Assembly (NCBI GenBank): GCA_040902205.1
Contig: JBBDXR010000034.1
Span: 2,859 to 66,858, forward strand
Reading direction: 5' to 3'
DNA length: 64,000 nucleotides
DNA from: Anaerolineales bacterium
GTDB lineage: Bacteria; Chloroflexota; Anaerolineae; Anaerolineales; UBA11579
Shown here in pieces: positions 1-64,000 of this stretch. Positions within the stretch are counted from its first letter, which is position 1. The number at the start of each line of letters is the position of its first letter. Under the pieces are notes generated by a model. It worked only from the letters and a program-made list of their open reading frames with translations, was not told the origin of the DNA and did not search any database. The translations under genes and the position numbers were made by a program.

Positions 1-317
1 TGCAATGGCTGGGCTCTTTGATGTCTTTCCTGTTCCTGGTCTTTGTGCTTACGATCTTCTATACGGCCTTTCCCAATCGTAGGGTGCCGCGGCGCCCGGC
101 GATCCTGGCCGGGCTCGTGGTGGGAGTCTCGCTCTTAGGGGCGCGCTTCCTCTTCGACCTGTTTCTCAATTCGACGGTCATAAATTACGGCACGGTCTAC
201 GGTTCTTTGGCCTGGATGGTCTCGTTGGCCCTGTGGGCTTACGTCGTGGCAACGCTGTTCCTGCTGGGAGCGGAGTTTGGCTCCGTTCTTGAGCTGGAAG
301 CAAAATCGGCCAGCTGA
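1..317 (+). CDS. YihY/BrkB-type membrane protein, C-terminal fragment (5' end outside window)
   Basis: Frame is open from the window edge to TGA at 315-317. The hydrophobic C-terminal sequence resembles the YihY/BrkB family. Confidence 0.65.
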   Translation, partial: QWLGSLMSFLFLVFVLTIFYTAFPNRRVPRRPAILAGLVVGVSLLGARFLFDLFLNSTVINYGTVYGSLAWMVSLALWAYVVATLFLLGAEFGSVLELEAKSAS

Positions 318-333
318 ATAGCGGCCGATTCAT

Positions 334-410
334 TGGGGTGGGTGACGGGACTTGAACCCGCAACCACCGCATCCACAGTGCGGTGCTCTGCCAGTTGAGC
401 TACACCCACC
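334..410 (-). tRNA. tRNA-His (anticodon GTG)
   Basis: The reverse complement folds as a cloverleaf: extra G-1 opposite C73, anticodon loop CTGTGGA, T-loop TTCAAGT, encoded CCA. Confidence 0.9.
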
Positions 411-482
411 AAGAAAAGCGATTTTATCATGCGAATATCTCCCCCGTCCCTTATAAAAAAGAGCAATCGGTTAGTCGGCTAA

Positions 483-1769
483 TCAGCCGCCCAGCAGGCT
501 TCGCAGACTGCTTGCCAAATCGCCTCGCGAGTAACTGTGTTGGTCACCAGACTGCAGATCCTTCACGCTCACCTCGTCCTTTTTGATCTCGTCCGGCCCC
601 AGAACCAGAACGAAGCGCGCGCCAACCCGGTCGGCCTGCTTGAACTGCTTCTGCAGTTTGTCGGCGCGCAGATGGCTGGTGACCTTGAGGCCGGCGGCGC
701 GCAACTCGGCCGCCAGGCTGATCGAGGCCAGCACGTGTTCGCTATCGAAGGCGGTGACATAGACGGGCGCCTCCGCTTTCAAGTCAGGTACATGGCCAAA
801 GGCCTGCAGCAGGAGGCTGATGACCACATTGCCCACGGCGAAGCCGACAGCGGGCACCGGGTCGCCGCCAACCGCGTTGACGAGGTCATCGTAGCGGCCG
901 CCGCCAAAGATGGCGCGGAATTCGCCGGCCGTGTCCCAGGCTTCGAGCACGGTGCCGGTGTAATAGTCGAGCCCGCGGATAATGTGCGGAGCGAACTTCA
1001 CATAATCATTGACGCCGTAAGCATCAATGGCCTTGAAGAAGCGCTGCAAGGTAGCCGACTTCTTCCACAGGTCCCGATCTTCGATAAGGCTGCGGATGCC
1101 CATGAGTTGGGCCGCATCCAAACCCAGGTCCTTGCCGCGCTGCAGCCAATCGGCCTCGCTAAGCTTGTCGCGCCGGTCGATGAGATTGAAGACTTCGAGG
1201 CGCAAGGCGGTCTGGACGCCAAGCGCTTCCAACTCCGACTGCATGAGTTGGCGGTTGTTGACCAGCACCTGGGTCTCGGTGGCGGCCAAGCCGACGGCTT
1301 TGAGAAAGGCGGCGGCAATGGCCGCCAGCTCGGCGTCCGCCTCGGGGCTATCGTCGCCGATCAGGTCGATGTTCCACTGGAAGAATTCGCGCGTGCGGCC
1401 TTTCTGGGGCTTTTCGTACCGCCAGAAGGGGCCAAAGGACCACCAGCGCAATGGGAAGGTGAGTTGCCGCTGGCGGGAGGCTACCATGCGCGCCAGGGTG
1501 GGGGTGAGTTCGGGGCGCAGGGTGATCTTCTCGCCGCCGCGGTCCTCGAAGACGTAGGACTGCTTCTCGACCAGCTCGGCGCTGGACTTGGCGGCGTAGA
1601 GCTCGAGGCGCTCCAGCATGGGGCCTTCGTATTCCTGGTAGCCAAAGGATTCGGAGACGGCGCGCATCTTGGAATACAGCCAGGTGCGCATGGCCATCTC
1701 TTCGGGGTAATAGTCCTGCGTGCCGCGTACCGGCTGGATGAGGGGGGACATGCGCGGTGATTTTAGCAT
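483..1769 (-). CDS. hisS: histidine--tRNA ligase
   Basis: 428-aa ORF with class II HisRS sequence (RGTQDYYPEE, FWRYEKPQKGRTREF, GGGRYDDL). The true start is possibly the ATG at 1751. Confidence 0.95.
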   Translation of the reverse strand: MLKSPRMSPLIQPVRGTQDYYPEEMAMRTWLYSKMRAVSESFGYQEYEGPMLERLELYAAKSSAELVEKQSYVFEDRGGEKITLRPELTPTLARMVASRQRQLTFPLRWWSFGPFWRYEKPQKGRTREFFQWNIDLIGDDSPEADAELAAIAAAFLKAVGLAATETQVLVNNRQLMQSELEALGVQTALRLEVFNLIDRRDKLSEADWLQRGKDLGLDAAQLMGIRSLIEDRDLWKKSATLQRFFKAIDAYGVNDYVKFAPHIIRGLDYYTGTVLEAWDTAGEFRAIFGGGRYDDLVNAVGGDPVPAVGFAVGNVVISLLLQAFGHVPDLKAEAPVYVTAFDSEHVLASISLAAELRAAGLKVTSHLRADKLQKQFKQADRVGARFVLVLGPDEIKKDEVSVKDLQSGDQHSYSRGDLASSLRSLLGG

Positions 1770-1852
1770 AGGGGGTTTGTTACCTTTGGTTTGCAGATGG
1801 GCAGACCCAGCAAGCGGTTGGCGGTAAAATTCCTGAATGCCCCGGAGGTCAC

Positions 1853-2629
1853 ATGAAGATCATTAGCTGGAACGTGAATGGATTGCGCTCTCACCTGAAA
1901 CCCGAAAAGGGAACCTGGAAATGGATCCGGGAGCAGAAGCCGGATGCGATCTGCCTGCAGGAACTAAAGGCCAAGCCGGAGCAACTCACCGATGCCCAGA
2001 TGGAGACCTTTAAGGGCTATACGGTGGCGTGGAACCCGGCGGAGAAACCGGGCTACAGCGGTGTGGCCACCATGGTGGCCAAGAAGACCAAGGAAGACAT
2101 CATCGGCTTCGGCGTGCCGCGCTTCGACAAAGAGGGCCGGGTTATTCAGACGCGCTTCGAGGACTTCGTGCTGCTGAACGTGTACTTCCCCAGCGGCACC
2201 ACGGGCATGGTGCGGGTGAAATTCAAGATGGAGTTCTATGAGGCGCTGCTCAAGCACATCAAGAAGCTGCAGAAGGCCGGCGAGCAACTGGTGATCACCG
2301 GCGATTTCAATACAGCGCATACGGAAATCGACCTGGCGCGGCCGAAGGAGAATCAGAGGACTTCCGGCTTTATGCCCGAGGAACGGGCTATGCTGGCGCG
2401 TTATTTCGAAGAGGCTGGGCTGGTGGACACCTTCCGAAAGCTGAACCCGGAAAAGGTGCAATACACCTGGTGGACGCAGCGCGCTCCGGCGGCGCGAAAG
2501 AACAATATCGGCTGGCGCATCGACTACTTCCTGGTATCCCTGGCGCAATTGCCGCGGGTCAAAGGCGTGACCATCTTCGATAAGGTGACCGGCTCGGACC
2601 ACTGTCCGTCCATGCTGGAGATCAAGTAA
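1853..2629 (+). CDS. xth: exodeoxyribonuclease III
   Basis: 258-aa ORF, MKIISWNVNGLR...SDHCP, typical of Xth/APE1-family endonucleases. GGAGG lies upstream of the ATG. Confidence 0.95.
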   Translation: MKIISWNVNGLRSHLKPEKGTWKWIREQKPDAICLQELKAKPEQLTDAQMETFKGYTVAWNPAEKPGYSGVATMVAKKTKEDIIGFGVPRFDKEGRVIQTRFEDFVLLNVYFPSGTTGMVRVKFKMEFYEALLKHIKKLQKAGEQLVITGDFNTAHTEIDLARPKENQRTSGFMPEERAMLARYFEEAGLVDTFRKLNPEKVQYTWWTQRAPAARKNNIGWRIDYFLVSLAQLPRVKGVTIFDKVTGSDHCPSMLEIK

Positions 2630-2645
2630 CAGGCAATAGATAGAG

Positions 2646-2670
2646 TAGGGGCGGGGTTACCCCGCCCCTA
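2646..2670. terminator. GC-rich perfect palindrome between convergent genes (putative bidirectional terminator hairpin)
   Basis: TAGGGGCGGGGTTACCCCGCCCCTA lies between the xth stop and the DUF255 gene stop. There is no clear T-run. Confidence 0.4.
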
Positions 2671-2674
2671 ACAC

Positions 2675-4714
2675 CTAGTTGGATAACAATTCCTTCAAAT
2701 CCCCTTCGGTGTTCACCGGCAGCTGGCACACAAAATTCCTGCACACATAGGCCGTCGGTTTGCCATCCTTGAGCGGCCGGTCAGCCAGCAAGGGCGGGCT
2801 GCCTGCAGGGGGAGGGAAGCCGGACATGGCGACGACATCGAAAGGCCGCCACTGTTTCCAAGTCTCATCAATTAACCTTATGGCGTCCTCTGTCTTGGGA
2901 TTGCCGACAACGGCGATCTCGCGGCCTTCGGCCAATGCGAAGTTCGCTGCGCATAGCCACATGCCAAATGCGGTCGGGTAGCGGCTAGCTGAAGGAAGGA
3001 TGATGGCGAGCATGCTCTCGGCCAGGTGGCGATGTTGGGCGCTGCCGCTGTACGTCGCAAGCTGCAAGAGACCCATGGCGGCCAGGGCGTTACCGCTAGG
3101 CGTGGCGTTATCCTGCTGATCCTTAGGGCGGGAGATCAGCGTTTCGTGGTCGTCGCGGGTATCGAAGAAGCCGCCCGCCGGGTCGCGGAAGTGGGCCAGC
3201 ATTTCGGCCGCCAGGCGCTCGGCTTCGGCATACCAACGCACGTCGGGTGCAGACTGGTAAAGGGCGAGCAGGCCAAGAATGAGGGCGGCGTAATCCTCCA
3301 GGTAGGCATTGTGCTCGGCGCGGCCGGACCGCCAGGAGCGCAGCAGGCGGTCACCCGGATGCAGCTCGCGCAACAAGAAGGCGGCATTGCGGCTGGCGAT
3401 GGCGGTGTAGTCCGGGCGGCGCAGATAGCGGCCGGCTTCCGCAAAAGCCAGCAGCATGAGCGCGTTCCATGAAGTGAGCACCTTATCGTCGGTAGCGGGC
3501 CGCACACGGCGGCCGCGGGCAGCCAGCAAGGCCGCCGCGGCCGAGGACAAGCGAGCCTTCACGGTTGCCGGATCACTATTGAACTCGCCGGCAAGCTCCT
3601 CATCCGATCTGGCGCGCTGCAGGATGCTGCCGTCTTCGAAGTTACCTTCTTTGGTTATCCCATATGCGGCTACGAATGAATCTCTAATCTCGTTATCTCC
3701 AATCTCGGCCTCTACCTCCTCCAGCGACCATACGTAGAACTTGCCCTCTTCGCCTTCGGAGTCGGCATCCAGGCTGCTGAGGAAGCCGCCCTGTTCGTTA
3801 CGCAGTTCTCGGGCGACGAAATCCAGGGTGCGCTCGCAGACCTCGCGCAGGGCTTCATCTCTAGTTACTAGATAGCCGTGCAAGTAGGCGCGGGCCAGTT
3901 GGGCGTTGTCGTACAGCATTTTTTCGAAATGCGGAACGAGCCAGAGTTCATCGACGCTGTAGCGGGCAAAGCCGCCGCCGACGACATCGTACATGCCGCC
4001 GCGGGCCATGGCGCGCAGGCAATGCACGGCCATAGCCTGCGCCAGCTTGTCGCCTTGCGTGGCGCGGCCGAGCAGGAAATCGATGGTCATGGGCTGCGGG
4101 AACTTAGGGGCGCCGCCCCAGCCGCCGTGGTTCCAATCGTAGGCCTGGGCCAGGGACATGATTGCGCGATCCAGCGCTTCAGGGTCCGGGCCGCCAGGTT
4201 GGCCGGCAGTGGGTTCGGCATGCTGCAAGTGCTGTTGCAATTGCCGGCCGGCCTCGAAGACCTTATCGCGCTGGCCCGACCACAAGTTGGACGCATGCTC
4301 AAGGATTTGGCGGAAGGAGGGCAGGCGGTGGCGCGGTTCGGGCGGAAAGTATGTGCCGCCCAGGAAGGGCTGGCCATTGGGCGTTAGGAAGACGCTCATG
4401 GGCCAGCCGCCGGAGCCGGTGAGGGCGACGACGGCGTTCATATAGATGCCGTCCAAGTCGGGACGCTCTTCGCGGTCCACCTTAATGTTCACAAAGTGCG
4501 CGTTCATGTAGGCGGCGGTCTCGGTGTCCTCGAAGGATTCGTGGGCCATCACATGGCACCAATGGCAGGCGGCATAGCCGATGCTGAGGAAGATGGGCTT
4601 ATCCTCGGCCACGGCGCGGGCCAGCGCCTGCGGCCCCCAGGGATACCAATCGACCGGGTTGTCCTGGTGTTGCAGCAGATAAGGCGAATTGGATTGGGCG
4701 AGGCGATTGGGCAT
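2675..4714 (-). CDS. thioredoxin-domain protein, DUF255/YyaL family
   Basis: 679-aa ORF. The N-terminus [18 protein letters not shown]...CHWCHVM is typical of DUF255, and the remainder resembles an epimerase-like alpha-toroid. Confidence 0.9.
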
Positions 4715-4720
4715 TTCGGT

Positions 4721-5470
4721 CTAGTGCGCCTCGTCTATTAAGCGTCCGTCATCTGCGGCGAGCTTCCAAGCCAAAGTGTGGAAATTGGACTCGATGTGCT
4801 TTCGATCTGAGGAACGCGGAATGACAATCATCCCTTTGTTCATCAGCCAATTTAGCAGCACTTCTTCGCGGGAGACCTTGTACTTCGCGGCGAGGCTCGC
4901 GAGCACACGCTCCTGTTGAGGAGTTCCCTTCTCAAGCGGGCTGTAGGCGGTCACGGTGACCTGGTGGCTGATGCAGAAGGTCAGGATATCTTGTGGCTGA
5001 TGATTCAAGTTGTATTCGATCTGGTTGTTGACAATAGGGATGCCGGTGTCCAAACATTCCTGGACCAGGTCGACATCGAAATTGGAAACGCCCAAGCTGC
5101 GCACCTTGCGAGCCTGGCGCGCCGTATCCATGGCGCCTAGAGTCTCGGAGAGCGGTGTATTGCCGGGCCAGTGGATGAGCAAGAGGTCGATGTAGTCTGT
5201 GCCGAGCTCGGTGAGGAAGCGATCCACGGCCGGGCCAACGCGTTGCGCCGAAAGGCTATGGCTCCATAGCTTCGTGGTGATGAAGACTTGATCGCGTGGA
5301 ATTCCGCTATGCGGGAGGGCTTCGGCAATGTATCCATGGCTGCCGTAGATGTCGGCGGTATCTAAATGGCGGTACCCGGTGCGCAAGGCGTGCAGTATGG
5401 ATTGGGTGGCGGAGCGACCCAGTCCATACGTGCCGAAGCCCATTGGTGGGATGTGGCTAGCGTTGCTCAA
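4721..5470 (-). CDS. aldo/keto reductase
   Basis: 249-aa ORF with AKR motifs (GFGTYGL, HLDTADIYG, LLIHWP). Apparent TTG start. Confidence 0.88.
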   Translation of the reverse strand: MSNASHIPPMGFGTYGLGRSATQSILHALRTGYRHLDTADIYGSHGYIAEALPHSGIPRDQVFITTKLWSHSLSAQRVGPAVDRFLTELGTDYIDLLLIHWPGNTPLSETLGAMDTARQARKVRSLGVSNFDVDLVQECLDTGIPIVNNQIEYNLNHQPQDILTFCISHQVTVTAYSPLEKGTPQQERVLASLAAKYKVSREEVLLNWLMNKGMIVIPRSSDRKHIESNFHTLAWKLAADDGRLIDEAH

Positions 5471-5571
5471 TGGCAGAGACGGTTTGTTTCAGGTTCGTTC
5501 TCTAGGCGAAGGGGAATCCACTTTGGCCGGTTGCTGAATCGGATCGCAAAATCCCCTGGCTGGGGATGCCC

Positions 5572-5799
5572 TTAATCAGCCGCGGATTTCGGTGGCGGGA
5601 TTTCCAACTTGTCTTTCGGCGTCTGGATGAATTTGTCGCCCACTTCGATCAGCATGACGGGGATGTCATCGATGACCGGATATTTGCGTCCGCATTCTTT
5701 GCAGATGAACCAGGCATCCTTGTAGAACTCCAGCTCGCCTTCGCTGGCCTGGACGCAATGGGGGCAACGCAGGATCTCGATAAGTTCTTTACTGACCAT
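5572..5799 (-). CDS. Trm112-family small zinc-ribbon protein
   Basis: 75 aa with LRCPHC...CKECGRKYPVIDDIPVML, the Trm112/UPF0434 signature. Confidence 0.8.
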   Translation of the reverse strand: MVSKELIEILRCPHCVQASEGELEFYKDAWFICKECGRKYPVIDDIPVMLIEVGDKFIQTPKDKLEIPPPKSAAD

Positions 5800-5820
5800 A
5801 TAGTCTCCTATCGGTTGACT

Positions 5821-7170
5821 TCATTTTACTGCCTCAATGCGCGCCCCCAGGCTGCGCAGGCTGGATTCCAAATTCTCGTAGCCGCGGGTGATGTGGCCGA
5901 TGCCGTGGATGGTGGACTTGCCCTTGGCCATGATGGCGGCGATCAGGTATGTGAAGCCGGCGCGCAGATCGGGAACGGTGATCTGGGCGGCTTCGAGCTG
6001 GGTGGGTCCTTTGATTACGGCGCTGTGCTGGTACTGGCTGGCGTCGAAACGGCAGCGATGGCCCAGGCAGGAGTCGAAGAGGGCGATCTCGGCTCCCATC
6101 AGCTGCAAGGCGCTCACATAGCCGAAGCGGTCTTCGAAGACGGTTTCGTGGACAACGGACATGCCTTCGGCCTGGGTGAGCAATAGCAGAAAGGGGGATT
6201 GCCAATCGGTCATGAAGCCAGGGTGTACGCTGGTTTCCAGGTGGATGGCTTTTAGAGTTCCATTGTGGAAGAAGCGGATGCCGTCCTCCTGCACTTCGAA
6301 GAGGCCGCCGACGCGGCGCAGCGTGTTCAGGAAGGTCAGCAGGTCTTGCTGGCGCGCGTTCTTCACGAAGACGTCGCCGCCGGTGGCCACCGCCGCGGCG
6401 CCCAGGGAGGCCGCCACGATGCGGTCCGGCAGGAGGCGATGGCTGGCCCCGGTTAGCGTGCCGACGCCCTCGACGACGAACGTACGATCCACTTTGTAAT
6501 CGATGATGGCGCCCATCTTCTGCAAATAGATCACCAGGTCCATGACTTCAGGCTCGATGGCTGCGTTGCGGATGGTGGTGCGCCCTTTGGCCAGCGTAGC
6601 CGTCATCAGCAGATTCTCGGTGGTGGTGACGCTGGGGTAGGGAAGCTCGATCTCGGCGCCGTGCAGGCCGTCGGCTTCGATGACGTAAAGGCCGCCTTCG
6701 GTTCGAACGCGGGCGCCCATTTTCTTGACGCCTTCGAGGTGGAAATTCACCGGCCGCGGCCCGATCTGGTCCCCGCCCGCAGCGGCCGGGATGAGGGCGC
6801 GACCGCGGCGGTGGAGCAGCGGACCCATCATCATGATGGCGAGGCGATTCCGGTTGCCCAATTCCTTGATGATCTCGTCGCTGGTGAAGGAGGGGGTATG
6901 CACTTCTAAGCGGTGAGCGCTCTCGCTCTTGAAGCGCGCCCCCACGGATTCGCACATCTCCTGCGTGATATGACGGTCGCCGATATCGGGTACGTTGGCG
7001 AAGTGGCTGGGTTGATCGCTGAGCATGGAAGCCACTAACAGCTTGGTGATAGAGTTCTTGGCGCCGCTAACGGCGATCTCGCCGCGCAGCGGGGCGCCGC
7101 CCTCGATGGTCCAAGTGCTTTGCACAGTCGGCAGGGGCGCGGTCTTGCTGCGCGTGGCGGCGCCGCGCAT
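5821..7170 (-). CDS. murA: UDP-N-acetylglucosamine 1-carboxyvinyltransferase
   Basis: MurA-like sequence (GEIAVSGAKNS...). I place the start at ATG 7170, 1 nt after the stop of the upstream gene. The longer ORF to 7296 overlaps that gene. Confidence 0.95.
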   Translation of the reverse strand: MRGAATRSKTAPLPTVQSTWTIEGGAPLRGEIAVSGAKNSITKLLVASMLSDQPSHFANVPDIGDRHITQEMCESVGARFKSESAHRLEVHTPSFTSDEIIKELGNRNRLAIMMMGPLLHRRGRALIPAAAGGDQIGPRPVNFHLEGVKKMGARVRTEGGLYVIEADGLHGAEIELPYPSVTTTENLLMTATLAKGRTTIRNAAIEPEVMDLVIYLQKMGAIIDYKVDRTFVVEGVGTLTGASHRLLPDRIVAASLGAAAVATGGDVFVKNARQQDLLTFLNTLRRVGGLFEVQEDGIRFFHNGTLKAIHLETSVHPGFMTDWQSPFLLLLTQAEGMSVVHETVFEDRFGYVSALQLMGAEIALFDSCLGHRCRFDASQYQHSAVIKGPTQLEAAQITVPDLRAGFTYLIAAIMAKGKSTIHGIGHITRGYENLESSLRSLGARIEAVK

Positions 7171-7171
7171 T

Positions 7172-9052
7172 TTAGTCGTCTTGCCCCTTGACTTGTTTAG
7201 GAGGCATGTTTGCGGTGCCGGGCCCGTACTGATAAATATCCGGCCAGGCTTGGTATTGGGTTGCGAAGATATCCTCGTAAAGCAACACGCCGTCACGATA
7301 GACGCGACGGAACCAAGTCACGTCGGCGCCCTTCACAGCCCAGTCCACTTGCTTCACTTCTCCCTTGCTTAATTCCGGGTTCTCTTCATAGCGCGTATCC
7401 GGCGGATCGGTGATGTTATCGATGCCGCTGCTCTGCGCTTCAACGGTGCGGCCATCACTGGTGGAATAGAATTTCCACGTGATGGATCCCGATTCGACGT
7501 AGGTTTCCATCAGCAGCCAGTAGGGCGTGTCGTTCTGGAATTTAAAATCGACAATGGGCGCGAACACGGTGGCATCCAGGCCTACCAAGCCGGGGTCGAT
7601 CTGGTTGGCCGAGTTGCGCTCGTAATATCCCACGCGGTAGGCGTGCGGCCAGCGTTCGACGATGGGGAAGCCGGCAAAGAACGCGGCGCGGAACAAGGTG
7701 GTACTCACCTGGCAAACGCCGCCGCCGACGCCCTTGATGGTGCGATCGCCGAAGATGATCAGCGCTTCGGCGAAGCCGGATTCCAAGCTGATGTCTCCGA
7801 TGTTGTCCACCATCGAGAACACCGCCCCAGGGGGAACCAGCAGGCCATGGAAACGTTCTGCGGCGGTGGTGATGTTTTGGATGCGCGCCGGGGCCGAACC
7901 GTAGAAGTAGGTGGATTCCTGATGAACTAACTGGGTAATGCCCAGCTCGGCGGCGGTCACGTTATCGCCGACCTCTGGGTCCGAATAGTCGTACTGTAGT
8001 TCCACTTGATGGGTGCCCTCGCCGATCTGCTCATTGATGTGGTCGATGCTGGCCTGCAAATCAAGCGTGCGGCCGACAATTGCCGGCTTGTAAATATCGA
8101 GTTGCGCGGTTTCATCGTTGAAGATGAACCGCGCATTGCGCGGCGTTGCAGCGACCTGCGGGCCTAGATCCGCAACAAAAGCGCCCAGCTGTTGCGCGTC
8201 GAGACCGATCTGGTAATGGGCGCGAGTCTCGCCCTCCACGCGCTCCACGCTTAGCATGCCCGCCAGCGTCTCAGGAGAAAGGGTCCACGGTTCGGGATTG
8301 TCTTCGTAAGAGCCGCCAGGAAGAATTGCAAGGGGCTGGGTCAGCAGATTCTGGGCGATGGCGGCTTGGGCGCTGGCATCCAGGATACGCGGCGGGGCTT
8401 CAATGACTGCAAGGGGAACTTCGATGTCCTGCATCAGCAGGAGTTGGGCGGCCAACCAGTCAGCGGTCTTTTGGGTATCCAGCGTGAGCCCGATCTGCCC
8501 GGGCTGCACGGCGATCTGTAAGCCGGACACGGAGAGTTGTGCTTCGATGGTCGGTCGGTTCAGTTCGGCGGCAATGCGCTGCAATGCGCGGTAAGCCGCC
8601 TGGCCATCGAAAACCAGTCGCGGAGCAAGCTCCGCACCACCCTGTAGCGATTGGGCCTTGCCGGCGATGTTCTCCCAGGGCCAAAGGCTGCGGCCGAAGC
8701 CATAGGCAGCGCCGGCGCTGGCTTCCGCATCTAAGCGCAAGCCCAGTTCCGCGGGCGTGAAGGTCCAGACGCGCTCGCCGTAGCGCAAGGTGACGTGGCC
8801 GGTGGTGGGGAAACTAAATTGCCGGGCTAGGAGGGCGACCGCTTCCGTTCGGCGCATGCCGCCGAGGTCCAGCCCGGCCATGCGCACGCCGGGCAAGATG
8901 CGGCCAAGGTAAGCCAGGCTGAAGATTGTGGAGAAGACGAGCGCGGCCAACGCGGCTAAACCAACGGCCGCGGCCAGCATCACTCCCGACTTGGCGAGGA
9001 TACTTGGCTTGGCTAGCTCGAGGGGCGGCTGGGCCATTGGCTGGGTCACCAT
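7172..9052 (-). CDS. VanW-family protein with N-terminal membrane anchor
   Basis: 626 aa with an N-terminal TM segment and the VanW core GGGVCQVSTTLFRAAFFAGFPIVERWPHAYRVGYY. Confidence 0.85.
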   Translation of the reverse strand: MVTQPMAQPPLELAKPSILAKSGVMLAAAVGLAALAALVFSTIFSLAYLGRILPGVRMAGLDLGGMRRTEAVALLARQFSFPTTGHVTLRYGERVWTFTPAELGLRLDAEASAGAAYGFGRSLWPWENIAGKAQSLQGGAELAPRLVFDGQAAYRALQRIAAELNRPTIEAQLSVSGLQIAVQPGQIGLTLDTQKTADWLAAQLLLMQDIEVPLAVIEAPPRILDASAQAAIAQNLLTQPLAILPGGSYEDNPEPWTLSPETLAGMLSVERVEGETRAHYQIGLDAQQLGAFVADLGPQVAATPRNARFIFNDETAQLDIYKPAIVGRTLDLQASIDHINEQIGEGTHQVELQYDYSDPEVGDNVTAAELGITQLVHQESTYFYGSAPARIQNITTAAERFHGLLVPPGAVFSMVDNIGDISLESGFAEALIIFGDRTIKGVGGGVCQVSTTLFRAAFFAGFPIVERWPHAYRVGYYERNSANQIDPGLVGLDATVFAPIVDFKFQNDTPYWLLMETYVESGSITWKFYSTSDGRTVEAQSSGIDNITDPPDTRYEENPELSKGEVKQVDWAVKGADVTWFRRVYRDGVLLYEDIFATQYQAWPDIYQYGPGTANMPPKQVKGQDD

Positions 9053-9181
9053 AGCGCAAGGATTTTACCCGCATCCGATGCATCAGAAAGCGATTCCTGT
9101 GGGTCTTGTATAATTTGCCGGTGAAGGCCAAGGCACTTGGCCAATAATGCTGCCGATTCCCTTCGGCCAAGTGACACCTAG

Positions 9182-10090
9182 ATGAGACCCCCACTAATCC
9201 AGAGAGTTACCCGAAAACTTGGACGCATAGGTGCCACGACCGTTTATCGCATAACAGGTCGCTGGGATGAGGATTTTAATCCTATCTTCGTATGCGGCGC
9301 ATCTGGAGCAGGCACTTCCTTATTGCGAGGCTTATTGGACCAGAATTTCGACGTAGCGGCCTCACTAGTGGAAAGCGCCCGGAGCGTGGCGGAGGACTCC
9401 ACACTTTATGTAGGTCCCGCACACCATTATGGAAATATCGATGAATATTTGCAGGCTTTATATTTTCCTTCTGGGACTACTGTGGATCAAGTTCGAGAAG
9501 ACAGTTTGTCGCTTTACCGCCGTTTCGTTCGGCACCCGAAGCGCTCTTCGGTCGTCATTGATAAATCAGCTAATTCGCATTTGGTGCGGGCTGAGCATCT
9601 GGCGGCGGCTTTCCCCCCCGGGCGCTTCATCCTTATTTTGCGCAACCCCATCACTACCATCGAAGGATTTCGACGAAAATGGCATTTGTTTATGAATGCC
9701 GATTTAACCGAATTATGTGATTTTTGGTTGGAATTGCACCGCACCTTTCTTCAGCAAAGCGTTGCATTTTCGGATAGGGTTATCGGTCTTACATTTGACG
9801 ACCTAATGCGCGATTCGGTGAGCAATGTTCAATGGATTGGGCAATGGGCAGATCTCGCGCCCAGGAGGGAAAAATATCCATATCAGGATGAATCTAATAA
9901 GCCGGGAAGGGGACTGCGAAATGTAGTCCAGGGCGAGATCCGCGTTGACGAAAGCGCGGAGCAAGATTCGTTATCACGAATATCCGCTTCCGACAAAGAG
10001 ACGATTCAAGAACGAATAGGGGATACCTATCAGGATTTAATCGATCACATCGCTGACTGGAAAAACATGGCTGAGAAGCCCGAAAGGTAA
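9182..10090 (+). CDS. sulfotransferase-family protein
   Basis: 302 aa with a PAPS-binding-loop-like CGASGAGTSLLRGLL and a later ILILRNP motif. Visibly lower GC than its neighbours. Confidence 0.7.
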   Translation: MRPPLIQRVTRKLGRIGATTVYRITGRWDEDFNPIFVCGASGAGTSLLRGLLDQNFDVAASLVESARSVAEDSTLYVGPAHHYGNIDEYLQALYFPSGTTVDQVREDSLSLYRRFVRHPKRSSVVIDKSANSHLVRAEHLAAAFPPGRFILILRNPITTIEGFRRKWHLFMNADLTELCDFWLELHRTFLQQSVAFSDRVIGLTFDDLMRDSVSNVQWIGQWADLAPRREKYPYQDESNKPGRGLRNVVQGEIRVDESAEQDSLSRISASDKETIQERIGDTYQDLIDHIADWKNMAEKPER

Positions 10091-10140
10091 TAATACACGG
10101 TACAGCAAGCTCTCTTGAAATGCATCCCAGCGGTTTGGAT

Positions 10141-10959
10141 TTAGAGGTATAGGGGCTTCTTTCGTTGGGCAGACGATTTCTGGCAGACGTACATGAGCAT
10201 GTGGCCCATGTGGTGCTCGGCCCAGCCCCAGTTCATCAGAAAGCGTTGCAACCGGCGGCCAAGTTCGGGGGTCTTGAAGAAGCGAGTGAGGAAGGGCAAC
10301 TCATCTTTCACGCCCTTGTACCCGCCATATTGATGGTGGGCGATCACGCTGAAGCCGGCTCGCTGCAAGTATTCATCGAACTCAACGGGAGAGTAAGCGT
10401 ATTGGTAAAAAGCCAGGTCCGCAGGTGGAGTCCTGCCAAAGAAACCCAGGCTCATTTTCAAGCGACGTAAACCATTTAGGAAAGGTATTGAGATCAAGGC
10501 TACGCCACCCGTGCCAAGCATGCGATTGGCCTCGGATAGAAAGGGTTCCGGCCCTTCCTGGCGGTGTTCCATTACGCCCAGGGAAATGTATCCCTGGTAA
10601 TAACCGTCCGGCACGTCAAGCTGGGTCACATCACCCCAGCGGAAAGGCTGATCAGGAAAGCGCTGCCTCAGCGCTTCGACCGTTTTCCGGCCGTAGTCCA
10701 CGCCATCGACGGTGTAGCCGCGAGCGCGCAAGGCGATCACGAATTGACCGAGCCCGCTGCCGGCTTCGATGATGCGCCCTTCCTTCGGGAGATACTTTGG
10801 AAATATGTCTTCGTAATAGCCCAATTCCCCTCGCGCCGCCTGCTCGTAAAGCTGCTGGCTGTCCTGTCCCGACCAGACCTCATCCCAGTATTCGGCGCTC
10901 GCGGCTTGGCGAAAATATGCCAAGCGCTTACCAATAACGACTCGCTTTATTTCTGCCAT
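10141..10959 (-). CDS. class I SAM-dependent methyltransferase
   Basis: 272 aa with motif I IIEAGSGLGQF and a downstream LGVMEH. Confidence 0.8.
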   Translation of the reverse strand: MAEIKRVVIGKRLAYFRQAASAEYWDEVWSGQDSQQLYEQAARGELGYYEDIFPKYLPKEGRIIEAGSGLGQFVIALRARGYTVDGVDYGRKTVEALRQRFPDQPFRWGDVTQLDVPDGYYQGYISLGVMEHRQEGPEPFLSEANRMLGTGGVALISIPFLNGLRRLKMSLGFFGRTPPADLAFYQYAYSPVEFDEYLQRAGFSVIAHHQYGGYKGVKDELPFLTRFFKTPELGRRLQRFLMNWGWAEHHMGHMLMYVCQKSSAQRKKPLYL

Positions 10960-11108
10960 GCGTCCTTAAGATGCCCAGTGGGCTTATCCGACATTTTACC
11001 TGTAACCCCGTACGCGCCTGCCCGATCAGCGCTGCCGATGCTGATCGTTAAACGCAGAATGTCTGGCCGAGCGATTCAGGATGACGGGAAGATTATTTGA
11101 TGCCAGGC

Positions 11109-11777
11109 CTAGTTGGCCCAGGGATGCGCGCAATTCAAAGCGAAGCCCGATTGCGTCCAGTCATCCCAGCGCGTGATCAGCTCGAACGGGCTGATGGACG
11201 GATCCAGGTGGGCAGGCACTAACGCTAGCAATTGGTCGAGGGCACCCGGACCGGCCGCGGCGATTGCCGCTGCGGAGTTGCAGACATTATTCAGGATCTG
11301 CACTTGTTCGTATAAAGCGCGTTGGGGCTCGATCCAGGTATCAGAGGTCAACGAGGCGCTGCTTCCGCTCAGGCCTTGGAGAACGCCGAGCGCGGCCTCG
11401 TCGATCCAAAAGACCTCATCCCACCACGCGCCTTGAGTGCGCAGGGGTGGCAGCGCATTCACATCATCGAAATTGCCGCTGGGCAAATAGAAAGCCGCAT
11501 GGGGTTTGGCGTATACGCTTTCGGTTTCGTCCAAGGGCACTGGATAAACGGGCATCCAATTCCAGGTAGCGCTATCCTCAGTCCTGGCTGCCAGCCAGAT
11601 CCCCTCAAGGGTGGGGTGTTCCGCCCCCAGGTCATCCACCAGCACGAAGAGGTAGTTGTGCTGCCCGCTCTCGCCAGCGGGAGCGGCGATGGCCTGCCCC
11701 AGACTGCCCAGGAAAAGGCCGGTCACCAGGCCGAGGCCGAGGAAACTAAGGAACAGCAAACGCGGCGTGATGGCCAT
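11109..11777 (-). CDS. hypothetical membrane-anchored/secreted protein
   Basis: 222 aa with an N-terminal hydrophobic segment. Last gene of the tightly spaced ftsZ operon. Confidence 0.6.
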   Translation of the reverse strand: MAITPRLLFLSFLGLGLVTGLFLGSLGQAIAAPAGESGQHNYLFVLVDDLGAEHPTLEGIWLAARTEDSATWNWMPVYPVPLDETESVYAKPHAAFYLPSGNFDDVNALPPLRTQGAWWDEVFWIDEAALGVLQGLSGSSASLTSDTWIEPQRALYEQVQILNNVCNSAAAIAAAGPGALDQLLALVPAHLDPSISPFELITRWDDWTQSGFALNCAHPWAN

Positions 11778-11780
11778 GGC

Positions 11781-12002
11781 TTAGAGCAGCCACCAGGCCA
11801 GGCCGATGCCCAGCACGAGGCCGAGAGCCCATCCACTAACCGCGATCACCCAACCCTGCGGAAGGAAAGCCATGGCGGGCTGCGCTTCGACCAGGGTCTT
11901 GGCCTGGATCAGGCCGTGGCTCAACGGACGAGCGGTGCTTAGGATGCGCACCACCGTCTGCCAGAAACTTAATTCGATCCATTCGCCAAAGCGGGCAACC
12001 AT
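11781..12002 (-). CDS. hypothetical small protein with C-terminal TM segment
   Basis: 73 aa with a C-terminal WVIAVSGWALGLVLGIGLAWWLL. GAGG lies upstream, and the start is 2 nt after the preceding stop. Confidence 0.5.
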   Translation of the reverse strand: MVARFGEWIELSFWQTVVRILSTARPLSHGLIQAKTLVEAQPAMAFLPQGWVIAVSGWALGLVLGIGLAWWLL

Positions 12003-12004
12003 GT

Positions 12005-12244
12005 TTACCTCGAGGTGGTGATCTTCAGGATGTGGCCGTTATCATCGGCCACCACGCGCACCATGCGGTTGAAACTCACCCCGCCGGATTGCGGCACGCG
12101 ACCTTTGAACGTGATCAGGTAAGTGGGGTTGGCCCCAGACCCTTTGGCGCCGGCCTGCAACTTCACACTGGGTTCGGCGTCTGCCACTTCAGGAAATTGA
12201 CGGCCGATTTGTTGCGAAATGCCCTGGATGGTCTTTGCATCCAT
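12005..12244 (-). CDS. hypothetical small soluble protein
   Basis: 79 aa with AAGGAG 6 nt upstream of the ATG. Starts 8 nt after the ftsZ stop. Confidence 0.65.
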   Translation of the reverse strand: MDAKTIQGISQQIGRQFPEVADAEPSVKLQAGAKGSGANPTYLITFKGRVPQSGGVSFNRMVRVVADDNGHILKITTSR

Positions 12245-12252
12245 CTTGCTCC

Positions 12253-13434
12253 TTACGCTCGCGCGCTTGCAGGTACGTTCACACGCGCCCGTTTGCGCAG
12301 GAAGGCGGGCACGTCCAGGTCGTTCAATATGTCCACGGCCAATACTTCACGGCTTTCCTCGACCACGGGAGGCAGGCTTGGTTTCGTGTCCGGCAGAGCC
12401 TCTAAGCCCTCTGCTTGAGTATGGATCGCCTCTACGCCTTGCATCACGTCGGCTAGTGATTTGGCGCCCAGCCCGGTAACGATCAGGATCACTTGGGCGC
12501 GCTCGCGCATGCGGTCGTCCTGCGAAAGACCCATCACTACATCGACGTCCTCGCTGATCAGGCCGCGGATGTGGCCGATAGCTTCGCCGACTTCATAAAG
12601 GCTCAGGTCTTCGCCGCCGCTGAAATTAGCGATCACGCCCTTGGCGTCTGCGAGAGAAATGCTTTCCAACAAAGGATGCTTGAGCGCTTGTTCGATGGCC
12701 TCGACAACTTTGCCCTCGCCGGTGCCATGGCCGATAGCCATCAACGCGCCACCGCCGCGCTTCATCAGGTTTCGCACGTGGGCGAAATCGACGTTGATCA
12801 GACCCGGTTGGGTCACCAACTCGGCGATACCTTGCACCGCCTGGCGCAATACGTCATCGGCCAAGCGGAAGGCCGTTTCCAGGGGGAGGTTTTGGGGAGC
12901 GACGAAAAGCAGCCGATCGTTGGGGATCGCAATAAGTGTGTCAGTTTTGGGCTGCAGGCGCGCTAACCCCTCTTGCGCGTTCTTTTGGCGGCGGCCCATC
13001 TCGAAGCTGAACGGCGTGGTCACCACCGCAATGGTGACAGCGCCTAAGGAGCGTGCCACCTCGCCGGCCAGCGCGATGGCGCCGGTGCCGGTGCCGCCAC
13101 CCATGCCCGCGGTGAGGAATACCATATCGGCGCCGCGCAGCGCATTTTCAATGTCTTTGCGGCTTTCGCGGGCGGCCTGATAGCCGACCTCGTGGACGCC
13201 GCCGGCCCCCAGGCCGCGGGTGAGCTGCGGCCCAAGCTGGATCTTCACCGGCGCCTGGCTGCTCTGGAGCACCTGGTAATCGGTGTTGGCGGCAATGAAT
13301 TCGACCCCGGGAATGCCGAGTTCGATCATGCGGTCCACGGCATTACTGCCACCTCCGCCCAGACCCATCACTTTGATGACCGGTCCGCGCAGCACTTGCT
13401 CTTTGTTGGTTTGGCTAGGTTTCGTATCTTCCAT
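12253..13434 (-). CDS. ftsZ: cell division protein FtsZ
   Basis: 393 aa with the tubulin signature GGGTGTG and the C-terminal peptide DLDVPAFLRK. Confidence 0.97.
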   Translation of the reverse strand: MEDTKPSQTNKEQVLRGPVIKVMGLGGGGSNAVDRMIELGIPGVEFIAANTDYQVLQSSQAPVKIQLGPQLTRGLGAGGVHEVGYQAARESRKDIENALRGADMVFLTAGMGGGTGTGAIALAGEVARSLGAVTIAVVTTPFSFEMGRRQKNAQEGLARLQPKTDTLIAIPNDRLLFVAPQNLPLETAFRLADDVLRQAVQGIAELVTQPGLINVDFAHVRNLMKRGGGALMAIGHGTGEGKVVEAIEQALKHPLLESISLADAKGVIANFSGGEDLSLYEVGEAIGHIRGLISEDVDVVMGLSQDDRMRERAQVILIVTGLGAKSLADVMQGVEAIHTQAEGLEALPDTKPSLPPVVEESREVLAVDILNDLDVPAFLRKRARVNVPASARA

Positions 13435-13445
13435 GGCGAGATCCT

Positions 13446-14930
13446 TTACGCTCCGGCAAGTTCCAGGTGTTCCACGGTGCAGCCAGCTTGGATTAGATTG
13501 CGCAGCAGTTCATTAGAAAAAGCGTCCAGCCCCCCAGCCAACGTGACGCGGGCGGCCTGTGCGGCTTCGGCTTCCGAGGTGCCAACAGTGGCCCGGCTGG
13601 TTTGCAGGAAGGAGCGTACGGCATCCATCGGCCATTCCTGCGCGGCGGGCAACAGCAAATAATGCTTGATCGCCCGTTCGGTGTCGATGGCATACCTGCG
13701 CGGCGCGCTGAAGGTTTTCTTTGGCGCGACCGCCGGGGTCCGCCAGGCGATCCATTCCTCGCCAACCTTAGTGGGCTTGCCGTTGATCTTGAAAAAGGCG
13801 GAATGGGCCGCGGGGCTGGCTGGGTCGGCTGCCAGTAACCACAAATTGCACGCCAATACATTGGTCGGCACGGCGTTGTTCTTTTCGGAGGATGCTTCGC
13901 GTTCGAGTGTTTCGGCCATGTTGATGGCGCGCTTTCCGGCCTGGGCATCCAGCGATTTTCCGCTTTCGGCTTGGACGCCGGCAGCCAGGATGATGATGGG
14001 CAGCTCTTTGCCCAAGGCGGCGCGCGAAATGGCGTTGTACCAATCGAAAATGCGGAAGCCGCGCTGGTCTTCGCTTCCATCCGGCGTGTGGTAAGGCAGA
14101 GTGGCAGGCCAGGACTCCGGGCCGCCGGCACCCCAGGTCATCGAGTTATCCCCGGTCCAGGCGTAAGCGCCAAGGGCCAGGCTCTCTAATAGCAAACCTT
14201 CGCCGCGTTCAGAAAGCGTTTCGAGCGCGGAGCGCAGGAAGGCCGTGTCCCAGTAATCGCCGCCAGGCTCCAGCGCGGGGAAGACGGGTAAGAGCCCGGC
14301 TTCGAGGGCGGAAATTGCCATGGGAACGAAGTAGTCGAGGAAGCGAGCAACGAGCCCGCGCTGTGTCCAGGCCGTGCCGGGCCATTGGGCGCGCAAGTTA
14401 GGGCGATCGAAAAGGGCGACGTAGCGCACGCCCCAAGAGGCGTAGGCGCGAAACATGGGGGCAAAGTCCTCGGCCTCATGCGCTTCGGTCAGCGGCAGGT
14501 CCAGATGAACCACCGGTTGTATACCGGCGTCGATTAGCGCGCTGATGAACTCGTTGGGAATAGCGCGGTCCAGCGGGGCGGGCAGGGTAACCCAATTCAC
14601 GCCGAGGCTTTGCATGACGGGCATCCAGCGGTCGAGATCGGCCTGGCTGTAGTGTTTGATATCCGCGAAATAGTGGATGCCCAGCCGCTTTTGCGGATCG
14701 ACTGGCAGGGGATCCGAAGCAGGTTGCGCGTCCATCTCCTCAGAGAGTGGATTGGGCTCATCAGGCGCGGCCAGTTCACCCGCGGCCGCAGCCGTCTCAA
14801 TCTCCGTGGGGACATCGGACGCGGTCAGATCCGCATTGCCGACATTCGCATCGGGGGCTTGTTCCGGGTGCAGCCTAAAATACTCGGCCAGTGAATCTGC
14901 GTTATTCGGGAAGGTCGTTTTGTCTTGCAT
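13446..14930 (-). CDS. hypothetical protein, possibly glycoside-hydrolase-like TIM barrel
   Basis: 494 aa with AGGAGC upstream of the ATG. Stops 11 nt before the ftsZ start. The domain assignment is only an impression from the sequence pattern. Confidence 0.7.
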   Translation of the reverse strand: MQDKTTFPNNADSLAEYFRLHPEQAPDANVGNADLTASDVPTEIETAAAAGELAAPDEPNPLSEEMDAQPASDPLPVDPQKRLGIHYFADIKHYSQADLDRWMPVMQSLGVNWVTLPAPLDRAIPNEFISALIDAGIQPVVHLDLPLTEAHEAEDFAPMFRAYASWGVRYVALFDRPNLRAQWPGTAWTQRGLVARFLDYFVPMAISALEAGLLPVFPALEPGGDYWDTAFLRSALETLSERGEGLLLESLALGAYAWTGDNSMTWGAGGPESWPATLPYHTPDGSEDQRGFRIFDWYNAISRAALGKELPIIILAAGVQAESGKSLDAQAGKRAINMAETLEREASSEKNNAVPTNVLACNLWLLAADPASPAAHSAFFKINGKPTKVGEEWIAWRTPAVAPKKTFSAPRRYAIDTERAIKHYLLLPAAQEWPMDAVRSFLQTSRATVGTSEAEAAQAARVTLAGGLDAFSNELLRNLIQAGCTVEHLELAGA

Positions 14931-15308
14931 GATGGCTCCTTGCGGCTACTTGGATGCAAGACACATGCCAGCCCCGCTTCAGGGCGAGGCTGGCTAGGAG
15001 GGCGGCCGGTGGAGCAGCCGGGCTAATCAGTTTGTGGGACTAAGCCCCCAACAGTGGGGACCCGTAATTATGTAAATGCCTTTCGCCAGCCACCATCGGG
15101 TCGAACCTTCTGGGGGTCGCTTTGCGCTTCAAGCGAAAGGCGTGAACCTTGAATTTGGGTATTCTGCATCTTTGTTCGAGGCCAGTTTAGCCAGGCGCGT
15201 TTAAGGGCTGATAAAGGTCCTGGGAAGGTTCAGTTAACGTTTTGCGCCAGAAGCATCTCCCCTTGGCATTCTTGCGCTTGTGGGAAAGCCCTATGGTAAA
15301 ACCGAGTC

Positions 15309-16265
15309 ATGATCCTGGTAACGGGAGGCGCAGGCTTCATCGGCCAACGGCTCGTCCAACGCCTCGTCGACGAAGGCCATAGCGTGCGCATCCTTATCCG
15401 CCCGTCCGCCTCCAGCCCCCGGCTGCCGCAAGGCCTGTCGGTGCAAGCTGCCATCAGCAGCTTGGCTGACCCGCGCGGGTTGCGCGCCGCCCTGGTTGGC
15501 GTCGACGCCATCTACCACCTGGCGGCCGTTGACTGGCTGGATCCCGCCGCTAATTTCCGTGCGACGGAGACCGAAGGCACCCGCAATCTGCTGGATGCCG
15601 CCCAGGATGCCGGAGTCGGTCGCTTCGTGTTTGTGAGCCACCTCGGCGCGGACCGGGCGGCGGCCTTTGCGGCCCTTAAGGCCAAGGGCATCGCTGAAGA
15701 GTTCGTGCGCCAGAGCCCCTTGGCTTTTACCATTCTGCGCTCCGGCCTGGTCTTTGGCCCAAGGGACCACTTCACCACCGGGCTGGCAAAGCTCCTCGCT
15801 TTTGCGCGCGTCTTCGCTTTGCCATTGGATGGGCGAATCCTCATGCAGCCTCTTTGGATCGAAGACTTGGTCTCTTGCCTCACGTGGTGTATGGCTGGGG
15901 AGGAAACGGTGGGACAGACCATTGAAGTGGGTGGCCCGGAGCATATAAGCCTGCGCCGCGTATGTGAAATGATCCGGGACAAAGCGGGCTTGGACACACG
16001 TATGATCTCCGGCCGTCCCTCTTATTTGCGTTTGCTGGTGAGCCTGCTGAAAGCGGTCAAGCCGCGTTTGCCAGTTTCGAATTACTGGCTCGATTATTTT
16101 GCAGCCAACCGTATCTGTGAGTTGGATACGCTGCCGCGCGCGTTCCACTTATTGCCGGCGCGCTTCTCGCAGAAGACCGAATACCTGGCCGGCGTCGATT
16201 GGCGCCAGATCCTGCGCACGGAAATGGCCGCGCCGCTACTGCGGCCAACCTTGCAAATTGAATAG
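15309..16265 (+). CDS. NAD(P)-binding Rossmann protein (NmrA/epimerase-like)
   Basis: 318 aa with the N-terminus MILVTGGAGFIGQRLV. Confidence 0.85.
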   Translation: MILVTGGAGFIGQRLVQRLVDEGHSVRILIRPSASSPRLPQGLSVQAAISSLADPRGLRAALVGVDAIYHLAAVDWLDPAANFRATETEGTRNLLDAAQDAGVGRFVFVSHLGADRAAAFAALKAKGIAEEFVRQSPLAFTILRSGLVFGPRDHFTTGLAKLLAFARVFALPLDGRILMQPLWIEDLVSCLTWCMAGEETVGQTIEVGGPEHISLRRVCEMIRDKAGLDTRMISGRPSYLRLLVSLLKAVKPRLPVSNYWLDYFAANRICELDTLPRAFHLLPARFSQKTEYLAGVDWRQILRTEMAAPLLRPTLQIE

Positions 16266-16323
16266 GTTCTGTAGTGGCGGCTGGTTAAGCGCTCTTATAT
16301 ACTCCTGCCAGCATCGGTACTGA

Positions 16324-16959
16324 ATGAAAACCTACGACGTTTCACTCACCATCTCCCCGGAGATGCCGGTTTGGCCAGGGGATGGCGGCATCCAGATCCA
16401 GCGCATCGAAAAAATTGAGGGAGGGGCGCCGGCTAATGTCTCGCGTATGCAAATGGGCGTGCATACCGGCACGCACGTGGACGCGCCCTATCATTTCCTC
16501 AAAGATGGCCTCACCGTAGAAAGTCTGCCGCTCAAGATCCTGGTGGGCCGCGCCTATGTCATCCATTTACGCGATGATGTCGACCTGATCACCCCCGAAG
16601 TTCTCGAAGCCGCCGGCATTCCGCCGCGCACACGGCGTGTGCTGATCCGCACGCGCAATTCCAAGCAGTGGTCTAAGGGCTACCGCGCCTTCCAGGAGGA
16701 TTTCGTCGGCGTGGACGTGAAAGCTGCCGAATACCTGGTGAAACGTGGCGTAAAGCTGATCGGCGTGGATTACTTATCCGTGGCCCCATTCGGAAATGCG
16801 ACCCCAACGCACGTCACCCTGCTGAAGGCAGGCGTAGTGATCGTGGAAGGGCTCAACCTGTCGCAGGTCACCAAAGGGCGCTACAATTTTTTCTGCCTGC
16901 CGCTTAAGCTAAATGGCAGCGATGGTGCGCCGGCGCGCGCTATCCTAGTCGGCGTCTAG
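16324..16959 (+). CDS. cyclase-family protein (kynurenine formamidase-like)
   Basis: 211 aa with the motif HTGTHVDAPYHF. Confidence 0.85.
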   Translation: MKTYDVSLTISPEMPVWPGDGGIQIQRIEKIEGGAPANVSRMQMGVHTGTHVDAPYHFLKDGLTVESLPLKILVGRAYVIHLRDDVDLITPEVLEAAGIPPRTRRVLIRTRNSKQWSKGYRAFQEDFVGVDVKAAEYLVKRGVKLIGVDYLSVAPFGNATPTHVTLLKAGVVIVEGLNLSQVTKGRYNFFCLPLKLNGSDGAPARAILVGV

Positions 16960-16976
16960 GTCAATCCGAGGGAATA

Positions 16977-17450
16977 GTGATCAGCATACGTGCGGCGACC
17001 CCGGCTGACTCCGGGGACATTGCCCGCGCCCACGTCGATAGCTGGAGGAGCACCTATAAGGGCTTGATGCCCAGTGAGTTCCTGGTCTCTTTGTCCCCCG
17101 AAAGGCGTTCTGTTCAGTGGAGCGCGGCGCTGGAAAACCCAGATCGCAATTGCATATTTGTTGCTGAGCATAAGGAAGTTGGTCTTGTTGGCTTCGTCGA
17201 TTGCGGGCCTGAGCGCGGGGGATGGAAGGAATATTCAGGGGAGATATATGCCATATACCTGTTAGAAAAGTATCAGGGTAAGGGAATTGGAAGAAGGCTA
17301 TTCAATCAGGCGGTGAAGGAACTGAAACGGCGGAACCATCAGAGCATGCTGCTTTGGGTACTGGTCGATAATCCTTCGCGTGGGTTCTATGAGCATGTGG
17401 GAGGAAAAGAGATAGGTCAAAAAGAAATTGAGATCGGGGGGAAAAGTTAG
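16977..17450 (+). CDS. GNAT family N-acetyltransferase (3' end probably frameshifted, see findings)
   Basis: 157 aa with the GNAT core YQGKGIGRRLF. A conserved-looking C-terminus continues in another frame to 17482. Confidence 0.8.
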   Translation: MISIRAATPADSGDIARAHVDSWRSTYKGLMPSEFLVSLSPERRSVQWSAALENPDRNCIFVAEHKEVGLVGFVDCGPERGGWKEYSGEIYAIYLLEKYQGKGIGRRLFNQAVKELKRRNHQSMLLWVLVDNPSRGFYEHVGGKEIGQKEIEIGGKS

Positions 17451-17626
17451 TAGAAGTGGCCTATGGTTGGAAGCAGCTATAAGATATGTGTTTTATCATG
17501 GGCATGCTCATGTCTGCCCGTTCCAGATTCTCGAGACTGAAATTGCACGCATCGGCAACCGCTGCCGCCAGCCCGGTGCGCCACCGTTCCCCAATAATTT
17601 CTCCCAACAAGGGTATTGGTGCCTGA

Positions 17627-18199
17627 ATGTCGTCATCTTCGCTTCGCGTTGTGGAACCAGGTGACGTAGAGGGGATCCTGGAGATCTATGCTCCCATTGT
17701 TCGCGAGACGGTGATCTCGTTTGAACTGGAACCTCCCAACCGCATGGAGATGCAGGATCGGATCGCAGACACGCTGCTCAAATACCCATGGCTGGTTGCG
17801 GAAGGCGACGGCCGCATCTTGGCTTATGCCTATGCCAGCGACCATCGCGACCGCTGGGCCTATCATTGGGCCGCCAATGTGTCCGTGTACGTGCACCCCG
17901 CCGCCCGTCGCCGGGGTCTGGCCCGGCGACTTTACGCAGCCCTGCTTGCCCTGCTGCGTGCCCAGGGTTACTACAACGTGTATGCCGGCATTGCGCTGCC
18001 CAATGAAGGCAGCGTCGGCTTGCATGAATCGATGGGCTTTCGACGGGTAGCTTTGTATATGAAGGTCGGCTTCAAGTTAGGCGAGTGGCGCGATGTTGGC
18101 TGGTGGGAACTTGCCTTGGGCGAGCATCCGGCTGAGCCCCCGCCGCCGCGTAGCTTTGCCGGCCTGGCGAAAGCAGAAACCGATTCGTGCTTGGGCTAA
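17627..18199 (+). CDS. GNAT acetyltransferase, phosphinothricin-acetyltransferase-like
   Basis: 190 aa with a PAT-family pattern (ISFELEPP, RRRGLARRLY, GSVGLHESMGF). Confidence 0.85.
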   Translation: MSSSSLRVVEPGDVEGILEIYAPIVRETVISFELEPPNRMEMQDRIADTLLKYPWLVAEGDGRILAYAYASDHRDRWAYHWAANVSVYVHPAARRRGLARRLYAALLALLRAQGYYNVYAGIALPNEGSVGLHESMGFRRVALYMKVGFKLGEWRDVGWWELALGEHPAEPPPPRSFAGLAKAETDSCLG

Positions 18200-18627
18200 G
18201 TTCCGCGCTTAAGGTTTTTGAATAAGCTTCGGTCGAATTGACCCAGATTTCCCGGACCCAGCTTGCCGGCGGCGGCCACTGCTGCGGCCACGTCTACGCG
18301 CAGTTGCGCAACGTCGATCCCCCGGCAGGTATCCGGCCAGGGGCGCAGCCACTTCTTGCAGCGTTCGAACATCTTGGCCATACCGATGAAGTTGTTGCGC
18401 TCGATCTGCAGGTAGACGATACCCGCTTGCAGGATGCCCTGGTACAAGTGCCGGGCAGGGCCGGTTTCGGCCCGCCAGGCGGCCTCCAGGGCCTCGTGGG
18501 CCTCCCAATAATGCCCACTGTCGAATAGCTCGATGCCCTTTATGGCCATAGGATCTAGCTCGCCCTGGCAGGCGGTAGGGATCTGCTCGGGCGTGACGAA
18601 GATCTCGTCTGGGTTGCGCACGGCCAT
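18196..18627 (-). CDS. DUF309 domain protein
   Basis: 143 aa with FDSGHYWEAHEALEAAWR, the DUF309 signature. Confidence 0.8.
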   Translation of the reverse strand: MAVRNPDEIFVTPEQIPTACQGELDPMAIKGIELFDSGHYWEAHEALEAAWRAETGPARHLYQGILQAGIVYLQIERNNFIGMAKMFERCKKWLRPWPDTCRGIDVAQLRVDVAAAVAAAGKLGPGNLGQFDRSLFKNLKRGT

Positions 18628-18697
18628 GCAATGAGTATATCCGGCAAGAAAAGAGGCGCAGGGAACTACGCCCCTTTTTCTTTGGAGAAGGTTGCCC

Positions 18698-19066
18698 TTA
18701 CTCGATGAAGACCTCTACATGGTCTCCACCATCCTCGTTGGTCACATCGATGACCTTGCCGGTCATGCCGCTGCGAATAGCTTCCATCAGGTCCACCTCG
18801 GCCACGCCGGGCACATACTTGGCGGCGATGCCAATTCCGGCGCTGACCATGGAGAGCGGCAGATTCACACTGACCTTGGAGCGGCCGCTGAAGCTGTCGG
18901 TCACACGGATGCGCACGTAGCGCCCATCGTCCACAGGCGCGGAACCGCGCGGGGCGCGGCTCGCGCCGCGGGTCAGGGCTTCCAGAAGCTTGGCGCCATC
19001 CGCCGGGCTGATCTTGCCATCCTGGATCATCTGCAATATTTTCAATCGTTCTTCGCTGGTTGCCAT
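18698..19066 (-). CDS. hypothetical protein, SHOCT-like N-terminal helix plus beta-rich domain
   Basis: 122 aa. The N-terminus SEERLKILQMIQDGKISPADGAKLLEAL and the C-terminal domain are paralogous to the C-terminus of the 19081-19785 product. Confidence 0.7.
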   Translation of the reverse strand: MATSEERLKILQMIQDGKISPADGAKLLEALTRGASRAPRGSAPVDDGRYVRIRVTDSFSGRSKVSVNLPLSMVSAGIGIAAKYVPGVAEVDLMEAIRSGMTGKVIDVTNEDGGDHVEVFIE

Positions 19067-19080
19067 TTTTCCTCTGCCTG

Positions 19081-19785
19081 CTAACTAATGGTGATGTCGA
19101 CGATTTCGTTGTCATCTTCATCGTTGGCTTGAATGTGAATGTTCTCGCCCTTTTTGCCGGATTCCTTAATGGCTTGCAGGAGCTTATCGACATCCTCTTG
19201 TTCCATGCCGGGGATATGGCGGCCCACCGAGCGCAGGGCGGTCGTGGCAACTCCCAAAGGCACAGGCAGGTCCACGTTGACGTTCACTTTGCCGCCGCGC
19301 CGCCGCGAGTCCACTTTGAGATGGGCCCAGGGGCCGCGCTGGGATAGCCAGCCGAACACGATGAGCAGGATGCCGATGGCCAAAGGGAACCAGGCGCAAA
19401 AGAAACCCAGGCCCAGGCCGCCATCGCGGGCGTCGGCAGCCATCCACAAGCCGGCCAGCAGGGTGATAAGGGTACCCGCCGTGATCGGGATCAGCCACCA
19501 AGCCCAGGTGCGCGAGGTGCTGAAATGATTGGGTATGACTTCGACCTTTGGCGGCTGGGCCTCCCGCTCACGCGGCAGCTCTTCCGTTGCGGCCTTTGTC
19601 GAAAGGCGCCGGGCAGCTTCGTCGGCGCTGATTTCGCCGCGCTCCAGAAGCTCGAGCACATCCATAGGCTTTTCGGCCTTGGTCGAGGTTTCATCCGTGC
19701 TGAGCAGGCGCTCCGCCTCTGCCGGGCTAATCTCGCCCTTTTCCAGGCGATTCAAAATGGCCATGCGTTCCGAGGGGCTAGGCAT
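19081..19785 (-). CDS. hypothetical membrane protein with two SHOCT-like repeats
   Basis: Start taken at ATG 19785, which overlaps the upstream stop by 8 nt (ATGCCTAG). Two SHOCT-like motifs are followed by two TM helices and then a paralogous C-terminal domain. Confidence 0.7.
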   Translation of the reverse strand: MPSPSERMAILNRLEKGEISPAEAERLLSTDETSTKAEKPMDVLELLERGEISADEAARRLSTKAATEELPREREAQPPKVEVIPNHFSTSRTWAWWLIPITAGTLITLLAGLWMAADARDGGLGLGFFCAWFPLAIGILLIVFGWLSQRGPWAHLKVDSRRRGGKVNVNVDLPVPLGVATTALRSVGRHIPGMEQEDVDKLLQAIKESGKKGENIHIQANDEDDNEIVDITIS

Positions 19786-21007
19786 TGTCTTCGTCCTTTT
19801 CGCGCGTTGGAGGAACTGGCGCAACAGGTGGGGTGGGCGGCACTGGCGGAACTGGGGGCACCGGAGGCTCGCCCTCGCCAGCCTTGCGCCCCTCCAGCGT
19901 ATTCAGCAGCATTTCGGCTTCCTGCACGCTGATCTTCTTTTCCTGCACCATCTGCAGGATGAGCCCGCGCTCCTTGCTGGATACCTGCTCGGATGCCTTG
20001 CCGCTATGGGAGACCGTGACCACCTGGCCGTGTCGATTGCGTAATTTGCGTTCCAGCCGGCGTTGCGCTTCCTGGACGCGGCGCTGCGCGTGAGCAGCGG
20101 CGCGCGAGCCGCTTTGCTTCAGGCGTTCGCCCAAGGCCTCCAATTGCTCATTGAGCGATTCCAACTGGCCTTCCATCTGGGTCGTTACTTGTTCTGTAAT
20201 CTCGTCGGCCAATCCGGCCAGGTCATCCACGAAATCCATGTCTGGTGTGAACTCTTCGCCCTCCCGGCAGCGGAAATCGATATGGCCTCCGGCCGAAAGC
20301 TCCAAAGTGGCCCCGCCGTCTCCGAGAATAAATTCATGCCGGCCGGTTTGCACTAGTTGTTTGCTGTCTTCGGTATACACATGGATCTGCTTTGCGCCGC
20401 TGATCAGCACGACATCCGCGTCCGTCGAGGCATCCAAATGGCAGAAGAGGTTTCCGCCGGCTTTGACGCGGTACTCGGAGCCAGCTTCGAGCTCCAGGCG
20501 CAATTCGGCGTTGCCGTCGCTAGCCGCCTCGATGTTCCCCTCTATATTCCGCAGGCTGAGGTTGCCGTGGATCTCCTTGGCGCTGACTTCGCCTTCCACG
20601 TCGCGCAGACTGAGATTGCCGGATACCTCCTCGGCATTGAGTTCGCCCTCCACATTGCGTGCGGTGAGGTTTCCATCTATGTTGCCCAAAGCAGCTTCGC
20701 CCACGGTTTTCAGATTGAGCGAACCGCCCACTTGGTCTACGCGAACCTTTCCTTCGAGGCCATTTACATACGCATCCCCGTCCACGGATTTTATGTGCAG
20801 TTCGCTTTGCTCTGGCACGCGCAGCATGCAATCACTTTCGCAACTCAATATCAGAGTGTCGTCTTTGAAACGGTATTCCAGATGTTCTTCGCTATCTACA
20901 TCGATGCGAATGACCTGCTCATCCCAGCCTTTGACCTGCAGGCTTCCGGCTACGTTTTCGATCTTGAGCAGCGGGGATTCCCCTGCGGGGATTTGGATTC
21001 TTGCCAT
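19778..21007 (-). CDS. DUF4097-like repeat protein (putative adhesin/LiaF-C-like beta-helix) with Pro-rich tail
   Basis: Start at ATG 21007, 1 nt after the DUF2089 stop. Has repeated GNLSLRDVEGEVSA-type units, a C-terminal SHOCT-like motif and a PPVPPVPPVPPTPPVAPVPP tail. Confidence 0.75.
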   Translation of the reverse strand: MARIQIPAGESPLLKIENVAGSLQVKGWDEQVIRIDVDSEEHLEYRFKDDTLILSCESDCMLRVPEQSELHIKSVDGDAYVNGLEGKVRVDQVGGSLNLKTVGEAALGNIDGNLTARNVEGELNAEEVSGNLSLRDVEGEVSAKEIHGNLSLRNIEGNIEAASDGNAELRLELEAGSEYRVKAGGNLFCHLDASTDADVVLISGAKQIHVYTEDSKQLVQTGRHEFILGDGGATLELSAGGHIDFRCREGEEFTPDMDFVDDLAGLADEITEQVTTQMEGQLESLNEQLEALGERLKQSGSRAAAHAQRRVQEAQRRLERKLRNRHGQVVTVSHSGKASEQVSSKERGLILQMVQEKKISVQEAEMLLNTLEGRKAGEGEPPVPPVPPVPPTPPVAPVPPTREKDEDNA

Positions 21008-21008
21008 C

Positions 21009-21395
21009 TCAGTTTCCTTCCTTCTCTTGGATGAGGCGCAGCGCCTCTTCGTAATTGATCCTGCCGGCATCCAGGTCATCCAGGATGCGTTTGCGTTCAT
21101 CGTCGCTCAAGCCGGCAAATTCGTCTTCGCCGGGTTCGTACCCCAGCGCGCGGATGACTTCTTGCAGCCGGTTGCGGATGGTGGGGTAGGAAAGGCCCAT
21201 ATCCGCTTCCATGCGGGTGATCTTGCCTTCATTGCGCACAAAAAGCTCGACGAAGGCTAGCTGCTCCTCGCTGAGCTGGCTGAACATGCCGGAGGTGAAA
21301 CGGCCCTCCAGCCGGGTTTCGCATTCCCGGCAGGAGAGGCCAGTGACCACCAGTTCGCCGCCGCAGACCGGGCAGGCGTTTGGGATTCTGTGCAT
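21009..21395 (-). CDS. DUF2089 family zinc-ribbon/HTH protein (putative regulator)
   Basis: 128 aa with CPVCGGEL...CRECETRL followed by LSYPTIRNRL, as in DUF2089. Confidence 0.85.
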   Translation of the reverse strand: MHRIPNACPVCGGELVVTGLSCRECETRLEGRFTSGMFSQLSEEQLAFVELFVRNEGKITRMEADMGLSYPTIRNRLQEVIRALGYEPGEDEFAGLSDDERKRILDDLDAGRINYEEALRLIQEKEGN

Positions 21396-21471
21396 GCTTA
21401 CCGGCCTTGCCAGGCCGAGGCCACCTGATTGCCCCCGGACGTTCGCGGTTTGATCGACGAGCCTAATGTGA

Positions 21472-21609
21472 TCAACGCCTCGCCGATCCCCTGCCTAACC
21501 TTGTGGTCCCACCGGTTCTGAGGGGAGAGCTGGCCGCCAACCGAGGCTGTGGCTCCCTGCACCGTTTGCTGCACGTAAAATGATAGACTTCATTGTTTGA
21601 AATAATCAT
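21472..21609 (-). CDS. candidate 45-aa leader ORF (MIISNNEVYHFTCSKRCREPQPRLAASSPLRTGGTTRLGRGSARR)
   Basis: ATG at 21609 is preceded by GAGGAG at 6-nt spacing and lies about 60 nt downstream of a canonical promoter. Translated by hand, with no homology support. Confidence 0.3.
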   Translation of the reverse strand: MIISNNEVYHFTCSKRCREPQPRLAASSPLRTGGTTRLGRGSARR

Positions 21610-21674
21610 TGCTTACTCCTCTTCTGGTAGACGGACATTCAAAATCCTTATTTTGTGAGCCATTTTCATGCGTA

Positions 21675-21702
21675 ATTATACAGATTGTCTTGAAAAAGTC
21701 AA
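21675..21702 (-). promoter_or_regulatory. sigma70-type promoter TTGACT-16-TATAAT for the DUF2089 operon
   Basis: On the minus strand the -35 TTGACT is at 21702-21697 and the -10 TATAAT at 21680-21675, inside an AT-rich stretch. Confidence 0.5.
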
Positions 21703-21705
21703 GAC
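21687..21705. promoter_or_regulatory. 7-bp-arm palindrome GTCTTGA-AAAAG-TCAAGAC overlapping the -35 box
   Basis: Perfect inverted repeat read directly. A related AAAAGTCAA recurs near 21743. Confidence 0.4.
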
Positions 21706-21848
21706 CTAATCTAAGAAATATCAAGCTTGCTATTACAAAAGTCAAATTCTTAGATAAACGGACTTGGTGGCTGGGTAGGGCGAAGAGAATAATAGGTTTG
21801 AGCAGTAATCAAGGTGCTTGGGATATCAGGAATCCCGAAAGCCAAGAT

Positions 21849-22817
21849 TCACACTACGGTTGCCGATTCGGCCCGGGAATTCTGTTGGATAGCCAGGGAG
21901 GTCCCGGGGCGGTCATGGGGCTTTCGGACTAGGCCCAGGGCGACGGGTCCCGATCGGGGAGAGAGGGCTGAAGATGTGATGGAGCCAATGGTCTTGCCAT
22001 CCGCGTAGATGGCGGCACCAGCCTCCAAGGGAGCCGAGGCCCGGATGCGAACCAATTGACGCACCACCTTGTCGTAGGTCACCTGGCGGGCCAGCACCTC
22101 CTGGCCCGTGTAACAACCCTTGACGGGTGATACAAGGCGGTCTAGGCCCAGTTCGAAAGGTGTGTATTCGTTTTGGAATTCAGGATCGCCGGCCAAACCC
22201 GCTTCTATGCGCAGGACCTCGCGAGCCGGGAAGTCCAAGGGGGCAATCGAGAGTTGAGCCAAGCGCTCAACGAGCACTTCCAACACCGTTGCCGGGAGTA
22301 AAACCAGGAATGCCAGGTTTGCTGAATAGCCGGATATGCCGATGGCCGCAGTTTGCTCACCATCCAAGGTCCCTGTGGCGACGCCATCCAGATTTGGAAT
22401 GGAGCTTATCCCAATCTCGGTCAACACTCGGCCAGCCGGCGGCCCATGCAGTTCGACTTGCGCCCAATGTGCGCTGCGATCCTCGATGGTAACTTTGTCG
22501 TTGAAGAAGACCCGTTTTTGAAAATAGGCCGCCAGCCCAGGTCCATGGCCGGGTTGCGTGAGCATGCCGACGGCTTCGCCCTCGTCGATCAGCAGGAAAT
22601 ATTCGAGGATGCGGCCAGTGGCAGCGGTCAGCAAACTGGGTAGGGCCTGAGTGCGGCTCAAGAGATCGAGATCGTTGGTCGTTTGGCGCTGCAGGTAGCC
22701 GCGGCGCGTCTCGCCGCTGAACGCGACGTAACCGGGCTTGGCGACTACGTAGTAGTCCGCGGCCTCATGGGCTGCGTTGAACGCGTCGATAACGTCAGGC
22801 GAAGGCATGTTCGTCAT
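21849..22817 (-). CDS. ygfZ: folate-binding YgfZ / GcvT-like protein
   Basis: C-terminal KGCYTGQEVLARQ motif. Start placed at ATG 22817, because the longer ORF would run into the trxB start region. Confidence 0.8.
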   Translation of the reverse strand: MTNMPSPDVIDAFNAAHEAADYYVVAKPGYVAFSGETRRGYLQRQTTNDLDLLSRTQALPSLLTAATGRILEYFLLIDEGEAVGMLTQPGHGPGLAAYFQKRVFFNDKVTIEDRSAHWAQVELHGPPAGRVLTEIGISSIPNLDGVATGTLDGEQTAAIGISGYSANLAFLVLLPATVLEVLVERLAQLSIAPLDFPAREVLRIEAGLAGDPEFQNEYTPFELGLDRLVSPVKGCYTGQEVLARQVTYDKVVRQLVRIRASAPLEAGAAIYADGKTIGSITSSALSPRSGPVALGLVRKPHDRPGTSLAIQQNSRAESATVV

Positions 22818-22912
22818 TCTAGCATCCGCCGCGGCGTTATATAATCGGCAAGCGCCGCCTGGAGTATGATTTTGATATCGAACAGCGTCTATTAGACAGA
22901 CGAGGAATCCCG

Positions 22913-23872
22913 ATGGAATCAAAGAAACCCACAGCCAAATCGCCTGTAGCCGCAGAGCACGTTAAGAACCTTGTGCTGGGCTCCGGGCCGGCCGGCTTGA
23001 GCGCCGCGCTCTACACCGCCCGCGCCCAGTTGGAGCCGGTGGTGCTGGCGGGCGCCGAATACGGCGGCCAGGTTTCGCTCACCCACATCGTGGAGAACTA
23101 TCCCGGCTTCCCGGAGGGGGTGGGCGGCCCTGAACTGACCGAGTTGTTCAAAAAGCAAGCCGAGCGTTTTGGGGCACGCGTGATGTTCGACACGGCCACC
23201 GCAGCAAACCTGGCCAAGCGCCCCTTCCGCATCAAGACCTACGAGAAGGAATACCTTGCCGATACGCTGATCATCGCCACCGGCGCCACGCCGCGGCATT
23301 TGGAGATCCCTGGCGAGACCGAGTTCACCGGTCGCGGCGTTTCTTATTGCGGCACCTGCGATGGCTTCTTCTTCAAGAACAAGGATGTGGTCGTGGTAGG
23401 AGGGGGAGACAGCGCCCTCGAGGAAGGCGTTTTTCTGACGCGCTTCGCCAACAAGGTCACCCTCGTTCACCGCCGCGATGAATTGCGCGCCAGCCCCATC
23501 CTGCAGCAACGCGCCAAAGACAACCCCAAAATGGGCTTCATCTGGGATACGGTGATCAAAGATATCCAAGGCAACGGCGCCGTGCAGCAGATCCAGATGG
23601 AAAACTTGAAGACCGGCAAAGGCGAGCCGTTCAAGACCGACGGTGTGTTCATCTTCATCGGCCATACGCCGAATACGCAATTGTTCAAAGGCCAACTGGA
23701 AATGGATGCGGCCGGTTACCTGGTGGCCAACCGCAACATGGAAACCAGCGTGGCGGGCGTTTTCTCCGCCGGCGAAGTATCCGATCCGCACTTTCGCCAA
23801 GTGATCACCTCGGCGGGCATGGGCGCTGCCGCCGCCATCCAGGCGACGCGGTTCCTGGAAAATAATCCTTAG
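22913..23872 (+). CDS. trxB: thioredoxin-disulfide reductase
   Basis: 319 aa with the redox CGTC in [20 protein letters not shown] and a C-terminal FAD motif. Confidence 0.95.
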
Positions 23873-23991
23873 CTACTGTCTAGCAATGAAACATGCAACC
23901 GGTAGCCTAATTAGCTAGGGTTCTAACGTTTTATGGGGGCATCCGGGTGAATCAGTTATACGCATATTTGCATTTATGAATAGTCGGTCGG

Positions 23992-24021
23992 TTGAAATTT
24001 CGGGGTCAACCAAGCTATAAT
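23992..24021 (+). promoter_or_regulatory. candidate promoter TTGAAA-18-TATAAT upstream of mdh-gltA
   Basis: Hexamers read directly at 23992-23997 and 24016-24021. Confidence 0.45.
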
Positions 24022-24072
24022 GAGGATATTCCGCGAGATGCGATCCCGTAATTCACTTCCCAGGAGACTTCA

Positions 24073-24996
24073 GTGACCAAGATTTCGATAGTCGGCGCGG
24101 GGATGACCGGGGCTACGGCCGCCCATTGGCTGGCCGAGCGCGAACTGGCGGATATCGCCCTGGTCGATATCGTCGAGGGCATGCCGCAGGGCAAGGCCCT
24201 CGATTTGTTACAGGCCATGCCAGTGATCGGCAAGGATGTACGCGTCGTGGGTTCGAACGACTACGCCGCCACGGAAGGTTCCGACATTGTGGTGATCACC
24301 GCTGGCTTGCCGCGCAAACCGGGCATGAGCCGCGAAGACCTGCTCAACACCAACGCCGACATCGTCAAGAAAGCCACCGAAGGCACGCTGAAGCATTCCC
24401 CCAAAGCAGTCTACATCATCCTTACCAACCCGCTCGACTCCATGTGCTATGTGGCCATGAAGGTAGGCGGTCTGCCGCGCGAGCGCGTCATCGGCCAGGC
24501 CGGCATCCTCGATTCGGCACGCATGCGCGCCTTTGTGGCCATGGAACTGGGCGTGAGCGTGGAGAACGTGGCCTGCTATGTGCTGGGCGGCCACGGGGAC
24601 AGTATGATCCCCCTGACGCGCCATTCCAATGTGGCCGGCGTACCTCTCAACGAAATCCTGCCTGCCGATAAACTATCAGCCATCGTGGACCGCACCCGCA
24701 AGGGCGGTGGAGAGATCGTAGCGCTGCTTAAGCAAGGCAGCGCTTTTTACGCGCCTTCCGCTGCCATCGCCCAGATGGCTGAGGCGATCCTGAAGAACAA
24801 GAATCTGATCGTTCCTTGCTCGATCTACTTGCAAGGCGAATATGGTTTGAAGGATATTTTCTTCGGGGTTCCTGCCCAGTTAGGGCGGGGCGGTCTGGTC
24901 AAAGTGATCGAATACCAGCTGAACGCCGAAGAAAAGGCCAGCGTGGAAAAATCTGCGGCCGAGGTGCGGGAAAGCACCGCCGCATTGAAGATATAA
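24073..24996 (+). CDS. mdh: malate dehydrogenase (LDH-like type)
   Basis: 307 aa with a GTG start after AGGAG, plus KISIVGAGMTG and GGHGDSM. Confidence 0.95.
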   Translation: MTKISIVGAGMTGATAAHWLAERELADIALVDIVEGMPQGKALDLLQAMPVIGKDVRVVGSNDYAATEGSDIVVITAGLPRKPGMSREDLLNTNADIVKKATEGTLKHSPKAVYIILTNPLDSMCYVAMKVGGLPRERVIGQAGILDSARMRAFVAMELGVSVENVACYVLGGHGDSMIPLTRHSNVAGVPLNEILPADKLSAIVDRTRKGGGEIVALLKQGSAFYAPSAAIAQMAEAILKNKNLIVPCSIYLQGEYGLKDIFFGVPAQLGRGGLVKVIEYQLNAEEKASVEKSAAEVRESTAALKI

Positions 24997-25023
24997 GGCT
25001 GCTCAGTCCCTTAAGGAGGCACC

Positions 25024-26361
25024 ATGTCGAAAGATGTCATGATCCAAACAGGCAATGGCAAGGAAGCGATGAAGTCGACGGAGTCTCTCTCGATTACGGA
25101 TAATCGCACCGGGAAGCAGTACGAAGTGCCTATCTGGCAGGGAACCGTCAAGGCCATGGATCTGCGCAAGATCAAGACTGGCGATGAAGATTTCGGCCTG
25201 ATGTCATATGACCCCGCTTTCCTGAACACCGCAAGCACCAAGAGCGAGGTCACCCTGGTGGATGGCGAAAAAGGCATCCTGCGTTATCGCGGCTATCCCA
25301 TCGAGCAGCTGGCGGAAAGCTGCACGTATCTCGAGGTGGCCTATTTGATCCTTTACGGTGAATTGCCCAACAAGGATCAACTGGCTCTATGGGTCTTTGA
25401 CATCACCCATCACACCATTTTGCATGAGAACATTCGCCATTTCATGCAGAACTTCCGCTACGATGCCCATCCCATGGGCATGTTCATCGCAACTGTGGCG
25501 GCGCTCTCCACCTTCTACCCTGAGGCCAGCAATATCGGTAATGAGGCGCTGCGCACCATCCAGATCCAGCGGCTGATCGCCAAGGTACCCACCATCGCAG
25601 CTTTCTCCTTCCGCCATGTGCGCGGGCTGCCCTTCATCTACCCTGACAACGATCTGAGTTACCCGGGTAACTTCCTGAGCATGATGTTCAAGATGACCGA
25701 GGCCAAGTATGCGCCCAGCCCGGTGTTGGAGCGAGCTTTGGACGTGCTCTTCATCCTGCATGCGGATCACGAGCAGAACTGCAGCACCAACGCGATGCGC
25801 GCAATCGGCTCCAGCAAGGTGGATCCGTATTCGGCCATGGCCGGGGCGGCCGCTGCACTTTACGGTCCGCTGCACGGCGGCGCCAACGAAGCCGTGCTCA
25901 AGATGCTGGCCCAGATAGGCGATATCAAGAACATCCCCGGCTTCATCGAAAAGGTGAAGAAAGGGGAGGGCAAGCTGATGGGCTTCGGGCACCGCGTCTA
26001 TAAGAACTATGACCCGCGGGCGCGCATCATCAAGAAAGTGGCCGAGGATGTATTCCAAGTCACCGGCCGCAACTCGCTGTTGGACATCGCCCTCGAACTG
26101 GAGCGCATTGCCCTCGAGGATGACTACTTCGTCTCGCGCAAGCTCTACCCCAACGTGGACTTTTATTCGGGGATCATCTACCAGGCCATGGGGTTGCCCG
26201 TGGCTATGTTCCCCGTCATGTTCGCCATCCCGCGCACCGTCGGCTGGCTGACCCAATGGCAGGAAATGCTTGGCGACGAAGAACAGAAGATTGCCAGGCC
26301 GCGCCAGGTCTACCTTGGAAAAGACAAGCGCGACTTTGTGGCGATGACCAAACGCAAATAG
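25024..26361 (+). CDS. gltA: citrate synthase
   Basis: 445 aa with HADHEQNCST and GFGHRVYKNYDPR. AAGGAGG lies upstream. Confidence 0.95.
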   Translation: MSKDVMIQTGNGKEAMKSTESLSITDNRTGKQYEVPIWQGTVKAMDLRKIKTGDEDFGLMSYDPAFLNTASTKSEVTLVDGEKGILRYRGYPIEQLAESCTYLEVAYLILYGELPNKDQLALWVFDITHHTILHENIRHFMQNFRYDAHPMGMFIATVAALSTFYPEASNIGNEALRTIQIQRLIAKVPTIAAFSFRHVRGLPFIYPDNDLSYPGNFLSMMFKMTEAKYAPSPVLERALDVLFILHADHEQNCSTNAMRAIGSSKVDPYSAMAGAAAALYGPLHGGANEAVLKMLAQIGDIKNIPGFIEKVKKGEGKLMGFGHRVYKNYDPRARIIKKVAEDVFQVTGRNSLLDIALELERIALEDDYFVSRKLYPNVDFYSGIIYQAMGLPVAMFPVMFAIPRTVGWLTQWQEMLGDEEQKIARPRQVYLGKDKRDFVAMTKRK

Positions 26362-26383
26362 TCAGCCGGTCACGAAAATAAAA

Positions 26384-26413
26384 GAGACCTCCCAATCGGA
26401 GGTCTCTTTTTTT
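26384..26413. terminator. rho-independent terminator (bidirectional position)
   Basis: GAGACCTCC-CAATC-GGAGGTCTC followed by T7, preceded by an A-run, between convergent genes. Confidence 0.8.
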
Positions 26414-26425
26414 ACGAGTAATTAG

Positions 26426-27580
26426 CTACTGGGTGGGCGTCGCCGCCACGCCGCTGCCGGACCAGGAGAAAACACGCTCTTCGCTGACCGGTCCTCCGGT
26501 AAGGAAAACCGGCAGCCCCTCCACATCCACCCCGATCTGCGCCACAGGCACTACGAACCACCTGAAGATGTGGGGCCGGCCGTCTGTAGGACGGAATGAG
26601 ATGGGCACGATGAAGCTGGTGTCTTTGACTTCGTCGATTATGCGCAGGTTCTGCCCGCCGGTAATATCGATGACGGTAACCTGATAGAACTCGTTGCCGC
26701 GCAAGGCGCCCACCGAGGACCATTGCAGCGTAACGCTGTCGGCCGTGGAGTCAAACGCGGCTCCGTCGGCTGGCAGCAGTGGCTCCGGCGCCGGGTAAGG
26801 CGGCGCAATGGTAGGCGTCACCGTAGCCCCGGCCACGAAGACCCGCTCGCACAGGGGGATGGTCAGGTGCTGGCCCAGGAACGCCACATCGCTGGTAAGG
26901 CCGTTCCATTCCAGGATCGCTTCCATGGGGACGCCAAAAGTGACCGCGATCAGGCTCATCGTTTCGCCTTCCTGCACCACGTGTTCCTGGGTGGGGCAAG
27001 CCGCGATGGTCGCGTCCAATTCGCTCAACGTGGCCGAGGCAGCGGGCGTGGGCGTGAAGGTGGGCTGCGGAATGCGCAGGACCTGGCTCACACTTAGGTC
27101 ACAGTTGGCATTCAACGCGTTCGCCAAAATGATGTCTTGCGGCTGGATGTCGAACGCGAAGGCGATGCCTCCGCAGGTATCCCCGAGTTGAACGGTATAG
27201 GAAAGCGCCGTAGGCGTCGCCTGCGGCGTCGGCGTGACCGTGGGAGTTTCAGGAGTGGGTGAAAGCGTGGCAGTCGGCGAGACCGATGGGGAAACGACCG
27301 CAGGGGCCGCGCTGAGGCCTCCCGTTTGCGACAGGGCCGCATAGGCCAGCCCGGCGCCTACCACCAGGAATAAAGCCAGCAGGCCGAGGGCTACCGGCAA
27401 GTTGAGCCTCACCTCGGGCATGGCGCCGCGGCCCACGAGCGGCATGGCAGCCAGCGGTTTCTTCTCGCTGGCGCTGAACTGGTAGCCGCACACCAGGCAG
27501 CGCGGCGAACGCTCGCTGACTCGAGTTCCGCATGACGGGCAGACTTTGGTTGGAGTGGAGCGGGGTTTATCCGAGGCCAT
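26426..27580 (-). CDS. zinc-ribbon / TM / double LysM domain protein
   Basis: 384 aa. CPSCGTRV...CLVCG is followed by a TM segment and then two LysM-like units (YTVQLGDTCGGIA, HVVQEGETMSLIA). Confidence 0.8.
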   Translation of the reverse strand: MASDKPRSTPTKVCPSCGTRVSERSPRCLVCGYQFSASEKKPLAAMPLVGRGAMPEVRLNLPVALGLLALFLVVGAGLAYAALSQTGGLSAAPAVVSPSVSPTATLSPTPETPTVTPTPQATPTALSYTVQLGDTCGGIAFAFDIQPQDIILANALNANCDLSVSQVLRIPQPTFTPTPAASATLSELDATIAACPTQEHVVQEGETMSLIAVTFGVPMEAILEWNGLTSDVAFLGQHLTIPLCERVFVAGATVTPTIAPPYPAPEPLLPADGAAFDSTADSVTLQWSSVGALRGNEFYQVTVIDITGGQNLRIIDEVKDTSFIVPISFRPTDGRPHIFRWFVVPVAQIGVDVEGLPVFLTGGPVSEERVFSWSGSGVAATPTQ

Positions 27581-27607
27581 AAAACCGAGGGATTATACCA
27601 ATCGGGC

Positions 27608-28837
27608 TTGTCAAGCGGGCGCTCAAGCAGGTGCCAAGGTTATACTCGCTCCGTGCAACCGATCAGCTTGTACTTGCACGTTCCTTTCTGTATCCATCGC
27701 TGCGGTTATTGCGATTTCAACACCTACGCCGGCCTGGAAGCCCTGATGCCAGCCTACGTGGACGCCTTGACCCGGGAGGCGCGCCTGCTTGCCGCCGCGG
27801 CCGGGGAACGCCTCACCGTTCACACTGTCTTTTTCGGCGGAGGTACGCCTTCTCTGCTTCCAGTAGACGCCATTCGATCCATGTTGGAAGCCATACGAAC
27901 CGCATATGACTTGATCGAGGATGCCGAGATCTGCCTGGAAGCGAACCCAGGCACGGTCTCACTAGATAAGCTCGCGGGGCTGCGCCAAGCCGGCATCAAT
28001 CGCCTCAGCTTCGGCGTGCAATCCGCCAGCCCTGAAGAGCTGCGCTTGCTCGAGCGCCAGCACGACTTCAGCGATGTGCTCATGGCAGTGATGTGGGCGC
28101 GGCAGGCCGGCTTTCAGAACCTGAATCTGGATTGGATCTTCGGCTTACCTGGCCAGTCTCTGGCCAGTTGGGCGCGCAACCTGGACCTGGCTATCGGCCT
28201 CGCTCCGCAGCATCTCTCGCTGTATGCCCTCAGCGTCGAGCATGGCACACCCTTCATGGACCTTTCTAGTCGCGGCCTTCTTCCCGATCTCGATCCTGAC
28301 CTGGCCGCGGATATGTACGAGTTGGCGGAGGCCAAGCTCAAAGCCGCTGGCTTCATCCAATACGAAATATCCAATTGGGCCCAGCCAGGCGAGGACAGCA
28401 GACCGTTGGCCTGCAGGCACAATCTGCAGTATTGGCGCAATTTGCCTTATGCCGGCCTCGGCGCAGGTGCCCACGGTTTTCTAGCAGGCCAGCGAACCGC
28501 CAATGTGCTTGCCCCGGCCGCCTACATCAAACGCCTCACGGGCGGGAAGCAAAGTGCCTTCCCGCGTACTCCGGCTACGGTCAGCGGCGAACCGATCGAC
28601 AGAGTGCGCGAAATGGGTGAGACCATGATGATGGGGCTCCGCCTGGTAGAGGAAGGCGTTTCGCGGGATGATTTCTCAAAACGATTCGGTGTGAGTATCG
28701 AAGAGGTGTACGGGGAGCATATTTCGAATTTATCCGCTCTCGGTTTGCTGGAACAGCTAAACGCGGATCGAAATCTGATCCGGCTGACGCAGCGCGGCAA
28801 GTTACTGGGGAACCGGGTGTTCAGGGAGTTTGTCTGA
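27608..28837 (+). CDS. hemW: radical SAM heme chaperone HemW / HemN-like
   Basis: CIHRCGYCDF cluster motif and GGGTPS. The start is uncertain, and GTG at 27653 is plausible. Confidence 0.85.
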   Translation: MSSGRSSRCQGYTRSVQPISLYLHVPFCIHRCGYCDFNTYAGLEALMPAYVDALTREARLLAAAAGERLTVHTVFFGGGTPSLLPVDAIRSMLEAIRTAYDLIEDAEICLEANPGTVSLDKLAGLRQAGINRLSFGVQSASPEELRLLERQHDFSDVLMAVMWARQAGFQNLNLDWIFGLPGQSLASWARNLDLAIGLAPQHLSLYALSVEHGTPFMDLSSRGLLPDLDPDLAADMYELAEAKLKAAGFIQYEISNWAQPGEDSRPLACRHNLQYWRNLPYAGLGAGAHGFLAGQRTANVLAPAAYIKRLTGGKQSAFPRTPATVSGEPIDRVREMGETMMMGLRLVEEGVSRDDFSKRFGVSIEEVYGEHISNLSALGLLEQLNADRNLIRLTQRGKLLGNRVFREFV

Positions 28838-28876
28838 CGAGTGTACGGATGACGACCGATCATCGTTAGGAGGTGT

Positions 28877-29380
28877 ATGGCACACATAACGAAATCCGGC
28901 AATCCCAAGGCGCCCGCCAGAGCGGACAAGATGTATTCACAGGGGCGGATAGATCCCTACGAGTCGCGCAAAAAACTTCCCGATCCTACACGTTGTCCCA
29001 CTTGTAAGGCGGTTTTTCTGAAGGGTCGCTGGACCTGGGAGACCGTTCCCGACCCGGTTAAAGAAGAGCTGTGCCCGGCCTGCCGCCGCATTAAAGATCG
29101 CGTGGCTGCCGGCATTGTGGAACTCAGCGGCCCTTTCTTCGAGGAACACCGCGCCGAGATCGAAAGCCTGATCAATAATCAGGAGAAACTCGAAAAGGAA
29201 CGCCACCCTTTGGAACGCATGATGGCCATGAAGCCCGCCAAGGGCGGCTTGCGCATAGAAACCACAGGCCACCACTTGGCCCGCCGCCTGGGCAATGCGC
29301 TAAAGGATGCCTATCAAGGGGAACTGGAGATCGAGTATTTGAAGGGTCAGGAAAAGGTGCGTATCAACTGGGAGCGCTGA
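28877..29380 (+). CDS. hypothetical zinc-ribbon protein
   Basis: 167 aa with the CPTC...CPAC pair. GGAGG lies upstream. Confidence 0.65.
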   Translation: MAHITKSGNPKAPARADKMYSQGRIDPYESRKKLPDPTRCPTCKAVFLKGRWTWETVPDPVKEELCPACRRIKDRVAAGIVELSGPFFEEHRAEIESLINNQEKLEKERHPLERMMAMKPAKGGLRIETTGHHLARRLGNALKDAYQGELEIEYLKGQEKVRINWER

Positions 29381-29383
29381 CCA

Positions 29384-30108
29384 TCAGTCTAGCTGGTTAT
29401 AGATCATCGCGAAGCCGCTGATAACCATCACCGCCAGCACGATGCGGCGAAGGGTCTTGCCGTCCATCTTGCTCAAAAACTGCTTTCCAGCAAAGCTGCC
29501 AGCAGCCGCCCCAACCGCAACTGCGATCCCGTAGAACCATAGATCGCCGGGTAGCGCACCAAAATATGCATAGGCACCCAATTGAACAAGGCCGGCCATG
29601 AAGGAATTGATCGTGTTGGTGCCTACCATGGCTTCCTTCTCCAGGCCGTAATTTAAGTAAAACGGGTTTTCCACTGGCCTGTGGCTCCAATAATGGCGGA
29701 CATTAAAGAGACGACGAATCCCAAGGGGAGGAAATGGATCCCTTTCATTTCGAAGGTTCTCTTTTTCTCGCCAAAACGATATTGGAATATTGTGGAGATC
29801 AAATACAAGCCGACTGCGATTTGCAGCCATTCGAGCTTGATCTGGGTAAATACGTAGGCTCCCAAAAAGGCGCCAAGCATGGCGCCAGGGATGTGGAACT
29901 TGGCCACTGACCAATTTATGTCACGCCAGAAAATGATCAGCCGAGCCGGCCGGCTTAGTTCTTCGCCGATCGCCAGGACAGGGGCCACTGCCCGTGCCCC
30001 CAGCGCAAAGCTTAGGACGGGGACCAACAGCAGGGAGCCGCCGCCACCTCCAACTGTGCTGACCACGTAACCGATGAATGCTGCTGCGGGGACGAGGACG
30101 AGTTCCAT
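29384..30108 (-). pseudogene. TSUP (TauE/SafE) family membrane transporter, interrupted by a 1-nt frameshift
   Basis: The N-terminal half is in ORF 29653-30108 and the C-terminal half in ORF 29384-29914. The frames join at GGCCAGTGG near 29676, where one extra C would restore ...GATGPVENPFYL... Confidence 0.8.
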
Positions 30109-30142
30109 GTGGAAACTAACGCCCCCAGCAACTTGCCGTTAC

Positions 30143-31156
30143 TCAGATCTCCCTCCGCCCCAGTTCCTCGGTAAGTTCGGCCAGTGCCGCGCCCGCTTCG
30201 GCCTCGGGCTTGGCCGCCGCCAGCGCCTGCAGCGCTTCACCGGTGAGCCTCGCCGCTTCATGCGCCGTGTAATCCCGGGCGCCTTCCGCCTCGAGCAAGT
30301 GGGCAAGGTCCTTCACCTTATCTGCCGGGTTCCCACCATTAGTCCAGCGCTTGGAAAATTCGCCTTCCTTCTGCAAAGCAAACAGGACGGGTAGCGATTT
30401 CTTTCCGCTCAATAGATCGCTGTGCGCTGACTTGCCCATTTCTTCGGCGTCTCCCCAGATGCCCAGCAGGTCGTCGTGCACTTGATAGGCAAGGCCCAGT
30501 TTCTCACCGAACACCATGTAAGCCTTGATCGTCGCGGCTGAAGCATCGGCTAGCAGCGCACCCAACTGCGTGCAGGTCCGAATGAGCACGGCCGTTTTTC
30601 CCCAGATCATCGGCCAATAAGCGTCCGAGTTGAGGTGCGGCGCTTCTTCGTAAGCCAAGTCCAGATATTGGCCCTGCGTAAGTTGCAGGCTGGTGCGCAG
30701 CAGCACTTTGGCGGCTGCAGTATAGGCGGAGCCGGAAGCGCTCGTCTCCAGCAATTCCAGGCTCATGTGGGCCAGTGAAAACATGGCATCCCCGGCGTTG
30801 ATCGCCTGGGCCGTGCCCAGCCGCGCCCAAAGCGTGGGCCGGCCGCGGCGCGTATCGCTCTCGTCTTGGATGTCGTCATGGATCAGGGAGAAATTGTGCA
30901 GCAATTCCACGGCCGCCGCGGCTGGCAGAGCCCGCGGCCAGTCGCCGCCGGCGGCTGCGCAAGTCAGCAAGAGCAGGGTGGGGCGCACCCGTTTGCCGGT
31001 GGCTTTTTGGCCGGCGCCTTCCCCCTCCCAACCCAGGTGGTAGCACAGCATTCGAAAAAACTCTTCCTGGCCGGACGTGTTGGCCGGCTGGATGGCTTCC
31101 TTCAATGCCTGCTCGACACCAGGAAGAAAGAGTTTTCGATATTGCTCAAGCGACAT
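30143..31156 (-). CDS. polyprenyl diphosphate synthase (GGPP/FPP synthase family)
   Basis: 337 aa with the Asp-rich motifs LIHDDIQDESDTRRG and VHDDLLGIWGD. Confidence 0.9.
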   Translation of the reverse strand: MSLEQYRKLFLPGVEQALKEAIQPANTSGQEEFFRMLCYHLGWEGEGAGQKATGKRVRPTLLLLTCAAAGGDWPRALPAAAAVELLHNFSLIHDDIQDESDTRRGRPTLWARLGTAQAINAGDAMFSLAHMSLELLETSASGSAYTAAAKVLLRTSLQLTQGQYLDLAYEEAPHLNSDAYWPMIWGKTAVLIRTCTQLGALLADASAATIKAYMVFGEKLGLAYQVHDDLLGIWGDAEEMGKSAHSDLLSGKKSLPVLFALQKEGEFSKRWTNGGNPADKVKDLAHLLEAEGARDYTAHEAARLTGEALQALAAAKPEAEAGAALAELTEELGRREI

Positions 31157-31186
31157 GCGGAGATTATAGAGGAAAAAAAGAAGGAG

Positions 31187-32218
31187 CTAGCTGCGCAGGA
31201 CCATCGTAACGGCTTGCAGCGCGGCCAGATCGCCGGCGCCTGCCGCGAACATGGTGACGCGCAACTCACGCACCATTTCTTCGATGGCCTTGCGGACGGC
31301 TTGGCTGGATTCGCTGGCCGCCTTCAGGAACGGGCCGGCCATACCGCCCAGGTCCGCGCCCAGGGCAATGCCCTTGGCAATATCCAGCCCGGAGCGCAAG
31401 CCTCCGGACGCGAAGATGCGCATCTTTGGCAGCGCCTGGCGCACCTGAATGATGGATTCGCTGGTGGTGATGCCCCAATCGCTGAACGCGGCCGCCAGGC
31501 GCGCCTGGCTTTCATTTTGGGCTCGATGCATCTCTACCTGCGTCCAGGAAGTGCCGCCTGCGCCGGCCACGTCGATGGCTTGCACCCCGGCGTGCGCCAG
31601 CTGTCTGGCCACTTCGGCCGAGATGCCCCAGCCCACTTCTTTCACCACGACCGGAACCTGAAGTTGCTTGCACATGATCTCGATCTTCTTGAGCAAGCCG
31701 CTGAAGTTCGTATCGCCTTCGGGCTGCACAGCTTCCTGCAGCGCATTCAGATGCAGCATCAGGGCGTCCGCTTCGCACATCTCTACAGCTTGCTGCAAAT
31801 GGGCCAGGCCGTAGCCATAATTAAGTTGCACGGCTCCCAGGTTGGCGAATAGCAGGATGTCCGGAGCCACATTGCGTACCTTGAAGCTGGCCGCCAGACT
31901 CTCGTCTTCCAGGGCGGCTCGCTGCGAACCAAGCCCCAGGGCGATACCTGCCGCCTGGGCGGCCTCCGCCAGGCGCTGGTTGATCTGGGTGGCATCTTTG
32001 CTGCCACCGGTCATCGAGGAGATCAGGATGGGTGCTTTCAGCTTTTTGCCGAAGATCTCGAGCGAGAGGTCCACCTCCTCAAGGTTCAGCTCGGGGAGGG
32101 CGTTATGCAGAAAAAAATAGCGTTCCAGCCCGGTGGTAAGCTTGGAACGCACGTCTTCTTCGAGGTTAATGCGGATGTGATCCGCTTTCCTCTCGCTTGT
32201 GCGCGTAACTTTCGCCAT
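31187..32218 (-). CDS. fni: type 2 isopentenyl-diphosphate delta-isomerase
   Basis: 343 aa with FMN-dependent IDI-2 sequence ([26 protein letters not shown]). Confidence 0.95.
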
Positions 32219-32280
32219 AAAGGGGTGTTCCTGTGCTTGAGGCTAGTTTACCAGCCGCATATTTGACTGTCAAACTATGG

Positions 32281-32308
32281 TTGACAGCCGCCATTCGATA
32301 GGTAGAAT
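32281..32308 (+). promoter_or_regulatory. candidate promoter TTGACA-16-TAGAAT for acpP
   Basis: Hexamers read directly at 32281-32286 and 32303-32308. Confidence 0.45.
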
Positions 32309-32339
32309 TGTCAGGTTTTCCACGGCTTAGGAGGCTGAA

Positions 32340-32576
32340 GTGGCAGATACGTTTGAACAGGTGAAAGCAACCATTATCGAATTACTCGGCGCTGACGCCG
32401 CGAAGGTTACCCGCGAAGCTCGCTTCCGTGAGGACCTTGAAGCGGACTCGCTGGATATCGTCGAACTCATTATGGCGCTTGAAGACAAGATGAAGATCGA
32501 GATCTCGGACGAAGATGCCCAGAAGATCACCACGGTTGGCCAGGCCGTCGATTACATCGAAGGCCAAGCGAAGTAG
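32340..32576 (+). CDS. acpP: acyl carrier protein
   Basis: 78 aa with [16 protein letters not shown] (phosphopantetheine Ser). GTG start after AGGAGG. Confidence 0.95.
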
Positions 32577-32599
32577 GCCCGCCTTTCCTCTGAAACAGA

Positions 32600-32628
32600 A
32601 GCGCAGCGAAAGCTGCGCTTTTTGTTTT
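32600..32628 (+). terminator. rho-independent terminator after acpP
   Basis: AGCGCAGC-GAAA-GCTGCGCT followed by TTTTTGTTTT. Confidence 0.8.
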
Positions 32629-32640
32629 CCTGGTGCTCAA

Positions 32641-33186
32641 CTACTTTGCGAAATCGGCAAACGCTTCTGGAAGCGGCAGACTGAACTTCTCACACAAAGC
32701 GGATACATCGCGATAATCGTTTTCACAAAGGGTGTACCCAGAATGGAATTTCACCAGCCATGCCGCCGAAATGCAGCGCACCGTATGGCCGCCGATTTCA
32801 CCAATACCTGTAAGGGACTCAGCCGGGTACATCACGCCTTGTTCAACCGGGCCGTAGAGCCCGTTTCCCTCTTCGTCGAATACTATTGCATGCACATCGA
32901 TCAGGCGGCCAGCCCCGTCTCCTAAGACGAAATTCCAGGGGCTTGTGTCGTCCCTGGGCCTATCTGTGTAATCTTCACGTGCCAAATGCTCGCGGAGCTT
33001 TGGCAGGTCTTGTTGCTGGATGACAATGTCGATGTCTTCGTGTGGGCGCGTTTGCTTGCCAAGCAGCGCGTCAACCCCCCAACCCCCGTCGAGCCAAATG
33101 TCTATGCCAAGCTTCTCAAGGGCTGTATAAAGGGCAATAAAGTCGCCCGCACTCGATGCATGTTTTGGATCGGGGATGGCCGTCAA
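32641..33186 (-). CDS. nucleotidyltransferase of the ANT(2'')/Lnu(F)-like family
   Basis: 181 aa with [26 protein letters not shown], resembling the aminoglycoside/lincosamide nucleotidyltransferase fold. The TTG start overlaps the sucD stop (TTGA). Confidence 0.75.
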
Positions 33187-34049
33187 TTCTTAAGTAGTTC
33201 GGGGATCTGTTCGGGGTGGTCGGCGAGCTGCACTCCGGCCAGCTTGAGCGCCGCGATCTTGTCTTCGGCGCTGCCTTCGCCGCCTTCCACGATGGCGCCG
33301 GCATGCCCCATGCGCTTTCCGGGAGGGGCGCTGCGCCCGGCGATGAAACTAACCACCGGCTTGGTCATATGCTTGCTAATGAACTCGGCGGCCTTCTCTT
33401 CGTCCGTGCCGCCGATCTCGCCGATCATCACCACTTTATCGGTCAGCGGATCTTCCTCGAACATCTTGAGGATGTCGATGAAATTGAGTCCCTTAACGGG
33501 ATCGCCGCCGATGCCCACGCACGTTGTAGCTCCCAGGCCCACCAGCTTCAGTGCGTATAGCACCTCGTAGGTAAGAGTGCCGGAACGCGATACGACGCCG
33601 ATGTTGCCGGGGATCGCATTGTCGCCGGGGATGAAGCCGATATTGGTCTCACCGGGAGTGAGCAAGCCTGGGCAATTGGGGCCGATAAGCTGCACCTTCT
33701 TGAAGTCCAAATAAGCGCGCACGCGCATCATGTCCTGGATGGGGATGCCTTCGGTAAGGCACACGATGAGCCGCACGCCCGAATCCGCCGCTTCCAACAT
33801 GGCATCCGGCGCCGCCGATTCCGGCACGATGATCATGCTGCAATCCGCGCCTGTGGCCTCGACGGCCACCTTCACCGAATCGAACACCGGCACCTTGCCG
33901 TCCAGCACCCATTCGCCGCCTTTGCCGGGACGCACACCGGCCACCACCTGGGTGCCGTATTCCAGCATGCGTTCCGAATGGAACAGCCCCTCGCGGCCGG
34001 TGATGCCTTGCACCACCACGCGCGTACCTTTGTCTGCCAGGATTCCCAT
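33183..34049 (-). CDS. sucD: succinate--CoA ligase subunit alpha
   Basis: 288 aa with SRSGTLTYE and GHAGAIV. Confidence 0.97.
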
Positions 34050-34050
34050 A

Positions 34051-35190
34051 TTATTTGCTTCCTTTGGCGGCCGCCACGGCCTTCTTGGCCGCGTCGGCCA
34101 GCGTTTCCGCGGTGGTCATCTTGGCCTCGGCCAGCAGGGCGCGGCCTTCTTCGGCGTTGGTGCCCACCAGCCGGATGACCATCGGAACCTTGGGCTTCAC
34201 TTGCTTCATGGCTTCCAGGATGCCGCGGGCGACCTCGTCGCCGCGGGTGATGCCGCCGAAGATGTTGAACAGCACCGCCTTCACATTCTTATCGGAGAGG
34301 ATGATGCGCAGCGCGGCCGCTACCTTCTCGGCATCCGCCCCGCCGCCGATATCCAGGAAGTTGGCGGGTTCGCCGCCAAACAGCTTGATGATGTCCATGG
34401 TGGCCATGGCCAGGCCGGCGCCGTTCACCATGCAGCCGATCTCGCCGTCCAGCTTGATGTAGGTGAGCCCGTATTTGCGCGCTTCGATCTCGGCCGGCGC
34501 CTCGGCGTCCAAGTCGCGCAGTTCGGACAGGTCCTCATGCCGGTACAACGCGTTGTCGTCGATGATCATCTTGCCGTCCAGGGCCAGCAGCTTCTCATCC
34601 TTGGTGATCACCAAGGGGTTGATCTCCGCCAGGGTGGCGTCGCTGGAATGGTAGGCCTCCCACAGGCCCTTGGTGATCCGGTGGAAGGCGCTCCAGTGCT
34701 TGCGGTCCAGCTCGATGCCGATGGCCAGATCGCGGATGTTGTAGTCCTGCACGCCCAGCAGCGGGTTGATGTTCACCCGGATGATCTTCTCCGGCGCGGT
34801 GCGCGCCACCTCTTCGATGTCTACGCCCCCCGCCGCCGAAGCGATGATCACGGGCTGGCGCGCCGCGCGGTCGTTGGTGATGCCCAGGTAGATCTCCGTG
34901 GCGATCTCCGCGACCGGGTCCACCAGCACCTTGCGCACTGGCAGCCCTTTGATCTGCATGCCCAGCACAGCTTTGGCGGCGTCCTCGGCTTCCTTAACCG
35001 TCTTCGCCAGTTTCACTCCGCCGGCTTTGCCGCGGCCGCCCACCAGCACCTGCGCTTTAATGACAACGCGGCCACCCAGTTGTTTTGCGATCTTGCTTGC
35101 TTCCTTCGGGGTAGCCGCTACTTTGCCCTGTGGAACAGGGACGCCATATCTGGCGAATATCTGTTTAGATGTGTATTCGTGTAATTTCAT
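34051..35190 (-). CDS. sucC: succinate--CoA ligase subunit beta
   Basis: 379 aa with [12 protein letters not shown] and the remainder typical of SucC. Confidence 0.97.
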
Positions 35191-35531
35191 CCGGGGTATT
35201 GCTCCTAACAGGAGTTCCTTGTCGGTTTTGCCGACAAGGAGACTCCCAACGCAAGCGCGGCCTTTGCTTTTTGCGCCTGCGTAGAGGTCGCCTTCATGGA
35301 AAGCGGCGGCATTATACCATTGGGGTAGTGGCAGCTCTTAATGCTAGGATTTTTAAAGGGAGAGCCGGTGAACGGACTATGTCATCTCGCCAATCGTTCA
35401 CCATGTCTTTCCTCCCCGCGCGGCGCAGGAATCCGTCCCTCTTTAAGGCATCCGCCAACCTTAAAAAAGGGAGGGATACTTGCAGGCGTATGCCGATTGT
35501 TGTAGTCTGCATATGGAATGCAGGAGGCAAC

Positions 35532-36191
35532 ATGAAATCTGAAGAGATCTATGCGCAGTTGGCAAGCCGCAAGGTATCCCCAGCCGATCTGGCCAAGAAG
35601 GCAGCAAGGAAGCCGGAGTTGATACCCATTCTGGTTGAGGGCATGTGCCAAAAGAAGGCCGAGGTTAAATACGGCAGCGCCAAGGCTTTACGCTTTGTTG
35701 TAGACGAGCAGCCGGAGCTGCTCTATCCCTATTTCGACGTGTTCGCCGTCATGCTGGATAATCGCAACAACATCTTCCAGTGGGAGGCGCTGTACCTGCT
35801 CGCCGGCCTGGCCTGCGTGGATGAGGACGATAAGCTGGAGGATCTATTGCCGGCCTATTTTGCCCGCCTGGAGGGGCCGACCATGATTACCGCCGCAAAC
35901 ACCATTAAAGGCGGCTCCCAGATCGCCAAAGCCAGGCCGGACCTGGCAAAGCGCATAGTCAAAGAAATTTTGCGGGCAGAAGACGGTCATTATGAGACCT
36001 CCGAATGCTATGAGATTGTGTGCGGTGAAGCCCTGAAGGCCTTTGACAAGATCTACAAGTTCCTGGAGGACCCATCTGTGGTGGTGGCCTTCGCCAAACG
36101 GCATAGGGATAGCGGTCGCAATTCGACTCGCATGGCTGCCCAGAAGCTTCTGGCCAGGAACACAAAAGCAGGCAAAGTGCCTGCGTTGTGA
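35532..36191 (+). CDS. hypothetical helical-repeat (HEAT-like) protein
   Basis: ATG at 35532 follows AGGAGG. The longer ORF from 35169 is an Arg-rich extension over the sucC leader. Confidence 0.65.
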   Translation: MKSEEIYAQLASRKVSPADLAKKAARKPELIPILVEGMCQKKAEVKYGSAKALRFVVDEQPELLYPYFDVFAVMLDNRNNIFQWEALYLLAGLACVDEDDKLEDLLPAYFARLEGPTMITAANTIKGGSQIAKARPDLAKRIVKEILRAEDGHYETSECYEIVCGEALKAFDKIYKFLEDPSVVVAFAKRHRDSGRNSTRMAAQKLLARNTKAGKVPAL

Positions 36192-36296
36192 GCCATGTTC
36201 AGAGGGGAGGGATTAACCTTGCCCCGCTCGCATAGACATTTGTACCGTCTGCAAGCGATGGTGGCTTCCAGCTAGACTGAAGGCCGCTCGAGGAAA

Positions 36297-36617
36297 ATGA
36301 CTGTTACCGAACTGATCGCGACGATCGACTCCAAGTCCATGACCGGCAGGGACGTGGTGGACCAGGCCCTCAACCGGCCGAAGGTCATCATGAGTCTTGT
36401 CGAAGGTTTATTCGCCTGGGATGCACGCGTGGCCTATGAGTGCGCGGGCTTGCTGACTCTGGTCAGCCGCGCCGCCCCCAAGTTGCTGTATCCTTATTTC
36501 AATTCCCTGGCTGATATGTTGGCCCACGCCGATTCGATCCGCCGCGAAGAAGTCAACGCCATGCTCCGCCGCCTCGAGCCGATCGATACCTTCAGCAAGC
36601 GGGCCTTCCTGGCCTGA
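36297..36617 (+). CDS. truncated paralog of the preceding helical-repeat protein
   Basis: 106 aa sharing LVEG...LLYPYF...ML with the 35532-36191 product. Confidence 0.5.
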   Translation: MTVTELIATIDSKSMTGRDVVDQALNRPKVIMSLVEGLFAWDARVAYECAGLLTLVSRAAPKLLYPYFNSLADMLAHADSIRREEVNAMLRRLEPIDTFSKRAFLA

Positions 36618-36678
36618 CTTCGTATAGCCGCTCCTGAATTACGAATTGCCAATTACCAATACTTGCTAGGTTTCCCAG

Positions 36679-36705
36679 TCTCTAATCTCTAATCTCTAAT
36701 CTCTG
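36679..36705. repeat. heptanucleotide tandem repeat (TCTCTAA) x3 plus a partial copy
   Basis: Read directly, in the spacer between convergent genes. Confidence 0.9.
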
Positions 36706-36720
36706 TTTTCCTCCTTCCCG

Positions 36721-39700
36721 CTATTCGGCCTCGATCACAAAATGATACAGCCTATTTCCCAGGCTGTCGCTTACCCACAGCCCGCCGCTGTCGTCCGCGG
36801 TGATCCCCTGGGCGATGCCGATGTTCACTTCGCCTTCCGTGTAACCGCCGAAGAAATGCACGAAGGTTCCGTCTTGCTCGAAGACCAGCACGCGGCCCAG
36901 GTCGGGATCCGTTACGTAAACGCGGTGGTCGCTGCCCACGGCCAGATAAGGCTTGTTGGTGATCGACTGGCCTTCCCAGCTTTCAATATCCCAGCTGCGC
37001 AGCGGGTTTAGCAGGCCATCCTGATAACTCAACACCTGCACGCGCAAGTTCCAGGCATCGGCCACAAAGAGCAAGTTCGCTTCCCGATCCAACGCCAGGC
37101 CCACCGGCTCCTCGAACTGGCCCAACTCGAAGCCGCTGCCGCCGATCTGGCTTACGTAGTTGCCGTTCGCATCGTAGATGATGATGCGCTTGTTGCCGGT
37201 GTCCGTCACGATCACGTTACCGTCATTAGCCACTAGGATGTCGCGCGGTCCGTACAGGGCGCCTGTCTGTTCCGTAGTGCCCCACATGGTCACGAATGCT
37301 CCGCTGGCCGTGAACTTCTGAATGCGATAGTTCCAAGTATCCGCCACGTACACAAACCGTCCATCCGGCGACACCGCCACGCCCCACGGTTCTGAAAACG
37401 CGCCTTCGGGATCGTTCGTTTCCACCGGATCGCCAGCTACCCCCCAGGCGTTGATGAACAGGCCGTCCGCATCCAGATGCTGGATGCGATGGTTGAAGGA
37501 ATCGGCCACGTAGAGGCTGCCATCCGGCGCCACGGCCAAGCCGCGCGGCGAGTTGAATTGGCCTTCGCCGCTGCCCGCATCGCCCGTGATCATGTCGAGC
37601 GGCAGGCTGACGCTCTTCCCTTCGTAGGGATCGGCGGCCAGCGCCGCGGGCGGGGCGCCGAGGTCCCAGATCTGCGCGGCAATATCCTTGCGCACGTACA
37701 TACGCATGCTGGCCGCCGGCGACCAGGCCGATGGACTGGGGTCGCGCCCGCGCAGTGTGAGGTAGTTGGTGAAATCGCGATTCAGCCAGACGTCGAATAA
37801 GGCTTCGCGTTCTTCAGGAGTGTCGATGTATTCGCCAATGCGCCCAAAGAGACGGGGCAAGTACTCAAGATAGGACATATCCGTGGTCGGCCGGCCGGTC
37901 TCGGCGGCGAAAGTTGCAGCAAGGCTCTTCTTCTGGAATTCGAAATAATCCTGATTGGGCCACCAGATGCGCTGGAACTGGAACACGTAATAGTCATCTC
38001 GCACGATGGGATCGATCTTGTTGTAGTTGGGATCCCCGGCGATGATGACCGCGTAGTCCCGCAAGTTCAGCGACGGGTTCACATCGTAATACAGCTTATT
38101 GGGATAGTTGCGCAGGTACCACCACAGGGGGTAATTGCTTTCGTTGTCATAGGCCACGCGGATATCCAGCCCATCGGTGAGCCGCAAGGATAGCTCTTCG
38201 AGCTGCTCCATCATTTCCTTGGGGCCGCGCGCCATGTGTGCGTAAACCAGGTATTCCGTAGCGCTGTCGTAGTTGAGATACGCCGCCCGGAACGCGGCCC
38301 GCGCCGTGAGCACGGCCAGCCCGGCGAAGGTCAGCAATACGAACGTTCTGCGTACTTGCGCATCCGGCCACTTGTCCTTGATCACCAGCCAGACCAGCAG
38401 CCCCGAGCTTCCCAGCAGCAACAGGACCGTAAAGACAAAGCGCAGGGTTGCTTGGATCTGGAATTGCTCCATCCCTTGGAAGGGAAGCCCACTCCCCATC
38501 AGAATGCCCATCACATCCAGGAAAACAAAGCCGGCCACCGCCATCGCCGCAACCATGGCCACGCCTCGCCAACTGGCGAACCGCGCCCAGTCCACCCGGC
38601 GGATCACCCAGCCCAGCGCCCAACCGGCCAGCATCAGCAAGGGCAGGGCGATGTGCACCGTGAGCCAGGGCATCTTCTCGCCCGCGATGGTATAGGCCGC
38701 CAGCGCACTGACCGCCCAGAAGGCGAATAGCCACAACGCGATTCGGCGGCTCTCGGCGGGCATCAGGTTCCGCGTTTCAGTTTCCTTCTTGGCCTTATGC
38801 GTGCGCTCGCGTCTCCAGATGCCAAACCCGAGGCCAGCCGCCAGAAAGCTGCCCAGCGCGCCCAGGAATTCGTAGACAGGGATCTGCACCGCCCAATAGA
38901 AATACGAAGGCTGGCTGCCGCGTTCCACGGCCTGCTGCTCAAGCCAATAGGCCAGTGACCCGATCAGTCCGGTGAATGTTCCCAACACCGGGTTGGTGAA
39001 CATCGTGGTGAATAGCGGAACGAATATGAGGAAGAAGATCCCGATATTGATTGACCATTGGCGGAAATTCCAAAGCCATCCAGCCAAAGCAGAGAGGCCG
39101 AACATGACCAGGATCACCAGCACCAGGATGAGCACATTGCCGGAAGCGGGGGATTGCAGGAATTGGCCCCAATTCATCGTGAGGATGGTGTTCTTGAAGT
39201 AGGAATAGCTGAGGTCCGTATTGAGCACGCGGCCCAGCCCCGAGAGCAGGAAGGCTCCCAGATTGGGCAGCACCACGGCGAACAGGATGACGACGAGCGC
39301 GAAGCTGCGCTCCCGCCGCAGGACTTCCAGGCCGTAGCCGCGCACCAGGAAAAAGAGGCTCGCGGCAACAGAGACCAGGGCCAATGCGAGGAGGAAGGAA
39401 CCTGCAAGCGTGCCCGCTTCCTTGGAGGCCACCGCCAGCACGACCACCCCCAAAAACAGAGCGCCGGCCGCCACCAGCAGCAATGAGAAGAACCGCTGGC
39501 GGTCCTCCGCTTCGCGCCATTTGCTTCTCCCTATGCGCGCCAGGAACAACAATCCCAGGAATATCAGGGCTTGGGCCGCGTAGATGAATGAGGTTTCCTT
39601 GGCCGCAAAATGCAGGGCGAGCGCTGTCGTAGCCACGTAGATGTATTTGTTTTCACCCCGATCCAGGTAGCGCAGCATCCCCCAGATCGTTAGCAGGCCG

Positions 39701-40164
39701 AAGAACGCCACCCAGGATTCGTTACGGGCGTAGCGGCTGTAATACAGCATGTACGGCGAGATCAGGAACAGGAACGCGGCGATCAGCGCCCCCACGCGGC
39801 CCAGGTAGCGGCGGAAACCCCACCAAACTAAGAGCACAGTAAACACACCGAACAATGCGGCCGGCGCCCGCGCCGTAAAATCGTTGTCCCCAAAAAGGAA
39901 ATAGCTGAGGCCAATCAAGTGAAATTGCAGCGGCCCATGGGTAAGCGGGTCGTGGGTATACCCGCTGCCCTGCGAAAGCTGCCAGGAGAAGACCACGTGC
40001 GTGGTCTCGTCGTGGCTCATTACTCGGTCGCCCAGGCCATAGAAGCGGCTGACCACAGCCAGGATCAGCAGCGACCCCAATAAGCCGATCTCCCAGGTCA
40101 GTTTGTACTCAGGGAAGATGCGGCGGTCCAACCAGTGTCTTGCTTTAGGAGATTCTTTGAGCAT
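36721..40164 (-). CDS. GT-C fold (ArnT/PMT, TIGR03663-like) polytopic membrane protein fused to a C-terminal NHL-repeat beta-propeller
   Basis: 1147 aa. About 15 hydrophobic segments are followed by six repeats of the type GxFxxPxGxAVxxDGxxYVADxxNxRIQ. Confidence 0.85.
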   Translation of the reverse strand: MLKESPKARHWLDRRIFPEYKLTWEIGLLGSLLILAVVSRFYGLGDRVMSHDETTHVVFSWQLSQGSGYTHDPLTHGPLQFHLIGLSYFLFGDNDFTARAPAALFGVFTVLLVWWGFRRYLGRVGALIAAFLFLISPYMLYYSRYARNESWVAFFGLLTIWGMLRYLDRGENKYIYVATTALALHFAAKETSFIYAAQALIFLGLLFLARIGRSKWREAEDRQRFFSLLLVAAGALFLGVVVLAVASKEAGTLAGSFLLALALVSVAASLFFLVRGYGLEVLRRERSFALVVILFAVVLPNLGAFLLSGLGRVLNTDLSYSYFKNTILTMNWGQFLQSPASGNVLILVLVILVMFGLSALAGWLWNFRQWSINIGIFFLIFVPLFTTMFTNPVLGTFTGLIGSLAYWLEQQAVERGSQPSYFYWAVQIPVYEFLGALGSFLAAGLGFGIWRRERTHKAKKETETRNLMPAESRRIALWLFAFWAVSALAAYTIAGEKMPWLTVHIALPLLMLAGWALGWVIRRVDWARFASWRGVAMVAAMAVAGFVFLDVMGILMGSGLPFQGMEQFQIQATLRFVFTVLLLLGSSGLLVWLVIKDKWPDAQVRRTFVLLTFAGLAVLTARAAFRAAYLNYDSATEYLVYAHMARGPKEMMEQLEELSLRLTDGLDIRVAYDNESNYPLWWYLRNYPNKLYYDVNPSLNLRDYAVIIAGDPNYNKIDPIVRDDYYVFQFQRIWWPNQDYFEFQKKSLAATFAAETGRPTTDMSYLEYLPRLFGRIGEYIDTPEEREALFDVWLNRDFTNYLTLRGRDPSPSAWSPAASMRMYVRKDIAAQIWDLGAPPAALAADPYEGKSVSLPLDMITGDAGSGEGQFNSPRGLAVAPDGSLYVADSFNHRIQHLDADGLFINAWGVAGDPVETNDPEGAFSEPWGVAVSPDGRFVYVADTWNYRIQKFTASGAFVTMWGTTEQTGALYGPRDILVANDGNVIVTDTGNKRIIIYDANGNYVSQIGGSGFELGQFEEPVGLALDREANLLFVADAWNLRVQVLSYQDGLLNPLRSWDIESWEGQSITNKPYLAVGSDHRVYVTDPDLGRVLVFEQDGTFVHFFGGYTEGEVNIGIAQGITADDSGGLWVSDSLGNRLYHFVIEAE

Positions 40165-40258
40165 TGGCGAGTGGGTCTCCGCGCAGGGATGCAGTATTTT
40201 ACGTTAGAGGGTGGGCTTTCGCCAAGTTTGCGGGCATGCGGCTGCCACCCGGTTTCCG

Positions 40259-40996
40259 TCAGGCGCGCTTCTTGGGTTTGGCCGGCGGAGCCTTCAGGAG
40301 CTGCACTTCTTCCGCTGTCAGCTGCCGCGCCTGCCCGGGCTTCATCGCCCCCACATTCAGGCCGGCGATGCGCACACGGATTAGCTTGGCCACCGGCATC
40401 CCCAGGGTGCGGGCGATCTCGCGGATCTCGCGCTTGCGGCCCTCGTGCATGATCACCCGCAGCCAGATGCCTTTGCCCTGCGCCCGATCGATGCGCACCT
40501 CGCAGCGCGCGCTGCGCGTGCCGTCGGGCAGCACCACGCCGCGCCGCCACGCATCCAACTCCTTAGGCTCCGGGTGCCGCGCCACCAGCACTCGGTATTC
40601 CTTCTCGGCCTCATAACGGGGGTGGGTTAGGCGCTGAGTCAGTTCCCCATCATTGGTGAGCAGCATCAGGCCTTCGCTCTCCAGATCCAGCCTGCCCACC
40701 AGGTGCAACTGTTGGCCGCCCGGGACCAGGTCTGTCACCTTCGGTCGCGGGTCGGGACCGGCAGTGGTCGAAAGCACATTGCGCGGCTTGTAGACCGCGT
40801 AATAGACGAATTCCTGCGGCAGCTTAAGTCGGTGGCCGTCCACCAAAATGGCGTCGCTCTGCGCCTCGGCTTTGCTGCCCAGTTCGGCCCGCCTGCCGTT
40901 GACGAATACGCGCCCGGCGGTTATCAATTCCTCGGCCGATCGCCGCGAACCAAATCCGGCGCGGGCCAGGATCTTCTGCAAACGTTCTTCTGCCAT
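40259..40996 (-). CDS. rluB: pseudouridine synthase, RsuA/RluB family
   Basis: 245 aa with an S4 domain (RLQKILARAGFGSRR) and the catalytic GRLDLESEGL. Confidence 0.9.
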   Translation of the reverse strand: MAEERLQKILARAGFGSRRSAEELITAGRVFVNGRRAELGSKAEAQSDAILVDGHRLKLPQEFVYYAVYKPRNVLSTTAGPDPRPKVTDLVPGGQQLHLVGRLDLESEGLMLLTNDGELTQRLTHPRYEAEKEYRVLVARHPEPKELDAWRRGVVLPDGTRSARCEVRIDRAQGKGIWLRVIMHEGRKREIREIARTLGMPVAKLIRVRIAGLNVGAMKPGQARQLTAEEVQLLKAPPAKPKKRA

Positions 40997-41014
40997 GGCG
41001 GCTCGGGCTAACTC

Positions 41015-41605
41015 TTAGCCACTTTCGGGTGTGGGTTCTGGCTCGGGCAGCGTTTCCTGTTTGGCCAGATGGTCGAGGTTCAGTGGCGGCAGCTCCTCCA
41101 GCTTTTGGAGGCCGAAGTGCTGCAGGAACTCTGACGTGGTGGTGTAAAGGATCGGACGGCCTGCGCTCTCGGCCCGTCCGGACTCCTCGATGAGGCCGTA
41201 GGTTAGCAGCGAGCGGAGAGCGCTGTCGCTGTTCACCCCGCGCACATGGTCGATCTGCGGGTGGGTGACCGGCTGCTGATACGCGATGATAGCCAGGCAC
41301 TCCAGGGCCGCATGGCTCAAGCGCGTGGTGGCTTCCAGGTCCAGGAAGCGCTTCACCAGCTCCCCGCTTTGCGGGGCACTGATCAGGCGCAATTCTCCTT
41401 TGTGTCTTTGTAGGCGGACGCCGCGCGCCGCGAACGATTCCTCGAGATTGGGCAGCGCCTTGTCCACCTCACGCGGCGTTACCTCCAGGGCCTCGGCCAA
41501 TTGCTTTACGGACACCAACCCGGGCGCGACAAATAGCAGCGCCTCTAACCTGGCTTCGAGGCTTAATTCCTGGTCGCTCTTTGGTTCAATGTTTTTCGGG
41601 GCCAT
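41015..41605 (-). CDS. scpB: segregation and condensation protein B
   Basis: 196 aa with LEALLFVA... and the ScpB double winged-helix pattern. Confidence 0.9.
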   Translation of the reverse strand: MAPKNIEPKSDQELSLEARLEALLFVAPGLVSVKQLAEALEVTPREVDKALPNLEESFAARGVRLQRHKGELRLISAPQSGELVKRFLDLEATTRLSHAALECLAIIAYQQPVTHPQIDHVRGVNSDSALRSLLTYGLIEESGRAESAGRPILYTTTSEFLQHFGLQKLEELPPLNLDHLAKQETLPEPEPTPESG

Positions 41606-41638
41606 AAACTATAATTTTTCTCTCTTCACCATTTGAAG

Positions 41639-43153
41639 ATGCGATTATACATCCTGCTCTTCTTCGTACTCTTGCTGCTCTCGGCTTGTGCCCCAGCCGT
41701 CGCACCTGCCGAGGCCATCTCCGTCACCATCAGCTTCGATGGCGATTCCCGCTCACTGACCCTGCCAGCTGGCAGCCGCGTGCGCGATGCCATCGCCTCA
41801 GCTGCCATTGAACTCGGCGACCTGGACCGCAGCGAGCCGCCATCCTACACGGAACTGACCGATGGCGATGAGGTCCGCGTCATCCGCGTCACAGAAGAAT
41901 TCGAGACCGAACAATCCACCCTGCCTTTCATTTCGCGCACCCTGCCCAATGAGTCGCTGCCCGTCGGCGAGCAGCGCCTGGTACAGAACGGCGCTAACGG
42001 CCTGCGTGAAGTCCATTATCGTCTGCTCTTCGAAGATGGCGAACTCGTCTCCCGCACCGAGGTCGACTCGGCCGTCCTCACCCAGCCGGTCGAGGAGATC
42101 ATCATGATCGGCGCGCAATCGACCTTCAGCTCCGTGGAGCTCAGCGGCCGCTTGGCCTTCCTCTCCGCCGGCAATGCCTGGGTGCTCGAGCGAAGCAGCG
42201 GAAGCCGCCGCGCCGTGGCCATCACCGGCGATCTCGACGGTCGTATCTTCGAGGTCTCGCCGAACGGCGAGTGGTTGTTGTTTTCGCGCACCAGTTCTTC
42301 GGATGGCGACATCAACGAGTTGTGGGTCGCCCGCCTCGATGAAGGCGACCAGTTCCTCATTGATCTGAATGTCAGCAATGTGGTCCATTATGCAGGCTGG
42401 GTTCCCGGAGACGAATACCAGGTGGCCTTCTCCACCGTCGAGCCCTCGCCCAACCCTCCGGGTTGGCAAGCCAACAACGATCTGCAGTCCCTCACCTTTA
42501 CCGACGCGGGGCAGGTAGCTGAGCTCGAGATTCTGCTTAGCCCGCGCGAAGACGGCTTCTACGCCTGGTGGGGCACCAGCTACGCCTCGTCGCCTTCCGG
42601 CGAGCAACTCGCTTTCTCGCGCCCGGATGGGGTGGGGACCGTGAATCTTGATTCCGATTCCCTCGACGTGTGGTTCACGCTGCCCGCCTTCCAAACCGGC
42701 AGCGATTGGGCCTGGATCCCCGGCCTTTCCTGGCTTGACGATGACAGCTTTTATTACGTCCGCTACGCGCTCAACCCGCCCAGCTTCGCGTTGGTGCTCA
42801 CCGGCCCCGGTGGCAGCACGCAGATCGCCGCCGACGTCGGCATGTTCGCTTATCCGGCCGCGGAACAGGATGGCGGCCAGGTTGCCTTCCTGCGCGCCTT
42901 CATTCCCGCGCAAAGCGATATCAGCACCTATGAGCTGATGGTGGCCACTTCCGAAGGCGTCACCGCCTCCTTGTTCCCACCCGAAGGCGCCGCGGGTCTC
43001 CAGCCGCACCAGGTGGCCTGGTCGCCCTCTGCCGAAAGCGGACCCATGATCGCCTTCGTGTACGAGGGCAATCTTTGGGTCGTCAACGTCCTCACCGGCC
43101 AGGCGCAGCAGCTCACTGGCGATGGCTTGGTCAGCCGCCTCTCGTGGCGCTAG
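41639..43153 (+). CDS. lipoprotein with G5-like domain and TolB-like beta-propeller region
   Basis: Lipobox LLLSAC, then a region resembling a G5 domain (VGEQRLVQNGANGLREVHY), then WD40-like propeller repeats. Confidence 0.75.
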   Translation: MRLYILLFFVLLLLSACAPAVAPAEAISVTISFDGDSRSLTLPAGSRVRDAIASAAIELGDLDRSEPPSYTELTDGDEVRVIRVTEEFETEQSTLPFISRTLPNESLPVGEQRLVQNGANGLREVHYRLLFEDGELVSRTEVDSAVLTQPVEEIIMIGAQSTFSSVELSGRLAFLSAGNAWVLERSSGSRRAVAITGDLDGRIFEVSPNGEWLLFSRTSSSDGDINELWVARLDEGDQFLIDLNVSNVVHYAGWVPGDEYQVAFSTVEPSPNPPGWQANNDLQSLTFTDAGQVAELEILLSPREDGFYAWWGTSYASSPSGEQLAFSRPDGVGTVNLDSDSLDVWFTLPAFQTGSDWAWIPGLSWLDDDSFYYVRYALNPPSFALVLTGPGGSTQIAADVGMFAYPAAEQDGGQVAFLRAFIPAQSDISTYELMVATSEGVTASLFPPEGAAGLQPHQVAWSPSAESGPMIAFVYEGNLWVVNVLTGQAQQLTGDGLVSRLSWR

Positions 43154-43204
43154 ATTGTTGCGCATGCTAAAATCCCGCGCCATCACCATGCCATCCCCTT
43201 CTTT

Positions 43205-43288
43205 GTCATTCCGAGCGAGGGCGTCTTGCGCCGCCTTTAGCGGCGCAGCCCAGAGCCTGCCCTTGAGCGAAGCGAAGGGAGGAATCCC
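43205..43288. repeat. solo repeat R1 (GTCATTCCGAGC... family) with internal hairpin
   Basis: GTCATTCCGAGCGAGG, the hairpin GCGCCGC-CTTTA-GCGGCGC (43228-43246), then TGAGCGAAGCGAAGGGAGGAATCCC. Related to R2 at 48426-48510. Confidence 0.7.
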
Positions 43289-43345
43289 TTTGGGTTTTCT
43301 TCAAAACGTGCATACACTAGAGAGTAGGGCGGTTTCAAGTTGACC

Positions 43346-43492
43346 ATGCGCATCCTCGTAACCGGCGCCGCCGGCTTCCTCGGCTCCCATCTCTGCGACC
43401 GCCTCCTGGCCGAAGGCCACGAAGCCTGTCCTGAGCGAAGCGAAGGATCGTCGGCATGGACAGCCGGAAGGCCGCACTGGAGCGCGCGATGA
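43346..43492 (+). pseudogene. relic 5' end of uxs (31 codons) split by a 23-nt repeat insertion; reads as a 48-codon upstream ORF
   Basis: [26 protein letters not shown] | 23-nt insert at 43425-43447 | VVGMD. After the insert, the shifted frame ends in a TGA overlapping the uxs ATG (ATGA at 43489-43492). Confidence 0.8.
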
Positions 43493-44448
43493 GAGTGCTC
43501 GTAACTGGGGCCGCGGGATTTTTAGGTTCCCATCTGTGCGACCGCCTCTTGGCCGAAGGCCATGAGGTCGTCGGCATGGACAACTTCATCACCGGCAAGC
43601 CGGAGAACATCGCCCACCTGGCCGGCAACGAGCGTTTCCGCTTCATCCGCCATGATGTGTCAAATTACATCCACGTCCCCGGCAAACTGGACGCGGTGAT
43701 GCATTTTGCCTCGCCGGCCAGCCCCAACCCGGCGTCGCCCATCGGCTATCCCAATCTGCCCATCCAGACCATGAAGGCCGGCGCGCTTGGCACGCACAAC
43801 AGCCTCGGCGTGGCCTTTGCCAACAAGGCGCGCTTCATGCTCGCCTCTACCTCGGAGATCTACGGCGATCCCCTCGAGCATCCGCAGAAAGAGACCTACT
43901 GGGGCCACGTGGACCCCATTGGCGAGCGCTCCGTCTACGATGAAGCCAAGCGCTTCGCCGAAGCGCTCACCATGGCCTACCATCGCTTCCACGGCGTCAA
44001 CACCTGCATCGTGCGCATCTTCAACACCTACGGCCCCCGCATGCATATCGACGATGGCCGCGCCGTGGCCAACTTCATCCAGCAGGCTTTGCGCGGCGAG
44101 AAACTCACCGTCTACGGCGACGGCCAGCAGACGCGCAGCTTCTGCTACGTGGATGACGAGATCGAAGGCATCTACCGCCTGCTAGTCTCCGACGTGCACG
44201 AACCCGTGAACATCGGCAATCCCACCGAGATCACCATCGAGCAGTTCGCCAAAGAGATCGACTCCCTTGTCGGCAAGAAGGCTGGCCTGGTATACGACAA
44301 GGATCGCATGCTCTCCGGCGACCCGCTGCGCCGCCAGCCGGATATCACGCGGGCGAGCAAGCACCTCGGCTGGGAACCCAAGATCTCGTTGCAAGAAGGG
44401 CTTAAGAAGACCATCCCTTATTTCAAACAGCAGTTGGGGATTGCCTAA
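43489..44448 (+). CDS. uxs: UDP-glucuronate decarboxylase (UDP-xylose synthase)
   Basis: 319 aa, [20 protein letters not shown]... with the YDEAKR catalytic motif, an SDR extended-family member. Confidence 0.9.
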
Positions 44449-44449
44449 T

Positions 44450-44893
44450 CCGTCATTGCGAGGAGCCGTGTTGCCGTAGGCAACTAAGGCGACGTGGCAA
44501 TCTGATAGCCCCTTGACCTGGTACCGTGGTCAAAGAAATAGAGGCCTGCGTCTACATCCTGACCAACTGGAAACATACAGTCCTGTATACTGGAGTAACG
44601 AGTGACTTGGCTCGAAGGATGGAAGAACATTGAAGTAAAACTGGAAGCGCATTCGCAAAGCACTACAATCTAAACACGTTGGTTTTGTGGAGGTTACTGA
44701 GAGATTCGAGGATGCAATTGCCCGTGAGAAACAGATCAAATCTTGGGCGAGGTGGAGAAAGAACGAATTGATAAGTAGCGTCAATCCTGACTGGAAAGAC
44801 CTGTACGATGAATATTTTGATTAAGCGAGTTGCATTTTCCTTCGTAGGTTCAGATTGCCACGTCGCTCCCTTGCTGTGGCAATCTCCGAGACC
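44450..44893. mobile_element. decayed copy (E1) of the GIY-YIG/inverted-repeat unit
   Basis: The left end CCGTCATTGCGAGGAG plus hairpin GTTGCC-GTA-GGCAAC matches the E2 end. There is a perfect 17-bp inverted repeat, GCGACGTGGCAATCTGA (44489-44505) and its complement (44850-44866). The outer right repeat is degenerate. Confidence 0.6.
44526..44824 (+). pseudogene. GIY-YIG nuclease pseudogene
   Basis: Homologous to the 47469-47777 product (ACVYILTNWKHTVLYTGVT...EKQIKSW...NPDWKDLYDEYF). It has an in-frame TGA at 44631 and a 1-nt deletion in the T-run at 44683-44686. Confidence 0.8.
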
Positions 44894-44905
44894 ATTTGCT
44901 GAGTT

Positions 44906-45361
44906 ATGAGCCTAATTAATAGTCGCAAAGAGCAAAAAAGGTTCGTGAAATTCGCCATCGTCGGCGCCATCGGCACCCTCGTCGACTACAGCGTCTTCAA
45001 TCTCGTCGCCTTCCTCTTCGGCGTCGAGGAGCTCTACGCCCAGGGCATCAGCTTCCTGGCCGCCGTCGCCTCCAATTTCATCCTCAACCGCAACTGGACC
45101 TTCCGCGACTCGCGCACCAAGCACGTGCGCGTGCAGCTCGCCCAGTACGTGCTGGTCAACGCCATCGGCCTCCTCATCCGCACCCCCATCTTTGCCTTCC
45201 TTGGCGGCCTGTTTGGCAATATGCTGGCCGGCTTCCAGGTGCCCTTCGGGCTGACTGCACACTGGCTGGCCCACAACCTGGCCCTTGCGGGGGCTATTGG
45301 GGTCGTTTTACTTTGGAACTACTTCGTTAACAGGCGCTGGACATTCGGCGACGTCAAGTAG
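44906..45361 (+). CDS. GtrA-family membrane protein
   Basis: 151 aa with KFAIVGAIGTLVDYSVFN and C-terminal LLWNYFVNRRWTF. Confidence 0.85.
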   Translation: MSLINSRKEQKRFVKFAIVGAIGTLVDYSVFNLVAFLFGVEELYAQGISFLAAVASNFILNRNWTFRDSRTKHVRVQLAQYVLVNAIGLLIRTPIFAFLGGLFGNMLAGFQVPFGLTAHWLAHNLALAGAIGVVLLWNYFVNRRWTFGDVK

Positions 45362-45378
45362 CAGGCTGGAGAAGTGTT

Positions 45379-45402
45379 GCCCGGCGAAGCCGGGCTGTTT
45401 CT
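45379..45402 (+). terminator. terminator-like hairpin after gtrA
   Basis: GCCCGGC-GAA-GCCGGGC followed by TGTTTCT. Confidence 0.55.
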
Positions 45403-45431
45403 CCCGCGTTGCGTAGCAACGCACGGCACCC

Positions 45432-45497
45432 ATCGGCGTGGTGCTGCTATGGAACTACTTCGTCAATCGTAGGTGGACGTTCGGGGATGTGGAGTAG
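45432..45497 (+). pseudogene. relic 3' end of a diverged gtrA allele (21 codons plus stop)
   Basis: Encodes IGVVLLWNYFVNRRWTFGDVE*, against IGVVLLWNYFVNRRWTFGDVK* at the end of the functional gene 70 nt upstream. Confidence 0.8.
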
Positions 45498-45636
45498 TTC
45501 GAGTTAACTGACTAGCAACTGCTTTGTTGCGTCAGACGCTTTTGTGTCCATAACCAAGCCGCGCAGCAATAATAGCCCTCCCAAGTCCCTGTGGACCAAC
45601 CTCAATCCCAGTGTGGGTGAGCCCCTTCCTGCGACC

Positions 45637-45663
45637 TTGACAAGAATCCTCCAACGATATAAT
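45637..45663 (+). promoter_or_regulatory. candidate promoter TTGACA ... TATAAT upstream of the membrane-protein/wHTH pair
   Basis: TTGACA at 45637-45642 and TATAAT at 45658-45663 (15-nt spacer), or TAATAT with a 17-nt spacer. Confidence 0.5.
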
Positions 45664-45715
45664 ATGTAAATAGGTTTGCGATACAAAGTAGTCTGTACTG
45701 TCAAGTGGAGGATGT

Positions 45716-46333
45716 ATGCAAGGCCCAAAGGAAATCCGGTTTTTGACCCTAAGGTACTCTCGCAGCCAGGGATTAAAAGGGTTCCCCTTGGGGCTCCTAT
45801 TGCTAGCCGTCGTTCTCTGGGTAAATTTCACCTCAGGTGCTACCCGTAATCTGATTCTCCCAATCTCTTTCGGAGTAGGGGCGGCCATCCTGTATTGGCT
45901 GGTTGGTGACTATTATCGTAGGCGATATGGAAGGGTCGAGGTGACCGTCGAACAAAGGCGCGTGGACTTTTTGTATGCTGCCTTGGCTGGTATCACTGGT
46001 TTGGGTGCCTTTCTCATGGATGTCAGCTATGAACTCCCGGTCAACATGGTCGGCTTGGTGTTCGCGGCTGGCTGCATTTTCGAATACACGCGCCTTTACC
46101 GGCTGGGGAAGAGTTCCTATTTCGTGTGGCAAACGATCATAAGTTTTATTCTAATCTTGGCTGTCAGCCTCCTTCCGGTCCTTGGCGCCGGAGGTGTCTG
46201 GCTGCAGCTCGGCTTGCGCTCGCACCTCCTGTTGGTCTTGCTGGTCACCAGCGTTATCCTGCTGCTAGGGAGTTTGGGAGAGCATCTCAATTTCGTTCGC
46301 CAATTCCCGGCAGGGGAGATCGGACATGGCTAG
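45716..46333 (+). CDS. hypothetical polytopic membrane protein
   Basis: 205 aa with about 5-6 hydrophobic helices. GGAGGA lies upstream of the ATG. Confidence 0.65.
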   Translation: MQGPKEIRFLTLRYSRSQGLKGFPLGLLLLAVVLWVNFTSGATRNLILPISFGVGAAILYWLVGDYYRRRYGRVEVTVEQRRVDFLYAALAGITGLGAFLMDVSYELPVNMVGLVFAAGCIFEYTRLYRLGKSSYFVWQTIISFILILAVSLLPVLGAGGVWLQLGLRSHLLLVLLVTSVILLLGSLGEHLNFVRQFPAGEIGHG

Positions 46334-46652
46334 CGTCTTCGAAGAGATGGCCGGCCTGGACCGCTTGATCCACGAACCCGCCCGCTTGGCTATTCTCACG
46401 GCTTTGTCCGCCTGCAAAAAAGCCGACTTCACCTTCATGCAGCGCCTCACCGGGCTTACGGTGGGCAATCTCTCCGTCCATCTGTCCAAGCTGGAAGAGG
46501 CTGGCTTGCTGCGCACCGAAAAACAGTTCGTTGCCAAACGCTCAAATACCGTCGCCGAACTCACAAAAAAGGGGCGCGCTGCAATTGATAATCATTGGCG
46601 GCAACTCGAAACCTTACGTAAGGACTCTAGGAATTGGAAGGTCGGTCAATGA
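46326..46652 (+). CDS. winged-helix (ArsR/MarR-like) transcriptional regulator
   Basis: 108 aa with LIHEPARLAILTAL...LTVGNLSVHLSKLEEAGLL. Overlaps the upstream gene by 8 nt. Confidence 0.8.
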   Translation: MASVFEEMAGLDRLIHEPARLAILTALSACKKADFTFMQRLTGLTVGNLSVHLSKLEEAGLLRTEKQFVAKRSNTVAELTKKGRAAIDNHWRQLETLRKDSRNWKVGQ

Positions 46653-46779
46653 ATTGGCGTGCGCCTTCCGCTCCTTGACATCAGCCTGAATTCCCGCCAC
46701 AAATCCCCAAATCGTGCGATTAATAGGCCCATGAAAGGAAGGGGGGGCCCTGCTTGCCTGCTGCCTGCCGCTTGCCGGC

Positions 46780-46833
46780 CTTGTCAAGTTGTAATGGTGC
46801 CGTGTGGCGCTCGTTACATTACCACTTGACAAG
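46780..46833. promoter_or_regulatory. long inverted repeat carrying two CTTGWCAAG palindromes
   Basis: The arms CTTGTCAAGTTGTAATG and CATTACCACTTGACAAG pair at 16 of 17 positions, about 20 nt apart, upstream of the thioesterase gene. Confidence 0.4.
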
Positions 46834-46889
46834 CAGATGGCCTTGAATACGCGATCAAATCGGCCATGCTTTTTGCTTATAATCCTCCC

Positions 46890-47390
46890 ATGCCCGCCCC
46901 CAAGCTCGCCCCGCAGCCCGTTTCCGCCTCCCGGGTCACCATTTCCCAGCTCATGGAGCCGGCCCACGCCAACGTGCAAGGCAACGTCCACGGCGGCCAC
47001 ATCATGAAGCTGGTGGACGAAGCCGGCGCACTGGCCTGCATGAAGCACTCCCGCCAGCGCGTCGTCACCGTGGTCATCGACCGCATGACCTTCACCCATC
47101 CCATCAAGATCGGCGACCTGGTCACCATCACTGCCGAAGTCAGCTACGTCGGCTCCACCTCCATGGAGGCCGAAGTCTCTGTAAAGGCCGAGAACCCCAC
47201 CTCCGGCCAGGCCTGGGACACCAACACCGCCTACCTGGTCTACGTAGCCCTGGATGAGCTTGGCAAGCCCGTCCGCGTGCCGCCCCTGCTGGCCGAAAGC
47301 GATTTCGAGCGCCAGCGCATGGAGCAGGGCGCTGCCCGCCAGCAATACCGCCTCAGCCAGAAGCAATTGGCTTCGGCCACGAAACGATGA
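46890..47390 (+). CDS. acyl-CoA thioesterase (hotdog fold, YciA-like)
   Basis: NVQGNVHGGHIMKLVDEAG and ...TSMEAEVSV. Start taken at the second ATG (46890), though 46866 is also possible. Confidence 0.85.
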   Translation: MPAPKLAPQPVSASRVTISQLMEPAHANVQGNVHGGHIMKLVDEAGALACMKHSRQRVVTVVIDRMTFTHPIKIGDLVTITAEVSYVGSTSMEAEVSVKAENPTSGQAWDTNTAYLVYVALDELGKPVRVPPLLAESDFERQRMEQGAARQQYRLSQKQLASATKR

Positions 47391-47397
47391 TCTTCCA

Positions 47398-47851
47398 CCG
47401 TCATTGCGAGGAAGGCCGAATGTAAATGAGGCCGACGAAGCAATCCGTGCGCTGCTTAAAGGGCTAAGATGCGGAGAGACCAAGACGCCTGTGTGTACAT
47501 CCTTACGAACTGGAAACATACCGCTTTCTATACTGGTGTAACCAATGACCTGCAGCGACGAATAGAACAGCACAAAACCAAGGGAGGAGGTCAATTCACA
47601 AGAAAGTACAACCTTACTAAACTTGTATTTGTGGAAGTTACAGAGCGAATCGAAGATGCCATTGCTGGGGAAAAACAGATAAAGGGAGGTTCGCGTCAAG
47701 ACAAAATCGACCTAATAAATAAAATGAACCCCGAATGGAATGATCTCTACGATGAGTACTTCGCAATCAGTGAATGACTTGTCTGCTCGAATAGAATGGA
47801 CTAGATTGCTTCGTCGGCGTTGCCTTGGCAACGCACTCCTCGCAATGACGG
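47398..47851. mobile_element. compact GIY-YIG unit (E2) bounded by nested perfect inverted repeats
   Basis: Outer inverted repeat: CCGTCATTGCGAGGA (47398-47412) and TCCTCGCAATGACGG (47837-47851). Inner inverted repeat: GCCGACGAAGCAATC (47431-47445) and GATTGCTTCGTCGGC (47804-47818). Hairpin: GCGTTGCC-TT-GGCAACGC (47817-47834). Confidence 0.65.
47469..47777 (+). CDS. GIY-YIG nuclease family protein (small, stand-alone)
   Basis: 102 aa with VYILTN...FYTGVTNDLQRRIEQH...AIAGEKQIKG, the GIY-YIG core. Lower GC than the flanking genes. Confidence 0.85.
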   Translation: MRRDQDACVYILTNWKHTAFYTGVTNDLQRRIEQHKTKGGGQFTRKYNLTKLVFVEVTERIEDAIAGEKQIKGGSRQDKIDLINKMNPEWNDLYDEYFAISE

Positions 47852-47858
47852 TGCGGCC

Positions 47859-48422
47859 TTGAAGCCCCTTCGCGTCGTCGCCGGCTTCGCTCGCGGCCTG
47901 CATCTGCGCTCCGTCCCCGGCGATAAAACCCGCCCCATCACCGACCGCGCCAAAGAATCATTGTTCAACATCTTGCGCCCGTTTTTACAGGGCGCCGCTT
48001 TCCTGGATCTCTTCGCCGGCACTGGCGCCGTCGGCATCGAAGCCCTAAGCCAGGGGGCTGCCTTCGTTCGCTTCATCGATAACCAGCGCGTCGCCGTGGA
48101 GACCATCAGCGCCAACCTGGCGGTCACCAAGTTAGGGGAGGGAGCTCACGTTCTGCAAACCGACGCCTTTGCGCACCTGGCGGGCAAACCCGACCGCACC
48201 TTCGATTACGTCTTCATCGCTCCACCGCAATACCACGGCCTTTGGAAGCAGGCGCTCCTGGCGCTGGATGCAAATCCGGGCTGGCTGGTAGCGGACGCCT
48301 GGGTCATCGTCCAGCTCGACCCCAGCGAATACGAACAACTCGTCCTCGCCAACCTCGACGAATTCGACCAGCGGAAATATGGCAAGGTGTTGCTTGTCTT
48401 CTTTGAAAGGAGAGCTTCTTAA
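47859..48422 (+). CDS. rsmD: 16S rRNA (guanine966-N2)-methyltransferase RsmD
   Basis: LRVVAGFARGLHL...RPITDRAKESLFNIL...FLDLFAGTGAVGIEALSQGA. There is no ATG, so I propose TTG at 47859. The ORF upstream of that is translated repeat sequence. Confidence 0.85.
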   Translation: MKPLRVVAGFARGLHLRSVPGDKTRPITDRAKESLFNILRPFLQGAAFLDLFAGTGAVGIEALSQGAAFVRFIDNQRVAVETISANLAVTKLGEGAHVLQTDAFAHLAGKPDRTFDYVFIAPPQYHGLWKQALLALDANPGWLVADAWVIVQLDPSEYEQLVLANLDEFDQRKYGKVLLVFFERRAS

Positions 48423-48425
48423 TTT

Positions 48426-48510
48426 GTCATTCCGAGCAGGCGCCGTCCTGAGCGAAGGCGAAGGAGCGCCTAGCGCTGCCTTTAGCGGCGCTGCCCGACG
48501 AGGAATTCAC
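48426..48510. repeat. solo repeat R2 (GTCATTCCGAGC... family) with internal hairpins
   Basis: GTCATTCCGAGCAGG, the core GTCCTGAGCGAAGGCGAAGGA, the hairpin AGCGCTGC-CTTTA-GCGGCGCT, then CGACGAGGAATTCAC. Starts 4 nt after the rsmD stop. Confidence 0.7.
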
Positions 48511-48558
48511 ACAGCTTAACTAATAAATGGCGTTCACTGTAAAAGGGGGTTTCGATGA

Positions 48559-49059
48559 TTAGCTATCAAATTCCATTACCAATTTGCCCGCCTCATCGTA
48601 CGAATACTTTCCCCACAAGGGCGCATCCCCTCGTTTCATCGTCAGCACCTTGGGTAGCAGGGAGGGGATATCTTCCACCATCGGCAATTCTGCCATCCTG
48701 CTCACCGGCACCCAGGCGATCTCTCCTTCAGATGAAGAGGTTGGCTCGCCAACTGCTTCACCACGGAAGACCCACATCGCAATTCCCGTTTCCGCGTCCC
48801 CCGTATCAATCGCCACCGTTGCGCATAGCCACAATCCCTCGGCAGTCAGGCCGCTTTCCTCTTCGACTTCGCGCCGCGCCGCGCCCAACACGCTCTCGCC
48901 GCGCTCCACGTGGCCGCCCATCCCGTTGTACAGGTTCGGGAACACTTTTCGATCAGCGCCGCGCTTGATCAGCAACACTTCATCCCCGCGGGTCAGGAAC
49001 ACCAACACGCGGGGAATGAACTGGTAGCGCGCCTTATCAGGAGCTTGAGGGGATGACAT
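48559..49059 (-). CDS. NUDIX hydrolase
   Basis: NUDIX box GGHVERGESVLGAARREVEEESGL. Start taken at ATG 49059; the ORF extends to a TTG at 49095. Confidence 0.85.
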   Translation of the reverse strand: MSSPQAPDKARYQFIPRVLVFLTRGDEVLLIKRGADRKVFPNLYNGMGGHVERGESVLGAARREVEEESGLTAEGLWLCATVAIDTGDAETGIAMWVFRGEAVGEPTSSSEGEIAWVPVSRMAELPMVEDIPSLLPKVLTMKRGDAPLWGKYSYDEAGKLVMEFDS

Positions 49060-49064
49060 GCCTG

Positions 49065-49120
49065 TGACCAATCGACCGATCGGCAAATTGGCCAATCGAC
49101 TGATTGACCAATCGACTGAT
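49065..49120. repeat. three direct copies of a 16-mer TG[AG]CCAATCGAC[CT]GAT
   Basis: Copies at 49065-49080, 49089-49104 and 49105-49120. The last two are in tandem and fill the aldolase-NUDIX spacer. Confidence 0.8.
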
Positions 49121-49123
49121 CAG

Positions 49124-50545
49124 CTAATCCGAAAGGTCCTTAACTTCTTCCTGTTCCACTTCCTCGCCGAAATAGAACTCTCGGTTAGGAATAACTTTGA
49201 CGGGGGTGACGAATTGGTCGATGTGTTTCTTGGTATCGCCGATGGCCAGCAGCTCGAACAGCGTGGCGAATTGCTTTTCCCACGCTTCGATTACCACTTG
49301 CCTATCTGCGCCGGTCAGGCTCCACAGGTCGGGCTTGAAAGGCCCCAGGGCTCGCTTGCGCCCTTCGTAGTGGAACTGCTCATTGGTTTGTCCTGTCTTG
49401 CGGTCAGCGCCGTATTTCGTATTGACATAGAGGTAAACGGCGCTCATGAACTGCTTGGGCAAGCGATCGTACATCATGTTCTGGAAGTTGGTGGCCAAAT
49501 GCACTTCGCAGGCCTCAGATTCTACGAACTTGCCGAAAGCTTCCTGGGGCAAGGTGGAAGCGCCGTGTTGCACGGCTCCGGCAAAGCCATATTCCTCGCG
49601 CGCCACGCGGCTCAACTTCAGCAGCGTGTCGAAATCCACCTTGACCTTGGCCACGGTGCCGTCCGGCAGCACCACGCCGCCGTGCGAGGTGCCGGTCTGG
49701 ATGCTGATCTTGCTCAATCCCACCGCCCCCGGCGCCTTGGCGGCCAGGGCTTGGCGGTATCCCTCCACGTAGGCGCGCAGTTCGGCCTCGTTGGAGTTGC
49801 GTCCTCCCACCTCGCCGATCTCGCCGCCCACCGACACTGTAACGCTCTCTGGCTGCCGCTCGCGGATGAAGCTGGTGAACCGGGCCGAAAGCTCCGAGTT
49901 GAGTTTCTGCTGGGCGCTTTCGCCAACCTGGCTGATGTCAACCAGGGTGGAGGTGTCGATGTCGATATTGAAAAAGCCGGCCTGCATCGCCTCGGCCGTG
50001 ATTTCTTCTACCGCCGCGATCTCCTTGCCCGCGTCCTCTTTGTAGCGTTTTGGCGAGATCTGAAAGTGGTCGCCCTGGATGAAGACCGGCCCCCGGTAGC
50101 CTTCCGCCAGCGCAGCCGCCAGGATGTTGGTGACGTATTCAGCAGGCCGCTGCTCGGTATAGCCGATCTCCGAGCGGGCGATCTCGAAAATGAAAGCCCC
50201 GGCGCCGATGCGCTTGGCTATTCGGAAAACGCAGCGCGCTGCATCGAACGACAGGGCTCGCAGGTTCATCGCCGGCACGGTAAAGGTTGGGGGCACCTCG
50301 CCGCGGCCGCGGGCCATGTACAGGTCGTGGATGCTGGAGGGGATGGCGCCGAGTTCCAGGGAGATCAGGCGGGTCAGGTAGCGCGCCCAGGCTTGCTCTG
50401 CGCCGCTGCCCAGCGCCGAGAGCCGCGCCAACTCGCCTATTTTTGCGCGCAAGGCGCCTTCATCCAAGATCTGGATGCCGCTATCGCTATATTGGACGCT
50501 GTTGTTCAACTTGGAAAGGACGGAGCTAAGTGCTGGGTTGGTCAT
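49124..50545 (-). CDS. class II fructose/ketose-bisphosphate aldolase family protein (long form)
   Basis: 473 aa with FIQGDHFQ, GGEIGEVGG, QTGTSHGG and VQHGASTLP, resembling class II aldolase metal and phosphate sites. Confidence 0.8.
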   Translation of the reverse strand: MTNPALSSVLSKLNNSVQYSDSGIQILDEGALRAKIGELARLSALGSGAEQAWARYLTRLISLELGAIPSSIHDLYMARGRGEVPPTFTVPAMNLRALSFDAARCVFRIAKRIGAGAFIFEIARSEIGYTEQRPAEYVTNILAAALAEGYRGPVFIQGDHFQISPKRYKEDAGKEIAAVEEITAEAMQAGFFNIDIDTSTLVDISQVGESAQQKLNSELSARFTSFIRERQPESVTVSVGGEIGEVGGRNSNEAELRAYVEGYRQALAAKAPGAVGLSKISIQTGTSHGGVVLPDGTVAKVKVDFDTLLKLSRVAREEYGFAGAVQHGASTLPQEAFGKFVESEACEVHLATNFQNMMYDRLPKQFMSAVYLYVNTKYGADRKTGQTNEQFHYEGRKRALGPFKPDLWSLTGADRQVVIEAWEKQFATLFELLAIGDTKKHIDQFVTPVKVIPNREFYFGEEVEQEEVKDLSD

Positions 50546-50697
50546 TCAGGTTCCCTCGGATTTCTACAGATAATAATTACGCAGGGATTTTACCATCGGG
50601 CCATGCCTGCGGATTATTACAAATCGCTTATGCTTTATAAAGTATAATGGCCGCGAGTGTGCGCAAAGGGCGCGCCGCCTTGTAGTGAGGAGCAGAA

Positions 50698-51216
50698 ATG
50701 TCTGATCTTTACGAACAGGTCCAGAACGACCAGGATATTTTCCGTAAGATCGCTGGCAAGATCCCCGGCTTCAGTGGCTACGTCGCTAGGGAAAACCGCC
50801 GCGCCGCCGATAAGCTGCTACGCGAATCCATCGCCGACAAATATGAACTGATTTGGAAGCGGGTGGGCAACCTCCAAAAGGAACTCGCCGATGCCCAGGA
50901 GCTGGAATACCTGGATAACCTGGAAGGCGCAGCCACCAAGCTCCGCACCTTCATCGATAAAGTGCGCACCGCCTCCTACGGCAACGCCGGCTTCTTTGAT
51001 GCTAAGAAGATCAAGTCGCCTGAACTGAAGCGCCTGTACGAGTTTGACCTGGCCTTGGTCGAACGCGCCGACAGCATTTCAGCAGGCGTGGACGCCGTGC
51101 AGGCCGCAGTAGGCACCGAAGACATGGCCGCCCCCGTCACCAACCTTGTAAATCTGACTCGTGACCTGGTCTCGACTTTTGACCAGCGCAGCGAAGTCAT
51201 TACCGCAGAGCCCTAA
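50698..51216 (+). CDS. hypothetical helical protein (partner of the SPFH gene)
   Basis: 172 aa with GAGGAG upstream. Stops 26 nt before the next gene. Confidence 0.65.
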   Translation: MSDLYEQVQNDQDIFRKIAGKIPGFSGYVARENRRAADKLLRESIADKYELIWKRVGNLQKELADAQELEYLDNLEGAATKLRTFIDKVRTASYGNAGFFDAKKIKSPELKRLYEFDLALVERADSISAGVDAVQAAVGTEDMAAPVTNLVNLTRDLVSTFDQRSEVITAEP

Positions 51217-51242
51217 ATAGAGATAACCACTAGGAGAGAGTC

Positions 51243-52268
51243 ATGGCCCGCATATTTGATGTAATCGAATATCCGAATGAAATGAAAGAGGAGATCGTCC
51301 ACCGCTTTCCTGAAAGCGGCTCGGGCGACTTCCGCCTCGGCTCCCAGGTGATCGTGCGCGAGTCGCAGAGCGCGGTGTTCTTCCGCGATGGAAAAGCGCT
51401 GGATGTGTTCAAGGCCGGCCGCCACACCATTGCCACAGGCAATATCCCCTTGCTGGTCAATATCCTGGGCGTGGCCTTCAATGGACGCAGCCCCTTCACC
51501 GCCGAGGTCTATTTCGTCTCCCGGCGTGAATTCCTGGATCGCAAGTGGGGTACACCGCAGCCCATCGTCATGCAAACCCCCGGCATCGGCCTGGGCTGGC
51601 TGCTGCTGCAAGGCTTCGGTACCTACGCCTACCAGGTTGAGGATCCGCAGCAATTCGTCACACAGGTAGTGGGTACCCAGGGGACCTACGACACTGTGGA
51701 CATCGAAAACGACTTACGCTCTCGCCTGCTGCGCAGCTTCTCAGATCTGCTGGGCAGCATGAAGGGCAAATACACCACGGTGCAAGACATCATCGGCAAT
51801 CAGGATGAAATCAGCGCCGCAGTGCGCGCCAAGGCGGCGGACGACTTTGAAGCCCGCGGCCTGGCGCTCAAGAGCTTTGTGATCGCCAACCTCACGCCTT
51901 CTCGGACTACGGCCGAAGGCCTGCGTGAAATGGGCTTGTTGGATACGGCCACCTACACGCAACTGCAAGCCGCGGATGCCATGCGCACCGCGGCCGCCAA
52001 TCCCAGCGGCGGGGCAGGCCTCACCGCCGGCATTGGCGCTGGCTTGGGCATCGGCAACGTAATGGGCGAGGCGCTCAAGGGTGCCATGTCCAGCAAGGCC
52101 GCCGCCGAGATGCCGGATGTGATGACCACCACCGAAGTAGCCAACTGGCTGAAAGTCTCCGAGAAAGATATCCTCGCCGCCATCAAGGCCAAGGACTTGA
52201 AGGCCAAGAAGGTCGGCAAGGAATATCGCATCACCAAGAAGAACCTGGAGAAATACCTGGGTAGCTAG
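51243..52268 (+). CDS. SPFH/band-7 (virion-core-protein-like) domain protein with C-terminal excisionase-type HTH
   Basis: 341 aa. The N-terminus IFDVIEYPNEMKEEIVHRFPE...SQSAVFFRDGKALDVF is the YdjI-like SPFH type. The C-terminus is TTTEVANWLKVSEKDILAAIKAKDLKAKKVGKEYRITKKNLEKYL. Confidence 0.8.
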   Translation: MARIFDVIEYPNEMKEEIVHRFPESGSGDFRLGSQVIVRESQSAVFFRDGKALDVFKAGRHTIATGNIPLLVNILGVAFNGRSPFTAEVYFVSRREFLDRKWGTPQPIVMQTPGIGLGWLLLQGFGTYAYQVEDPQQFVTQVVGTQGTYDTVDIENDLRSRLLRSFSDLLGSMKGKYTTVQDIIGNQDEISAAVRAKAADDFEARGLALKSFVIANLTPSRTTAEGLREMGLLDTATYTQLQAADAMRTAAANPSGGAGLTAGIGAGLGIGNVMGEALKGAMSSKAAAEMPDVMTTTEVANWLKVSEKDILAAIKAKDLKAKKVGKEYRITKKNLEKYLGS

Positions 52269-52290
52269 AGGCCTGACATAGAAAAAGAAA

Positions 52291-52312
52291 AACCGCGGCG
52301 AAAGCCGCGGTT
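52291..52312. terminator. terminator hairpin between convergent genes
   Basis: AACCGCGGC-GAAA-GCCGCGGTT flanked by an A-run and CTATTTT. Confidence 0.7.
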
Positions 52313-53506
52313 CTATTTTCTGACGCCTTCGCTTACCGCGCGCGCTTCCTCGGCATGCAGCTCGCCCCGTTTCCGCCAGGCGAAACGGTCGGCGTAAGGG
52401 TTGGGCTTGCCTTCCAGCACATCGGCGGTGATCTTGCCGATCAGCGGCGTGAACTTAAAGGCATGGCCGCTGCCGCCAGCGCTGACCAGCAGGCCGGGCC
52501 GTTCGGGATCCTTGTCGATCCAGAAATCTCCGTCGAACGTGTCGCAGTAGAAACACAGCCTCTCGAACACTTTTGGCGCATCTTCGATTCCCGGCAGCGA
52601 TTCCACCATGAACTTGCGGAAGCGCGGCTCGGCTTCGGCTGGAACCTGGCGTTGTCCACGCGGATCCCGGTGCCAACCTGCTCCGTGGTTAGCGATCTTC
52701 AGCGTGCCGTCATCCCGCGCCGGGAATCCGTACCAGCCGGTCTTGCCCACGTCCGCCGTCCAGACCGGGAAAGCTGGCGGCTGGTAGCGTTTGACATCGG
52801 TAACTTGGAAATGGAATACAGCCTGGGCCGTGGGGCACATCACCTCAGCCAGCCAGGGGAGCAAGGCCGGCGTCCACGAGCCGGCGCAAAACACTACCGC
52901 ATCGCCGCGATACTTTTTGCCCTCTACGGTGCTCACGCCCTTCACAACTCCGCCTTCTTCGGTCAGCGCGCGAAAAGAAGTGCCTTCCACGATTTGGACT
53001 CCGCGTTGCAGGGCGCGTTCGGCCATCAAGGAGAGTACTCGGCCACTGGGAGACCAGCCGCCTTGCGGATTGAAATAGCCATCCGGATACAGATCGGCAT
53101 TCCAGGCCGGAAAGCGACTGCGGATGGCGCCGGAATCCAGTCGCTCAACGGAGTGCCCGCGTGCTTGTAACAGCTGGAAGCTTTCGAACTCGAAGTCGCC
53201 CTGGTCCATCCCATCCAGAGTCAAATACAGGACCCCCGTCTCGTGGAATACAGTTTCGTCGAATTCGCTATTCCAGGAGCGCCAGATTCTCAGCGCCTCT
53301 TCCATCATCCGCATATAGAACTGATCGCGGCCGTAGTCCATGCGGATGACCTTGCTGATGTCGTTGGAGGCCGCCTGGGGGTGAGGCAGCGGCCCAGGTT
53401 CAAGGAGAGTAACGCCATGCCCGCGAGAGGCGAGTTCAATGCTGGTGGCCACGCCAAATACGCCCCCGCCGACAACGAGGATCTGGCTGGACTTAGTGGC
53501 CACCAA
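52313..53506 (-). CDS. FAD-dependent oxidoreductase (DAO/sarcosine-oxidase-like)
   Basis: 397 aa with the N-terminal ILVVGGGVFGVATSIELASRGHGVTLLE. Confidence 0.85.
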   Translation of the reverse strand: MVATKSSQILVVGGGVFGVATSIELASRGHGVTLLEPGPLPHPQAASNDISKVIRMDYGRDQFYMRMMEEALRIWRSWNSEFDETVFHETGVLYLTLDGMDQGDFEFESFQLLQARGHSVERLDSGAIRSRFPAWNADLYPDGYFNPQGGWSPSGRVLSLMAERALQRGVQIVEGTSFRALTEEGGVVKGVSTVEGKKYRGDAVVFCAGSWTPALLPWLAEVMCPTAQAVFHFQVTDVKRYQPPAFPVWTADVGKTGWYGFPARDDGTLKIANHGAGWHRDPRGQRQVPAEAEPRFRKFMVESLPGIEDAPKVFERLCFYCDTFDGDFWIDKDPERPGLLVSAGGSGHAFKFTPLIGKITADVLEGKPNPYADRFAWRKRGELHAEEARAVSEGVRK

Positions 53507-54008
53507 AGATCTTCTCGCCGGCCCTGATGGGCACCTTCAGGCGATTTTCTGCCGGAGGAATAGGACAATTCCACAATTCGTTGTACGCGCAATACGGATT
53601 GTAGGCGTAGTTGAAATCCACGATGAACAGCCCATTGGATAGTTGTTGGGGTTCGAGATAACGCCCGGCACTGTAGGTATCAATTCCTGCCAACGAATCC
53701 ACGAAGAGCAGGAAGAAGCCGTGCGGACTATTGAACAAAGTGAGTTGCGCCTCCTGGCCTTCGACTTGGAATGAGAATCGCCCGTAACGCATATAGGTCT
53801 TCACGTCCCCTGTGGACGTAGGCAGCTGCACTTGGTCTTGCTTGGCAAAAGGCGGCACTTCGATCTCGAAGCGAAGGTCGGTATTCTCGGGAAAATAGCT
53901 TAAGCCTTCGAAGTTCTCTCGCTGTTCAGGCGTCAGCGGACTGTTCGCGTCATTGGCGAAGAAGCTGTCCTTGGCTTTGCGGAAGTCGGCGAGAGATTGC
54001 ATAGTCAC
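53493..54008 (-). CDS. DUF1684 domain protein
   Basis: 171 aa with ...FNYAYNPYCAYNELWNCPIPPAENRL, typical of DUF1684. Confidence 0.85.
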   Translation of the reverse strand: MTMQSLADFRKAKDSFFANDANSPLTPEQRENFEGLSYFPENTDLRFEIEVPPFAKQDQVQLPTSTGDVKTYMRYGRFSFQVEGQEAQLTLFNSPHGFFLLFVDSLAGIDTYSAGRYLEPQQLSNGLFIVDFNYAYNPYCAYNELWNCPIPPAENRLKVPIRAGEKIFGGH

Positions 54009-54919
54009 TGTACTCTCGTGAACTCCACGATCATGCGCTGGCTAAAGAAACGCACGGGGGATTTGCGGTTCTCCAAGTAGACTGATCCTTGAGTATCGCG
54101 CGGATAACCTGCCATCTTCAGGAGTCGGTTCACGACTTTCCGTGTAAAGCGTGGGAAATCCATACGGTATAGCAGGTACGAATGGATCTGCAAGCCGGGG
54201 ATCTGCGAGGTGATCTTCTCGAATTCCTCGAGGGTACAAAAATGGTGTGTGCTGTAGTTCTCGATCCTTGCACGGTGGGCGGGAGTGTGGTATTCGCGCA
54301 TAAACTTGCCGAACAGTGAATTCCTTCGCGGCCAATAATGAGCAGGTTCTGAAATGAAGCAACTCCCTCCTGGTTTTAGCGTCGAGTGTATCCACTGGAA
54401 GAGATCCAATCTGTTGGGGATATGATGAACGGTGGACAAAAGCACGATGGCATCCACCGGATCCAACTTCATCTGCTGGAAATCGCCATGGAGGACCGCA
54501 TGGGAAAAGCCCTTCCTGGTGTGCGAGAGTTTTGCCAGGCGTTCGTTCAAGAAGCCAAGAAACGCATCCACGATGTCGATGAGCGTCAGCTTGGTAACTG
54601 ACGGGAAATGGGCAATGCTGTGCGTGTAGAATCCGCTGCCGGGACCGATCTCGATGACGGAGGCGGGTTGCCTCCGCTGCAGGAATTGCAGGAGTTTCGT
54701 TCCGACGATCGTGCTGCCGCGATCATCGAGTGAATCAAAATCCTGGCCGCCCTGGTATAGCTCCGGGTCGGCGTAGTCCGGACGAAAATTATTGTGCAGT
54801 TGATTGGCCTGGAGGACTAGCTTCTTATCCTCGGGTCTCAGGCTCTCCCAGACGCGGTCATTGCGCCCCTGTAAATAGAGAAAAAAGCCAAGCCGCCCGC
54901 GAATGCTGGGTAAGCGCAT
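54005..54919 (-). CDS. class I SAM-dependent methyltransferase
   Basis: 304 aa with VIEIGPGSGFYT motif I. Lower GC than the neighbours. Confidence 0.75.
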   Translation of the reverse strand: MRLPSIRGRLGFFLYLQGRNDRVWESLRPEDKKLVLQANQLHNNFRPDYADPELYQGGQDFDSLDDRGSTIVGTKLLQFLQRRQPASVIEIGPGSGFYTHSIAHFPSVTKLTLIDIVDAFLGFLNERLAKLSHTRKGFSHAVLHGDFQQMKLDPVDAIVLLSTVHHIPNRLDLFQWIHSTLKPGGSCFISEPAHYWPRRNSLFGKFMREYHTPAHRARIENYSTHHFCTLEEFEKITSQIPGLQIHSYLLYRMDFPRFTRKVVNRLLKMAGYPRDTQGSVYLENRKSPVRFFSQRMIVEFTRVQ

Positions 54920-54939
54920 CGACCTAGCGTATCTTGGAA

Positions 54940-55998
54940 CTAAGAGAACAGCCGCAGGAGGTAAGGCACCGCTATGTTCAGTATCAGCCCAATGGTGAAG
55001 AATTCACCTGCCTGGCGGTTGTAGTGCATGGCCCAGCCTACATACCAAAGCGGCCAAACAGTCCAGCCTTCAGGGGCTTTTGCGGGTTTGGGTTCGGAGT
55101 ACATCTTCCAGGTGGTGCGCAGGCGGCCGATGGCCAGGAAGGTAAGCAGAACACCGGGTCCGGTGTAGCCCAAGGCGACCAGCGCCAGGATCAGCGCATA
55201 GAACAAAACGAAGGTGACTTTGTTTAGAACTTTGGCTCGTTCCTCCCCGAGGATAACGGGAATTGAGCGCACGCCTACCTTCTTGTCCGCTTCGATTTTG
55301 TCGATGTGCTTGCCAACCAGCACGGACGCCACAATAAGGCCGTAGGGCAGGGTCAGCAGCCAGACTTCGAAGGGCAGGGGAGCTCCGCCGAGCGAGACGA
55401 AGGCGGTGCCGCCGATCATCAGCGGACCCCAGACGATGAGGGCGGTGAGTTCACCGAAGCCGGCCCTCTTCAGGACACTGGTGTAGAAAAGGCTAAGCAA
55501 TAATCCGGCCACGGCGAAATAGACCACAGTGGTGCCCAACTGCGTATACAGATAAATCATGATAGCGGCGTCGATGAGGTTAAGGATGACCGCAGCCGTT
55601 ATCAAACCCCGTGGCGTGGTCAGCCCGCCCAGGAGTGGGTGGGGACTGTACTGGGCGCGGGGGTAGTCTTCAGTGTCAACGCCTTGCCGCACATCCAGGT
55701 AATCGTTAATGAGATTGTTCGACGCGTGGGCGATGACCACGCCGAGTACGGCCAAAAGCCCAAGACCCCAGTTGACGGTGCCCAGGCCGCGGGCGGACCG
55801 TTCGGCGGCTATCAGTAGGCCAAGCAAGCCCGACGTGAGGGACATGGAAAAGACGCAGGATCGGGAGATCACCAGCCAGCGGGTGACGCTGTCGGCCAGC
55901 TGGATCTGTGGTACGTTGCACCCGTCTAAGGCCATCTTCCAACGAGCCAACAGGGGGATGGGGTGAACGGAGCGGCGCGTTGCGCTTCGGGTACTCAA
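54940..55998 (-). CDS. UbiA-family (MenA-like) aromatic prenyltransferase
   Basis: 352 aa and polytopic, with the Asp-rich motifs NDYLDVRQGVD and DKIEADKKVG. TTG start 6 nt after AAGGAG. Confidence 0.85.
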   Translation of the reverse strand: MSTRSATRRSVHPIPLLARWKMALDGCNVPQIQLADSVTRWLVISRSCVFSMSLTSGLLGLLIAAERSARGLGTVNWGLGLLAVLGVVIAHASNNLINDYLDVRQGVDTEDYPRAQYSPHPLLGGLTTPRGLITAAVILNLIDAAIMIYLYTQLGTTVVYFAVAGLLLSLFYTSVLKRAGFGELTALIVWGPLMIGGTAFVSLGGAPLPFEVWLLTLPYGLIVASVLVGKHIDKIEADKKVGVRSIPVILGEERAKVLNKVTFVLFYALILALVALGYTGPGVLLTFLAIGRLRTTWKMYSEPKPAKAPEGWTVWPLWYVGWAMHYNRQAGEFFTIGLILNIAVPYLLRLFS

Positions 55999-56308
55999 GT
56001 TTTCTCCTTCATAGACATATTGTGAAGAATGTAGTTAGGCTTTCACATCATAGCATACCCGAGTCAACCATGCATAACCGCCCCTATGACCCTCGCCAAA
56101 AAGCGAAGAGCCGTTGAATACACGCGCCTGCAACTAGCCATCAAGCCGTGACCCCAGTCTCAGACTTTCTACGACTTCACTGCATGTCGCTTTCACCTGC
56201 TTATACGGGACAAATGACACGTGGCAGGCCTCCTATATTGCTCAAGATTAGCCTTGTGGGTTCACCAGTACGGTGGACTCAAGTTTTTTCTGATGGATCC
56301 CAAGGAGA

Positions 56309-57196
56309 ATGATGGCAAGAAATGTAACATGCGAATCATGCGGTGCGAAGAACTCTGCCTCAAACCGGTTTTGCGGAAGCTGCGGGAGAGAGCTTATAGT
56401 GACCGAAGCCGCCGAGCCCCTGGCGCAAGCTAAGCAAGGGATGCAAGGGTCGAATTTATCTGCAGCACAATTGGAGAGAAAATTCAGGATCCGGAATGCT
56501 TGGCTGCTACTTCTAATAGTTCTAGGATATTTGGGATGGCAATTTGTATTTCAGTTGCCTATCGACTACGACATATATGTGGCGCTTCATAGCACATTCT
56601 TCCCCATAGTTCTCCTATTGGGCGGGGTGGGCTTGTTGGTGAATTCGATTTGGTTCATGGTTCGGCGCAGATCAAGCCCAGCTTCAGCCGATCAGCCTGC
56701 CGCCAAAAAGCCCGCCTTGAAGTCCGAAGAACCGCCAGCAGGCAAACCCGCAGGGCACCGGCAAAGCTTAGGAGTCTGGCTGGTTCTAGCTTTTACGCTA
56801 CTTTTTCTCTACTTCGTCATCTGGCCATTCTTCGCTGCGTTCATTGCAGCTGACGGAGATCTTGACCGGTTTGCCGAAGAGCTTCAATCTTCAGATAGTG
56901 TAGTTATCACCTGGCTCTGGTCCTTTTCCGATTCGATCGTTTCGGGGTTAAGCAGTGGAGGCGATGGAGGCAGCTGCAGCTTCCAGTGGCCGTCAGGAGG
57001 AGGTTATTACACTACGGATCCGGGCGGCAATCAGATGTACGTGGCTGGCGCGGGCGGAGAACCGAACGCCAGCGACTGCTATAACGCCTACGGGACTAAC
57101 ATGTGCGATGACCCGAGCGGCAATCAGGTAAATATGGATCAATTATGCTCGGCGTATCCTTGTACGCCTTTATGTAAAAGGCTGGGGCTTCCCTGA
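56309..57196 (+). CDS. hypothetical zinc-ribbon membrane protein with Cys-rich C-terminal domain
   Basis: 295 aa with CESCGAKN...CGSCG, four hydrophobic segments and a Gly/Cys-rich tail. AAGGAG lies upstream. Confidence 0.6.
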   Translation: MMARNVTCESCGAKNSASNRFCGSCGRELIVTEAAEPLAQAKQGMQGSNLSAAQLERKFRIRNAWLLLLIVLGYLGWQFVFQLPIDYDIYVALHSTFFPIVLLLGGVGLLVNSIWFMVRRRSSPASADQPAAKKPALKSEEPPAGKPAGHRQSLGVWLVLAFTLLFLYFVIWPFFAAFIAADGDLDRFAEELQSSDSVVITWLWSFSDSIVSGLSSGGDGGSCSFQWPSGGGYYTTDPGGNQMYVAGAGGEPNASDCYNAYGTNMCDDPSGNQVNMDQLCSAYPCTPLCKRLGLP

Positions 57197-57228
57197 TATT
57201 TCGAGGAAATGGATCGAAAGATCCTCGA

Positions 57229-58326
57229 TCAGCTGATCTGAACGGTTTCGCCCGCGATAAATTCTTCGATCTGTTTGCGAGCCAGGTCATCGGGTGACTG
57301 TTGCGGAGGAGTCTTCATCAGGTAGGCGGAGGGCGCCACCAGCGCCCCGCTCAGCCCACGGTCGAGCGCCAGCTTGGCACAGCGCACGGCGTCGATAACG
57401 ACGCCAGCCGAATTGGGAGAATCCCAAACCTCGAGCTTGACCTCCAGGCTTAACGGTACATCGCCAAAGGCACGGCCCTCCATGCGGATGTGCGCCCATT
57501 TGCGATCGGTGAGCCAGGGAACGTAGTCGCTGGGACCCACGTGGACGTCGGCTGGGTCCATCTCATAAGGGAGCATGCTAGTGACCGCGCCGGTCTTGGA
57601 GATCTTCTTGGATTCCACACGCTCGCGCTCCAACATATTGTAGAAGTCCATGTTTCCCCCGAAGTTAAGCTGGTAGGTGCGATCTAAGTGGACGCCGCGC
57701 TCGACGAAGAGGCGCGCCAATTCACGATGCGTGATCGTGGCGCCTACCTGGCTCTTGATGTCGTCCCCGATCACCGGCAGGCCGCGTTCCTCAAAGCGGC
57801 GGGACCAATAATCCTGGCTGGCGATGAAAACCGGAATGCAGTTCACGAAAGCTACACCGGCTTCCAGGACCTGCTCGACATACCATTTTGTGGCCATTTC
57901 GGAACCCACGGGCAGGTAGTTCACTACCACGTCGGTCTGGGTCTCTTTTAGGATGCGGACTATGTCCGCGGTGGGGCCGGGGGCTTTCTCCACCACTTGG
58001 CGCAAGTATTTGCCCAGGCCATCATGAGTCATGCCACGCTGCACGGGTACCTTGAGATAAGGGACTTCAGCGAACTTAATAGTGTTGTTGGGGTAGGCCC
58101 AAATGGCTTCGCTAAGGTCTTTCCCTACCTTCGTCGAGACCACATCGAAAGCGGCAGAAAATTCAATATCGTGAATGTGGTAGCCACCCAGGGAGGCGTG
58201 CATCAAGCCCGGGATCTGTTCCGTCTCGCTGGCATTCTTGTAGTATTCAACGCCCTGGACGAGAGAATTGGCGCAGTTGCCTACGCCGATGATGGCCACG
58301 CGCACTTTCTTGGATCTTTCAACCAT
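57229..58326 (-). CDS. ino1: inositol-3-phosphate synthase
   Basis: 365 aa with [19 protein letters not shown]... typical of the short bacterial/archaeal MIPS. Confidence 0.92.
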
Positions 58327-58381
58327 AGTGACAGCCTCCGCGTACTGACGATTATACTTGGGGCGATCTTACGAGATTCCT

Positions 58382-58780
58382 ATGGCACGTGGGCGCAGGA
58401 CGATCAGCATCGAGTTGGAGGATTTCCTATCCAACTTCTCCCCGGAGGTGCGCAATTTAGCCTTGGCCCTGCGCGACCTGATACTGGATATCGAACCGGA
58501 TGCGATCGAGCAGATCGATGTGCCTGCCCATTTGCTAGCTTATGGATATGCTAAGACATACAAGCACTTAATCTGCGTGATCATCCTCTATACGGATTAT
58601 GTCAATTTTGGCTTTCCGCGCGGGGTGGATCTGCCGGACCCAGAGGCCATGCTTCAGGGTACAGGTAAGAGGGCTCGGCACATCAAGGTCGATGACCTGG
58701 GCCAGGTGGAGGAACCCGAGGTGGCAGCCATGTTGCAAGCGTCGGTGGATCTCACCCCCAGGCCTGATTCCGAGAACTAA
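58382..58780 (+). CDS. DUF1801 (YdhG-like) domain protein
   Basis: ...LICVIILYTDYVNFGFPRG... pattern. Start taken at ATG 58382. Confidence 0.7.
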   Translation: MARGRRTISIELEDFLSNFSPEVRNLALALRDLILDIEPDAIEQIDVPAHLLAYGYAKTYKHLICVIILYTDYVNFGFPRGVDLPDPEAMLQGTGKRARHIKVDDLGQVEEPEVAAMLQASVDLTPRPDSEN

Positions 58781-58782
58781 AA

Positions 58783-58825
58783 AACGCAATAGGCAGCCGC
58801 GCTTATCGGCTGCCTATTGCGTTTT
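58783..58825. terminator. 17-bp-stem terminator between convergent genes
   Basis: AACGCAATAGGCAGCCG-CGCTTAT-CGGCTGCCTATTGCGTT followed by TTT, preceded by an A-run. Confidence 0.8.
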
Positions 58826-58848
58826 GCCTGCAAAGGCGCCCCAAATAT

Positions 58849-59436
58849 TTAAGGCACTTCTATTACTACGGACATGAAGCCGAAGGCCTGGCCCGAAGCA
58901 CTCGCGATGGCCCACCAGCCGGTATAAGACCCGGCTGTTGCGGGAGCCACCAGCGAGACCGAGAGTTCCGCGGTTGCGCCCGGGGCAACTGAAACGGCAA
59001 TAGGTTGGCTTGTTGAGCCGCCCATTTGATCGCCGCTGCTGAAGATGATCGTGTAAGTAGTCGTCCAGGTACAGCTGCCATCGTTTTTCACTTGCCAGGT
59101 CTTGGTGAACGGCGTGCTGGCGGCGATCTCCTCGCCATCCGAGACGGTGACATCCGCGACGAACGTCATCACATCGCAACCCGCTGCAGCGCCTGCGCCC
59201 AGGCCTGCCGTGGGGCTAACGGCTGGCGTGCTGGTGACGGCCGGTGTACTGGTCGGCGGTAGGGTATTCGTGGCGCTCGGCGTCAGCAGGGCAATCTGCG
59301 TGTACTGGGCGTTCACGGTGTTCACCGCGTCGCCGACAGCTTGAGTGACCGTAGCCTGGATATCGGCTTCGGCAAGGCCGCAGGCGGGGGTGAGTAAAAA
59401 AACTAGCAAGCTTACCAAGAGAGCTGCTTTTTTCAT
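58849..59436 (-). CDS. lipoprotein with NBR1-type Ig-like domain
   Basis: Lipobox LLTPAC, a Thr/Pro linker, then FTKTWQVKNDGSCTW...GSYTGWW, resembling the Nbr1_FW Ig-like fold. Confidence 0.75.
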   Translation of the reverse strand: MKKAALLVSLLVFLLTPACGLAEADIQATVTQAVGDAVNTVNAQYTQIALLTPSATNTLPPTSTPAVTSTPAVSPTAGLGAGAAAGCDVMTFVADVTVSDGEEIAASTPFTKTWQVKNDGSCTWTTTYTIIFSSGDQMGGSTSQPIAVSVAPGATAELSVSLVAPATAGSYTGWWAIASASGQAFGFMSVVIEVP

Positions 59437-59539
59437 GGGGATGGCACCTCGTTCAGGATTCTATCTAGCATTAAAACGAGATATACCCGCATAGTAGTTA
59501 CTCATAATCCATTAAGCCGCATTTTTTGCGGGCACTTGC

Positions 59540-61045
59540 CTATAAGGTGTAGAGCTCACCATACTTGCCGCGTAAATAGCCGATATAGGGCTCGATCTGC
59601 AGCTTACCGCCGGTGGTACGCTCGATCAATTCACTGGGCGTGAATTTGGACCCGTGGCGGTAGATATTCTGCTCAAGCCAAGTGTGCAGTGTGCCGAACT
59701 GGCCTTTTGCCGTTTCGGCCGGGATCTCCGGGTGGGCTTTGAGCGCCGCCTGATAGAACAAAGCGCTCATGATATTGCCGAGGGTATATCCCTGGAACAC
59801 TCCCCCGATCAGTCCGCCGTACCAATGGACATCTTGCAGCACACCATTTACATCACTCGGTGAGCGGACTCCCAGGTCAGCTTGGTAACTCGCGTGCCAT
59901 ACCTCCGGCAGATCCTTGATTTCCAGCTTACCCTCCAACAGCTGCAATTCCAGATCGAAGCGCAGCATCACGTGCAGGTTGTAGGTCACTTCATCCGCGT
60001 CGGTGCGAATCAGCGAAGGCACAACCTTGTTGATCGCACGATAGAACGCGTCCAGCTTCACATTGCCCAGCTGCTTGGGGAATTTCGCTTGCAGTTTGGG
60101 ATAATAGGATTCCCAGAATCCACGGCTGCGGCCAACGATGTTTTCCCAGGTTCGCGATTGGCTCTCGTGCACTCCCGAAGATGTCCCTGCCGCCAATGGC
60201 GTGCCCTCGAGTGCGGGATCCACGCCTTGCTCGTACATGGCGTGTCCCGCTTCGTGCAGGGTGCTAAACAGGGCATCCGAGAGGTCAGCTTCATGCACGC
60301 GGGTGGTGATGCGCACATCGCCAATCGAGAAGCTCGTGCAAAAAGGATGGTGAGTTTTATCCTGCCTACCGCGTTCGAAGTCGAAGCCGAAATCCCGGAT
60401 GACGCTCTCCCCGAAGGCTAGCTGTTCTCCTTCAGGATATCCTGCGCGTAGTGGGCTATCGTCCGCTTCGGTCTGGGAGGTAATGCTCTTGACGATGGGT
60501 ACCAGCTGCTGGCGCAGTTCATTGAATATAAGCCGGACGTCGCTGGCTTTCATCCCTGGATCCAAAATATCGATCAATGGGTCGGCGATATGTTCGTATC
60601 CCGGGAAGAAGTTGGCGTATTCCCGGCTCAGGTCGAGGGTGACCTTCAGCAGGTCGGCGACGGCTCCGAAATCGTTTGCCGGGCGTGCTTTGGTCCAGGC
60701 CTGGTAGGTGAGGGCGGTGTGCTCGCTGAATTTTGCCACCCAGGCAGGAGGCACTTTGACCAGCTTATCGTAATTCCGCCGCGTCTTGCGGATCAAGGCG
60801 GCTTCATCGGAAGCATAAGGCAGGCTTGCCGCCCGCTTTTCCAGCTGGTCCAGCAAATTGCCTATGGCGGGGTCGGTGAATTTCTCCTGAGCCAACCTGG
60901 CAAGGATGGATTGCTGGCGGCTGCGGGCCGGAGCGCCGCCGGGGGGCATGTAGGTGGACTGGTCCCAGTTGAGGATGGAGCCCACCGAATTGAGGTCGTA
61001 GACCTCCTGCAGCCTGGTCTTCAGCTCGAGCAGTTGTTTTTCCAT
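59540..61045 (-). CDS. M32 family carboxypeptidase (Taq-like)
   Basis: 501 aa with HEAGHAMYEQG and overall M32 features. Confidence 0.93.
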   Translation of the reverse strand: MEKQLLELKTRLQEVYDLNSVGSILNWDQSTYMPPGGAPARSRQQSILARLAQEKFTDPAIGNLLDQLEKRAASLPYASDEAALIRKTRRNYDKLVKVPPAWVAKFSEHTALTYQAWTKARPANDFGAVADLLKVTLDLSREYANFFPGYEHIADPLIDILDPGMKASDVRLIFNELRQQLVPIVKSITSQTEADDSPLRAGYPEGEQLAFGESVIRDFGFDFERGRQDKTHHPFCTSFSIGDVRITTRVHEADLSDALFSTLHEAGHAMYEQGVDPALEGTPLAAGTSSGVHESQSRTWENIVGRSRGFWESYYPKLQAKFPKQLGNVKLDAFYRAINKVVPSLIRTDADEVTYNLHVMLRFDLELQLLEGKLEIKDLPEVWHASYQADLGVRSPSDVNGVLQDVHWYGGLIGGVFQGYTLGNIMSALFYQAALKAHPEIPAETAKGQFGTLHTWLEQNIYRHGSKFTPSELIERTTGGKLQIEPYIGYLRGKYGELYTL

Positions 61046-61181
61046 ATTGAATCCTTCCGCAAAGAGAGGCGCTATTCTAATTCACGGTGAATGGGAAACA
61101 GCCGCCTTTTCGATAATTGCGCCTGACTTTTCGCTGGTAAAATCTCTTTTTACGGCAATTTGTGACACAAGGAGCCATGAC

Positions 61182-61517
61182 ATGGAGATTTCGGAAAAAG
61201 CATACAAGCGATCAACCTTGATCAAGGTACAGGGCAGGCTGGACATGGAGACATCGCCCGACCTCGAGAAGTACCTCAATAAGGTCTTCAAGAAGGGGCA
61301 ATACAAGGTAGTCGTGGATCTCTCGGGTGTCGACTATATATCCAGCGCCGGGTTGCGCGTGCTAGTGTCCGGCCTCAAGTCAGCTCGGCGCTACAACCGT
61401 GGGGATGTGCGCCTGTCTTCGCTCAGCCCGCGCCTGAAGGATGCTTTCCACCTGGTAGGGTTCCATCAACTATTTCAAAGTTTTGATAAAGTAGAGGATG
61501 CGGTCGGAAGTTTTTGA
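61182..61517 (+). CDS. STAS-domain anti-sigma-factor antagonist
   Basis: 111 aa with VDLSGVDYISSAGLRVL. AAGGAG lies 7 nt upstream of ATG 61182. Confidence 0.85.
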   Translation: MEISEKAYKRSTLIKVQGRLDMETSPDLEKYLNKVFKKGQYKVVVDLSGVDYISSAGLRVLVSGLKSARRYNRGDVRLSSLSPRLKDAFHLVGFHQLFQSFDKVEDAVGSF

Positions 61518-61541
61518 GACCGTAGATAATGGCAGACCCGC

Positions 61542-61979
61542 ATGCCTGAGACCATTAAAAAGGGCAAAGTCTTTGTTTGGGAAGGAGAAACACGAAAGGG
61601 GTTCCTGACAGAGTTGTCCAATTTCGTCGAAGAAGTAGGCAAAGCCTTGAAAGTGAAGGAAGAGGAGCTTTGCGATATGCAGGTGGCGATTGGCGAGGCT
61701 GCCGCCAATTCGCAGGAGCATTCCTACGAGGGGCAGCGCGGCAGGCTGCGGCTGGAGATTCTCAAAGATAAAGGCAGAATTGAAATCTGCGTAACCGATT
61801 GGGGCAAATCTAGCCCCGATGTAGAAAAGGTGCCTGAACCAAAGATCGTACCGGACCTGGCCGAGGTGGACCTGGAGGGTTTGGGGATGATGATGATCCG
61901 CCGGGCGATGGATGAGGTGGAGTTCTCCATTACATCAAAGGGCGGGCACGCAGTACGGATGTGCAAGCGTATTCGCTAA
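61542..61979 (+). CDS. anti-sigma regulatory factor / Ser-Thr kinase (RsbW/SpoIIAB-like HATPase)
   Basis: 145 aa with IGEAAANSQEHSY and ...GLGMMMIRRAMDEV. Confidence 0.85.
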   Translation: MPETIKKGKVFVWEGETRKGFLTELSNFVEEVGKALKVKEEELCDMQVAIGEAAANSQEHSYEGQRGRLRLEILKDKGRIEICVTDWGKSSPDVEKVPEPKIVPDLAEVDLEGLGMMMIRRAMDEVEFSITSKGGHAVRMCKRIR

Positions 61980-61983
61980 ATAC

Positions 61984-63771
61984 TTATTCTGCTTTCCTCT
62001 TCAGCAATATCGCAGTCAAGTCATCGTTAGGTACTCCGCCGGAGAAGGCGGCTATTTCTTCCTGGATCGTATTCAGGATGACGCTCGGATCCTCGTGGAT
62101 TAACTTCTTGAGCGCGGCCTGTATGCGGCGTTCCTCAAATAACCTTCCGGAAGAGTCCATGGCCTCGCTCATGCCATCGGTGTAGAACAGCACCAAATCC
62201 CCAGGGCCGAGTTCTACAACTTTCTGCTCGAGCCGGATGCCATGAACGACGCCAAGCGCAATCCCGTCCGCCCGCAACCGGGCGATACGCTTCTTGCCAG
62301 GACGCAACAATAGAGGCCTGGGGTGGCCGGCGTTCACGTAGGTGAGGGTTGCCTGTTTCGGATCCAGCAACCCGTAGAATAGCGTTACAAACCACTCGCT
62401 AAAGGAATCTGCAAGAATTAGGTCGTTCACCCGCTGGATGGCTTCAGCCGGCGGCCGGCCATCCATGCAGAAGGTTCGCACCAGGGTGCGACAAAAAGCC
62501 ATAAACACGGCTGCCGGCACGCCTTTGCCGGCTACATCGGCAATGATGAATCCCCAACGCTCTCCGGGCACGGGGAAACAATCGTAGAAATCCCCGCTCA
62601 CTCCTTTGGCCGCGCTCCATCGCGCGGCTACATCCCAACCGGCGATCTTGGGCAGTCTGCGTGGAAGCAAGCTGGATTGGATGGTGTGGGCAACGCGAAT
62701 CTCACTTTCAAGGCTTTCCTTTTCGCGTACTTGAGCATAGAGTTGCTGCAATTCGCCGTATTGCTGGGCATTGGCAACCGCCACAGCCGCCTGGCTGGCA
62801 AACAGCGTCAGCAGCCTCAGATCGTCCTGGTTGAACGCGGGGTCATTTTTCCTGCGGGAGAGGGCGATGACGCCCAGAATCCTTTCGCCATGCTCCACAG
62901 GGATAGCGATGGCCTGCCGGATCAAACCTAGCGGGGTATTGGTGGCCCGATTTTCCCAGGCATCGTAATCATTAATGATCATAGCCTTGCGGGTGGAGAA
63001 CACGGTGCCCGAGAGTCCTTCTCCCGGCTTCATGTTCACGGTGCGCAGGGCGGGGGGCAGGTGCCCGGGGACGGCTGGCACCAACACCTGACGCTGCTTG
63101 TCGAAGGTATAGAACTGGCCGTAAAAACCGTGCACAAGGTTCTCGGCGCGTTGGATCATGCGCTCCAGCACCACGGGAATATCCAGTTGCCGCGTGATCT
63201 CCAATGAGGTTTCGTAGAGGCTGGAAAGTTCCTGGGCGGCGCGCTTGGCCTCCTCGTACAACTGCGCATTCGAGATGGCAATGGCGGCCTGGCTGGCAAA
63301 GAGCTGCAGTTTTTCCAGATCCTCTTCGCTGAAAGGCGGCTCCTTTGGCTTGCGCTCGGCGAAGATTACGCCAAGGAATTCATCGCCTTTCTGCACCGGA
63401 GCTTGGACCACCGCGCCGACGATGCCTCTGGGCTGTTTTGGGTTGCGCCCGGGCCATTGATCATAGTCATCCACTTTCATCGGCATGCGCGTCTGCATGA
63501 CGCGCCCGGCCATTCCCTCGCCGGGTTTCACGACATAAAGCGCTTCTTCAGGCTGCCGAATATGGATAACAGGATCCAGTTCCCCGCGTTGGACATCGTA
63601 GAGGTAAATGCCCCCTGAATCGGCGTCCAGGAACTCCACGACGCCGCTGGCCATGGATTCCAGCAACGGCTTGAGCTCAAGCTGGCTTAGGAGCTTGTTG
63701 CTGAATTCCTGTAATTGGCGGAATGTGGACTGCCGGCGAAGGTCATCTGCAGTCGGTATTTGGCCGTCCAT
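61984..63771 (-). CDS. GAF-GAF-PP2C (SpoIIE/RsbU-type) phosphatase
   Basis: 595 aa with two GAF-like segments and then a PP2C region (SGDFYD, IADVAGKGVPAA, YTDG). Confidence 0.9.
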   Translation of the reverse strand: MDGQIPTADDLRRQSTFRQLQEFSNKLLSQLELKPLLESMASGVVEFLDADSGGIYLYDVQRGELDPVIHIRQPEEALYVVKPGEGMAGRVMQTRMPMKVDDYDQWPGRNPKQPRGIVGAVVQAPVQKGDEFLGVIFAERKPKEPPFSEEDLEKLQLFASQAAIAISNAQLYEEAKRAAQELSSLYETSLEITRQLDIPVVLERMIQRAENLVHGFYGQFYTFDKQRQVLVPAVPGHLPPALRTVNMKPGEGLSGTVFSTRKAMIINDYDAWENRATNTPLGLIRQAIAIPVEHGERILGVIALSRRKNDPAFNQDDLRLLTLFASQAAVAVANAQQYGELQQLYAQVREKESLESEIRVAHTIQSSLLPRRLPKIAGWDVAARWSAAKGVSGDFYDCFPVPGERWGFIIADVAGKGVPAAVFMAFCRTLVRTFCMDGRPPAEAIQRVNDLILADSFSEWFVTLFYGLLDPKQATLTYVNAGHPRPLLLRPGKKRIARLRADGIALGVVHGIRLEQKVVELGPGDLVLFYTDGMSEAMDSSGRLFEERRIQAALKKLIHEDPSVILNTIQEEIAAFSGGVPNDDLTAILLKRKAE

Positions 63772-63821
63772 GACCTCCTCCTTTTTCTGGCCATATTGTA
63801 ATTCACTGATTAAGCGACGGC

Positions 63822-64000
63822 CTATTGCCTAGCAAACAATTCGTTTAGCCGCTTGATCTGGTTTTGGGTCAGGCGGCTTTTTTCATCGGCCTTCAGCAAC
63901 ACGTGCTTGAGCTTCTTTATCGACGCGGTTGGGATCGGCGCGTCGCCTGCCTGAACTTCGGCGGCCTCGTCCATGAAAACCAGCGCCGCCTGGACGTGCA
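63822..64000 (-). CDS. 3' end of an unidentified gene (5' end outside window)
   Basis: Hand translation gives ...KKLKHVLLKADEKSRLTQNQIKRLNELFARQ* ending at TAG 63822-63824. No family recognised. Confidence 0.35.
   Translation of the reverse strand, partial: HVQAALVFMDEAAEVQAGDAPIPTASIKKLKHVLLKADEKSRLTQNQIKRLNELFARQ

Follow-up and report, generated by a model that had tools for sequence, protein, structure and literature searches.

A relic of the uxs 5' end, interrupted by a 23-nt REP-like hairpin, precedes the intact gene in an Anaerolineales bacterium

In homology-facilitated illegitimate recombination, homology anchors one end of the exchange, the other end being joined illegitimately, and short gene ends remain as duplicates or relics. 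Recombination of this type, along with cassette replacement of the "minimal mobile element" type, takes place during natural transformation in Acinetobacter, Streptococcus pneumoniae and Neisseria. Single-strand insertion of the IS200/IS605 and RAYT type involves a hairpin element and a conserved 5' flank, and produces no target-site duplication. CGTC-tagged REP elements, which include dRS3 of Neisseria and RPE-4/RPE-6 of Rickettsia, are short dispersed hairpins that are mostly intergenic, with some lying within genes, often near the N-terminus (Di Nocera, De Gregorio and Rocco 2013, PMC3733652). In that paper, which also discusses RAYTs, no dedicated transposase is known for these elements, the families have stems of 8-9 bp and loops of 4-5 nt, and Chloroflexi are not listed.

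The structure found upstream of uxs is of a kind already known, namely a gene-end relic of imprecise recombination together with a REP-like insertion. Like the illegitimate recombination systems, the uxs locus is a mosaic of ancestries flanked by short repeats; it differs from them in that a search of 87 loci turned up no donor and that the microhomology at the joint is no more than suggestive. The inserted 23-mer is similar to IS200/IS605 and RAYT-type elements in being a hairpin with a conserved RRAG 5' flank and no target-site duplication, but at 23 nt it is far smaller than any autonomous element and has no recurrent enzyme gene near 120 listed copies. Of the by-products of the analysis, the most interesting are the base-perfect distribution of this unit across contigs of very different GC content and the precision with which its insertion is defined. 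The features of the locus are given below; "the window" is the whole 64,000-nt stretch of DNA that was analyzed.

43205..43288, plus strand: R1, a composite REP-like element with an outer hairpin (GTCATTCCGAG...GAGGAATC) in which a GC-rich hairpin is nested
43273..43302, plus strand: terminator-like hairpin and T-rich run at the end of R1, downstream of the G5-domain gene (consensus match only)
43346..43424, plus strand: first part of the uxs relic, codons 1-26 and the first base of codon 27
43425..43447, plus strand: 23-nt insert CCTGTCCTGAGCGAAGCGAAGGA, a REP-like mini-hairpin between GAAG and TC, with no target-site duplication
43448..43461, plus strand: second part of the uxs relic, from the remainder of codon 27 to codon 31
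43462..43488, plus strand: linker of 27 nt, which carries GGAG at 43479-43482
43346..43492, plus strand: upstream open reading frame (ORF) of 48 codons (50 from TTG 43340), a product of the frameshifting insert, with a TGA that overlaps the uxs ATG
43456..43488, plus strand: alternative in-frame start at ATG 43456 (relic codon 30), giving a 330-aa product, 11 extra residues plus UXS
43489..44448, plus strand: intact uxs, encoding UDP-glucuronic acid decarboxylase (UDP-xylose synthase), 319 aa
44452..44505, plus strand: R2, a CGTC-type REP-like hairpin (CCGTCATTGCGAGGAGC...CGACGTGGCAATC) with a nested hairpin
44526..44824, plus strand: small GIY-YIG nuclease gene, a frameshifted pseudogene (in tblastn the L085 GIY-YIG protein aligns as two segments that lie in different frames)
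44906..45361, plus strand: intact gtrA-like gene (Pfam GtrA_DPMS_TM, E = 1e-25)
45362..45431, plus strand: spacer of 70 nt from the gtrA stop to the gtrA relic, with REP-like hairpins GCCCGGCGAAGCCGGGC and CGTTGCGTAGCAACG, read from the alignment
45432..45497, plus strand: gtrA 3' relic, a copy of the last 21 gtrA codons and stop

The intact gene encodes a protein whose best matches in the PDB are human UXS1 (4gll, 2b69 and 4m55; E = 1e-101 over residues 2-316). The protein carries the GxxGxxG Rossmann motif of UXS and the extended SDR family near its N-terminus, as TGAAGFLGS. No NCBIfam equivalog scored at or above its cut-off, and the protein of a relative (P0001) carries the name UDP-glucuronic acid decarboxylase family protein. 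Upstream of this gene, the relic ends at 43461, the last position homologous to uxs. Once the two parts of the relic are spliced, its 93 nt differ from the uxs start (43489-43581) at 16 positions, comprising 8 transitions and 8 transversions. Thirteen of these fall at third codon positions, and I3V is the sole amino-acid change over 31 residues. By the Nei-Gojobori method there are 12.5 synonymous differences over 23.3 synonymous sites and 3.5 non-synonymous differences over 69.7 non-synonymous sites (dS 0.94, dN 0.05), and the probability that at least 15 of 16 random changes would be synonymous is ~2e-8. A repeat search of the sequence found the relic and uxs pair independently (77 nt, 81% identity, spacing 143 nt), and the Pfam Epimerase model matches residues 3-28 of the upstream-ORF product.

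Recounting and spliced translation agree with a preliminary description of this DNA, which had reported that the relic encodes the same residues as the uxs start apart from I3V, with 16 nucleotide differences of which one changes an amino acid. The 23-nt interruption that it placed at 43425-43447 is also there and falls within codon 27; its boundaries are unambiguous, because the flanking bases permit no shift. Since the linker is 27 nt long, the repeat period minus the insert is 120 nt, so that relic, linker and uxs would form an in-frame tandem repeat if the insert were removed, again as described. Adding 23 nt to such a repeat automatically creates both the 48-codon upstream ORF and the overlap of its TGA with the uxs ATG (ATGA, 43489-43492), two features that had been correctly noted. 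The wider claim that the copy upstream is a nonfunctional remnant of the uxs 5' end, broken by a member of a short-repeat family, is supported. The assignment of the insert to the same family as R1 and R2 holds for R1, which includes a near copy of the unit (CCTGCCCTTGAGCGAAGCGAAGG, 43256-43279); R2 is only a distant member of the hairpin superfamily.

The protein closest to the UXS of the window is P0001 (92% amino acid identity, annotated at 330 residues), which comes from the Anaerolineales MAG GCA_040882365.1 (L081) and a Logan assembly (L082). The window's layout recurs in L081: the relic is split by an identical 23-mer and resumes with the same 14 nt, and a linker homologous to the window's, with 5 of 27 nt different, leads into uxs. 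L082 is identical to L081 over this stretch. Across the whole uxs gene the window and L081 differ at 13.7% of sites, with pS 0.41 and dS 0.59, and thus represent different species-level lineages. The preliminary description had associated the same arrangement at equal divergence in related genomes with an old, stable duplication. The arrangement does recur, at about equal relic-to-real divergence (14 differences in L081, 16 in the window), so the structure is either old or has spread. Exact-product look-ups in public protein collections returned no match to the window UXS or to the upstream-ORF product, and in protein searches for a third relic-bearing lineage the 11-residue N-terminal extension was present in P0001 only. 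Five syntenic relatives (L001, L083, L085, L086 and L087) have a single uxs, with the G5 gene upstream and gtrA downstream; in L083 a methyltransferase gene is inserted between the G5 gene and uxs.

In order to determine which of the two copies is native, as had been proposed, the first 93 nt were compared across 87 uxs loci. The relics are nearest to the functional uxs start of L083, with 7-9 differences per 93 nt. Relic and real copy within the same genome differ at 14-16 positions, the real 5' ends differ from L083 at 18-25, and other pairs among these close relatives differ at 17-27. The L081 relic and L083 share the codons CTA4 and GAT18, which are otherwise unique. GC3 is 0.87 in the relic and 0.83 in the gene body, and drops to 0.50 in the first 16 codons of the window's real copy. 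A TTCAAG/TTCAAA motif just upstream of the relic is also found upstream of uxs in L001 and L085. From these comparisons the relic looks like the native uxs start, and the present 5' end would have a different history. The real copies in turn share derived codons (AGA-GTG at 2-3, GGT13, CAT25 and GAG26), and none of the 87 loci is a donor for their 5' end, the nearest differing at 18 of 93 nt. Relic and real copies have diverged with dS 0.67-0.94 and dN/dS of ~0.06-0.08, which is the divergence expected of two functional alleles.

The linker belongs to neither copy. It has no significant match in the 400 nt upstream of uxs at 85 loci, and its weak resemblance to the tail of the G5 gene (P ~0.01 in the window) is not significant in L081. 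A possible microhomology at the joint, GGCATGGACAGCCG against GGCTTGGTCAGCCG in the window's G5 tail (12 of 14 nt), is present in the window only and is no more than suggestive.

A second relic lies downstream. Over the 63 nt compared, the gtrA relic shows 18 differences from the end of gtrA and a single amino-acid change; it is absent from L081. Identity to L081 rises at this point from 84% in the real gtrA to 93% over 45430-46831, and pS between the window and L081, which is 0.41-0.66 in six genes from the PMT/NHL gene through gtrA, is 0.05-0.12 in the next two genes after the relic. The gtrA relic marks a joint between DNA of two ancestries, and its coincidence with the jump in identity indicates that imprecise joints occur at this locus. 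Within uxs itself, codons 125-217 of the window show 6-10 differences per 93 nt from L083 and 9-14 from L081; since the middle of the gene is nearer to L083 than to L081, uxs is a recombination mosaic.

We lean, by a modest degree, toward reading the locus as the scar of an imprecise allelic replacement that was hit, earlier or later, by a REP-like element. In this scenario, the 146-nt stretch would be a non-coding scar, the old native uxs start that remained after imprecise recombination with a diverged allele had replaced or duplicated the 5' portion of the gene. One crossover would have been homologous and within uxs, and the other join illegitimate, directly after relic codon 31. The 23-nt mini-hairpin would have entered the loop of a GCCGA/TCGGC hairpin after GAAG and so frameshifted the relic, with functional UXS now made from the downstream copy, from its own GGAG site and ATG 43489. 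Both the mechanism of recombination and the order of events are deduced from the present arrangement, and may have been otherwise. The upstream ORF and its ATGA overlap are regarded as by-products, and the relic would have no regulatory role. Imprecise replacement of this sort in a recombining, uncultured lineage would generate gene-end relics that mimic upstream ORFs and N-terminal extensions.

The principal rival, an in-situ tandem duplication, is considerably less probable in our judgment, although it has several points in its favor. It holds that duplication of a 120-nt unit, made up of 27 nt of upstream sequence and the opening 93 nt of uxs, took place in the common ancestor, with the downstream copy kept under protein-level selection, the linker evolving a ribosome-binding site, and occasional gene conversion between the copies. 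The period of exactly 120 nt, in frame, is what such an event would leave, and the similar relic-to-real divergence in two lineages (16 and 14) and the signs of conversion at six relic sites in the window and at codons 6, 7 and 9-12 in L081 are consistent with it. A copy free to drift should not, however, be the one that stays near L083 (7-9 differences) while the selected copy is 18-25 away, nor should it have one amino-acid change, in one lineage, despite an inter-copy dS of 0.67-0.94. The evidence from the linker is mixed: its in-register matches to the 27 nt upstream of the relic ATG (12/27 in the window, 13/27 in L081) exceed a background of 7.4 +/- 2.3 weakly (P ~0.04 and ~0.02), but the linker has no significant local alignment with the upstream region (P 0.23 and 0.69). 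The preliminary description had argued that the copies diverged as functional alleles before they were juxtaposed, and not through duplication in place. Divergence, mosaicism and the second relic make prior divergence the better-supported origin, with duplication in place as its main rival.

The inserted unit itself was examined for its fold, family and distribution. As RNA the 23-mer folds into TCCT-GA-GC(GAA)GC-GA-AGGA at -5.5 kcal/mol, a stem of 4 bp, 2 G.A pairs and 2 bp closed by a 3-nt loop, with tandem G.A pairs and a GCGAAGC core. Its length is within the 20-40 bp of short palindromic stem-loops. In the wider family, (C/T)GTCA-N4-GAGCGNAGCGA-N4'-TCTC, the N4 stems covary, being perfectly complementary in 27 of 50 cases against a chance expectation of 1 in 256, and 17 of these 27 paired members carry the GTCA tag. 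About six members of the family are present in the 64-kb window, located from 43.2 to 48.5 kb. A (C/T)GTC start and a stem that begins with AT are common to R1, R2 and the elements at 47400, 47835 and 48426, for example in R1 (TGTCATTCC...) and R2 (CGTCATTGC...). In this they resemble CGTC-tagged REPs, which carry an unpaired CGTC, TGTC or CCTC tag at one end and a stem that opens with A-T pairs. The 23-mer, in contrast, has CCTG where the superfamily has CGTCA and lacks an A-T pair at the start of its stem. Because its stem and loop fall outside 8-9 bp and 4-5 nt, it is placed as a superfamily relative in none of the four published families, on a comparison of stem and loop sizes.

The exact 23-mer occurs in more than 120 metagenome contigs among the matches listed, where it is identical to the base, with unrelated flanks and GC contents of 33-74%. 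Over 121 distinct listed sites the flanks follow the pattern RRAG^...TC, with A at -2 in 78% and G at -1 in 83%, and inverted repeats of at least 5 bp flank the unit at 27 of the 121 sites compared to ~11 expected. The uxs site conforms to this, with the 23-mer at GAAG^TC in the loop of the GCCGA/TCGGC hairpin and without target duplication. Here the relic is a filled site, and the real copy and L083 are the empty site. Such a filled and empty pair is rare for a REP-like unit of a superfamily with no known mobilizing enzyme, and it fixes the ends of the unit (23 nt), the absence of target duplication, and the target, GAAG^TC in a hairpin loop. The flank of the uxs relic is absent from the metagenome 23-mer matches listed. 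From these features, insertion may be single-stranded, directed by hairpins, and accomplished in trans.

No recurrent enzyme or transposase-like family was found nearby when ORFs from the 120 listed 23-mer contigs were clustered, and an association of the 23-mer with GIY-YIG genes was rejected (1 match in 120 contigs). A literature search for the core sequence of the 23-mer found nothing relevant. Removal of the 23-mer in silico, intended to restore interrupted ORFs, was confounded by long chance ORFs in GC-rich contigs; L198, L123 and L191, read by eye, look like genes interrupted by the 23-mer, and the repaired L198 product had no Pfam match.

As a more speculative extension, which we hold only tentatively and consider rather improbable, the 23-nt unit could be a tiny insertion-competent element, mobilized in trans and unchanged to the base in distantly related bacteria, that would enter hairpin loops on the 3' side of RRAG, some of them within coding sequences, with relic and hairpin perhaps co-opted as a conserved uxs leader. 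Such co-option would account for the fact that relic and hairpin are the least diverged stretch of the locus. Over the 2.7-kb alignment of the window with L081, just 6 of 116 nt differ in relic plus insert (two 58-nt bins at 9% and 2%, with a 52-nt identical run), and the 23-mer is base-identical in the window, L081 and L082. Of the six relic changes, five are synonymous and lie at third codon positions (P ~0.006), a bias that a decaying pseudogene should not show. This level of divergence is impossible under neutrality when set against a pS of 0.41 (P ~1e-18), but is unremarkable against the 5-12% found in a recently exchanged patch 2 kb away (P 0.01-0.64). The low divergence may therefore reflect a recent short exchange between the lineages, or a single gene-conversion tract. 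Wherever the two relics differ (six sites), the window relic has the base of the window's real copy, so that a single conversion tract (codons 4-22) could explain all six, and in L081 the real copy agrees with the relic at codons 6, 7 and 9-12. With two lineages, constraint is inseparable from a recent short exchange plus conversion. If selection is the cause, a pseudogene fragment and a repeat would have been recruited as a leader.

A selected, translated leader is an unlikely form of this constraint. In this reading, translation would begin at the old uxs site and run through the hairpin to the ATGA, where ribosomes would terminate and then reinitiate on uxs. The preservation of the ATGA and the open frame in both lineages despite five linker substitutions, the lack of any indel in relic, insert or linker when the window is compared with L081, the 30 identical nt around the relic ATG, and the low, mostly synonymous divergence just described would all fit this. 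The translation signals do not: with a Shine-Dalgarno motif defined as GGAG, GAGG or AGGA at -18 to -4 of the ATG, none precedes the relic ATG (43346) in the window or in L081, and the real ATG has an ideally spaced GGAG (43479-43482, 6 nt before ATG 43489) with an equivalent site in L081, so that coupling would not be needed. Such a motif precedes the uxs ATG in 50 of 61 Anaerolineae-type orthologues. In L081 the junction is ATGATGA and the upstream ORF is shorter by one codon; its frameshifted tail is not conserved as protein (A->T, R->W and a shifted stop relative to the window). As only two lineages are involved and a recently exchanged patch is nearby, recent exchange alone could give divergence this low.

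Termination-reinitiation, which had been suggested as the mechanism on account of the ATGA, is accordingly not supported. The stop/start overlap is shared with ATGA-coupled genes in both lineages, but at uxs the downstream gene has a ribosome-binding site and the upstream ORF has none; from these signals, the upstream ORF is probably not initiated efficiently, and the downstream start appears neither to lack its own site nor to have it sequestered. Compared with shuffled sequences, the leader shows no added stability when folded as RNA (z -0.6 to +0.5 for 43346-43495, 43405-43500 and the corresponding stretch of L081), and a riboswitch- or attenuator-type structure was dropped for this reason; Rfam gave no match at the locus, either at gathering thresholds over the whole window or at E <= 1 over 43100-48600. 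Recoding that would rejoin the relic with uxs was rejected by eye, with no slippery heptamer in 43435-43490, and for bypass there are no matching take-off and landing codons 23 nt apart (GAA recurs at +21, in frame).

An assembly artefact, in which the assembler would have joined the uxs starts of two strains in tandem, had been raised as an alternative and is practically excluded: apart from the absence of the window's own locus from the public collections searched nothing speaks for it, and against it stand the recurrence of this architecture, with 6 differences in the relic (spliced 93 nt) and 5 in the linker, in an independent MAG from NCBI that belongs to another species-level lineage, an identical copy of that architecture in a Logan assembly, the 27 nt at the joint that belong to neither copy, and the 14 nt of relic after the insert, too few for a k-mer graph join.

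The relic also affects annotation. The start of the ATG 43456 type was chosen by public annotation for P0001, whereas 43489 is the likelier start of uxs because homologues begin at MR(I/V)L. The uxs annotation of this relative therefore begins 11 codons too early, within the relic. Related repeats are found on both sides of the gene. R1 has a fold z of -2.3, and in L081 the small unit is at a different place within the element homologous to R1. Downstream, the hairpins in the spacer at 45362..45431 share the GCGAAGC core with the 23-mer.

A second relic is evident downstream of gtrA in the window. It corresponds to the end of that gene and differs from it by 18 nucleotides and one amino-acid change, and REP-like hairpins with a GCGAAGC core lie in the spacer ahead of it:

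44906-45361, gtrA
45362-45431, spacer before the gtrA relic
45432-45497, gtrA relic (the final 21 codons of gtrA plus its stop codon), 136 nt downstream of the original

Identity between the window and L081, the related Anaerolineales genome that also carries the uxs relic, climbs from 84% to 93% precisely at the gtrA relic, and window 45430-46831 is 93% identical to L081 9519-10917. The proportion of synonymous differences (pS) is 0.05-0.12 for the genes within this stretch encoding a 205-aa membrane protein and a 108-aa HTH protein, and 0.41-0.66 for the genes upstream, from PMT/NHL through gtrA. On sequence comparison, 45430-46831 marks recent gene flow between the window and L081 lineages. 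The window uxs itself is an intragenic recombination mosaic, because codons 125-217 (43861-44139) differ at 6-10 positions per 93 nt from L083, a syntenic relative with a single uxs, and at 9-14 from L081, yet L081 is the closest relative overall.

At the end of the uxs relic, the joint with the linker, GGCATGGACAGCCG (43453-43466), agrees at 12 of 14 positions with GGCTTGGTCAGCCG (43124-43137), which lies close to the 3′ end of the G5-domain gene upstream. The resemblance, which is found in the window and not seen in L081, may reflect microhomology, or else the linker may contain a trace of the G5 gene tail. In the public annotation of L081, uxs (8001-8993, protein P0001) is given relic codon 30, an ATG, as its start codon. 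The 11 residues thereby added (MDNRMAALERM) derive from the relic and linker, so the start is probably mis-called.

Composite elements of about 85 nt, built of an outer CGTC-type hairpin (resembling CGTC-tagged REP elements) with nested hairpins within, occur at the following positions:

43205-43288, window (R1)
48424-48506, window
7748-7830, L081

A small GAGCGAAG(G)CGAAGG unit precedes the inner hairpin in the L081 element and at window 48446-48465, and follows it in R1. The L081 element is located upstream of uxs and is 90% identical to window 48424-48506, not to R1. Small GIY-YIG nuclease genes also adjoin CGTC-type hairpins in the window and in L085, another single-uxs relative, while L081 has no GIY-YIG gene at the corresponding place after uxs:

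44526-44824, window, frameshifted copy downstream of uxs
47469-47765, window, intact copy with inverted hairpins on both sides, at 47400 (+) and 47835 (-)
9065-9364, L085, intact copy, same place after uxs as the window copy

The exact 23-mer that splits the uxs relic, CCTGTCCTGAGCGAAGCGAAGGA (43425-43447), was present in more than 120 metagenome contigs (L088-L207; the count is a lower bound) with GC contents of 33-74% and unrelated flanks, for which the consensus is RRAG^TC. It often lies between short inverted repeats or is nested within other family members, and some contigs carry a pair of copies, arranged in tandem in L102 and in inverted orientation in L136, L164 and L166. In three contigs, judged by eye only, the 23-mer appears to interrupt further coding sequences:

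328, - strand, 23-mer in L198
307, - strand, 23-mer in L123
816, + strand, 23-mer in L191, preceded at a distance of 12 nt by another 23-nt family member

By eye, one interrupted ORF is PP-loop-like (split between ...LVGFSGGK and STMMASL...), and an ABC ATPase is split at the Walker B region, between ...EILLVDE and (V)LAVGD..., in two different contigs. The net insertion in these cases looks, again by eye only, like 24 nt rather than 23.

Follow-up and report, generated by a model that had tools for sequence, protein, structure and literature searches.

The Seg proteins of T-even phages are free-standing GIY-YIG nucleases that home without an intron and co-convert the markers flanking them; they possess a DNA-binding domain and cut double-stranded DNA, and their homing replaces the target cleanly, leaving no duplicates behind. 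A different arrangement is found with prophage e14 or phage 21 at icd of E. coli and with islands at tRNA genes, where the element brings its own replacement for the gene end; elements of the e14/icd type are kilobases long and encode an integrase. At the rhs and cdiA loci, older ends are shifted downstream when new 3′ ends recombine into a conserved region, which gives displaced 'orphan' C-terminal modules; these encode different toxins together with immunity genes, and their diversity is probably under selection. In natural transformation, homology-facilitated illegitimate recombination has reportedly been described by de Vries and Wackernagel and by Prudhomme et al., both in 2002. Closest to the locus described here are the Ssn proteins, single-strand-specific GIY-YIG nucleases with flanking SRM/NTS hairpin repeats, which in Neisseria influence how incoming single-stranded DNA recombines (Chenal et al., 2025, PMC11893778). 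These nucleases and their repeats were described only in 2025.

The window analyzed in this work, a 64-kb stretch of Anaerolineales DNA, contains relatives of the Ssn repeats exactly where foreign patches stop and resident gene ends are displaced. We read the leftover gene ends as resident sequence pushed aside when short patches from a diverged relative recombined into each gene end, an interpretation that we favor with about even confidence.

Duplicated ends of uxs and gtrA

As the original prediction had stated, five parts follow each other in the window: a 5′ uxs relic, a full uxs, a GIY-YIG unit, a full gtrA and a 3′ gtrA relic. The functional uxs (43489..44448, + strand) belongs to the UDP-glucuronate decarboxylase family (Pfam PF16363, PF01370), and its product is 92% identical to its counterpart in the relative L002. 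The relic in front of it (43346..43464, +) comprises the resident-type codons 1-32, split by a 23-nt insert and unjoined to the gene. Over 43346-43422 it is 79-81% identical in nucleotides to the functional start at 43489-43565, with 25 of 26 amino acids conserved; past the insert another 15 nt are identical with the functional copy, and the end of the relic, ~43464, was placed by comparison with L002. The frame-breaking insert (CCTGTCCTGAGCGAAGCGAAGGA; 43425..43447, +) is identical in L002, L003 and L005, and its motif is also nested inside hairpin repeats at other positions.

A 24-nt linker (43465..43488, +), imported with the new uxs start, places a GGAG 7 nt ahead of the ATG; it is unlike the DNA upstream of the relic and 81% identical to the linker of L002. 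The imported 5′ end itself (43489..43566, +) is recoded with AT-richer codons (GC3 16/26, compared with 22/26 in the relic) and differs from the relic with a pS of 0.53 and a pN of 0.06; over the next 18 nt a single base distinguishes the relic from the working copy. With the functional uxs start of L174 the relic shares 89% identity, and with the L002 relic 95%; for the working start, identity to L174 is only 72%. Sixty nucleotides upstream of the relic lies an SRM-like hairpin repeat of 82 nt (GTCATTCC...GGAATC; 43205..43286, +) with a nested insert of ~25 nt, and a homologue sits at the same place in L002; at the uxs 5′ junction itself we found no recognisable repeat.

On the other side of the pair, gtrA (44906..45361, +; GtrA/DPMS transmembrane family, Pfam PF04138; protein 87% identical to the L002 counterpart) ends in an imported 3′ patch (45260..45361, +), of which the portion 45296-45361 is duplicated and recoded. 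The corresponding relic (45432..45497, +) holds the last 21 resident codons and the stop and runs on into resident downstream DNA. Compared with the functional end it shows 71-73% nucleotide identity and 20 of 21 identical amino acids; 14 codons differ synonymously and one non-synonymously, with 4, 0 and 14 differences at codon positions 1, 2 and 3, respectively. The differences between relics and working ends are thus almost only synonymous, as had been predicted, and their concentration at third codon positions indicates that the copies diverged as functional genes.

Between the new gtrA end and the relic lies a 70-nt tail (45362..45431, +) that was imported with the new end and folds into two hairpins (DNA fold z = −3.3). 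The first hairpin is terminator-like, with a terminator-like site at 45379-45395, and the second (CGTTGCGTAGCAACG then CAC) has its match in the inner hairpin of the repeats on either side of the GIY-YIG genes, which relates this tail hairpin to the repeat family. The end of the tail, CGGCACCC, resembles the resident CCGGCGCC just ahead of the relic, and another lineage may have been the source of the junction. An Rfam search of relic and tail returned nothing at E ≤ 1 except two chance hits, and a structured RNA or riboswitch there was discarded.

Comparison with L002 identifies the working ends as foreign and the relics as resident. Dense codon differences in gtrA begin at ~codon 120, which marks the change-point, and the foreign tract spans only ~170 nt, roughly 45260-45431. 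In the new gtrA end 14 of 14 synonymous sites differ from L002, compared with a pS of 0.37 in the gene body and 0.42 in the relic (p about 1e-6); the inserted segment is therefore foreign and joined by homology on one side, its new end being saturated and the adjoining body not. The relic and the DNA downstream of it are collinear with the gtrA end and downstream DNA of L002 (87.6% identity over 129 nt), and identity to the GC-type working ends found in L002, L088, L090 and L093 is 82-88% for the relic, whereas for the new end it is 65-77% with all other ends sampled. Pooled over the new ends, GC3 is 54/97, compared with 73/97 in the relics (p = 0.006; the sequences compared are short and the carriers few). 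None of the 174 loci carries the new ends of the window natively, which counts against the reading that we favor. The identity profile also raised the converse arrangement, in which the 3′ relic is foreign, having arrived with a nearly identical downstream two-gene module, and the working end is native; we discarded it because the synonymous divergence of the relic from L002 equals that of the gtrA body and the working end is saturated.

The GIY-YIG unit and its hairpin repeats

The spacer between uxs and gtrA is occupied by a degenerate Ssn-like unit (44449..44905, +) that consists of a left repeat (44452-44502), a GIY-YIG pseudogene (44526-44824) and a truncated right repeat (~44850-44885). 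Relative to the intact copy at 47469-47777 the pseudogene has an in-frame TGA and a frameshift, and the whole degenerate unit is identical in the Logan contig L001. The intact copy is part of a second unit (47396..47853, +), where a 102-aa GIY-YIG protein is encoded between inverted hairpin repeats (47400-47445, +; 47804-47849, −) with perfect inverted repeats of 17 nt (terminal) and 15 nt; no relics flank this unit. Its protein matches Pfam PF01541 at residues 8-78 and has no second domain, and homologues in L004 and L174 are 99 aa long. The nearest PDB sequence is 1ZG2 (UPF0213 protein BH0048; E = 1.4e-6), and an NCBIfam search gave only a sub-threshold match, to a group I intron endonuclease model.

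In its sequence the unit resembles an Ssn single-strand nuclease with flanking hairpin repeats. The protein is a single-domain GIY-YIG protein of ~100 aa, its gene lies between inverted hairpin repeats that start with CGTCATT and end with AATC, and solo repeats are scattered in intergenic DNA near envelope-related genes, so that the protein may be likened to the Ssn-type single-strand DNA nucleases and not to a double-strand homing endonuclease. The repeats of this clade exceed the Ssn repeats in length (38-82 nt), contain an inner hairpin, have a much larger interior than the published SRM and fall outside the published search pattern: HGTCWYN(0-2)YYVSBRHN(0-5)WNVSBRGN(0-2)RNCYNB has 0 matches in the window, and a relaxed repeat pattern finds 4 copies compared with 0.63 expected. 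Displaced, synonymously recoded gene ends beside the repeats are likewise absent from the description of the Ssn system (PMC11893778).

The nuclease gene is polymorphic in the uxs-gtrA spacer, being present in the window, L004, L096 and L174 and absent from L002, L090, L173 and most of the 162 loci, and the same spacer is a hotspot for hairpin repeats in at least 9 loci. A nuclease gene that is polymorphic between conserved genes, with flanking sequence replaced by that of a diverged donor, is reminiscent of Seg homing. Unlike the Seg enzymes, the protein found here has no separate DNA-binding domain (102 aa, single domain), and the diverged tracts are not co-inherited with the nuclease gene, as L174 has the gene only and L002, L006 and L095 have blocks only. 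The original prediction had linked the GIY-YIG gene to the exchange of the flanking genes. In favor of this link, the repeats on both sides of the nuclease gene have relatives in the hairpins beside the relics; against it, the gene is dispensable in cis, dead in the window and Ssn-like, not of the homing type. The link between the patches and the GIY-YIG gene is therefore indirect at best, although the nuclease may have had a part in cutting single-stranded DNA beside the hairpins. If it holds, the relics would be the first natural footprints of Ssn-type nucleases shaping recombination and would supply concrete substrates and predicted cut sites.

Distribution of the blocks among relatives

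Adjacency of uxs and gtrA is ancestral in ~160 Anaerolineales loci, with a spacer of ≤30 nt in 143 of 162. On this common background the uxs 5′ block, the gtrA 3′ block and the GIY-YIG unit occur independently of each other. L002, L003 and L005 share the 5′ relic, the 23-nt insert and the junction of the window, and have neither a GIY-YIG gene in the spacer nor a 3′ relic; the 3′ relic of the window is orthologous to the functional end of their gtrA. Conversely, L004 and L174 carry intact GIY-YIG units in the spacer but lack both the 5′ relic of uxs and the 3′ relic of gtrA, and in L174 the flanks of the nuclease gene are of the resident type. L095 has the 3′ block and a spacer with a solo repeat and no nuclease gene, and L096 has both a nuclease unit and the 3′ block. 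None of the relatives with an intact spacer unit carries a uxs 5′ relic, and two of them also lack a gtrA 3′ relic; the contigs of L095 and L096 end before the uxs 5′ end, where the 5′ relic is not scorable.

The 3′ block is homologous in three lineages, those of the window, L095 and L096, with homologues of the 70-nt tail in the latter two. Between the window and L095, nucleotide identity is 70% over gtrA codons 1-110, 79% in the new end, 83% in the non-coding tail and 88% in the relic. That the non-coding parts of the block are more conserved than the gene body demonstrates its horizontal transfer. In the same way, the window and L002 share 95% identity in the 5′ relic region, compared with 86% in uxs and 76% in the upstream G5 gene. 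A more distant lineage, L128, has four displaced gtrA ends of three kinds, one kind being tandemly duplicated, with a two-hairpin element before each; these elements start right after a stop codon and finish 9-14 nt beyond the second hairpin, and the displaced ends retain 11 to 58 codons. This stack recalls the orphan modules of rhs and cdiA. Unlike those, displaced and working ends encode nearly the same residues.

A further block type lies at the 5′ end of gtrA. In L004 and L006 its junction is exactly 3 nt upstream of an SRM-like start (AAAAGG|GGA-GTTTATTGCGAGG), and in L006 it occurs with no nuclease gene. The element is 61% identical between the two and the gene body 69%, a comparison that is evidence neither for nor against recent spread. 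The gtrA 5′ start of the window is recoded and AT-rich, of the type that follows the gtrA 5′ relic in two relatives. In every carrier the distance between the duplicated ends is 24-92 nt, with no ORF.

Six-frame self-comparisons of the 64-kb window and of 92 sequences (679 kb) found protein-preserving, DNA-diverged local duplications only at uxs and gtrA, where they exceed chance. Further gene-end duplications did not appear at any other gene in the window or in ~1 Mb of related loci. Confinement of the events to uxs and gtrA in ~1 Mb of flanking DNA is a hint of targeting over accident. All three families of 5′ or 3′ blocks are found at uxs or gtrA only in this DNA.

Origin and spread of the blocks

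Under the reading that we favor, each patch would consist of the same gene end in different, AT-richer codons together with 24-70 nt of donor non-coding flank, which for uxs would be the 24-nt leader with its ribosome-binding site and for gtrA the terminator-like tail with its two hairpins, a derivative of the hairpin repeat family. The patch would pair by homology within the gene, and its outer end would originally have been attached non-homologously at a point a few dozen bases into the resident end of the gene, leaving that end as a dead duplicate just past the patch. Once formed, a block of new end, flank and relic could pass from one lineage to another through ordinary homologous recombination, in which gene body and relic would act as homology arms. 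The patches at the uxs 5′ end and the gtrA 3′ end would be separate events with different distributions, and the GIY-YIG unit of the spacer, an Ssn-like nuclease gene with its hairpin repeats, a third and independent insertion that has since decayed. The alternative put forward in the original prediction, two miniature insertions each with a recoded terminus, is thus supported and extended: the working ends are imported, and the 3′ block is recurrent and has been passed from lineage to lineage.

For each block, a one-sided illegitimate origin is inferred from the topology of the joints, and the blocks have probably spread by homologous recombination. Foreign DNA joined by homology on one side and non-homologously on the other, as a rule at a short microhomology, beside a conserved gene, is what homology-facilitated illegitimate recombination yields. 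Its known products differ from those described here, which recur at the ends of one gene pair, have a donor-side end a few bases past a hairpin, include a protein-preserving duplicate and form a block that apparently spreads between lineages. Even without a link to the nuclease, a tiny insertion can bring the synonymous replacement of a gene end, the whole block is movable between lineages with genes only 70% identical, and successive displacement events can stack. Such mosaicism would mislead gene calling, as with the relic-derived ATG that lengthens the uxs ORF to 330 aa, and allele phylogenies at cell-envelope sugar loci.

The blocks could instead be actively mobile mini-elements, a possibility that we consider rather doubtful. 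Here the hairpins would be non-autonomous derivatives of Ssn units homing into conserved gene ends: the nuclease would cut single-stranded DNA by the hairpin, one-ended homologous repair would copy the element with a synonymous gene end, and the recoding would shield carriers against further cutting. The offset of the gtrA 5′ junction in L004 and L006 (3 nt) is that of N. meningitidis SsnA, which cuts 3 nt upstream of its motif (PMC11893778). The identity of the tail hairpin with the inner hairpin of the repeats, the clustering of events at uxs and gtrA around a repeat hotspot, the stacked ends of L128, a block more conserved than its host gene, and new ends that are AT-rich, as the nuclease unit is, point the same way. 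Against it, the gtrA 3′ events duplicate anything between 11 and 58 codons of the resident end, the tail of the window is a truncated repeat with its junction off the canonical cut position, the uxs 5′ junction lacks a recognisable repeat, intact nuclease units occur without relics and blocks in loci without the nuclease gene, and the published SRM pattern matches nothing in the window. Carried further, and in our view unlikely, selfish 'end-displacing' hairpin elements that arose from Ssn-type repeats might insert into conserved genes within a few dozen codons of the start or the end. Their own synonymous gene end would keep the host gene working, recoding together with the split target would confer immunity to cutting, nuclease-triggered one-ended repair would spread them, and dead-end stacks would record successive invasions.

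According to the original prediction, a single foreign segment of ~2 kb (uxs, GIY-YIG, gtrA) replaced the resident interior and the relics mark its illegitimate ends. The outward-facing, symmetrical junctions and the AT-richer new ends on both sides would fit, as would the greater similarity to L002 of the relic flanks than of the interior and the lower dS to L002 in uxs and gtrA (0.5-0.6) than in the upstream genes (1.0-1.2). The distribution among relatives largely refutes it and leaves it improbable: L002, L003 and L005 have the 5′ junction but lack both the nuclease gene and the 3′ junction, the 3′ block of the window recurs in L095 and L096, with a solo repeat and no nuclease gene in the spacer of L095, and L004 and L174 have the nuclease unit with neither relic. 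Nor is the interior uniformly foreign, given that the divergent gtrA tract covers ~170 nt (pS to L002 1.0 in the new end, compared with 0.37 in the body) and that uxs and the remainder of gtrA share their nearest relative, L002, with the flanking genes. The ancestral adjacency of uxs and gtrA also speaks against a joint arrival.

Very improbably, the blocks are remnants of larger integrative elements with a site-specific recombinase and a replacement end, whose interiors were later deleted. The order of parts is indeed that of e14 at icd, where the body and a synonymous element-borne end work, the element and the displaced resident end follow and tandem accretion is possible, and the L128 stack resembles tandem islands at one attachment site. 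Unlike e14, just 24-92 nt separate the duplicated ends, with no recombinase gene or remnant of one in any carrier, and the duplicated resident end varies in length; short tails that are homologous across lineages argue that the tail is the whole element.

We regard as hardly tenable that contigs of co-occurring strains were joined serially during assembly, so that two alleles of a gene end seem to lie in tandem. The MAG of the window and L002 do come from related samples (SRR27977660, SRR27977658), and Logan contigs, which match 44008-45379 and 45422-47024 of the window at 100% identity, break on both sides of the tail, of which 45380-45421 (42 nt) is covered by the source assembly only. The second of these contigs, however, opens with poly-C junk followed by ACGGCACCC and the relic, not by the gtrA body, which confirms that the truncated relic exists in the reads. 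In addition, the 5′ structure was recovered in two assemblies of a relative (an NCBI MAG and a Logan contig), and L095 and L096, from unrelated JGI metagenomes, show the same 3′ architecture; the relic of L095 is decayed and carries a frameshift.

That each gene end was duplicated locally in tandem and the copies then diverged where they lay has next to no plausibility: the copies do lie in tandem, 136-143 nt apart, but a dead copy should change at all codon positions and the changes are almost all synonymous, a pattern that refutes it, the DNA ahead of the relic start is unlike the linker ahead of the new start, and the new 3′ end is synonymously saturated compared with the closest relative whereas the gene body is not. 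Target-site duplication was discarded because the copies differ almost only synonymously. A diversity-generating retroelement was discarded as well, the differences being of all base types, almost all synonymous and not adenine-specific, and Pfam scans of ten ORFs across 41.6-48.4 kb detected no reverse-transcriptase domain.

Finally, and against the reading that we favor, of the seven differences between the 5′ relics of the window and L002, five lie at third codon positions, a marginally significant bias that is unexpected for a neutral remnant.

Displaced gene ends at the uxs-gtrA pair

Between 43.1 and 45.6 kb the window, which derives from a metagenome-assembled genome (MAG) of Anaerolineales, begins with a hairpin repeat (43205-43286). 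This is followed by a relic (a displaced, dead copy) of the uxs 5' end (43346-43464), which a 23-nt insert interrupts, and then by a 24-nt linker containing GGAG, the full-length uxs gene (43489-44448), a GIY-YIG unit in degenerate form (44449-44905), the full gtrA (44906-45361; P0121 in NCBI's annotation, on a 71.9-kb contig), a 70-nt two-hairpin tail (45362-45431) and a relic of the gtrA 3' end (45432-45497). The GIY-YIG gene between uxs and gtrA is a pseudogene, disrupted by a frameshift and by an in-frame TGA.

The original prediction held that near-synonymous copies of gene ends lie on both the uxs 5' and the gtrA 3' sides, and our comparisons confirmed it. The relics share 71-81% DNA identity with the working ends and keep 25 of 26 (uxs) and 20 of 21 (gtrA) amino acids. 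The differences at codon positions 1, 2 and 3 number 5, 1 and 12 for uxs and 4, 0 and 14 for gtrA. When the window and 92 sequences (679 kb) were compared with themselves in six frames, duplicates that keep the protein but diverge in DNA appeared only at uxs and gtrA, which together with the codon-position pattern indicates that the relics are real and not chance matches. Two other local protein-level repeats in the window (35532-35834 vs 36297-36599, 34% over 101 aa; 62753-62935 vs 63251-63433, 48% over 61 aa) resemble paralogous domains or repeats within a protein rather than duplicated gene ends. The uxs relic also opens a 48-codon ORF (43346-43492) that reads through the 23-nt insert and whose TGA overlaps the uxs ATG (ATGA). 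Its counterpart in L002, a contig from a relative's MAG, stops 3 nt earlier, and of the seven sites at which the two uxs relics differ, five are third codon positions; a translated leader or gene conversion is possible.

Two Logan contigs (SRR27977660) match the window at 100% over 44008-45379 and 45422-47024, and the 42 nt between them are GC-rich hairpins outside the coverage of both. The second contig opens with poly-C junk, then ACGGCACCC and the gtrA relic, so the truncated gtrA relic is present in reads. The poly-C of this contig, L092, amounts to about 20 C residues (1-20) and is probably a sequencing or assembly artefact of the contig end. The 5' structure has an identical organization in the relative, both in its NCBI MAG (L002, the same as L005) and in its Logan contig (L003).

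Resident and imported sequence

Scanning genomes and metagenomes with a GtrA alignment yielded 160 loci. In 143 of the 162 loci holding both genes, uxs and gtrA are separated by 30 nt or less and often overlap, and compact relatives (L090, L173) have the order ScpB, G5, uxs, gtrA, 4HBT, RsmD; this adjacency and layout argue that the pair is resident and was not imported.

The synonymous divergence (pS) from L002 is 0.37 for gtrA codons 1-130 and 0.42 for the gtrA 3' relic, while all 14 synonymous sites of the working gtrA 3' end differ. This run of differences begins around codon 120, delimiting a patch of ~170 nt (45260-45431). Consistently, the gtrA relic has 82-88% identity with working ends of the GC type, namely those of L002 and three other related loci (L088, L090 and L093), whereas the new gtrA end reaches only 65-77% with any other sampled end. 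Likewise, the uxs relic shares 89% with the working start of the related locus L174, against 72% for the new uxs start. GC3 is 54/97 in the new ends and 73/97 in the relics (p = 0.006, pooled over five blocks, each a new end with its flanking non-coding DNA and relic). The pS contrast, the identities to other ends and GC3 together indicate that the working ends were imported and that the relics are resident.

The reverse polarity, with foreign relics, was prompted by the 95-98% identity to L002 of a downstream module, but we rejected it, as the synonymous divergence of the relic fits the gene body and not the module. This two-gene module (45570-46652) encodes a membrane protein of 205 aa that matched no family (45716-46333) and an HTH_34/ArsR-type regulator (46326-46652), with a promoter-like site upstream of the first gene (45637-45665; TTGACA, a 17-nt spacer, TAATAT). 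Its dS to L002 is 0.13 and 0.05, compared with 0.4-1.2 in neighbouring genes; it is present in L174 and missing from the compact ancestral layout of L090 and L173, and appears to have been inserted between gtrA and the thioesterase gene and exchanged recently. GC3 is 0.83-0.86 for uxs, gtrA and the thioesterase gene (46866-47390), both in the window and in L002; in the window it is 0.60-0.80 for most other long ORFs measured and 0.64-0.66 for the inserted module.

Distribution and spread of the blocks

One reading in the original prediction was a single foreign uxs-nuclease-gtrA cassette of ~2 kb, and synteny in relatives speaks against it. L002 shares the 5' relic, the 23-nt insert and the junction with the window; it has a 58-nt solo repeat alone between uxs and gtrA, and the gtrA 3' relic is absent. 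Instead, its working gtrA end and downstream DNA are collinear with the window relic and the DNA that follows it (87.6% over 129 nt). Intact GIY-YIG units occupy the equivalent uxs-gtrA site in L004 (a further relative) and L174, which lack both the uxs 5' relic and the gtrA 3' relic. Of two loci from unrelated JGI metagenomes, L096 carries a GIY-YIG unit plus the 3' relic, and L095 has the 3' relic and a spacer with a solo repeat only. Because the 5' relic, the nuclease unit and the 3' relic separate among relatives, the single cassette is disfavoured. The other reading, two miniature insertions each with a recoded gene terminus, is supported and is extended by the recurrence and spread of the blocks.

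Both L095 and L096 have an AT-type working gtrA end, a tail with the hairpin CGTTGCGAAGCAACG and then the relic, which in L095 has decayed through two 1-nt deletions. Identity between the window and L095 is 70% over gtrA codons 1-110, 79% in the new end, 83% (53/64) in the non-coding tail and 88% in the relic; as non-functional DNA is better conserved than the gene, this implies a transfer of the 3' block between lineages that postdates the divergence of the genes. The 5' block shows the same signature, with identities to L002 of 95% in the relic region, 86% in uxs and 76% in the upstream G5 gene.

A third kind of block lies at the start of gtrA in L004 and another related locus, L006: a 12-codon relic, an element of ~61 nt that is similar to one of the flanks of the GIY-YIG unit, and 12 recoded codons. 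The window gtrA start is of this recoded type, its 5' relic apparently having been deleted. In the more distant lineage of L128, a stack at 3451-3972 comprises three kinds of displaced gtrA 3' end, four ends in all, each behind a two-hairpin element. Every such element starts directly after a stop codon and extends 9-14 nt beyond its second hairpin, and the displaced ends keep 11 to 58 codons. One kind occurs twice, as a 97-nt tandem duplicate. One relic has survived as an intact fragment of 58 codons whose loop sequence differs, and the last adjoins the 4HBT (thioesterase) start.

Proposed origin and the Ssn-like units

Two separate short imports from diverged relatives are the best-supported account, in which we place roughly even confidence. 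Each import would have joined inside the gene by homology and, at its outer end, originally without homology, leaving the resident end as a relic. The blocks may later have spread through ordinary homologous recombination, the gene body providing one arm and the relic the other. The nuclease unit is an independent insertion into a repeat-hotspot spacer.

Ssn nucleases are single-domain proteins of ~100 aa whose genes have inverted hairpin repeats (SRM) on both sides, starting with CGTCATT and ending with AATC; the Neisseria enzyme limits recombination of incoming DNA and cleaves DNA in single-stranded form, 3 nt upstream of the repeat (PMC11893778). The GIY-YIG units of the window share this architecture, and the published degenerate SRM pattern had no match among the window repeats. 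The most interesting alternative, hairpin mini-elements homing actively under the drive of the nuclease, would explain why the relic-element junction in L004 and L006 lies 3 nt upstream of an SRM-like start, the distance at which SsnA cuts. However, we regard this alternative as rather unlikely: the window tail amounts to a truncated repeat, no repeat is recognizable at the uxs 5' junction, and intact units occur without relics. In the tail, the first hairpin is terminator-like, and the second plus CAC equals the inner hairpin of the right repeat (47818) of the intact unit in the window.

A link between the displaced ends and the GIY-YIG (Ssn-like) system is plausible, though inferred. In the literature searched we found no description of displaced, recoded gene ends; the known phenomena nearest to them are one-sided recombination scars and the biology of Ssn and its repeats. 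They offer substrates for testing the Ssn enzyme family.

The four long repeat copies of the window all lie within 43.2-47.9 kb. The intact Ssn-like unit (47396-47853), with 17-nt perfect terminal inverted repeats (CACCGTCATTGCGAGGA), sits between the thioesterase and rsmD genes. These two overlap in L090; the site holds a rhodanese gene in L002 and a solo repeat in L004. The uxs-gtrA spacer, normally tiny or overlapping, is an insertion hotspot for these repeats in closer relatives, and either hairpin repeats on their own or entire nuclease units occupy it in at least nine loci (L002, L004, L008, L085, L088, L095, L096, L174 and the window). Finally, a ~23-27 nt motif, AGCCTGYCC(T)KAGCGAAGCGAAGG, appears as an insert in three contexts, the uxs relic and two positions inside hairpin repeats (window 43425-43447 and 43250-43278; L002 ~5766-5790; ~3430 in locus L009 and ~4915 in locus L010), and acts as if it were a separate, very small insertion module.

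Follow-up and report, generated by a model that had tools for sequence, protein, structure and literature searches.

The gtrA gene at positions 44906-45361 of the window (the whole stretch of 64,000 nucleotides of the Anaerolineales contig JBBDXR010000034.1 that was analysed; all features below lie on its forward strand) is a hybrid of a native body and an imported end comprising the last ~30 codons. The displaced native end is found at 45432-45497 as a relic that is now untranslated, behind an imported terminator, and the sequence between the two ends is a dispersed, terminator-like repeat of 58 nt. The same arrangement of tail, repeat and relic recurs identically in a second gene, lipA of the metagenome contig L052. 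The best explanation, to which we give about an even chance of being right, is that a foreign patch of ~160 nt was joined by homologous recombination on one side and illegitimately on the other, displacing the native gtrA end.

Results

Two copies of the gtrA 3' end

The functional gene is an open reading frame for 151 amino acids that matches the Pfam family GtrA_DPMS_TM (E = 1.2e-25). Its imported coding part is placed at 45266-45361 from codon differences from the relative L002 and from codon-usage likelihood, with a left boundary that is approximate (45230-45284), and only 45296-45361 of this part is duplicated by the relic. The relic comprises the native last 21 codons and TAG, collinear with the relatives L002 and L003, and encodes 20 of the last 21 GtrA residues and the stop 136 nt past the functional copy. 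An initial annotation, made from the letters alone, had described such a relic with 18 of 66 bases changed and a single altered residue, and this was borne out. The two copies are identical at 48 of 66 bases, and the differences fall on third (14) and first (4) codon positions, 17 of the 18 being synonymous and the remaining one lying at the K151E site. The functional tail reads IGVVLLWNYFVNRRWTFGDVK before its stop, the relic ends with GDVE in a different frame, and the similarity between the two begins sharply at an isoleucine codon. The relic frame has a stop six codons upstream and lacks a start codon. The relic peptide is not a chance match, as the next-best match to the 21-residue peptide in a six-frame translation of the 64-kb window reaches 8 of 21 residues.

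At the nucleotide level the tails are no more alike than their common peptide forces. They share 43 of 60 bases, where two random encodings at host codon usage are expected to share 49.7 +/- 2.3 (P = 0.0025 for so few). According to the initial annotation, a nucleotide similarity without significance under codon constraints would speak against a relic; such a result was formally obtained, but the relic stands because it is a peptide-level match in non-coding DNA and is orthologous to the functional gene end of a relative. The initial annotation had also argued from the GC content of third codon positions (GC3). The values for the two 22-codon copies (21 codons and the stop), 0.73 versus 0.82, do not differ significantly on their own, and the native tail of L002, which carries no insertion, shows an equal drop against its own gene body; the argument is weak as it was put, and GC3 was dropped as a diagnostic.

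Comparison with relatives

L002 is a syntenic relative, an Anaerolineales MAG, and the GtrA proteins of L002 and L003 are 87% identical to that of the window. Both have an uninterrupted gtrA; its last 66 nt, together with the sequence downstream of it, can be aligned with the relic and the sequence that follows the relic, and the window carries 136 bases more than either of them at the gtrA end. Since the uninterrupted gene end and flank of L002 match the relic, the relic is the native end. It differs from the L002 tail at 8 of 66 bases and exhibits no pseudogene decay, and because seven of these eight differences are synonymous it was under selection until recently. The displacement of the gtrA end is thus a recent event.

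The functional end, on the other hand, is foreign, because it is far more diverged from L002 than the body and because its codon usage is atypical for the genome. Synonymous differences from L002 were found in 32 of 109 codons of the body (29%), 6 of 18 of the relic (33%) and 13 of 18 of the functional tail (72%; tail against body, Fisher P = 0.0009), and 7 of the last ten codons of the body differ from L002, compared with 29% elsewhere. In a codon-usage likelihood test against the host, the functional tail was atypical (P = 0.003) and the relic typical (P = 0.13). The likelihood falls from about 45230 on, with P = 0.0004 for 45284-45355, and over the gtrA body codon usage is typical of the host and the divergence is ordinary. 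In these comparisons the polarity proposed in the initial annotation, with the downstream copy ancestral and the translated end imported, holds, as does its general idea that incoming DNA brought a replacement end; its suggestion to ask which of the two ends the gtrA genes of relatives resemble gave the relic for both L002 and L003.

Two gtrA tails occur only in the window among the window and 48 loci, 45 of which are distinct related gtrA loci. No donor allele was found among the sampled orthologues, all of which are about equally distant from the functional tail (16-17 of 66 bases), and an exact look-up of the hypothetical pre-insertion GtrA (K151E) showed it to be absent from the protein collection. 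The last 21 residues of GtrA are nearly invariant across dozens of orthologues. Directly after gtrA, other lineages have 4HBT, and the window and L002 have an inserted ORF and an HTH gene.

Three other histories of this region were considered. That the relic was brought by the downstream ORF45716-HTH island, with the functional tail being native, was rejected because the relic has a lower identity to L002 than the island and the same level of divergence as the gtrA body: identity to L002 is only 85-88% over the relic and the 180 nt that follow it, compared with about 97% over the island. A single ancestral cassette that replaced uxs to gtrA, left both the uxs relic described below and the gtrA relic, and was later lost in L002 was likewise rejected, since the relic has undergone no neutral decay and the L002 tail is relic-like throughout and not a chimera. 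A single donor tract of 1.9 kb (43505-45424) is unsupported in view of the host-typical codons and ordinary divergence of the gtrA body.

A double-hairpin repeat between the two ends

The 70-nt spacer consists of a 58-nt repeat (45366-45423) and a few junction bases, and holds no ORF or integrase. The repeat was delimited from homologous copies with the same boundaries, a covariance model (R1), its fold and a terminator scan. In the outer stem 45368-45373 pair with 45399-45404, and in the inner stem 45379-45385 pair with 45389-45395; the latter hairpin (45379-45395), followed by TGTTTCT, is the terminator-like structure that the initial annotation had seen in the spacer, and the terminator scan detected it. 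The second hairpin, GCGTTGC-GTA-GCAACGC at 45406-45422, is formed by 45406-45412 and 45416-45422. The fold energy is -34 kcal/mol, and one compensatory pair was observed.

Full copies were found in the window and in contigs L013/L054, L051 and L052, scoring 79-93 bits with R1, and their flanks are unrelated outside CCTGGAGA on the left and GCAACGCA(A) on the right. On the right, the similarity of all copies is lost at one boundary, and in the window this coincides exactly with the junction. This right junction (45424-45431, CGGCACCC), where conservation among the copies stops at GCAACGCA(A), is probably illegitimate and may hold decayed native G-A codons and one extra base. L002 reads GCCGGCGCC followed by ATCGGC at this point and the window reads GCAACGCA, CGGCACCC and ATC in succession, with a possible microhomology of at most 1-4 nt to the native GCCGGCGCC, whose extent is not precisely fixable.

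The repeat is rare: a scan of the metagenome contig collection yielded four full copies, the 64-kb window contains one, and no genome rich in it was found. In the distant relative L013 it lies 12 nt after the gtrA stop, with no detectable relic; in L051, which is from the same metagenome as L052, it is intergenic; and L002 carries a degenerate copy at 8952-9019. Each of the three copies that adjoin a gene is preceded by a gene end with atypical codon usage, an observation that fits a co-travelling unit as well as repeated patches from low-GC donors. A relic is present at two of the four full copies, and both junctions lie 0-2 nt from the right boundary of the repeat. Since the 58-nt unit has the same boundaries in four unrelated contexts, the spacer is not taken as the deletion remnant of a larger island.

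Searches for known relatives of the repeat were negative. Its six-frame peptides had no matches in a protein-database search, nothing was found by a pattern scan of viral contigs or by blastn against plasmids and phages, and Rfam gave no credible match in 42500-49000 at E <= 1. Likewise, tblastn with approximate consensus queries for Y1/RAYT/IS200/IS605 TnpA, a weak test, gave no match in the window or in the loci, which represent partial genomes. The tails do not fit a diversity-generating retroelement, as the differences affect all bases and are synonymous and no reverse transcriptase is present among the annotated neighbours.

Recurrence in lipA

On the metagenome contig L052, the repeat is located between a codon-atypical lipA end and a native lipA relic. 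The protein ends in AVHRALYGTS, and the GC3 of this gene end is 0.47, compared with 0.9 in the body; its nucleotide identity to the closest relative is ~62%, compared with ~90% for the body. After lipA come the repeat and then a relic with the peptide VHRKLYGETRPI and a stop, and the closest LipA, P0121 (93% identical), ends with VHRKLYGETSPI. A similar C-terminus (AVHRKLYGTV) occurs in the LipA relative P0128, which was nevertheless rejected as donor of the lipA tail, the repeat being absent at its locus.

Neighbouring GIY-YIG elements and the uxs relic

Genes of the GIY-YIG type are found 82 nt upstream of gtrA and 2 kb downstream of it. The upstream one belongs to E1 (44450-44893, delimited by inverted repeats), a small element between uxs and gtrA whose nuclease gene (44532-44824) carries an in-frame stop as well as a frameshift, making it a pseudogene. 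E1 is context and a possible accomplice, outside the insertion itself; it is absent from L002, and an element occupies the same spacer in L013 and L047. The downstream element, E2 (47396-47853), is intact, with an ORF at 47469-47777 (PF01541). The right subterminal hairpin of E2 (47817-47834) resembles hairpin 2 of the repeat and is exactly one other match in the window to the pattern of 45406-45422, where 0.01 is expected. The hairpin that the initial annotation regarded as shared with the right end of E2 is thus real, but the likeness is confined to hairpin 2, and the covariance model of the whole repeat misses E2. The E elements have variable apical hairpins of their own. The idea that the spacer is the missing right end of E1 was rejected because L013 has a complete E right end directly before gtrA, of which E1 has a degenerate version at 44850-44893.

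A 5' relic of uxs at 43346-43462 consists of 77 nt, a 25-nt mini-hairpin insert and a further 15 nt, and is common to L002 and L003. The initial annotation had noted that the gtrA relic mirrors this one, but the two do not stem from the same event. As L002 has the uxs relic but lacks the gtrA insertion, the uxs relic reflects a separate, older event of a mirror-image kind.

Discussion

The patch that we propose (~45266-45423, ~160 nt) would have carried the terminal ~30 codons of a gtrA allele that had diverged, specifying the same protein as the native end in other codons, the TAG and the 58-nt repeat, and would have come from a donor with the repeat just behind its gtrA stop codon. On the left side, homologous recombination within gtrA would have produced a seamless reading frame; divergence and codon usage shift gradually at about 45230-45284, and the frame is seamless there. 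On the right side, donor and recipient would have had no common homology, because an accessory island of two genes follows gtrA in this lineage, so that joining would have been illegitimate, 0-2 nt past the foot of hairpin 2 in the patch and 66-75 nt ahead of the stop codon in the resident gene. The gene would now end, and probably terminate, inside the imported piece, leaving the old end as an undecayed and untranslated scar. We infer that the process resembled homology-facilitated illegitimate recombination (HFIR) or was a break repair that copied a foreign template, and that the stable hairpin may have fixed the junction, either by protecting the non-homologous end from trimming or by serving as a target for a nuclease. 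Passive joining needs this extra assumption of a hairpin block because both relic junctions lie at the repeat boundary and two of the four copies have a relic.

The gtrA case is a variant of a known phenomenon, gene-end displacement, and is itself new. In Rhs/CDI polymorphic toxins, incoming DNA homologous to the gene core displaces the C-terminal tip, which becomes a downstream orphan. The old tip is displaced downstream here as well, but the toxins acquire a new toxin tip and an immunity gene, and thereby a functional innovation, whereas GtrA has retained the same amino acids (20 of 21). REP/BIME and MITE-like repeats are short GC-rich hairpin units that are dispersed, terminator-like and found after stop codons. 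The 58-nt unit is similarly GC-rich, hairpin-forming and terminator-like and occurs just after stop codons at unrelated loci, but unlike these repeats it is very rare and no partner transposase was seen. We know of no description of REPs that links them to replaced gene ends, a link that the 58-nt repeat does have. HFIR of incoming DNA (PMC3240628) is known from experiments with a few competent species but is not known from Chloroflexota, and was invoked for the displacement of T6SS effectors in Vibrio, where leftover fragments of the displaced gene stay downstream (PMC5361080). As in HFIR, homologous sequence surrounds one gtrA junction, the other is probably illegitimate and has at most slight microhomology, and the insert is short; in contrast, HFIR junctions are not expected to lie at a specific repeat boundary in independent events.

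A tentative alternative is that the recoded end and the double hairpin form an active gene-end cassette, a small non-autonomous mobile unit spread by homing-like break repair. A nuclease acting in trans, for which the local small GIY-YIG elements are obvious candidates, would cut the conserved native tail or the hairpin, the recoded tail would render the invaded allele immune and leave the gene intact, and the native tail would remain where the right side is not resolvable by homology. Two of the four full repeat copies are flanked by a foreign tail on one side and a native relic on the other, in two genes and two genomes and with junctions at the repeat boundary, and a codon-atypical tail precedes each of the three gene-adjacent copies; against this, the sample is four repeat copies only, the combined unit of tail, repeat and relic occurs in no more than one lineage per gene, and L013 has no detectable relic. 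That the gtrA copies differ beyond chance given their peptide is expected of an immune, recombination-proof allele, and the target, the nearly invariant last 21 residues of GtrA, is of the kind that homing nucleases typically use. Both gtrA loci with a full repeat (the window and L013) have a GIY-YIG element in the uxs-gtrA spacer, a third lineage with a spacer element (L047/L009) has CCTGGAGAAGCC directly after the gtrA stop, hairpin 2 resembles the subterminal hairpins of E1 as well as E2, and in L047 one E element has displaced another and left a 5' relic. However, the stretch between the duplicated ends is devoid of nuclease genes, that of E1 is a pseudogene, the contigs L052 and L051, which are short, carry no GIY-YIG gene, and small bacterial GIY-YIG proteins of the E type are not known to have homing activity. 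We regard as doubtful the specific proposal of a minimal mobile gene-end cassette that has no nuclease of its own, enters new genomes at the conserved 3' ends of gtrA and lipA as housekeeping genes, is mobilised in trans by the hairpin-ended small GIY-YIG elements found at these loci, supplies a cleavage- and recombination-proof synonymous end with a terminator, and leaves the native end as a relic.

The same architecture, a further point in favour of the cassette, is known from the endonuclease mORFs of fungal mitochondria, where C-termini were replaced in atp6 of Allomyces macrogynus and in atp6, atp9, cox2 and nad3 of Glomus sp. (PMC3630166). Nucleotide identity between the duplicates is ~63% in these cases, most of the differences being synonymous, and a horizontal origin was inferred, albeit with donors that are hard to identify (PMC3630166). 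In gtrA, as there, a foreign in-frame C-terminus has replaced the native one, which persists downstream, untranslated, and clusters with close relatives; an imported end that is foreign and a relic that groups with close relatives, the homing-type pattern, are found for lipA of L052 as well. In contrast, the mitochondrial cases have an endonuclease ORF (LAGLIDADG or GIY-YIG) between the ends, where gtrA has the 58-nt double hairpin, and the present case concerns a bacterial chromosome and nuclear-type housekeeping genes, with the nearest GIY-YIG gene a pseudogene on the other side of gtrA.

Integrative elements that target 3' ends and bring a replacement end include phage 21 and e14 in icd and islands in tRNA and tmRNA genes. 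That such a prophage or island was attached at the gtrA 3' end and its interior later deleted is very unlikely. The order of functional end, foreign DNA and relic is that of attL and attR at the protein-gene sites of phage 21 and e14 in icd; as with these elements, the functional end comes from incoming DNA, the native end is displaced and the differences are synonymous, and the tails share an identical run of 14 nt (TGGAACTACTTCGT), the longest between them. But such elements are kilobases long with an integrase and an identical core, whereas here only 70 nt separate the copies, an integrase, any other gene and a clear core are all lacking, and one 58-nt unit serves two different genes. The foreign tract also begins ~30 nt upstream of the duplicated part, which is at odds with a crossover in the 14-nt core. 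The integrating element that the initial annotation had envisaged between the copies was thus not recovered, with no integrase and an identical core of 14 nt at most. Because the discrete repeat recurs with the same two boundaries in four contexts, including lipA with its own relic, two independent deletions to the identical 58 nt would be needed, and no match was found in phage, plasmid or viral collections; this reading is close to refuted.

An assembly artefact, in which the metagenome assembler joined the gtrA ends of two co-occurring strains in tandem, is extremely unlikely. The source is a MAG, the related L002/L003 lineage occurs in what are apparently sister samples, with the adjacent run numbers SRR27977658 and SRR27977660, and the independent Logan assembly has no bridge over 45380-45421. 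However, the Logan contigs of SRR27977660 reproduce 44008-45379 and 45422-47024 at 100% identity, and their only breaks fall within the two hairpins, in precisely the kind of palindromic sequence on which de Bruijn graphs fail. Contig L001 runs from uxs through the functional tail and 18 nt of the spacer, and the Logan contig L055, after a poly-C artefact, starts with ACGGCACCC and continues into the relic, not with the gtrA body that an intact second allele would give. The relic moreover differs from the co-occurring lineage at 8 of 66 bases, and its flank by 12-15%, and L052, from an unrelated project, has the same architecture.

A local tandem duplication of the gene end that diverged in place, such as a long target-site duplication by a hairpin element, accounts for the direct orientation of the copies, their distance of 136 nt and the small element that separates them, but is given almost no weight and is refuted by the comparisons with L002 and with random encodings: a divergence of 27% that is almost wholly synonymous could not accumulate in place with the untranslated copy remaining intact, the relic, unlike the functional tail, is as diverged from L002 as the body is, the copies resemble each other less than two random encodings of their peptide would, and 10 of the 18 substitutions are transversions without a simple mutational signature.

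The one-sided patch would represent a clean and very short horizontal transfer (~160 nt) whose recipient was an essential-type gene in an uncultured lineage of Chloroflexota, one that is datable and whose scar reveals both the direction and the mechanism of transfer. Such relics mark recombination hot spots, and they caution annotators that the last codons of a gene may differ in history from the remainder. The presence of the same rare repeat, in the same order of tail, repeat and relic, at a second gene in another genome points to a possible new mobile entity and suggests that small terminator-like repeats can carry gene ends or set the site at which foreign DNA is stitched in. If the link to GIY-YIG elements holds, it would give a testable role to a very widespread bacterial protein family of unknown function, and the arrangement would be a bacterial chromosomal counterpart of the endonuclease-mORF gene hybrids of mitochondria.

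Duplicated end of gtrA

The functional gtrA (44906-45361, 151 aa) is an open reading frame with a Pfam match to GtrA_DPMS_TM (E=1.2e-25), and its last 66 nt (45296-45361, the functional tail) encode IGVVLLWNYFVNRRWTFGDVK. A second copy of this end (45432-45497, the relic) encodes IGVVLLWNYFVNRRWTFGDVE, but is untranslated, its frame being closed six codons upstream and without a start. The two copies are identical at 48 of 66 bases, with an abrupt start of the similarity at an Ile codon; the 18 differences fall at third (14) or first (4) codon positions and alter the last residue alone. Elsewhere in the window, matches to the tail peptide reached at most 8 of 21 residues. The intervening 70-nt spacer holds a terminator-like hairpin (45379-45395) followed by TGTTTCT, and a second hairpin, GCGTTGC-GTA-GCAACGC (45406-45422, hairpin 2), whose sole other pattern match in the window (47817-47834; expected 0.01) is the right end of a GIY-YIG element. 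The initial annotation had described this gene-end duplication and its spacer hairpins accurately, as judged by alignment and hairpin pattern search.

The organism is a metagenome-assembled genome (MAG) of Anaerolineales (Chloroflexota), and the nearest available relative is L002 (GCA_040882365.1) with the equivalent L003, showing 87% GtrA identity and the same gene order as the window (ScpB, G5-domain protein, uxs, gtrA, 205-aa ORF, HTH gene, 4HBT, RsmD). In L002 gtrA is uninterrupted, and the alignment of its final 66 nt with the relic continues through the whole downstream flank, leaving 136 extra bases in the window. Synonymous codon differences from L002 amount to 32/109 (29%) in the gtrA body and 6/18 (33%) in the relic, versus 13/18 (72%) in the functional tail (Fisher P=0.0009 for tail versus body), and 7 of the final 10 body codons already differ. 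Judged by host codon usage, the relic is ordinary (P=0.13) but the functional tail atypical (P=0.003; stretch 45284-45355, P=0.0004), and the likelihood profile drops from ~45230 on. The uninterrupted L002 gene, the divergence and the codon usage together show that the relic is the native continuation of gtrA. The polarity proposed initially, with the downstream copy ancestral and the translated end imported, was thus right, and the foreign tract extends from ~45266 to where the spacer ends.

Seven of the eight differences between the relic and L002 are synonymous, and the relic was therefore under selection until recently; the event is young. In a comparison with 48 fetched loci, of which 45 represent distinct related gtrA loci of species-representative genomes, the window alone had a second gtrA tail.

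A double-hairpin repeat behind gene ends

The spacer is not island debris, as a homologous double hairpin occurs at other loci. In L013, a distant Anaerolineales MAG (GtrA identity 68%), it lies 12 nt past the gtrA stop (CCTGGAGAA..TTACCCGGCGCAGCCGGGTAG..CTCCAACGCGTTGCGAAGCAACGCAA) and shows a compensatory G:C to A:T change in one stem pair. A pattern scan of metagenome contigs located the repeat in L051 (intergenic), L052 (after lipA) and L054 (sequence same as L013). The four distinct copies align over ~60 nt, and on either side their similarity ends at a common boundary; on the right, this boundary coincides with the junction of the insertion in the window (45423/45424). The window copy (45366-45423) folds into the two hairpins, the fold having an energy of -34 kcal/mol (z=-2.1). 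A covariance model scored 79-93 bits on its own building copies and elsewhere gave weak partial matches only, including a degenerate copy in L002 (8952-9019) with its right end abutting the rsmD ATG; nothing similar was found in Rfam or in plasmid, phage and viral collections. At the corresponding place in the window (47390-47860) the element E2 stands instead of the L002 rhodanese gene and the degenerate copy, and rsmD has an apparent TTG start instead of ATG. In L009 (409-500), CCTGGAGAAGCC ... TAGTTTCTCC directly past the gtrA stop matches the outer stem of the repeat with a different interior, and went undetected by the covariance model.

The lipoyl synthase gene of L052, a second and independent case, ends with ...QVRTLSAVHRALYGTS. 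On the minus strand (1640-1760), an AT-rich, atypical lipA tail (…AVHRALYGTS) is followed by the double hairpin and a native-tail relic. The tail has a GC3 of 0.47 versus ~0.9 in the body, atypical codon usage, and ~62% nucleotide identity to the closest relative versus ~90% for the body. The repeat begins 5 nt past the stop, and directly at its right boundary stands GTGCACCGCAAACTATACGGGGAGACGCGGCCCATCTAG, encoding VHRKLYGETRPI*. Anaerolineales LipA C-termini read ...VVHRKLYGE followed by a variable extension, and the relic peptide matches the C-terminus of the closest LipA (P0121, 93% identical; VHRKLYGETSPI). The architecture is thus the same as in gtrA: foreign tail, stop, repeat and native relic. 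The L013 gtrA tail (last ~95 nt) is likewise atypical (GC3 0.33-0.5 versus 0.9 in the body), with no detectable relic at that gene. Therefore, in each of the three cases where this rare repeat stands next to a gene, the gene end before it is codon-atypical, and in two of these cases a relic follows the repeat.

GIY-YIG elements and a neighboring island

Flanking the region are two small GIY-YIG (PF01541) elements whose ends are nested inverted repeats rich in hairpins (CCGTCATTGCGAGGAG ... CTCCTCGCAATGACGG). In E1 (44450-44893, between uxs and gtrA) the nuclease gene is a pseudogene, disrupted by a frameshift and an in-frame stop; E2 (47396-47853, before rsmD) is intact. Their subterminal hairpins (E2, GCGTTGCC-TT-GGCAACGC-AC; E1, GTGTTGCC-GTAG-GCAAC) resemble hairpin 2, albeit undetected by the whole-repeat covariance model. 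E1 is absent from L002, but L013 and L047 have related elements in their uxs-gtrA spacer, which makes this spacer an insertion hot spot. The L009 MAG also has GIY-YIG elements adjoining uxs (L047). In L047 (3891-4180) the sequence directly before a complete element is the 5'-end relic of an older copy, made up of its left end and initial 15 codons (MERDIEPCVYILTN) and differing synonymously from the complete element. Here one element displaced another, again on one side only. Next to E1, the first ~12 gtrA codons show unusual divergence from L002, with 10 of 30 nt mismatched. MITE-like hairpin repeats (GTCATTCCGAGCGAGG...GGAGGAATC around GCGCCGCCTTTAGCGGCGC) are found at 43208-43290 and 48442-48510 (43221-43251 versus 48466-48496, 87% identical), with a related copy in the L002 uxs-gtrA spacer.

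The 5' relic of uxs (43346-43462), in which the initial annotation saw a mirror of the gtrA relic, is of the mirror-image type but does not stem from the same event: it is common to the window and L002/L003, and therefore older and separate. A 25-nt mini-hairpin, AGCCTGTCCTGAGCGAAGCGAAGGA, which is also present at 43254-43280, interrupts the relic region (43346-43488; L002 4761-4903). The relic and its spacer are 92-97% identical to L002, above the functional genes (~87%), which suggests either that the region is constrained, perhaps as a promoter or leader, or that it was exchanged recently. The functional uxs head in L002 is a mosaic of relic type and imported type.

Downstream of gtrA, a pair formed by ORF45716 (205 aa, no Pfam match) and an HTH_34 regulator (45612-46630) shares ~97% identity with L002, compared with 70-87% for neighboring genes. 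The two genes form an accessory island that lineages have exchanged recently. It is missing from other lineages, where 4HBT directly follows gtrA; a donor with this usual order would thus have no homology to the right of gtrA.

Origin of the displaced end

An explanation must account for a left junction that is seamless and in homologous sequence, a right junction without homology at the foot of hairpin 2, a foreign imported tail, a recent event, and recurrence with the same repeat in another gene. The reading we prefer, and give about an even chance, is one-sided homologous recombination of incoming DNA. Such DNA would have come from a related lineage with the repeat just behind gtrA, recombined homologously on one side, and been joined illegitimately at its non-homologous end. 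This matches homology-facilitated illegitimate recombination (PMC3240628), or else end joining after repair synthesis on a foreign template. The stable GC-rich hairpin would set the stopping point of trimming or synthesis.

The main rival, possible but clearly less probable, is that tail and repeat form an actively spreading cassette mobilised in trans by a nuclease. Several findings speak for it: the junctions coincide with the repeat boundary, the recoding exceeds chance, the target peptide is extremely conserved, and GIY-YIG elements occur at the same loci. Against it, the sample is four repeat copies and no nuclease activity is known. An analogue exists in the endonuclease-mORF hybrids of fungal mitochondria, where a foreign C-terminus and the native relic flank an endonuclease gene, and inserted and native ends are ~63% identical with mostly synonymous differences (PMC3630166).

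The integrating gene-end element of the initial annotation has to be replaced by a dispersed 58-nt double hairpin, and a remnant of an integrase-type island is unlikely. An assembly artefact is also unlikely. Logan contigs, an independent assembly of run SRR27977660, match the window at 100% over 44008-45379 and 45422-47024, and both junction sides are therefore independently reproduced. One contig (L055, 1-20) opens with a poly-C artefact, followed by ACGGCACCC (window 45422 on) and the relic. Adjacency across 45380-45421 has the MAG assembly as its sole basis; the Logan contigs end and start inside the palindromes, and these breaks show how such hairpins fragment short-read assemblies.

Finally, two random encodings of the shared peptide under host codon usage are expected to share 49.7 +/- 2.3 of 60 bases, and the tail and relic share 43 (P=0.0025 for so few). 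Thus the nucleotide similarity, by which the relic was initially to be judged, is nothing beyond protein constraint, yet the relic is real. The copies are unusually different, which excludes a local duplication diverged in place. Such dissimilarity is consistent with a foreign allele. Other possible sources are selection for a differing allele, or that inserts persist only when they are too unlike the resident sequence to be recombined out.

Consequences

In the GtrA protein, K replaces E at the variable last residue only. The gene gained an intrinsic-terminator-like hairpin that L002 lacks, and the downstream ORF has a promoter-like site of its own (45637-45665). The event appears to carry little or no selective effect. 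The phenomenon belongs to a known class, gene-end displacement by foreign DNA, of which the bacterial, hairpin-associated and recurrent form is new and merits a systematic survey.
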